Source of the DNA: Enterobacteria phage P2-EC45 | Sequence record: AJ512679.1 | Reading direction: 5' to 3' (one strand) | DNA: 1,716 nt | Shown here: positions 1 through 1,716 of the stretch, one piece after another | Position numbering within the stretch: position 1 is the stretch's first letter | Layout of the letters: each line of letters opens with the position of its first letter | The notes under the pieces: generated by a model | What the model was told of the DNA's origin: nothing | What the model saw: the letters and a program-made list of their open reading frames with translations, nothing else | Database searches by the model: none | Translations under genes and position numbers: made by a program

Positions 1-30
1 AATCCTGAATGGCCGGAAATGCCGCAATGA
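1..30 (+). CDS. 3' end of a phage tail fiber assembly protein (Tfa family, P2 gpG-like); partial, gene continues upstream of the window
   Basis: Reading frame from position 1 translates NPEWPEMPQ then TGA (28-30). A C-terminal EWPxxP-type ending is what I recall for Tfa-family proteins (lambda Tfa ends ...PDIEWPAVPVME, from memory). GC is core-like, and the gene sits upstream of a tail sheath gene as in P2. Confidence 0.55.
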   Translation, partial: NPEWPEMPQ

Positions 31-173
31 GTTTTATGAGCTTACATATCTATAGCACAAAGTAAAACCTAATCTGACAGTTCGCTCTGTGCTAGGAGCG
101 GACGTAACACATATCGCATTGGGTTGAAGAATGGTTACCACGTTGTGAAAACCACAGTAAAGATTACATGATA

Positions 174-197
174 TTGTCAACAATTTCTTGTTATAGT
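174..197 (+). promoter_or_regulatory. Candidate sigma70 promoter for the cargo ORF: -35-like TTGTCA (174-179) and extended -10 TGtTATAGT (189-197)
   Basis: TATAGT matches TATAAT at 5 of 6 positions and is preceded by TGn. The spacing to TTGTCA is only 12 bp, so the -35 assignment is doubtful. The location is about 60 nt upstream of the ORF1 start. Motif inspection only. Confidence 0.3.
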
Positions 198-246
198 ACA
201 TGCTCACAAACGTAGGTCTAAAAATTAAAACTCAAGCAATGCTATT

Positions 247-250
247 AGGA
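247..250 (+). promoter_or_regulatory. Shine-Dalgarno (AGGA) for the ORF starting at 259
   Basis: AGGA lies 8 nt upstream of ATG 259, and an in-frame TAG (256-258) sits immediately before the ATG, so 259 is the first possible start. Confidence 0.55.
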
Positions 251-258
251 ATAGATAG

Positions 259-771
259 ATGCTAAGCAAAAAAGAAAAAACAGACAAGACAGAAACTAAT
301 TCGGATAAAAAAATAGGTGTCAAAGATAAAGTAAACTGGCTTTTGTGTGGAACTATTCTGATCATGATTGCGTCATTCTGTCTTTATTTATATAAATTCC
401 ATTCACCTTTATCTAACAATCATACAAAGTGGGGAGAGTTTGGCTCATATTTTGGTGGTGTCACCGGCCCATTAGTAAGTGTAATGGCATTTATCGGACT
501 GCTCAAATCAATTAGTTTGACAAAAAAACAATTTGAAATACAAAGTCAAGAGAGTACTTTCTTTAATCTACTTACCTTTCATACTTCTAAAGTTACAAAA
601 ATATATTCTGAGACATATGGGGAGACTGATGCCTTTAAATATCTCTGTGCAAAATATAATGAAGTATATGAGTCTAGATGCATTGCCATAGCATTGGATG
701 GTATTGCAAGAAATCAACAAAACTTGCCAGAATATACGTACTATAATTTCATAAGGTATTTTTTGCCTTAG
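259..771 (+). CDS. Membrane-anchored N-terminal half of a candidate abortive-infection-like defense protein (170 aa as written; probably residues 1-169 of a ~344-aa product)
   Basis: ATG with a good SD. The N-terminus is Lys-rich (positive-inside). There are two hydrophobic segments, about residues 27-45 (WLLCGTILIMIASFCLYLY) and 61-85 (FGSYFGGVTGPLVSVMAFIGLL), predicting an N-in/C-in helical hairpin. The ORF is AT-rich and sits in a prophage cargo position. It ends at TAG 769-771, within or just after a T6G slippery tract. Confidence 0.6.
   Translation: MLSKKEKTDKTETNSDKKIGVKDKVNWLLCGTILIMIASFCLYLYKFHSPLSNNHTKWGEFGSYFGGVTGPLVSVMAFIGLLKSISLTKKQFEIQSQESTFFNLLTFHTSKVTKIYSETYGETDAFKYLCAKYNEVYESRCIAIALDGIARNQQNLPEYTYYNFIRYFLP
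759..765 (+). other. In-phase X_XXY_YYZ slippery heptamer T_TTT_TTG: candidate -1 frameshift site, or site of a 1-nt homopolymer indel
   Basis: ORF1 codons are taT (757-759), TTT (760-762) and TTG (763-765). The ORF2 reading frame is open from 747 and is the -1 frame relative to ORF1. A -1 slip here, or restoring a seventh T, gives one continuous 344-codon ORF ending at 1292. Confidence 0.45.
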
Positions 772-779
772 ATGATAAC

Positions 780-1292
780 GTGACTGTCAAAGAGATAAAA
801 TCACGGTATTCACAATATCTGGAAGAATTTGATAATAAGCAGTCAATTCTCAACGAAATAAACTTAAAGAGAAGGAATATTAAAGATCATGGTAAATTCA
901 TATTGATTGAAATAGGCCGTGATCTGGTAAGGGATATGAGTGCTGAAGAGAGAGTCAAGGTTTTAAGAAATACGTTTGATGGGTTTTATGACGAATTAGG
1001 GCATGTGTCAGGCTCATATATTAGAAATATTTACTATATACTTTCTCATGCGAATGAGTCTATTAATGGTGATAAATATGCAAAAATATTTAGAGCTCAG
1101 TTATCTCGTTATGAATTGGTCATAATTTTTCTAAATATGTTAAGTAGTTACTGCAAGCCGGACTTTGTTTACCTCATCAAGAAATTTGATATATTAAATG
1201 GACTATATATTAATGATCTATGTTACAATCCAACTAGCGAAATGTATAAAGATGATCTTAAAGATATTTACCTACATTCAGATGAAGTGTAA
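780..1292 (+). CDS. C-terminal soluble half of the same candidate defense protein (drawn as a separate 170-aa ORF; its frame is open from 747)
   Basis: The start is GTG with no recognisable SD within 20 nt. It begins 8 nt after the ORF1 stop, in the -1 frame. It has no hydrophobic segments, shares the AT-rich composition of ORF1, and ends in three consecutive stops, TAA TAA TAG (1290-1298). Confidence 0.55.
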   Translation: MTVKEIKSRYSQYLEEFDNKQSILNEINLKRRNIKDHGKFILIEIGRDLVRDMSAEERVKVLRNTFDGFYDELGHVSGSYIRNIYYILSHANESINGDKYAKIFRAQLSRYELVIIFLNMLSSYCKPDFVYLIKKFDILNGLYINDLCYNPTSEMYKDDLKDIYLHSDEV

Positions 1293-1299
1293 TAATAGG

Positions 1300-1338
1300 A
1301 ACACTCTTACTGAGTTTTTTCAGTGTTGTGTAATTTTT
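1300..1338 (+). terminator. Weak candidate intrinsic terminator after the cargo ORF
   Basis: Imperfect palindrome: AACACT (1300-1305) pairs with AGTGTT (1322-1327), or alternatively ACTGA (1309-1313) with TCAGT (1320-1324). A T5 run follows at 1334-1338. The stem is AT-rich and short, so this is marginal. Confidence 0.2.
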
Positions 1339-1396
1339 ACGCACAAGGTTTTGTTGCTTAAAAAATAAATAATACAGGATTGGTTAATGCTATTTT

Positions 1397-1426
1397 TGTC
1401 CGGCAACATGAATTGTTTGCTGGACA
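1397..1426. repeat. 10-bp inverted repeat with 10-nt spacer (TGTCCGGCAA ... TTGCTGGACA)
   Basis: Positions 1397-1406 pair with 1417-1426 at 9 of 10 Watson-Crick positions plus one G-T. No T-tract follows on either strand, so this is more likely a protein-binding dyad or RNA structure than a terminator. Confidence 0.4.
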
Positions 1427-1544
1427 GAAAGCATAAAATAAAGTACGTCACTATCTTTTCAATCAATTTTTTATTAATCCCATAAGCTCGGTAATAGTTT
1501 TTAATTTCTACAATCCGTATTTAACCTACTACTTTTGAACAGGT

Positions 1545-1557
1545 TGCAATAATTGCA
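1545..1557. repeat. Perfect 6-1-6 palindrome TGCAAT-A-ATTGCA
   Basis: Read directly from the sequence. It sits at the transition from AT-rich cargo to GC-normal core DNA, about 130 bp upstream of the FI start. Confidence 0.4.
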
Positions 1558-1565
1558 TGGACAGT

Positions 1566-1586
1566 CGGGCGAATTGCCCGCCTTTT
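1566..1586 (+). terminator. Candidate rho-independent terminator: GC stem CGGGC/GCCCG, loop GAATT, then CC-TTTT
   Basis: A 5-bp all-GC stem (1566-1570 with 1576-1580) and 5-nt loop are followed by TTTT (1583-1586). The stem is short and the T-tract is only 4 long. The element could instead belong to the FI promoter region. Confidence 0.3.
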
Positions 1587-1674
1587 CTGTATCTGTTGTT
1601 TCATCCACTGACCAGCCAGGTCAAATAGCGTCTCATGCACTGCCCAACAGAAAATAGTTGCACCCATTAACCAC

Positions 1675-1678
1675 GGAG
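1675..1678 (+). promoter_or_regulatory. Shine-Dalgarno (GGAG) for FI
   Basis: GGAG lies 8 nt upstream of ATG 1687. Confidence 0.6.
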
Positions 1679-1686
1679 TTAAACGG

Positions 1687-1716
1687 ATGAGTGACTATCA
1701 TCACGGCGTGCAGGTG
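1687..1716 (+). CDS. FI: 5' end of the phage tail sheath protein gene (P2 gpFI-like); partial, continues past the window end
   Basis: The translation MSDYHHGVQV matches the N-terminus I recall for P2-family tail sheath protein FI. It has a good SD and GC-normal composition. Confidence 0.75.
   Translation, partial: MSDYHHGVQV

Follow-up and report, generated by a model that had tools for sequence, protein, structure and literature searches.

Gene content of the window

The window analysed here, a stretch of 1,716 nucleotides from Enterobacteria phage P2-EC45 (AJ512679.1), is the interval that separates two late operons in a P2-like prophage, the V operon with G as its last gene and the F operon, which begins at the promoter PF before FI. 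This gap is the Z/fun position, and the following features were assigned within it:

1..30, + strand: gpG (tail fibre assembly), its last nine codons and a TGA stop; identical to P2 gpG and annotated as 'tail fiber assembly protein' in strain A5
31..103, + strand: conserved left flank after G, from the alignment; lacks 12 nt that directly follow the stop in P2 and P2-EC67
79..103, + strand: AGTTCGCTCTGTGCTAGGAGCGGAC, an imperfect palindrome that marks the left junction and belongs to what AJ512685 annotates as the 'left inverted repeat'
104..1556, + strand: foreign low-GC cassette (the cargo), delimited by composition, BLASTN to loci L006 and L008, absence from 76 other intervals and presence in 2 of 5,426 E. 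coli genomes
168..197, + strand: promoter-like ATGATA-18-TATAGT with a TG (extended -10) upstream of the cargo gene, matched to the consensus
247..250, + strand: AGGA resembling a Shine-Dalgarno sequence, 8 nt ahead of the ATG at 259, read from the sequence
259..771, + strand: ORF1, 170 aa, N-terminal half of the cargo gene (Lys-rich tail, two predicted membrane helices, long stalk helix), ended early by a frameshift
759..764, + strand: run of six T's (T6), the frameshift site; the intact allele has T7 here, and a single further contig has T8
780..1292, + strand: ORF2, 170 aa from a GTG, C-terminal half with a putAbiC domain at about nt 1011-1217; continuous with ORF1 in the 344-aa protein of A5
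1485..1562, - strand: HEPN_Toprim_N-family gene relic covering the last ~26 codons, with an internal stop (tblastn, 65% identity)
1557..1686, + strand: conserved right flank, from the alignment, with a terminator-like hairpin, the late promoter PF and its activator site, and the FI ribosome-binding site
1566..1583, + strand: terminator-like CGGGCGAATTGCCCG followed by a T run, the sole such site in the window, kept in P2 and P2-EC67
1594..1620, + strand: site corresponding to the one bound by the activator (Ogr) at P2 pF, TGT (1597-1599)-N12-CCA (1612-1614), aligned to the site in NC_001895
1687..1716, + strand: first ten codons of gpFI (tail sheath), with GGAG ahead at 1675-1678; assigned by identity with P2 and by A5

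The last nine codons of gpG (NPEWPEMPQ, positions 1-27, with the stop at 28-30) match the P2 gpG C-terminus (DPANPEWPEMPQ followed by the stop) in 9 of 9 residues, and MSDYHHGVQV, encoded by 1687-1716, agrees with the start of P2 gpFI in all 10. The first-pass annotation had read the window as opening on the end of a tail fiber assembly gene and closing on the start of FI, and these protein-identical ends identify both as orthologues of P2 G and FI. The comparison of the flanks with P2 by BLASTN that it had proposed upholds this homology, with 79% identity over 1-103 (E 2e-24) and 80% over 1569-1716 (E 1e-32); positions 1561-1716 are moreover 97% identical (BLASTN) to the 'proviral Z-region' record of P2-EC67. 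In strain A5, whose copy differs from the window by one base, the gene order is H-G-cargo-FI-FII-E-T-U-D-ogr, so that G and FI are adjacent P2-type late genes in this near-identical copy and their non-adjacency is excluded there. The P2 reference record (NC_001895) places fun(Z) between G and FI and annotates it as nonessential and as blocking T5 when cloned, in agreement with the statement that these two genes flank a nonessential Z/fun locus. The identity of the locus is confirmed, with evidence that lies far beyond chance.

Downstream of the cargo, the sequences of the late promoter PF and its Ogr/activator site are retained, as an alignment with the site and the transcription start annotated in P2 indicates, and the pattern TGT-N12-(A/C)CA recurs in 76 of the 77 G-FI intervals compared below. 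The number of promoter-like sites in the window does not exceed that in shuffled sequences. The site at 168-197 resembles in its layout the promoter annotated in the P2-EC67 record, and L006 has TATAAT at the position equivalent to TATAGT. An Rfam scan of the window returned a single chance-level snoRNA match and nothing else.

The palindrome at 79-103 is common to the P2 backbone and to non-P2 donors of the cassette, and its 5' arm and loop are more conserved than its 3' arm. An RNA hairpin at this site is at most a tentative reading: pairing is kept in 27 to 37 of the 37 unique variants per pair with one compensatory change only. The motif at the left junction reads AGTCCGCTCTGTGCCARRAGCGGAC. 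The right inverted repeat that P2 (about 90 nt) and P2-EC67 have in common is absent from the window, where the right junction lies inside the gene relic; of the two inverted repeats that enclose the cargo in the annotation of P2-EC67, the window has only the left one (79-103). The missing right repeat bears on the proposed mode of insertion and not on the identity of the locus.

Conserved flanks and exchanged cargo

We compared 77 G-FI intervals, i.e. those of 75 IMG/VR P2-like contigs, the window and P2. The left flank (73 nt after G) aligned in all 76 comparisons with a median identity of 89%, and so did the right flank (130 nt before FI; median 96%), which started at window position 1559-1560 in 69 of them. 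The window interior, in turn, matched none of the 76 other intervals, and the 77 interiors, with sizes of 1,061-6,126 bp, represent 40 unrelated low-GC cargo classes. This alignment, which the first-pass annotation had suggested as a check, substantiates its claim that P2-like prophages swap foreign genes at this position. Complete E. coli genomes give the same picture: megablast located the flanks in 1,655 of 5,426 genomes, always under the annotations 'tail fiber assembly protein' and 'phage tail sheath protein', while the whole window was present in only 2, which argues against an insert that is core sequence of P2-like phages. The interior alone (106-1556) had a close match only in those same 2 genomes, besides 5 genomes with 70% identity in another genomic context.

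Many of the cargos at this position had been presumed to be anti-phage systems. A domain survey of the other cargo, covering a set of 72 ORFs, agrees with this presumption in that defence domains occur in several classes (DarT, Macro, AbiGi, ABC-3C, TIR_2, the Cap15 receptor, the reverse transcriptase domain RVT_1, RES, Mrr_cat, LmuB of Lamassu and an OLD-like ATPase-Toprim), and so does the literature, where the fun locus is described as the second defence-enriched hotspot of P2, with three validated systems (Vassallo et al. 2022, PMC9519451). PADLOC run on seven alternative cargo proteins, fun(Z) included, gave zero matches, and an AbiC-like gene was found at the hotspot in none of 120 IMG/VR P2-like loci. 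The other P2 hotspot, gpA-gpQ, is the subject of Rousset et al. 2022, which does not cover the G-FI locus, and the tail-gene hotspot of P2 is treated in a 2026 preprint (10.64898/2026.02.27.708500), according to which defence pseudogenes are rare in P2. The term 'AbiC' is absent from the texts of PMC9519451 and of this preprint; the window thus differs from the hotspot as described there by carrying an AbiC-type cargo and, given the rarity of pseudogenes, a broken copy would be an uncommon case. Since both the hotspot and the gene family have already been described (Vassallo 2022; GenBank "Z-region" records), the finding as such is an ordinary one. It confirms that a phage hotspot already known can be recognised in raw sequence when a window includes about 30 bases of it on either side.

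The P2 fun(Z) locus itself (NC_001895 15675-17261) resembles the window in its G-FI slot, its nonessential character, its low GC content, its flanks and its PF promoter, but encodes an unrelated 528-aa protein on the opposite strand and keeps the right inverted repeat that the window lacks. The sister record of P2-EC67 (AJ512685) likewise combines flanks as in the window with a different cargo, which has its own promoter. We infer that foreign DNA would be tolerated in the gap because the stretch that leads from the 3' end of G to the terminator hairpin and the Ogr-dependent PF appears to contain nothing essential, and cargo may be exchanged by recombination within the conserved flanks.

The split cargo gene and its T run

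The cassette, 1.45 kb at 31% GC (interior GC 0.28-0.36), carries a single gene in late-gene orientation with a promoter-like site of its own. The product of ORF1 is identical to CAD54899.1 of phage P2-EC45, deposited with the 'proviral Z-region' (Nilsson and Haggard-Ljungquist), down to the frameshift-specific end ...RYFLP. In strains A5 and SW07099 the coding sequence is intact and specifies 344 aa, the sole difference being T7 instead of T6, and the A5 allele equals the window over all 1,716 bases apart from this T run. As read from these alleles, the loss of one T from a T7 run splits a single gene into two ORFs of 170 aa each, and the frameshifted copy, as written, is probably inactive.

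One could also take ORF1 and ORF2 as two genuine genes forming a two-component system, as both are open, equal in length and 8 nt apart, and one of them was deposited as a protein. We give this reading next to no credence: with one T added they become the 344-aa protein that many contigs encode, the homologues are without exception single proteins of ~340 aa spanning both halves, and the GTG start of ORF2 is not preceded by a Shine-Dalgarno sequence. Conserved split homologues with their own start signals in several lineages were looked for and none was found.

A more serious competitor to a split gene in the phage itself is an error in the deposited record, i.e. a miscounted T run, in which case the real P2-EC45 prophage has an intact, potentially active 344-aa gene. 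We hold this to be a real possibility, to be rated somewhat below even chances. It fits with the T run being the only difference from the intact A5 allele and with the occurrence of the T6-specific ORF1 product only as GenBank/UniRef CAD54899.1 and on no assembled contig, whereas at least 62 contigs encode the intact protein. Homopolymers are notoriously prone to read errors; six or seven T's, on the other hand, are normally read correctly by Sanger sequencing. Against an error speak also a T8 variant in an independent assembly, which is otherwise identical to the window over 1,619 shared nt, and a more distant homologue in strain 18AR0366 that is likewise broken, by a 1-nt deletion. Unless these two are errors as well, they indicate that real inactivation of such genes happens. 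Should the frameshift be real, the window would be a rare case of a P2 defence gene that is broken.

The three tract lengths (T6, T7 and T8) in otherwise identical DNA could alternatively reflect a slippage switch, by which a costly abortive-infection gene would be turned on and off, with some leak from T6 through -1 slippage on T_TTT_TTG (759-765). This heptamer fits the X_XXY_YYZ pattern, a -1 shift would read ...RYFLALDDNV, one residue off the intact protein, and the T7 tract is kept in homologues of 83-88% identity. The gene is, however, AT-rich and contains three runs of 7 (A7, A7 and T7), so that two length variants would fall on one and the same tract by chance in about 1 in 3 cases, and more distant homologues do not have the tract. 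No stimulatory RNA structure was detected downstream (z -1.27). Both length variants may be read or assembly errors, at 2 broken alleles against more than 80 intact contigs, and by the standards of phase variation a tract of 7 is short. Programmed frameshifting is disfavoured by the lack of a downstream RNA structure, and phase variation by a tract that two other runs match in length and that is unconserved in distant homologues; such a switch appears very unlikely. Were it true, defence cargo of a prophage would be silenced reversibly instead of only being swapped out. The frameshift of the cargo gene, like the prior documentation of locus and sequence, is a point that goes beyond the first-pass annotation.

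Protein family, possible function and origin of the cassette

The expectation that whatever sits at this position is a defence candidate gains support from a match to the Pfam family putAbiC (PF16872). The intact protein scores 46.1 bits over residues 252-320 and ORF2 alone 48 bits, at a Pfam gathering cut-off of 22, and the same domain is present in 29 of 29 homologues, all of ~340 aa. With PADLOC, the full-length protein had no match at E <= 1, just as fun(Z) is missed, and its C-terminal half reached E 0.0045 against the AbiC model; among 26 family members, 11 match AbiP (best E 4e-8) and 2 match AbiC (5e-4). A profile of the family retrieved 8,612 cluster representatives (50% identity) at E <= 0.001, the best-scoring ones mostly being of similar length.

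In the hydropathy profile, two hydrophobic windows peak near residues 36 and 76, the N-tail contains 8 K/R, and the AlphaFold2 model (pLDDT 82.6) is all-helical with helices at 21-47 and 55-118. The predicted architecture is that of a Lys-rich cytoplasmic N-tail, a two-helix membrane hairpin with a conserved short loop, and a cytoplasmic all-helical domain whose invariant core reads G-x-Y-x-R-N...K-x-F-R-A-Q-L-S-x-x-E. W58, R256, N257, Q281 and E286 are among the residues that do not vary. A profile search against PDB sequences gave no match, and Foldseek against viral models gave nothing at E <= 0.001.

We therefore propose the cargo as a candidate member of the AbiC/AbiP group of anti-phage proteins, judging by profile matches. 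Like the lactococcal proteins of the 'AbiC/P' group (FEMS Microbiol Rev 2026, PMC13064643), it combines an N-terminal membrane anchor (two helices in AbiC) with an all-helical extramembrane domain, and in both cases these are single-gene systems on mobile elements with no fold match to known enzymes. The lactococcal genes, however, are found on a plasmid and the present one in an enterobacterial prophage, and the likeness is seen through profile models and descriptions. Searches with tblastn of plasmids and phages, using the window protein and its relative closest to AbiP, recovered no lactococcal AbiC or AbiP, and among the entries that a profile search retrieved from a large protein collection none bore the name AbiC or AbiP, so that the link is one of profile models and family names. 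A full-text literature search for PF16872 or putAbiC yielded no paper.

The depositors labelled the protein a 'putative lysogenic conversion protein', and one may accordingly think of a membrane protein unrelated to defence that alters, for example, the envelope or transport. Such a role would suit a protein that is small and membrane-anchored and has neither an enzymatic domain nor a structural match, PHROG 8999 is labelled 'unknown function', and some Yersinia homologues lie among ordinary chromosomal genes (LysE, an acetyltransferase, an MFS transporter). We nevertheless judge this improbable, in view of the above-threshold score to a Pfam family named after AbiC, the PADLOC AbiP matches of its relatives, the defence-enriched position, and the homologues that repeatedly adjoin mobile elements and defence genes, the latter including SIR2/deaminase, type I restriction-modification, DarT, AbiGi, BrxC/BrxD and HEPN-Toprim genes. 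In the old annotation of P2-EC45 neither the split AbiC/AbiP gene nor the HEPN-Toprim relic was recognised, and its "lysogenic conversion" ORF can now be re-annotated as half of an AbiC/AbiP-family gene.

For an intact protein of the AbiC/AbiP group, abortive infection by a single protein would be the most likely mode of action, by analogy with AbiP, AbiC and PdpSau. AbiC, which has two membrane helices, lowers capsid protein production (PMC13064643), and AbiP is triggered by the major tail protein of the phage (PMC12184496). Abortive infection is also reported (PMC10127798) for PdpSau, an AbiP-like, membrane-anchored accessory protein of Staphylococcus aureus prophages; as described there it is set apart from the window protein by a single membrane helix and a positively charged domain with an OB-fold-like region. 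The cytoplasmic domain could respond to a structural protein or a nucleic acid that the phage makes late in infection, upon which the membrane-anchored protein would collapse membrane energetics or block late protein production, and cell death would come before phage release. The large family (~8,600 representatives) has here an enterobacterial branch whose full-length protein escapes PADLOC.

The cassette also points to its own history. Positions 79-1556 are 88.9% identical at the DNA level (BLASTN) to L006, a non-P2, integrase-borne island. In L006 to L009 the HEPN-Toprim gene of which the window retains a relic is the convergent neighbour of the AbiC-like gene, and the DNA homology reaches 1556. 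As far as these alignments indicate, the cassette derives from, or has a common ancestor with, an island that pairs an AbiC-like gene with a convergent HEPN-Toprim gene. Taken together, we consider it highly probable that the window represents the Z/fun hotspot with an exchanged cargo, that this cargo is a frameshifted gene of the AbiC/AbiP group with abortive infection as its presumed function, and that the cassette is related to such an island. The cassette is a clean example of DNA that a P2 hotspot has in common with a non-P2 island; one of its junctions coincides with a short motif present in both, and the other falls within a gene relic.

The G-FI slot and its variable cargo

The first 27 nucleotides of the window encode NPEWPEMPQ, with a stop codon at 28-30, and positions 1687-1716 encode MSDYHHGVQV; residue for residue, these match the end of P2 gpG and the start of P2 gpFI, respectively. 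The first-pass annotation, which saw the last codons of a tail fibre assembly gene at the window start, the first ten codons of tail sheath gene FI at its end and the nonessential Z/fun locus of P2 as the region flanked by these genes, was therefore right on all three points. The P2 reference record places fun(Z) between the tail fibre assembly gene G and the tail sheath gene FI, annotates it as a nonessential gene that blocks T5 when cloned, and marks a pF activator site and transcription start immediately upstream of FI. By megablast, the window ends were found in 1,655 of 5,426 complete E. coli genomes, the annotation at these matches always being 'tail fiber assembly protein' and 'phage tail sheath protein'. 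Of the 5,426, just two, A5 and SW07099, contain the whole window (99.9% identity). In A5 the cargo lies within a full set of P2-type late genes (H, G, cargo, FI, FII, E, T, U, D, ogr). E. coli ET881 carries, at the same chromosomal site adjoining ogrK and yegQ, a decayed P2-like remnant in which portal, G and FI are pseudogenes and the G-FI slot is kept with two other hypothetical genes.

Features of the window
up to about 103: conserved left flank, by sequence alignment
between the flanks: cargo, 1.45 kb, about 31% GC
168-197: promoter-like extended -10 site upstream of the cargo gene
247-250: AGGA upstream of the cargo gene
259-771: ORF1, 170 aa, in a different frame from ORF2
780-1292: ORF2, 170 aa, in a different frame from ORF1
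from about 1557: conserved right flank, by sequence alignment
1566-1583: terminator-like site, the only one in the window
1597-1614: TGT-N12-CCA, counterpart of the P2 activator site by alignment to P2
within the right flank: region aligning with the P2 transcription start
upstream of the FI start codon: GGAG

Promoter-like sites are no more numerous in the window than in shuffled sequence. No terminator-like site was found between G and the cargo, which would make read-through from the V operon into the cargo during lytic growth plausible.

To align the locus across P2-like prophages, as the first-pass annotation had proposed, 120 IMG/VR contigs were retrieved via a 16-nt left-flank anchor string; 75 of them hold both the G end and the FI start and, together with the window and P2, gave 77 intervals of 1,061-6,126 bp. 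Grouped at ≥80% identity over ≥70% of both sequences, their interiors fall into 40 classes, all with a GC content of 0.31-0.45, and the window cargo is a singleton class. The first 73 nt 3' of G and the last 130 nt 5' of FI align in all 76 other intervals (median identity 89% and 96%, respectively), the right-flank alignment beginning at window 1559-1560 in 69 of them, and the window interior matches none of the 76. Among 72 cargo ORFs from the 39 classes other than that of the window, Pfam matches include DarT, Macro, AbiGi, ABC-3C components, TIR_2, a Cap15 receptor domain, reverse transcriptase, RES, RelA_SpoT, Mrr_cat and SMC/AAA ATPases, and PADLOC matches include the ATPase-Toprim, LmuB, AriA, PtuA and GajA models. 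Annotated slot contents in E. coli comprise a DUF6615 protein, two small hypothetical proteins, larger hypothetical proteins and an invertible tail-fibre segment with a recombinase. The statement in the first-pass annotation that P2-like prophages carry differing foreign genes here, many of them anti-phage, is thus correct, and agrees with the description of the fun locus as a second defence-enriched P2 hotspot with three validated systems (Vassallo et al. 2022, PMC9519451) and with a 2026 preprint that also lists a hotspot inside the P2 tail genes (10.64898/2026.02.27.708500). The P2 hotspot treated by Rousset et al. 2022 is the other one, located from gpA to gpQ. In the A5 prophage that site, flanked by replication gene A and the portal gene (L001:2091-5378, outside the window), holds a PP2C phosphatase and two Ser/Thr kinases, which may be a second defence-type cargo.

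Locus, variability, defence enrichment and window sequence are already on record; the present analysis adds counts for the hotspot (77 intervals, 40 cargo classes), recognises the P2-EC45 ORF as one half of an AbiC/AbiP-family gene split by a frameshift, and identifies a relic of the donor island at the right junction.

A split AbiC/AbiP-like gene

The window and A5 differ at one of 1,716 bases, in a T run that is T6 in the window (759-764) and T7 in A5 (L001:20759-20765), where a single CDS (L001:20259-21290) encodes 344 aa annotated as 'putative phage abortive infection protein'. This sole difference indicates that ORF1 and ORF2 are one gene split by a -1 frameshift. The T6-specific ORF1 product has the C-terminus ...RYFLP and is the same protein as CAD54899.1, named 'putative lysogenic conversion protein [Enterobacteria phage P2-EC45]'; the window thus either is or exactly matches a sequence that was deposited two decades ago. 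A sister record, the 'proviral Z-region' of P2-EC67, has the same flanks, with inverted repeats and a promoter annotated around a different ORF.

At least 62 contigs carry the intact protein, and more carry close variants. T6 could quite possibly be a read error instead of a real mutation. An independent Logan assembly (ERR13910449) has T8 (L013:795-802) and is otherwise identical to the window along the 1,619 nt that the two share. In E. coli 18AR0366, a homologue with 63% identity to the cargo protein (L005:8881-9905), located in a SIR2/deaminase island adjoining a P4-like satellite, is split by a different 1-nt deletion outside any homopolymer. T6, T7 and T8 in otherwise identical DNA would suit an on/off switch, but the tract is one of three runs of seven in the gene (A7, A7, T7) and T7 is not kept in distant homologues; likewise, T_TTT_TTG, present in the T6 allele, has the pattern of a -1 slippery heptamer, as a programmed frameshift site would, but no RNA structure was found downstream of it. 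Both readings are therefore unlikely.

The 344-aa product of the restored frame and ORF2 on its own score 46-48 bits against PF16872 (putAbiC; cut-off 22), a domain found in 29/29 homologues, all of about 340 aa. Searching with a profile built from 26 homologues yielded 8,612 cluster representatives at E ≤ 0.001, of which 2,826 also reach E ≤ 1e-10; most of the top-scoring ones are of similar length to the cargo protein. Hydropathy places two membrane-type segments near residues 36 and 76, with invariant W58, F61 and G62 in a short loop between these hydrophobic helices; since the N-tail has eight K/R, the positive-inside rule predicts both termini to be cytoplasmic. Further invariant residues lie in the C-terminal domain (G252, Y254, R256, N257, Y260, F278, A280, Q281, S283, E286). 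In the all-helical AlphaFold2 model (pLDDT 82.6), helix 55-118 links the membrane to the soluble domain. Against PADLOC v2 the full-length intact protein has no match at E ≤ 1, its C-terminal half matches AbiC (E 0.0045), and 11 of 26 family members match AbiP in the same C-terminal region (best E 4e-8); in PADLOC-based hotspot surveys the cargo would count as 'unknown'. We provisionally place the protein in the AbiC/P group on the basis of its Pfam score and architecture.

Proposed function

AbiC lowers major capsid protein production and does not block DNA replication (PMC13064643), a phage major tail protein triggers AbiP toxicity (PMC12184496), and abortive infection is reported for PdpSau, an AbiP-like prophage protein (PMC10127798). 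In the best-supported model, the intact allele would be a single-protein abortive system. Its sensor domain, cytoplasmic but anchored at the inner membrane, would react to a product made late in phage infection and would then compromise either the membrane or late expression. That the allele is anti-phage at all we slightly favour; any particular step is considerably less probable. A defence role is supported by the neighbours of homologues: SIR2/deaminase/NTPase genes, type I restriction-modification with DarT, a P4-like satellite, AbiGi, BrxC/BrxD with a DEAD helicase, and HEPN-Toprim with radical SAM genes. Relatives occur on at least 50 viral contigs; at the G-FI slot, 0 of 120 P2-like loci examined had an AbiC-like relative. 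The intact A5 allele is a reasonable and cheap candidate for experimental testing.

Cassette junctions

The left edge of the variable region coincides exactly with a 25-nt imperfect palindrome (GTCCGCT-N10-AGCGGAC, window 79-103), which is kept in 81/120 P2-like IMG/VR loci and is common to the P2 backbone, donor islands and another E. coli island border. In non-P2 islands it lies upstream of the AbiC-like gene. Copies are at L006:5821-5845 (a metagenomic island), L004:4249-4273, about L010:655-680 and in L018-L023. Pantoea, Leclercia, Yersinia and Enterobacter have it at six further sites outside P2, with neither G nor FI within the 8-kb stretch examined. The palindrome may act as a recombination site, may be a stretch of homology common to these sequences, or may fold as an RNA hairpin, for which the pairing statistics were not decisive. 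On the left, the window lacks 12 nt present directly 3' of the G stop in P2 and P2-EC67 (window 31-40); on the right (about 1460-1556) it lacks the ~90-nt 'right inverted repeat' that both have 5' of the terminator hairpin.

Window 79-1556 has 88.9% DNA identity to a non-P2, integrase-borne island (L006-L009), and window 70-1295 has 87% to a Morganella locus. In L006 a convergent HEPN_Toprim_N gene lies 3' of the AbiC-like gene. The cassette tail looks non-coding, yet its minus strand at 1485-1562 still encodes about 26 residues from the C-terminus of that HEPN_Toprim_N-family protein (65% identity), interrupted by a stop. This gene relic points to an illegitimate break inside a gene as the right junction, exactly where the P2 flank resumes.

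Follow-up and report, generated by a model that had tools for sequence, protein, structure and literature searches.

The window analysed here, 1,716 nucleotides of Enterobacteria phage P2-EC45 (AJ512679.1), is the junction between genes G and FI of a P2-like (Peduovirus) E. coli prophage. Positions 104-1558 are very probably a cargo of the hotspot at this junction that consists of a putAbiC-family gene and a dead HEPN/Toprim fragment, and whose low GC content does not point to a specific donor. Biologically this is an ordinary case: the hotspot is known, and the cargo is a rare new one. The G-FI slot of P2 has repeatedly been described as carrying AT-rich genes for defence or virulence; new here is a rare putAbiC-family cargo with exactly mapped junctions. 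The features of the window are as follows.

1-30, plus strand: 3' end of P2 gene G (tail fibre assembly protein) with the stop TGA at 28-30, from megablast against P2-like phages and 1,655 E. coli genomes and from the annotation of E. coli A5 and phage records.
31-103, plus strand: conserved P2 spacer 3' of G, about 41% GC, corresponding to the 'left inverted repeat' annotated in P2-EC67 (AJ512685).
80-103, plus strand: boundary hairpin GTTCGCT-CTGTGCTAGG-AGCGGAC at the left cargo edge (RNA fold -14.3 kcal/mol, z = -2.4).
104-1558, plus strand: cargo block proper, delimited by homology breakpoints, with 31.4% GC and no counterpart in any other P2-like relative examined.
168-197, plus strand: candidate cargo promoter from a consensus scan, with a weak -35 (ATGATA) and an extended -10 (TGtTATAGT, 189-197).
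259-1292, plus strand: putAbiC-family gene, 344 aa when intact (ORF list; Pfam PF16872), with the ribosome-binding site AGGA at 247-250.
759-764, plus strand: T6 homopolymer where the intact allele has T7; the loss of one base shifts the frame and brings in a stop at 769-771.
1387-1434, unstranded: hairpin of very high stability (RNA fold -24.1 kcal/mol, z = -6.3) that separates the putAbiC stop from the HEPN/Toprim remnant.
1461-1558 (start approximate), minus strand: decayed 3' remnant of a HEPN/Toprim-associated gene, from tblastn, with DNA homology to 1556.
1556-1559, unstranded: right recombination or deletion junction, cargo homology reaching to 1556 and P2 homology starting from 1559.
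1566-1590, plus strand: terminator-like GC hairpin (CGGGCGAATTGCCCG) followed by CCTTTTCTGT, from a terminator scan (-10.7 kcal/mol, z = -2.3).
1594-1663, plus strand: late promoter pF region, with the equivalents of the Ogr binding site at 1594-1619 and of the transcription start at 1661-1663.
1687-1716, plus strand: start of gene FI (tail sheath protein), MSDYHHGVQV, from the annotation of P2, its relatives and E. coli A5, invariant in the alignment.

A megablast search with the window matched only its ends (1 to about 105 and 1559-1716); these matches lie in 81 phage records and in roughly 1,650 genomes of E. coli, where the annotation is tail fibre assembly (G) and tail sheath (FI). The prophage of E. 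coli A5, a strain 99.9% identical to the window, shows the complete P2-like gene order around the locus. The pF positions were transferred by alignment from annotated P2 (NC_001895, 17555-17583 and 17626-17628). Content of the slot varies between otherwise collinear phages, with unrelated genes in 11 relatives. The site is known as the 'Z/fun' or 'moron position 2' hotspot, at which non-essential accessory genes lie between the tail-fibre and tail-sheath operons, and the G-FI site has been named a moron or defence hotspot before (Wiles 2013, PMC3573123; Vassallo 2022, PMC9519451; Egorov 2024, bioRxiv 10.1101/2024.10.15.618418).

Of 5,426 complete E. coli genomes, only 2 contain positions 104-1558, and a non-P2 island (L014) is 88.9% identical to the window at the nucleotide level over 79-1556. 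The preliminary description had proposed a horizontally acquired cargo module inside a prophage, which is borne out by these comparisons, and had set its left breakpoint at 165. The actual left breakpoint is 103/104, directly 3' of the conserved hairpin at 80-103: the spacer 31-103 shares 80-93% identity with nine relatives carrying other cargo, and this conservation stops at the terminal AGCGGAC (103). Positions 104-258 comprise the cargo's own putative promoter and its leader, which travel with the cargo in other genomes. On the right, the compositional step noticed near 1560 corresponds to a real recombination junction, as P2 homology resumes at 1559 in all 11 P2-like relatives and homology of the non-P2 cargo copy stops at 1556. 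The GC hairpin that had also been placed at this boundary belongs to the conserved P2 flank, being a terminator-like element upstream of the FI promoter; its stem (1566-1580) is conserved in 11 of 11 relatives including P2 whatever their cargo, and it is thus not a cargo boundary signal.

The 'right inverted repeat' of about 80 nt, present in 10 of the 11 relatives (partly in pro147), is missing from the window. Measured against the repeat pair of P2-EC67, the left repeat is therefore present (31-103) and the right one absent. Since this repeat pair is known from the annotation of a single record and is no formal definition, the missing right repeat marks an atypical junction and does not take the cargo out of the hotspot.

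The hairpin at 80-103 is common to P2 relatives with other cargo and to non-P2 loci with the same cargo. It belongs to a family of the form GTCCGCT-N10-AGCGGAC with two loop types that is found across Enterobacterales accessory DNA, with many copies in other islands and plasmids and 31 complete copies in Enterobacterales species genomes. A copy may stand alone, form an inverted pair with another copy around a gene, or adjoin another back-to-back between genes, and in 13 of the 31 the hairpin is followed on its 3' side by GTT, mostly as GTTGC. An Rfam scan of the window (E <= 1) returned only a chance snoRNA match, which leaves the hairpins outside known RNA families, and a full-text literature search with the hairpin sequence found no paper. 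Positions 40-110 were also considered as a dispersed high-copy repeat and rejected, as they occur at a median of one place per E. coli genome and track P2-like prophages. The 24-nt hairpin core occurs elsewhere besides P2-like prophages.

Perhaps the cargo of this slot is swapped in a cassette-like manner, through a dedicated site-specific mechanism that recognises the hairpins or inverted repeats at its flanks; the hairpin at 80-103 would then be a recombination site, and not simply a stretch of shared homology or a REP-like or terminator-like element. We regard this as a rather unlikely alternative. Similarity on the left stops directly after the hairpin in nine P2 relatives with nine different cargoes, similarity on the right stops at an inverted hairpin copy where one is present, and the same cargo in two non-P2 contexts starts at the same hairpin. 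Hairpins lie in the intergenic gaps between accessory genes of islands and plasmids, with 6-9 copies across a Yersinia island (L021), and the stem is kept with a few double-sided changes. The repeats are annotated in the GenBank record of P2-EC67, and the title of a 2004 study by Nilsson et al. (pmid 12949155) points to site-specific recombination. However, no recombinase lies consistently nearby: a 200-aa integrase seen in three loci was near 1 of 31 true hairpin copies and 1 of 89 controls, and resolvases were near none. Neither the right junction of the window nor the right end of homology to a further locus, L018 (at 1295), falls at a hairpin, and an integron-type pair of core sites and an IntI are absent. 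REP-like elements are just as typically intergenic and palindromic, and ordinary homologous recombination can start from short repeats that two sequences share.

It is unlikely, in our judgement, that the hairpin is a dedicated boundary or crossover signal for single-gene cassettes moving among P2-like phages, islands and plasmids of Enterobacterales. If it were, it would represent a cassette-exchange system distinct from integrons that is uncharacterised beyond the inverted repeats noted in 2004, and it would help to account for the movement of the same single genes among phages, islands and plasmids.

In the non-P2 island L014, a HEPN/Toprim gene is the convergent neighbour of putAbiC, and the intact gene in E. 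coli is annotated as HEPN/Toprim-associated. By tblastn the remnant aligns with residues 421-446 of the L014 protein (453 aa), 17 of 26 residues being identical, and an in-frame stop is present. A palindrome at 1544-1556, previously noted at the rise in GC near 1560, lies within this remnant and encodes AIIA; being part of a coding remnant and not palindromic in the intact L014 copy, it was rejected as a functional element. As read from the alignments, the right boundary is a truncation junction inside the HEPN/Toprim gene.

The left crossover was presumably at the shared hairpin. The right junction would be the product of an illegitimate event or a deletion within the HEPN/Toprim gene, in which the usual right inverted repeat would have been lost too. 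The block may have entered the phage from an L014-like island or, alternatively, from a larger two-gene cargo, with the truncation as the sole pointer to a transfer from island to phage. The truncated remnant indicates that imprecise events can carve hotspot cargo from larger defence islands.

The main gene of the cargo is split in the window into two ORFs (259-771 and 780-1292), and the intact coding sequence in E. coli A5 (WP_072658907.1) is annotated 'putative phage abortive infection protein'. The Pfam family PF16872 is matched with 46.1 bits by the intact protein and with 48.0 bits by the second ORF of the window, against a gathering cut-off of 22, and is carried by 29 of 29 homologues. 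Hydropathy indicates two hydrophobic helices at about 25-47 and 61-85, with peaks at about 24-47 and 64-85, and the AlphaFold model is all-helical (pLDDT 82.6) with helices at 21-47 and 55-118 followed by a helical domain. The modelled architecture of N-terminal transmembrane helices and an all-helical domain matches the description of lactococcal AbiC as a protein with two transmembrane helices and a helical domain to which no fold is assigned (PMC13064643). The gene is self-contained, and its product is anchored in the membrane and belongs to the putAbiC (AbiC/AbiP-type abortive infection) family. PADLOC-DB 2.0.0 gave no match for the cargo protein, and PADLOC none for the HEPN/Toprim protein or the 200-aa integrase; an NCBIfam search returned nothing meaningful, and in PHROGs only families of unknown function were matched. 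Neighbours of the homologues include TIR, HEPN/Toprim, AbiGi, SIR2, Qat and type I RM genes as well as prophage moron positions.

The candidate promoter region is conserved in L014 (TGTTATAAT) and L018; as the window shows no enrichment of promoter-like sites, the promoter is a consensus match only. Downstream of the gene, the hairpin at 1387-1434 was equalled in folding by none of 200 shuffles, folds on the minus strand with -15.4 kcal/mol (z = -3.9), lacks a U-tract on both strands and is conserved in L014, where the core stem has nine perfect pairs.

The T6/T7 run is the sole difference between the window and E. coli A5 across 1,716 bases. It turns the gene, which is intact in E. coli A5 and SW07099, into two 170-aa ORFs. 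With this allele the gene in the window probably has no activity, unless a sequencing error produced the T6 run; such an error is conceivable since the frameshifted 170-aa product has no record in a large assembly collection. As the copy is frameshifted, it may do nothing in this phage. When intact, the protein would be produced in the lysogen under the control of its own promoter and would serve as a prophage-encoded defence against other phages, of the abortive-infection type by analogy with lactococcal AbiC/AbiP.

Computed GC content agrees with the hand counts of the preliminary description and confirms an AT-rich block with a step change: 40.0% for 31-170, 31.2% for 165-1560, 31.4% for 259-1292 and 50.0% for 1561-1716. 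A maximum-likelihood three-segment model placed change points after 157 and 1554, with a log-likelihood ratio of 13.5 (coarse grid) that was reached by none of 200 permutations (maximum 11.9). The right step is well determined (2-log-likelihood interval 1523-1566; Fisher's test of 165-1560 against 1561-1716, p = 4e-6). The left step is weak inside the window alone (interval 101-1018; Fisher's test against 1-164, p = 0.006). The left flank in the window is short and itself 40-43% GC. The 'GC-normal' bound that had been described does not apply on the left, where gene G has 44.5% GC and the G-proximal spacer about 41%. Against the true background of E. coli A5, with 55.5% GC in the prophage core and 54.4% in the host flank, the island is unambiguous; the step is present, and the host is not near 30% GC. 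As expected of a moron in the Hendrix/Juhala sense, the cargo differs in composition from the phage DNA around it, both in overall GC (31.4% versus 55.5%) and in GC3 (27.9% for the cargo versus 63.0% in 20 prophage core genes).

The conclusion that this composition implies a low-GC donor is, however, not established, as the family is AT-rich in every host sampled and all ten different cargoes at the slot have 31-39% GC. Homologues lie at 26-33% GC, with flanking DNA in the respective hosts or islands spanning 32-53% GC, and the gene family keeps these values in hosts of 32-55% GC. A recent and direct arrival from a low-GC donor, for instance a Firmicute or a member of the Bacteroidota, whose composition the block would mirror, appears very unlikely. 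Such an origin would fit the most distant homologues (28% identity), which occur in prophages of low-GC genomes and show a small gap between gene and flank (25.8% versus 31.6% and 29.1% versus 34.1%), as well as weak tblastn homologues on Bacillus, Alistipes and Leptospira plasmids and the naming of the family after a Lactococcus system. Yet the closest relatives (83-88% amino acid and 87-89% nucleotide identity), in Morganella and in an island with flanks of 41.5% GC, are found in Enterobacterales-type contexts and are themselves 29-30% GC; homologues with 60-62% identity in Yersinia and E. coli islands still have 31-33%, and unrelated cargoes at the same hotspot are equally AT-rich. As the close homologues and those at 60-62% identity are all AT-rich, AT-richness has persisted through long divergence in gamma-proteobacterial mobile DNA. 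Caution over donor inference was likewise raised for another cargo at the same site, with a non-ameliorated AT-rich pattern (Wiles et al. 2013, PMC3573123). For the hotspot cargo described here, low GC may thus be a trait that the gene family and the cargoes of this slot keep in any host, marking no particular donor. The case is a concrete demonstration that a donor is not revealed by low GC.

That the block could instead be the phage's own low-GC intergenic or regulatory DNA, in line with the below-core GC of the P2 spacer 31-103 (41%) and gene G (44.5%), is practically inconceivable and refuted, as 104-1558 is absent from every other P2-like phage examined, where unrelated genes are found, encodes a 344-aa protein-family gene and has copies of 87-89% nucleotide identity in non-phage contexts.

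Among known systems, the hairpin family resembles integron attC sites, pdif modules and REP/BIME elements in being made up of short, imperfectly palindromic intergenic elements that separate accessory genes. An integron attC site or gene cassette was rejected, as the stem is GTCCGCT/AGCGGAC, the RYYYAAC/GTTRRRY core pair and IntI are missing, and GTTGC misfits GTTRRRY. Unlike pdif modules the family has no XerC/D-like 11-6-11 site, and unlike REP elements it has a low copy number per genome.

The cargo gene resembles the lactococcal AbiC/AbiP group in its Pfam putAbiC label (by family name), its length of about 340 aa, its two N-terminal transmembrane helices with an all-helical domain lacking a recognisable catalytic fold, and its organisation as a single-gene system on mobile DNA. 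The lactococcal AbiC/AbiP group is reportedly covered by Durmaz in 1992 and Moineau in 1993.

With P2 fun(Z), the cargo shares the same G/FI slot and conserved flanks with their left inverted repeat, terminator-like hairpin and pF promoter, and it is likewise a single AT-rich accessory gene of defence type (P2 fun(Z) has 33% GC). The fun(Z) locus and the second P2 defence hotspot are reportedly also credited to Calendar in 1998 and Nilsson in 2004. The differences from the fun(Z) locus are that the cargo gene is unrelated to fun(Z) and rare (2 of 5,426 E. coli genomes), that the usual right inverted repeat is deleted, that a second gene is left as a remnant and that the gene is frameshifted in the window.

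The neaT moron of prophage phi-b0847 in E. coli CFT073 (PMC3573123) likewise occupies this moron position as a single gene that is phyletically rare, with 29.8% GC versus about 51% in the host and with homologues that are AT-rich across phyla (PMC3573123). It differs in orientation and in product, since neaT lies in the opposite direction and encodes an acyltransferase affecting virulence (PMC3573123), whereas the cargo of the window encodes a putative abortive-infection protein.

The window is a textbook cargo in a known prophage hotspot, and this cargo consists of a rare, probably inactivated putAbiC-family gene together with a fragment of a second defence gene. The compositional island put forward in the preliminary description, its nature as cargo and its right boundary were all upheld, while the left boundary and the palindrome were not and the low-GC donor is unproven. 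Newness is low, as AT-rich hotspot cargo is already known; the boundary hairpin family is the only lead of wider interest here. The features of the window are as follows.

1-30, 3' end of P2 gene G (tail fibre assembly), stop TGA
80-103, boundary hairpin GTTCGCT-CTGTGCTAGG-AGCGGAC, last 24 bases of the conserved left flank
259-771 and 780-1292, two 170-aa ORFs, halves of one gene
1387-1434, very stable hairpin between two convergent genes (-24.1 kcal/mol, z = -6.3)
1461-1558, minus strand, decayed 3' HEPN/Toprim-associated remnant (17/26 residues identical, in-frame stop)
1566-1580, terminator-like GC hairpin followed by a T-run, conserved P2 flank
1594-1619, equivalent of the Ogr-binding site, from an annotated feature
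1661-1663, equivalent of the pF start, from an annotated feature
last 30 bases, start of FI (tail sheath), MSDYHHGVQV

Megablast of the window returned 81 phage records, including P2, Wphi, L-413C and pro147, that match at its ends only (1 to ~105 and 1559-1716), and about 1,650 of 5,426 complete E. coli genomes matched in the same way. E. coli A5 matches the entire window at 99.9% and has the full P2-like gene order around it. In P2 itself the G-FI interval is occupied by fun(Z). The site has been described as 'moron position 2', with a 29.8%-GC cargo reported there (Wiles et al. 2013, PMC3573123), and as a second defence-enriched locus of P2-like phages (Vassallo et al. 2022, PMC9519451); Egorov et al. 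have also published on this variable site. All of the ten different cargoes measured in the slot had 31-39% GC, and an AT-rich block is thus the rule rather than an anomaly at this position. The other P2 hotspot of the A5 prophage (L001 2091-5378), between the replication endonuclease and portal genes, encodes a PP2C phosphatase and two Ser/Thr kinases at 36-39% GC (GC3 about 29%), so that this prophage holds AT-rich cargo in both hotspots. The G stop codon is TGA in the window versus TAA in 9/9 aligned relatives (left-flank alignment columns 29-51, window 28-51), and a 12-nt CTCTGGTGAGAG-like segment just 3' of G occurs in some relatives and is missing from the window and the others.

The GC values previously counted by hand proved accurate on recomputation (40.0% for 31-170, ~31% for the ORF region and 50.0% for 1561-1716), with computed values of 31.2% for 165-1560 and 31.4% for 259-1292. 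A 100-nt sliding profile stayed at 26-41% across ~150-1550 and rose to 47-51% past 1551. A three-segment maximum-likelihood model placed change points after 157 and after 1554, with a likelihood gain matched by 0 of 200 permutations; the right step is tightly placed (interval 1523-1566) and the left one loosely (101-1018), given a left flank that is short and has only 40-43% GC. Against the real background of E. coli A5 (55.5% GC in the prophage core, 54.4% in neighbouring host genes; GC3 of 27.9% in the cargo vs 63.0% in 20 core prophage genes), the island is unmistakable. Since it contrasts with both, the GC step is present and the host is not itself an organism of about 30% GC (A5 flank 54.4%). 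The left side had been called GC-normal, which does not apply, as gene G has 44.5% GC and gene H 50.2%. These tail fibre genes (L001 17370-20030; GC3 41.5% in G and 47% in H) lie well under the A5 prophage core (55.5%, GC3 63%). The tail-fibre module next to the G-FI hotspot is known to be swapped, and the low GC of H and G fits such exchange.

In nine relatives with other cargo, conservation of the left flank reaches ...AGCGGAC (window 103) and is lost directly after it. From 104 onward, the sequence is common only to non-P2 loci bearing the same cargo: a metagenomic integrase island, L014 (88.9% nt identity over 79-1556), and a Morganella locus, L018 (87% over 70-1295). Thus, the left limit of 165 was too far right. 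The stretch 104-258, including a candidate extended -10 match at 189-197 kept in both loci, is part of the cargo, since it is shared only with these carriers. On the right, the match to L014 stops at 1556 and the match to P2 relatives restarts at 1559, which places the GC step at a real junction. The ~80 conserved bases 5' of 1559, annotated as 'right inverted repeat' in P2-EC67, are found in 10/11 relatives, P2 included, are only partly kept in pro147 and are wholly missing from the window. The final ~100 bases shared with L014 belong there to the 3' end of a 453-aa HEPN/Toprim gene, which is intact in that island and converges on the neighbouring putAbiC gene; E. coli 0H26 and KFu022 carry a copy (73% nt identity) beside Qat in a defence island. 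With this gene cut to a remnant and the right inverted repeat gone, the right junction would represent an imprecise truncation or deletion event, and the arrangement is probably derived from a larger, L014-like two-gene unit.

Neither element previously placed at the right boundary marks the cargo. The 'palindrome' TGCAATAATTGCA at 1544-1556 lies within the HEPN/Toprim coding remnant (AIIA) and is incidental, because its L014 counterpart is not palindromic. The GC hairpin at 1566-1580 is instead a terminator-like part of the P2 flank, found with every cargo type just 5' of the Ogr-site and pF equivalents. The hairpin at 1387-1434, kept in L014, is not a canonical terminator as it has a U-tract on neither strand; its stem starts with GTCCGG, ends with CTGGAC and resembles the boundary hairpin family.

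The boundary hairpin at 80-103 (-14.3 kcal/mol, z = -2.4) belongs to a family of the form GTCCGCT-N10-AGCGGAC; its members have one of two loop types, and GTTGC often comes next. In P2 relatives the left edge has the hairpin itself and the right edge an inverted version whose loop differs, and cargo-side similarity stops at the hairpin end on both sides. The hairpin also opens this cargo in L014 and L018 and adjoins the intact HEPN/Toprim gene in E. coli. A 21-kb Yersinia island (L021) has 6-9 copies between its genes, one of them ~280 nt upstream of the island's own putAbiC gene. Inverted pairs were found in an island of CFT073 and in plasmids of Yersinia and Klebsiella, and L024 and L026-L032 carry the family as well. 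When species-representative genomes were scanned with a 17-base core, 121 matches came up; the complete stem was present in 31, at loci among L033-L152, all in Enterobacterales genera (including Pantoea, Erwinia, Rahnella, Serratia, Enterobacter, Citrobacter and Leclercia), and the remaining 90 are chance-type matches in GC-rich genomes. The stem is maintained, with a few double-sided changes, and a double-hairpin unit with an 18-nt spacer occurs in 9/30 complete copies with enough flank. By its positions, the family marks accessory-gene edges in P2-like phages, islands and plasmids.

The hairpin could serve as a crossover site, or it could be a REP-like or an RNA-end element. Nilsson et al. 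(2004) reportedly point, by their title, to site-specific recombination at the G-FI locus. An identical 200-aa tyrosine 'site-specific integrase' (WP_001305361.1; L024 1487-2089, L026 5580-6182, L032 4801-5403) lies beside a putAbiC homologue in two loci and beside an ETEC_3214-family gene in CFT073, there between an inverted pair of hairpins. This integrase was near 1/31 true copies and 1/89 controls, giving no recombinase link. A mechanism that is site-specific throughout is disfavoured by the right junction of the window and the right end of L018 homology, both of which lie off hairpins. The features do not fit an integron attC site, no Rfam family matched, and a literature text search for the sequence found no paper.

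Low GC had also been taken to imply a low-GC donor. Gene GC was compared with own-flank GC for putAbiC homologues at seven loci.

GC content of putAbiC homologues and their flanks
A5 prophage: gene 31%, flank 53%
L014 island: gene 30%, flank 42%
Morganella: gene 29%, flank 42%
Yersinia enterocolitica: gene 33%, flank 45%
L024: gene 31%, flank 48%
Prophage of one low-GC genome: gene 26%, flank 32%
Prophage of another low-GC genome: gene 29%, flank 34%

The family is AT-rich at all loci and, in Enterobacterales mobile DNA, stays so among copies that have diverged to as little as 60% identity, and the closest relatives of this copy are in Enterobacterales-type contexts. The donor claim is therefore unproven, and the composition of this copy is uninformative as to its immediate donor, a caution also stated for neaT at the G-FI site by Wiles et al. 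(PMC3573123). The gene-flank gap is narrowest in the low-GC genomes, so the family may have a deep origin in such lineages.

The cargo is rare (2/5,426 E. coli genomes), with an about 70% identical copy in a different island in five more. Over 1,716 bases, the sole difference from the matching E. coli genomes is T6 in the window vs T7 at 759-764, and the resulting frameshift splits putAbiC into the two 170-aa ORFs; A5 and SW07099 have one uninterrupted 344-aa CDS, whose annotation reads 'putative phage abortive infection protein'. The T6 run could be a genuine inactivating mutation, homopolymer slippage or a sequencing error, and its truncated product is absent from the records of the assembly collection. 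Against Pfam putAbiC (PF16872) the intact protein scores 46.1 bits (cut-off 22), and the domain is present in 29/29 database homologues. Their neighbours include TIR, HEPN/Toprim, AbiGi, SIR2, Qat and type I RM genes, and further homologues occupy moron positions of other prophages. As PADLOC did not recognise the cargo protein, we infer a putative role in defence from the family label and this gene context. The protein has two hydrophobic helices close to its N-terminus and a confident, all-helical AlphaFold model (pLDDT 82.6), and neither sequence nor fold searches returned a solved relative. In this it is like lactococcal AbiC, which combines two TM helices with a helical domain that has neither a solved relative nor a functional assignment, and whose phenotype is a reduced production of major capsid protein (2026 review, PMC13064643).

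Follow-up and report, generated by a model that had tools for sequence, protein, structure and literature searches.

The 1,716-nt stretch of phage P2-EC45 DNA analysed here (AJ512679.1; hereafter the window) is the Z-region slot, or Z/fun hotspot, of this phage between tail genes G and FI, and the locus that it carries is very probably a single gene of the AbiC/AbiP (PF16872) family. As deposited, the gene is broken into two open reading frames (ORFs) by the loss of one T. Overall, we favour with moderate confidence an explanation that combines the family assignment, an acquired cassette, the split gene and the mechanism put forward below. Coordinates refer to the plus strand of the window unless a strand is named.

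The split gene and its frameshift

The ORF listing of the window contains two ORFs of 170 aa each, at 259..771 (frame 1) and 780..1292 (frame 3); the frame of the second is open in translation from position 747, and its listed start is the GTG at 780. Both lie beyond chance, since they have 29 homologs (E 1e-226 to 1e-10), and a profile search retrieved 8,612 clusters at 50% identity. With one T added to a run of six (T6, 759..764), the two halves read as one 344-aa product, the same as that of the intact CDS in Escherichia coli A5 and SW07099, and this single T is the sole mismatch between the window and these two complete genomes over all 1716 bases. The intact protein is RefSeq WP_072658907.1, named "putative phage abortive infection protein". 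The two ORFs are two halves of one gene, as the preliminary description had supposed when it joined them into a product of about 344 aa. ORF1, the N-terminal half, holds native residues 1-168 followed by an out-of-frame L-P-stop, and is identical in sequence to GenBank CAD54899.1 from phage P2-EC45. The C-terminal half occupies 765..1292 in the -1 frame, according to the ORF listing, the translation and the genome comparison.

In intact alleles the run is T7 and reads TAT TTT TTT (Tyr-Phe-Phe). Relatives that are 83-88% identical keep T7, and a Yersinia relative has CAT TTT TTC instead. Within the same 90% cluster, more than 80 contigs carry intact 344-aa sequences; the T6 product was found solely in the GenBank/UniRef record, and a T8 variant occurred once, on a short Logan contig. 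Because of the frameshift, the full protein cannot be produced from the window copy as written. The change from T7 to T6, which leaves two 170-aa ORFs, therefore makes this copy either a pseudogene or the product of a homopolymer miscall in the record; probably, the window copy is inactive or the frameshift is such a sequencing error.

An artefact would mean that a miscall or PCR slip entered the record, a PCR product sequenced by the Sanger method in the early 2000s, and that the prophage of the host strain really carries T7. The identity of all other bases to the two complete T7 genomes and the confinement of the T6 product to one database record both fit this explanation, and the lone T8 on a short contig resembles the same type of error. 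However, T runs of six or seven are usually resolved by Sanger reads, and true one-nucleotide losses from T7 are frequent where an AT-rich gene is a burden to its carrier. Moreover, the depositors annotated the 170-aa ORF1 alone, so the stop was visible to them. We regard the artefact as a real possibility, if a somewhat doubtful one.

It is hardly credible that the split itself is functional, either as a phase-variation tract or through -1 ribosomal frameshifting or transcriptional slippage at T_TTT_TTG, even though the T6 allele has a T TTT TTG heptamer (759-765) so phased that slipping back by one nucleotide leads into the downstream frame, T6, T7 and T8 all occur in otherwise identical DNA, and T7 is retained among the closer relatives. 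Every relative has one uninterrupted ORF, the T7 run merely encodes Tyr-Phe-Phe in AT-rich codons that the Yersinia relative has altered, six or seven T are short for efficient slippage, and other A7 runs in the gene are invariable. We rejected programmed -1 frameshifting in particular because the RNA downstream of the heptamer folds no better than shuffled sequence (z = -1.15) and the two-frame layout is absent from relatives. A functional split would yield a truncated, hairpin-only protein together with some full-length protein.

Family assignment and protein architecture

The 344-aa protein matches Pfam PF16872 (putAbiC) with a score of 46.1 bits, where the gathering cut-off is 22 (E 7.3e-12), and with residues 252-320 aligned to profile positions 7-79 of 80. 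Together with the RefSeq name, this match bears out the family that the preliminary description had named. Precomputed PF16872 assignments were present in 29/29 first-pass homologs, nearly all of them unsplit and about 340 aa long, and PHROG 8999 gave a near-full-length match (E 7e-23). In the PADLOC search, which had been suggested as a check, the window protein went undetected, with no match at E <= 1 to the models for AbiC (PDLC02343) and AbiP (PDLC02351). Over the PF16872 region, the AbiP model nevertheless matches 11 of the 26 family members, with a best E of 4e-8, and the AbiC model weakly matches two relatives at 60-62% identity (P0005, E 2e-3; P0007, E 5e-4). The case for homology to lactococcal AbiC and AbiP is thus transitive rather than direct, since relatives match the PADLOC models and the window protein does not. 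Searches of plasmids by tblastn, for which the E. coli protein, P0013, a Bacillus homolog and P0007 served as queries, yielded no lactococcal sequence, and nothing of note for the window protein came from NCBIfam. Sub-threshold matches to a PHROG "spanin" (E 0.34), DUF4271 and MurJ fell on the transmembrane segments and were ignored. As the family, the intact protein and the P2-EC45 locus (CAD54899.1) are all already in public databases, the locus is not an unannotated novelty.

The intact product is predicted to be a 344-aa inner-membrane protein whose N-terminus and helical C-terminal domain of about 260 aa lie in the cytoplasm, with only a short conserved loop in the periplasm; the predicted cytoplasmic share, to which the invariant core belongs, amounts to approximately 75% of the protein. 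Eight Lys occur among the first 26 residues, and Kyte-Doolittle peaks at residues 27-45 and 64-82 coincide with AlphaFold2 helices, which upholds the Lys-rich N-terminus, the two closely spaced transmembrane helices and the membrane anchoring claimed earlier. The first transmembrane helix (TM1, residues 27-45; 337..393) reaches a hydropathy maximum of 2.03 and falls within modelled helix 21-47. The loop and the second helix (TM2; residues 46-83 together; 394..507) carry the motif F47-H-x-x-L-S52-x5-W58-G-x-F61-G62-S63-Y-F-G-G, of which W58, F61 and G62 are invariant among the 26 family members. Mean K+R counts are 4.2 for the N-terminus, 1.0 for the loop and 3.5 after TM2. The AlphaFold2 model (pLDDT 82.7, pTM 0.69) is all-helical, made up of helices 21-47, 55-118 and ten more after them, and supports the soluble domain of about 260 aa that had been described; the accompanying statement that this domain has no nameable motif did not hold, given the PF16872 core at residues 252-320 (1011..1217). 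Model confidence is highest in the core blocks (pLDDT 94-96), and the core is invariant at G252, Y254, R256, N257, Y260, Y274, F278, A280, Q281, S283, E286, N293 and N314, which include the motif G-x-Y-x-R-N...F-R-A-Q-L-S-x-x-E. Fold comparison gave no match among solved or viral structures.

The similarly named Abi_C domain (PF14355; AbiJ/SadR HEPN RNases) shares only its name and the "abortive infection" label with this family and has a different fold; the window protein has no Pfam match to PF14355 at E <= 1. An HEPN reading of R256-N257...H264 was rejected: among the 26 members the His is confined to enterobacterial sequences, and the family as a whole has no conserved HEPN R-x(4-6)-H motif. 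The "AbiC" of papers on Staphylococcus aureus, Vibrio integrons and Tn7 cargo likewise refers to the unrelated Abi_C/pfam14355 domain.

The cassette in the P2 tail-gene hotspot

The gene lies between the tail fibre assembly gene G and the tail sheath gene FI with conserved flanks on either side, which confirms the hotspot location proposed in the preliminary description; the G-FI hotspot has been described previously (bioRxiv 10.1101/2024.10.15.618418). Positions 1..30 are the 3′ end of G (NPEWPEMPQ*, stop at 28-30) and fall under a "tail fiber assembly protein" CDS in A5 and SW07099. The adjoining P2-type left flank (31..105, no strand assigned) corresponds to the "left inverted repeat" of the sibling record AJ512685 and shows about 81% identity to P2 and P2-EC67 (window 1-95/105). 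It contains a palindrome, GTTCGCTC-N8-GAGCGGAC, with arms at 80-87 and 96-103, that is kept in all cassette copies. On the other side, the right flank (1559..1686) is 97-98% identical to P2-EC67 and P2, ends in the region upstream of FI and includes a terminator-like hairpin, CGGGCGAATTGCCCG plus a T-run, detected by a terminator scan at 1566-1580. FI starts at 1687..1716 (MSDYHHGVQV). No counterpart of the right inverted repeat that is annotated for P2-EC67 turned up in the window.

Between these flanks lies a foreign cassette (about 80..1556) composed of a promoter, the AbiC-family gene and downstream non-coding DNA; its GC content of about 31% agrees with the AT-rich composition reported before. 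Its DNA is 89% identical to Raoultella L010 (5822-7301) and to L008, a metagenomic defence island (9821-11303), and 87% identical to Morganella L004 over window 70-1295; it is present in 2 of 5,426 E. coli genomes. Judged from these alignments, the cassette of about 1.5 kb travels as one horizontally acquired unit. Near its right end, alignment to L008 and L010 revealed the decayed last ~32 codons of an HEPN_Toprim_N (PF18871) gene on the minus strand (1460..1556), whose translation AIIATCSKVVG*IRIVEIKNYY aligns with AIIETCSKVAGEIRIAEIKNHY...EERI* in both. In other genomes the HEPN_Toprim_N gene is the convergent neighbour of the AbiC-family gene, and it has been lost in the P2 copy.

A consensus scan identified a candidate cassette promoter at 168..197, with a -35-like ATGATA (168-173) and an extended -10 TGT-TATAGT (189-197); the -10 is TATAAT in the other three cassette copies, and the neighbouring bases are nearly invariant. 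A Shine-Dalgarno AGGAA (247..251), 7 nt upstream of the start codon, is invariant in all four copies. Directly after the stop codon, a weak hairpin, ACUGAGU-UUUU-UCAGU (1308..1325; -10.8 kcal/mol, z = -1.48, not significant), lies in a stretch conserved in L008 and is possibly the terminator of the gene.

Other cargo of this slot, such as P2 Z/fun and P2-EC67 Z-region ORF1, shares the same conserved flanks and is likewise AT-rich and single-gene with its own promoter, although the encoded proteins are unrelated to the window protein. Whereas P2-EC67 has an annotated right inverted repeat, the window cassette lacks one and ends inside the relic of the foreign neighbour gene.

Putative anti-phage function

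Relatives of the gene adjoin AbiTii, HEPN_Toprim_N, TIR, AbiGi, integrases or resolvases, or occupy a prophage moron slot. The neighbours differ in every context examined, and this want of a conserved partner gives the gene its single-gene status. From sequence and context, we consider an anti-phage role of the AbiC-family gene moderately probable.

An alternative is that the protein has no defence role and is a membrane protein with another cellular job, so that "abortive infection" is a name propagated from Pfam. The commonest relative, P0086 of Barnesiella (1,965 index blocks), does sit among housekeeping genes (ilvD, Omp85-family PF01103, lactate/malate dehydrogenase-family PF00056 and similar); additionally, PADLOC gave no match and experimental support is confined to Lactococcus. 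Yet five of the six other contexts are mobile elements or defence-gene clusters, the P2 copy is AT-rich foreign DNA in a recognised prophage hotspot with a presence in 2/5,426 genomes, and the PADLOC AbiP and AbiC models match relatives. We consider a non-defence role distinctly unlikely.

The protein could also act at the envelope in superinfection exclusion or lysogenic conversion, for example by blocking phage DNA entry, instead of in post-entry abortive infection. It is a prophage-encoded inner-membrane protein, its most conserved N-terminal element is the predicted periplasmic loop with TM2, and the depositors labelled it a "putative lysogenic conversion protein". The P2 Z/fun gene, located in the same slot, blocks T5, which also speaks for an envelope action. 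Against this stand the predicted cytoplasmic location of most of the protein with its invariant core and the behaviour of the lactococcal proteins: AbiC leaves phage DNA replication unaffected, which implies that phage DNA enters, and AbiP acts on intracellular transcripts (PMC13064643). In our judgement, an envelope action is highly unlikely.

For the anti-phage role that we prefer, we tentatively propose a mechanism by analogy with the phenotypes of lactococcal AbiC and AbiP, although its specifics are rather doubtful. The prophage would express the intact protein constitutively; upon infection by another phage, the cytoplasmic domain would engage phage-derived nucleic acid or protein through the invariant polar core residues R256, N257, Q281, S283, E286 and N293. 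The engaged protein may then block the switch to late phage gene expression, or its yield. The sequence-constrained membrane hairpin would be required, either to position the protein or as a membrane-damaging output. Lactococcal AbiC reduces production of the major capsid protein without affecting phage DNA replication, and AbiP prefers RNA over ssDNA in binding and prevents the shut-off of early phage transcripts (PMC13064643). These findings on AbiP are the sole biochemical lead for the family. Protection was not conferred by a lactococcal AbiC-like protein that is 38% identical to AbiC (PMC11381338). Our searches of the literature found no published phage test of any Gram-negative PF16872 member and no papers that name putAbiC or PF16872.

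The namesake of the family, L. lactis AbiC (Prf; plasmid pTN20), resembles the window gene as an AT-rich single gene on a mobile element, and its product likewise has two transmembrane helices at the N-terminus and, beyond them, an all-helical domain outside the membrane to which no function can be assigned (PMC13064643). Although it passes the PF16872 threshold, the window protein does not reach the PADLOC AbiC model, and its gene is located in a prophage tail-gene hotspot, where it is frameshifted, rather than on a plasmid. Because the host is Gram-negative, the hairpin loop of the window protein would face the periplasm, unlike that of AbiC. L. lactis AbiP has the same conserved core, as judged from the family members that its model matches, and is membrane-anchored and acts alone, in keeping with the predicted design of the window protein; however, it has one transmembrane helix instead of two (PMC13064643), and the E. 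coli clade is not directly matched by the AbiP model.

The hairpin motif is also common to proteins of about 230 aa that have no core domain, and such proteins occur in defence-rich neighbourhoods. One is encoded directly downstream of an AbiJ-like HEPN gene and one between a type I R-M system and Dsr1; another adjoins an uncharacterised gene in Leptospira. Providencia WP_023159969, with WP_234430098 as its upstream partner, is an example of such a hairpin-only protein. We speculate, while holding it unlikely, that the hairpin (TM1, TM2 and the F-H-x-G-L-S...W-G-x-F-G-S-Y-x-G-G loop between them) serves not as an anchor but as an effector or sensor in the membrane, a portable module common to several otherwise unrelated defence systems. 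In that case, each AbiC-family protein would combine sensor and pore in one self-contained suicide protein, and the short hairpin-only proteins would define new two-gene systems.

AbiC was reportedly described in 1992. According to a 2026 review, the structures of AbiC and AbiP allow no function prediction. The window copy itself adds little: the protein is already annotated in RefSeq, and this instance of it is either broken or mis-sequenced. An intact allele in this slot would bring a named type of cargo to the P2 hotspot that, of the two classic ones, has been studied less. The family is large (8,612 clusters at 50% identity), and its enterobacterial branch is missed by PADLOC. The intact allele, carried by an E. 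coli P2-like prophage in a compact 1.5 kb cassette with its native promoter, would be a tractable model for the function of this family.

One gene interrupted at a homopolymer

The window contains two listed ORFs of 170 aa, at 259..771 in frame 1 and at 780..1292 in frame 3; frame 3 is open already from 747, and six consecutive T residues occupy 759-764. By megablast, the whole window was present in only two of 5,426 complete E. coli genomes, those of strains A5 and SW07099, where the match spans 1,717 bases compared with 1,716 in the window. Base-by-base alignment of the entire window revealed a sole difference, T6 here and T7 there. The T7 version yields a single 1,035-bp CDS encoding 344 aa (WP_072658907.1), named "putative phage abortive infection protein" in RefSeq. 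Because the T7 genomes fuse both ORFs into one CDS, the joined protein proposed in the preliminary description is real, and its coordinates, 259-1292, are correct. Neither the family, the intact protein nor the P2-EC45 record is new as an object, since all are already public; the ORF1 product is exactly GenBank CAD54899.1.

The T7 run encodes Tyr-Phe-Phe (TAT TTT TTT) and is kept in relatives at 83-88% identity; in the Yersinia relative the codons are CAT TTT TTC. The same homopolymer was observed in three lengths in otherwise identical DNA: T6 in the window, T7 in the A5 locus (L001 20759-20765) and many contigs, and T8 once, in the short Logan contig ERR13910449 (L003 790-797). Either recurrent sequencing errors or true slippage at a single site could account for this variation. 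Other A6-A7 runs are present within the gene.

The T_TTT_TTG of the T6 allele is a slippery heptamer in the correct phase for a -1 shift, but the RNA 3′ of the run shows no stronger folding than shuffled sequence (z = -1.15) and no split gene was found among the relatives. We therefore read the split either as a genuine 1-nt deletion, which would make this copy a pseudogene, or as a homopolymer miscall in the Sanger record of a PCR product. ORF2's GTG is not preceded by a Shine-Dalgarno sequence, so production of the C-terminal half, in which the PF16872 core lies entirely, is improbable from the T6 copy, judging by the sequence. The window's own copy of the gene is disrupted.

Family assignment and predicted architecture

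Residues 252-320 match PF16872 (putAbiC) in Pfam with a score of 46.1 bits (cut-off 22); this match, with which the RefSeq name agrees, supports as a candidate the abortive-infection-type defence reading of the preliminary description. PHROG 8999, whose function is unassigned, matches nearly the full length (E 7e-23), and NCBIfam and PADLOC gave no match for the 344-aa protein. Among 5.8 billion proteins searched there were 29 homologs, which all carry PF16872; nearly all are of 330-370 aa and none is split. A profile search gave 106, and a further one, exhaustive over 1.84 billion cluster representatives, gave 8,612 matches at E <= 1e-3. When 26 family members were scanned, the PADLOC AbiP model matched 11 (best E 4e-8) and the AbiC model weakly matched the relatives P0005 and P0007, which are 60-62% identical to the E. 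coli protein. The apparent link of the E. coli protein to lactococcal AbiC and AbiP thus runs through Pfam and transitive profile hits and is not direct. AbiC/PF16872 should not be confused with the unrelated "Abi_C" (PF14355), which is the HEPN domain in AbiJ and SadR; pfam14355 is called 'AbiC' or 'Abi_C' in PMC8649781, PMC13590631 and bioRxiv 10.1101/2024.07.02.601686; this overlap of names makes mis-annotation and mis-citation easy.

The N-terminal 26 residues include eight Lys, and hydropathy is maximal at residues 27-45 and 64-82. The mean K+R count across the family falls from 4.2 N-terminal of TM1 to 1.0 in the loop, then rises to 3.5 C-terminal of TM2; because of this distribution, the positive-inside rule predicts that both termini are cytoplasmic and that only residues ~46-60 face the periplasm. 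Built from an alignment of 26 sequences, a confident AlphaFold2 model (pLDDT 82.7, pTM 0.69) is helical throughout, with a helix at 21-47, a very long helix at 55-118 in which TM2 continues as a stalk, and ten more thereafter.

Invariant residues form two clusters across the family, one at the loop/TM2 boundary (W58, F61 and G62, with S63, G70 and A77) and the other comprising G252, Y254, R256, N257, Y260, Y274, F278, A280, Q281, S283, E286, N293 and N314, which spans three consecutive helices, those of highest model confidence. No conserved HEPN R-x(4-6)-H motif was found across the family.

Prophage location, cassette and genomic contexts

At its left edge the window holds the final ten codons of G, the P2 tail fibre assembly gene, and at its right edge the first ten of FI, the tail sheath gene; P2-type flanks occupy 1-~105 and 1559-1716, and the DNA between them is ~31% GC. 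In strain A5 a complete P2-like prophage surrounds the locus, and a sibling record, AJ512685, bears the title "Bacteriophage P2-EC67 proviral Z-region". The insertion site is the Z/fun hotspot, one of two classic variable sites of P2-like phages (bioRxiv 10.1101/2024.10.15.618418). The other, the old/tin site, is the one validated by Rousset et al. (PMC9122126); in the same A5 prophage it lies between the replication endonuclease and portal genes (L001 2091-5378) and contains one PP2C phosphatase plus two Ser/Thr kinases, so that candidate defence cargo is found at both hotspots.

The segment ~80-1556 recurs at ~89% DNA identity in a Raoultella ornithinolytica chromosome and a metagenomic island, and 70-1295 recurs at 87% in Morganella. 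An extended -10 element, TGT-TATAGT (189-197), matches the consensus and reads TATAAT in the other copies of this cassette; the Shine-Dalgarno sequence AGGAA, which is invariant, and the start codon are conserved among the copies. At the left edge of every copy lies a palindrome, GTYCGCTC-N8-GAGCGGAC, with arms at 80-87 and 96-103 in the window (L008 ~9822-9845 in the metagenome island, L010 ~5822-5845 in Raoultella, L004 ~662-685 in Morganella), and P2 has a related version in the same place. It is not a canonical terminator, because no T-run follows it, and it may be a recombination site. The right inverted repeat of P2 and P2-EC67 (L031 and L032), which matches window 71-110 in the opposite orientation, was not found in the window when 1400-1560 was compared with both.

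The right end of the cassette (1460-1556, minus strand) carries, in decayed form, the final ~32 codons of a HEPN_Toprim_N (PF18871) gene; this relic reads AIIATCSKVVG*IRIVEIKNYY compared with AIIETCSKVAGEIRIAEIKNHY...EERI* in L008 and L010. In the Raoultella and metagenome loci, this gene is the convergent neighbour of the AbiC-family gene. This relic of the neighbour's 3′ end indicates that the cassette was cut out of a defence-type island, the break falling within the HEPN_Toprim_N gene.

Relatives occupy varied contexts: an island with AbiTii, HEPN_Toprim_N, two radical-SAM genes with HxsD, a kinase and integrases (P0002); resolvase, umuDC-like genes and AbiGi in Morganella (P0003); an element carrying integrase, AlpA and primase in Yersinia (P0007); an adjoining TIR protein and integrase, with FRG, VWA and PP2C genes further downstream (P0005); a prophage slot directly upstream of terminase genes in Bacteroidaceae (P0018); and housekeeping genes in Barnesiella (P0086). 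No conserved partner gene was found across these six contexts. The most abundant family member, from Barnesiella (L034-L036 8001-9011), has a fixed chromosomal position amid housekeeping genes and is not on an obvious mobile element, which is atypical of a defence gene.

Putative defence role and the shared hairpin

Our analysis establishes the family, predicted topology, conserved core and hairpin, and single-gene organisation, as well as autonomous expression signals, mobility and hotspot residence. A defence role of the enterobacterial clade is plausible. Lactococcal AbiC leaves phage DNA replication unaffected and lowers major capsid protein production, and lactococcal AbiP, which is membrane-anchored and needs its TM segment, prefers RNA to ssDNA in binding, shows no sequence specificity and keeps early phage transcripts from undergoing their normal shut-off (PMC13064643). 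One lactococcal AbiC-like protein was inactive on testing (PMC11381338). We speculate that the prophage expresses the AbiC-family protein, whose cytoplasmic helical domain would use the invariant polar core to engage a nucleic acid or protein of the phage and would block late gene expression, and that the conserved hairpin would be required either for positioning or as a membrane-damaging output.

The constraint on the hairpin exceeds the need of a plain anchor. The TM1-loop-TM2 module (F-H-x-G-L-S...W-G-x-F-G-S-Y; F47, S52, W58, F61, G62, S63 and L82 invariant) is also present in proteins of ~230 aa without the PF16872 core (L039:3974-4660, L040:3887-4606 and L041:3992-4681; alignment A3), none of which matched Pfam or PADLOC. 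On an E. coli plasmid, the gene for one is flanked by a type I R-M system (hsdS) and Dsr1; on Providencia plasmids, another follows an AbiJ-like Abi_C/HEPN gene at a distance of 57 nt; and on a Leptospira plasmid, a third follows an unknown 296-aa gene by 54 nt. Together with their neighbours, these hairpin proteins may constitute undescribed two-gene systems.

Follow-up and report, generated by a model that had tools for sequence, protein, structure and literature searches.

The split open reading frame in the Z region of prophage P2-EC45 is most probably a single putative abortive-infection gene that lost one base of a T-run

Two open reading frames of identical length follow each other closely in the sequence record of Enterobacteria phage P2-EC45 (AJ512679.1), of which we analyzed a stretch of 1,716 nucleotides, hereafter called the window. 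The locus raises the question of whether these frames represent two translationally coupled genes, one gene that is expressed by means of a programmed -1 frameshift, or one gene that was interrupted by mutation or by a homopolymer error. All features reported here lie on the plus strand and positions are those of the window. ORF1 (259-771) begins with ATG, encodes 170 amino acids and terminates at TAG 769-771 after an out-of-frame end (...LP). ORF2 (780-1,292) is a mechanically called frame with a GTG start that also encodes 170 amino acids. In the ORF list of the window, ORF2 follows ORF1 after a gap of 8 nt in the -1 frame, which is open from position 747, after TAA 744-746, and overlaps the frame of ORF1 across 747-771. 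Within this overlap, a run of six T residues (T6, 759-764) followed by G forms the heptamer T_TTT_TTG (759-765), phased with ORF1 as TA[T TTT TTG], the X_XXY_YYZ pattern. Either a -1 slip or one added T restores a single 344-codon reading frame, and the two resulting products differ solely at residue 169, which is L after the slip and F after the addition. The layout of the two frames, the phase of the heptamer and the effect of a slip or a seventh T had all been described in a first-pass annotation and were confirmed when we checked the sequence. The same annotation had noted that ORF2 lacks a Shine-Dalgarno sequence and has only a GTG start, which also held: the best duplex with the anti-Shine-Dalgarno sequence is +0.4 kcal/mol for ORF2, compared to -4.2 kcal/mol for ORF1, where a Shine-Dalgarno-like AGGA (247-250) is located 7 nt 5' of ATG 259, and -6.1 kcal/mol for the tail sheath gene FI. 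Independent initiation of ORF2 was rejected, as no Shine-Dalgarno sequence precedes GTG 780.

The genomic surroundings were readily recognized. The window opens with the 3' end of the tail fiber assembly gene G (1-30; the annotated coding sequence ends at position 3030 of loci L001 and L002, equivalent to window position 30) and closes with the 5' end of FI, the gene for the tail sheath (1,687-1,716, MSDYHHGVQV...; position 4688 of L001 corresponds to window position 1,687 after a 1-nt offset). An alignment to AJ512685 ("Bacteriophage P2-EC67 proviral Z-region") covers only positions 1-105, at 80% identity, and 1,561-1,716, at 96.8%. Similarly, matches in approximately 1,650 genomes of E. coli and in 81 phage records are limited to the flanks, with different genes in between. 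On the basis of these alignments, the segment from about 106 to 1,560 is cargo of the variable Z region, the intergenic hotspot between G and FI. The Z region of P2-like phages is known to be variable and has been surveyed in ECOR strains (Nilsson et al. 2004, cited in PMC9122126). G+C content is 0.31 in the gene and 0.53 in FI.

Several further observations were made at the edges of the cargo. The block upstream of and into FI (1,556/1,561-1,716) is conserved at approximately 96% among P2-like phages and includes, upstream of FI, a GC hairpin that resembles a terminator and is succeeded by a run of T residues (1,566-1,580, CGGGCGAATTGCCCG); it presumably separates the late operon of FI from the cargo. 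Between the stop codon of the gene and this block are approximately 270 nt of AT-rich sequence (1,293-1,560) without a long open reading frame, which could be a remnant of an earlier cargo. At the other side, positions 71-110 match the reverse complement of the "right inverted repeat" of P2-EC67 (AJ512685, 1248-1287) at 80% identity. A right-hand copy of the repeat was not found within the window, nor were inverted repeats of at least 14 nt, and a search of Rfam returned no match in the window.

We proceeded to determine what the interrupted gene may encode. Taken as a whole, the disrupted gene spans 259-1,292 and belongs to the putAbiC family; its intact alleles measure 1,035 nt and encode 344 amino acids. 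The Pfam family PF16872 (putAbiC, gathering cutoff 22) matches the joined protein with 46.1 bits and ORF2 alone with 48.0 bits, the domain being located inside the 176 C-terminal codons that continue in the -1 frame (765-1,292). The PADLOC model for AbiC (PDLC02343) gave no hit to the full-length protein at E <= 0.01 and a weak hit to the C-terminal half (E = 0.0045, 14.6 bits). The protein has no match in NCBIfam, and matches in PHROGs were limited to families of unknown function. An AlphaFold2 model was built on an intact protein that is 99% identical (P0001) and reached a mean pLDDT of 82.6. The model is all-alpha, with helices 21-47, 55-118, 125-151 and 158-168 in the N-terminal part, and hydropathy peaks near residues 33-38 and 73-76 fall within helices 21-47 and 55-118. 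These two N-terminal hydrophobic helices are probably membrane helices, followed in the predicted structure by a helical soluble domain, of which ORF1 retains the first helices. A Foldseek search of the model against the PDB found nothing below E = 0.5.

This architecture resembles the published description of AbiC, which consists of two N-terminal transmembrane helices and a helical extra-membrane domain (PMC13064643). With its size of about 344 aa, its pair of hydrophobic helices at the N-terminus and a soluble helical part that lacks a recognisable enzymatic fold, the protein agrees with what is described for lactococcal AbiC of the AbiC/P group (PMC13064643), whose abortive-infection phenotype consists of less phage capsid protein and fewer plaques. 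Lactococcal AbiC is, however, only distantly related to the protein studied here, which comes from a Gram-negative host. We refer to the gene as a putative AbiC-like abortive-infection (anti-phage) gene. According to the model, the frame break at residue 169/170 falls directly after helix 158-168 of what would be one continuous helical protein, and not between domains.

The strongest indication of the origin of the split came from other copies of the same DNA. The complete genomes of E. coli A5 (from a pig) and SW07099 (from wastewater in Galapagos) carry the entire window as 1,717 bp. Over 1,716 bases they show one difference, seven T residues (T7) in place of T6 at 759-764, and zero other substitutions. 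In both strains the gene is a single coding sequence of 1,035 nt, annotated as "putative phage abortive infection protein" (WP_072658907.1, 344 aa) and flanked, as in the window, by the genes for tail fiber assembly and the tail sheath. Whereas T7 leaves this coding sequence intact, T6 splits it into the two 170-codon frames. T7 was found in loci L001, L002 and L004. A third length was present in Logan contig ERR13910449 (L011), which has eight T residues (T8) at its positions 791-798 and is otherwise identical to the window over 1,619 bp; here ORF1 becomes a frame of 172 amino acids (...RYFFCLR*) and the same ORF2 is now in the +1 frame.

Intact alleles are by far the more frequent. The intact 344-aa protein P0030 is encoded on 62 contigs, and the count rises to at least 82 when further intact variants of 344 aa from its 90% cluster are included, so that out-of-frame alleles make up 2 of approximately 84 observed. 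The 170-aa product of ORF1, including its frameshift-specific end (...RYFLP), is identical to CAD54899.1 (UniRef100_Q858S6), annotated as "putative lysogenic conversion protein" of Enterobacteria phage P2-EC45. None of the contigs in the assembly collection encodes this T6-specific product, which is known solely from CAD54899.1. Neither the exact T6 pattern nor a pattern allowing T6 or T7 had a match in the viral_contigs or metagenome_contigs collections. The lack of any substitution other than in the T-run relative to the T7 allele shows that the split is either very recent or artefactual. Furthermore, T6 and T8 deviate in opposite directions from the majority T7, which points to random slippage, biological or technical, and not to a -1 design.

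More distant relatives agree with this picture. A homology search returned 29 relatives ranging from 99% to approximately 25% identity, all of them with PF16872 and none present as a split pair. Full-length homologues are 332-406 amino acids long with both halves covered. Short homologues were considered as natural split versions and rejected, as they sit on contigs of less than 5 kb. In a codon-level alignment of the site in ten loci, TAT TTT TTT is in frame in the copies from E. coli, Raoultella (88% identity) and Morganella (83%), and the site reads CAT TTT TTC in Yersinia (60%), ATA TTA TTA in L007 (62%) and GGT CTG ATA in Vibrio (52%). The two-frame layout occurs in none of the aligned relatives and the T-run is absent from those at 50-62% identity. 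The comparison with homologues that the first-pass annotation had suggested therefore yielded single uninterrupted reading frames with a different sequence at the site, the outcome that speaks for an indel or an error.

The relatives also differ in their mobile surroundings. Among the loci with differing contexts, L005 and L006 (Morganella), L007, L008 and L009 (Yersinia) and L010 (Vibrio), the gene is found beside a resolvase and umuDC-like genes, beside a TIR-domain protein and an integrase, or beside an IS110 transposase. These differing contexts indicate that the gene is mobile by itself, as a module of one gene, and that its range extends far outside P2 prophages.

Judging from these sequence comparisons, a single 344-codon AbiC-like gene has very likely lost one T of its T7 run through mutation or sequencing error, and the break would not be a programmed frameshift. 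The readings of a pseudogene, of a homopolymer error and of a missing seventh T, all raised by the first-pass annotation, are supported by the T7 run that restores one 344-aa reading frame in otherwise identical DNA. Shortening T7 to T6 in TAT TTT TTT GCC would shift the frame after codon 168. The shifted frame would then stop at TAG 769-771 and strand the C-terminal 176 codons in the -1 frame. Whenever an in-frame T7 that precedes a G loses one base, an in-phase heptamer arises of itself, homopolymers being both indel-prone places and look-alikes of slippery sites. Removing one T from TAT TTT TTT GCC leaves TA[T TTT TTG] CC, so the in-phase heptamer can be read as a by-product of the deletion, and its coincidence with the frame break as a consequence of the T lost from T7. 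Some findings count against the loss of one base. The heptamer is truly in phase and the same as the genuine P2 E/E' site, so that some slippage is plausible, only a small fraction of codon shuffles place such a heptamer so close to the end of ORF1, and a true pseudogene would be somewhat unexpected in a P2 hotspot (see below).

The occurrence of T6, T7 and T8 on otherwise identical DNA could alternatively mean that the locus is phase-variable, the T-run toggling a potentially toxic abi gene between ON (T7) and OFF (T6 or T8) through slipped-strand mispairing, or that it contains a "savior indel", perhaps with a leaky rescue by low-level frameshifting at T6. Retention of T7 in relatives at 83-99% identity fits such a switch, and for the thymidine kinase of a herpesvirus it has been described that frameshifting compensates for an indel in a run of 7 nt (PMC5009743). 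We nevertheless regard this reading as very unlikely. The out-of-frame alleles are few (2 of approximately 84) and each of them may stem from an error in sequencing or assembly. The two A7 runs of the gene show no length variation. T7 itself follows from Tyr-Phe-Phe codons at 31% G+C and is lost in relatives at 50-62% identity. Typical phase-variable homopolymers are longer than seven bases, and the 7-nt tract is below that length. There is likewise little probability that T7 acts as a low-grade mutational switch of a costly gene, in which T6 and T8 would be real, recurrent OFF states and trace -1 slippage at T6 would maintain a sub-toxic amount of full-length AbiC-like protein.

The first-pass annotation had also proposed a programmed -1 frameshift, in which slippage on T_TTT_TTG would set the ratio of a 19-kDa N-terminal protein to a 40-kDa fusion as in P2 E/E'. 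Its statement on the E/E' heptamer was correct: in the prophage of E. coli A5 (L001), gene E (start 6466) has an in-phase GG[T TTT TTG] (6714-6720), and the piece annotated as E' ("GpE family", 6738-6893) is in the -1 frame. ORF1 therefore shares T_TTT_TTG in the identical phase with a programmed frameshift of the same prophage type, and the overlap of the frames across 747-771 and the want of a Shine-Dalgarno sequence and an ATG for ORF2 would also suit recoding. The resemblance ends with conservation. While the two-frame layout of E/E' is annotated in the P2-like prophages examined, the T6 split is confined to one allele and the frame is uninterrupted in its relatives. In other genomes the otherwise identical DNA has T7 and one reading frame, no homologue is two-framed, and conservation of the site ends at approximately 83% identity. 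Moreover, the T8 allele would need a +1 shift.

The heptamer taken by itself is unremarkable for a gene of 31% G+C. ORF1 contains two in-phase X_XXY_YYZ heptamers compared to a mean of 1.96 in codon shuffles, and 7.4% of the shuffles place a heptamer within the last 8 codons. A second in-phase slippery-like heptamer, A_AAA_AAA, is found at 522-528 (positions 264-270 of the coding sequence in L001-L007), where it codes for the conserved KK of TKKQFEIQ; this A7 run is kept even in a relative of 62% identity, without any observed variation in length.

Signals that would stimulate a shift were searched for around T_TTT_TTG. The fold of the RNA downstream (766-865) is no more stable than expected from shuffling (z = -0.98), being equalled or surpassed by 34 of 200 shuffles, and a stimulatory hairpin was rejected on this basis. 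The sole Shine-Dalgarno-like element near the heptamer is AAGG (753-756), just 2 nt upstream. Judging from the dnaX and prfB sites, -1 shifting is stimulated by a Shine-Dalgarno sequence approximately 10-14 nt upstream. In a systematic survey in E. coli, the efficient heptamers comprised the classes V_VV.A_AA.R and H_HH.U_UU.Y and a few others, U_UU.U_UU.G not being listed, and the tetramer U_UUG, even when it was combined with the pseudoknot of IS3, gave just 1.8-3.6 times background (PMC4066793). The same study reports that U7 and A7 runs are under-represented, possibly owing to their proneness to indels and transcriptional slippage (PMC4066793). Given that U_UU.U_UU.G falls outside the efficient motifs and that U_UUG is weak, any rescue of T6 should be at trace level. 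Taken together, a programmed frameshift is highly improbable, as neither the heptamer nor the two-frame layout is conserved among homologues that are single reading frames.

A functional split gene, in which ORF1 as the membrane part and ORF2 as the putAbiC domain assemble and ORF2 is produced by termination-reinitiation at GTG 780, is scarcely credible, for although the 8-nt gap between stop and GTG permits some reinitiation and ORF2 alone retains its Pfam score, no split homologue was found (all homologues being single reading frames, which also removes support from the translationally coupled pair considered by the first-pass annotation), ORF2 has no Shine-Dalgarno sequence, the break comes straight behind a helix inside one continuous helical protein, and there has been zero sequence divergence since the split.

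Under the favored explanation, the loss of one T from an intact gene, ORF1 would amount to a membrane stub whose domain is incomplete, and ORF2 to an untethered C-terminal piece without translation signals. The split copy is thus probably inactive or nearly so. Full-length protein would be made from T6 in trace amounts at most, by spontaneous -1 slippage on T_TTT_TTG. The missing T may be a real mutation of the ECOR-45 prophage or an artefact of PCR, cloning or sequencing in a record of the early 2000s. In a recent survey of P2 hotspots, recognisable defence genes rarely occurred as pseudogenes and made up approximately 2% of the pseudogenes (PMC13586616). A true pseudogene would for this reason be somewhat unexpected, and an artefact is slightly favored. 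A potentially toxic Abi gene may also be the kind of insert that gains frameshifts when cloned.

The gene family is already annotated, the prophage hotspot has been described and the sequence is in GenBank. What the comparison changes is the reading of the P2-EC45 record, as the "putative lysogenic conversion protein" frames of this Z region would be the two halves of one AbiC-like defence gene, and the pair calls for annotation as a frameshifted or disrupted copy. In more general terms, a one-base indel within a homopolymer that is in frame can be expected to leave an in-phase slippery heptamer at the break between two reading frames, and such a heptamer should not lead to a claim of recoding unless comparisons support it. 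Should the T6 allele be real, it would be among the reportedly rare recognisable defence pseudogenes of P2 hotspots (PMC13586616).
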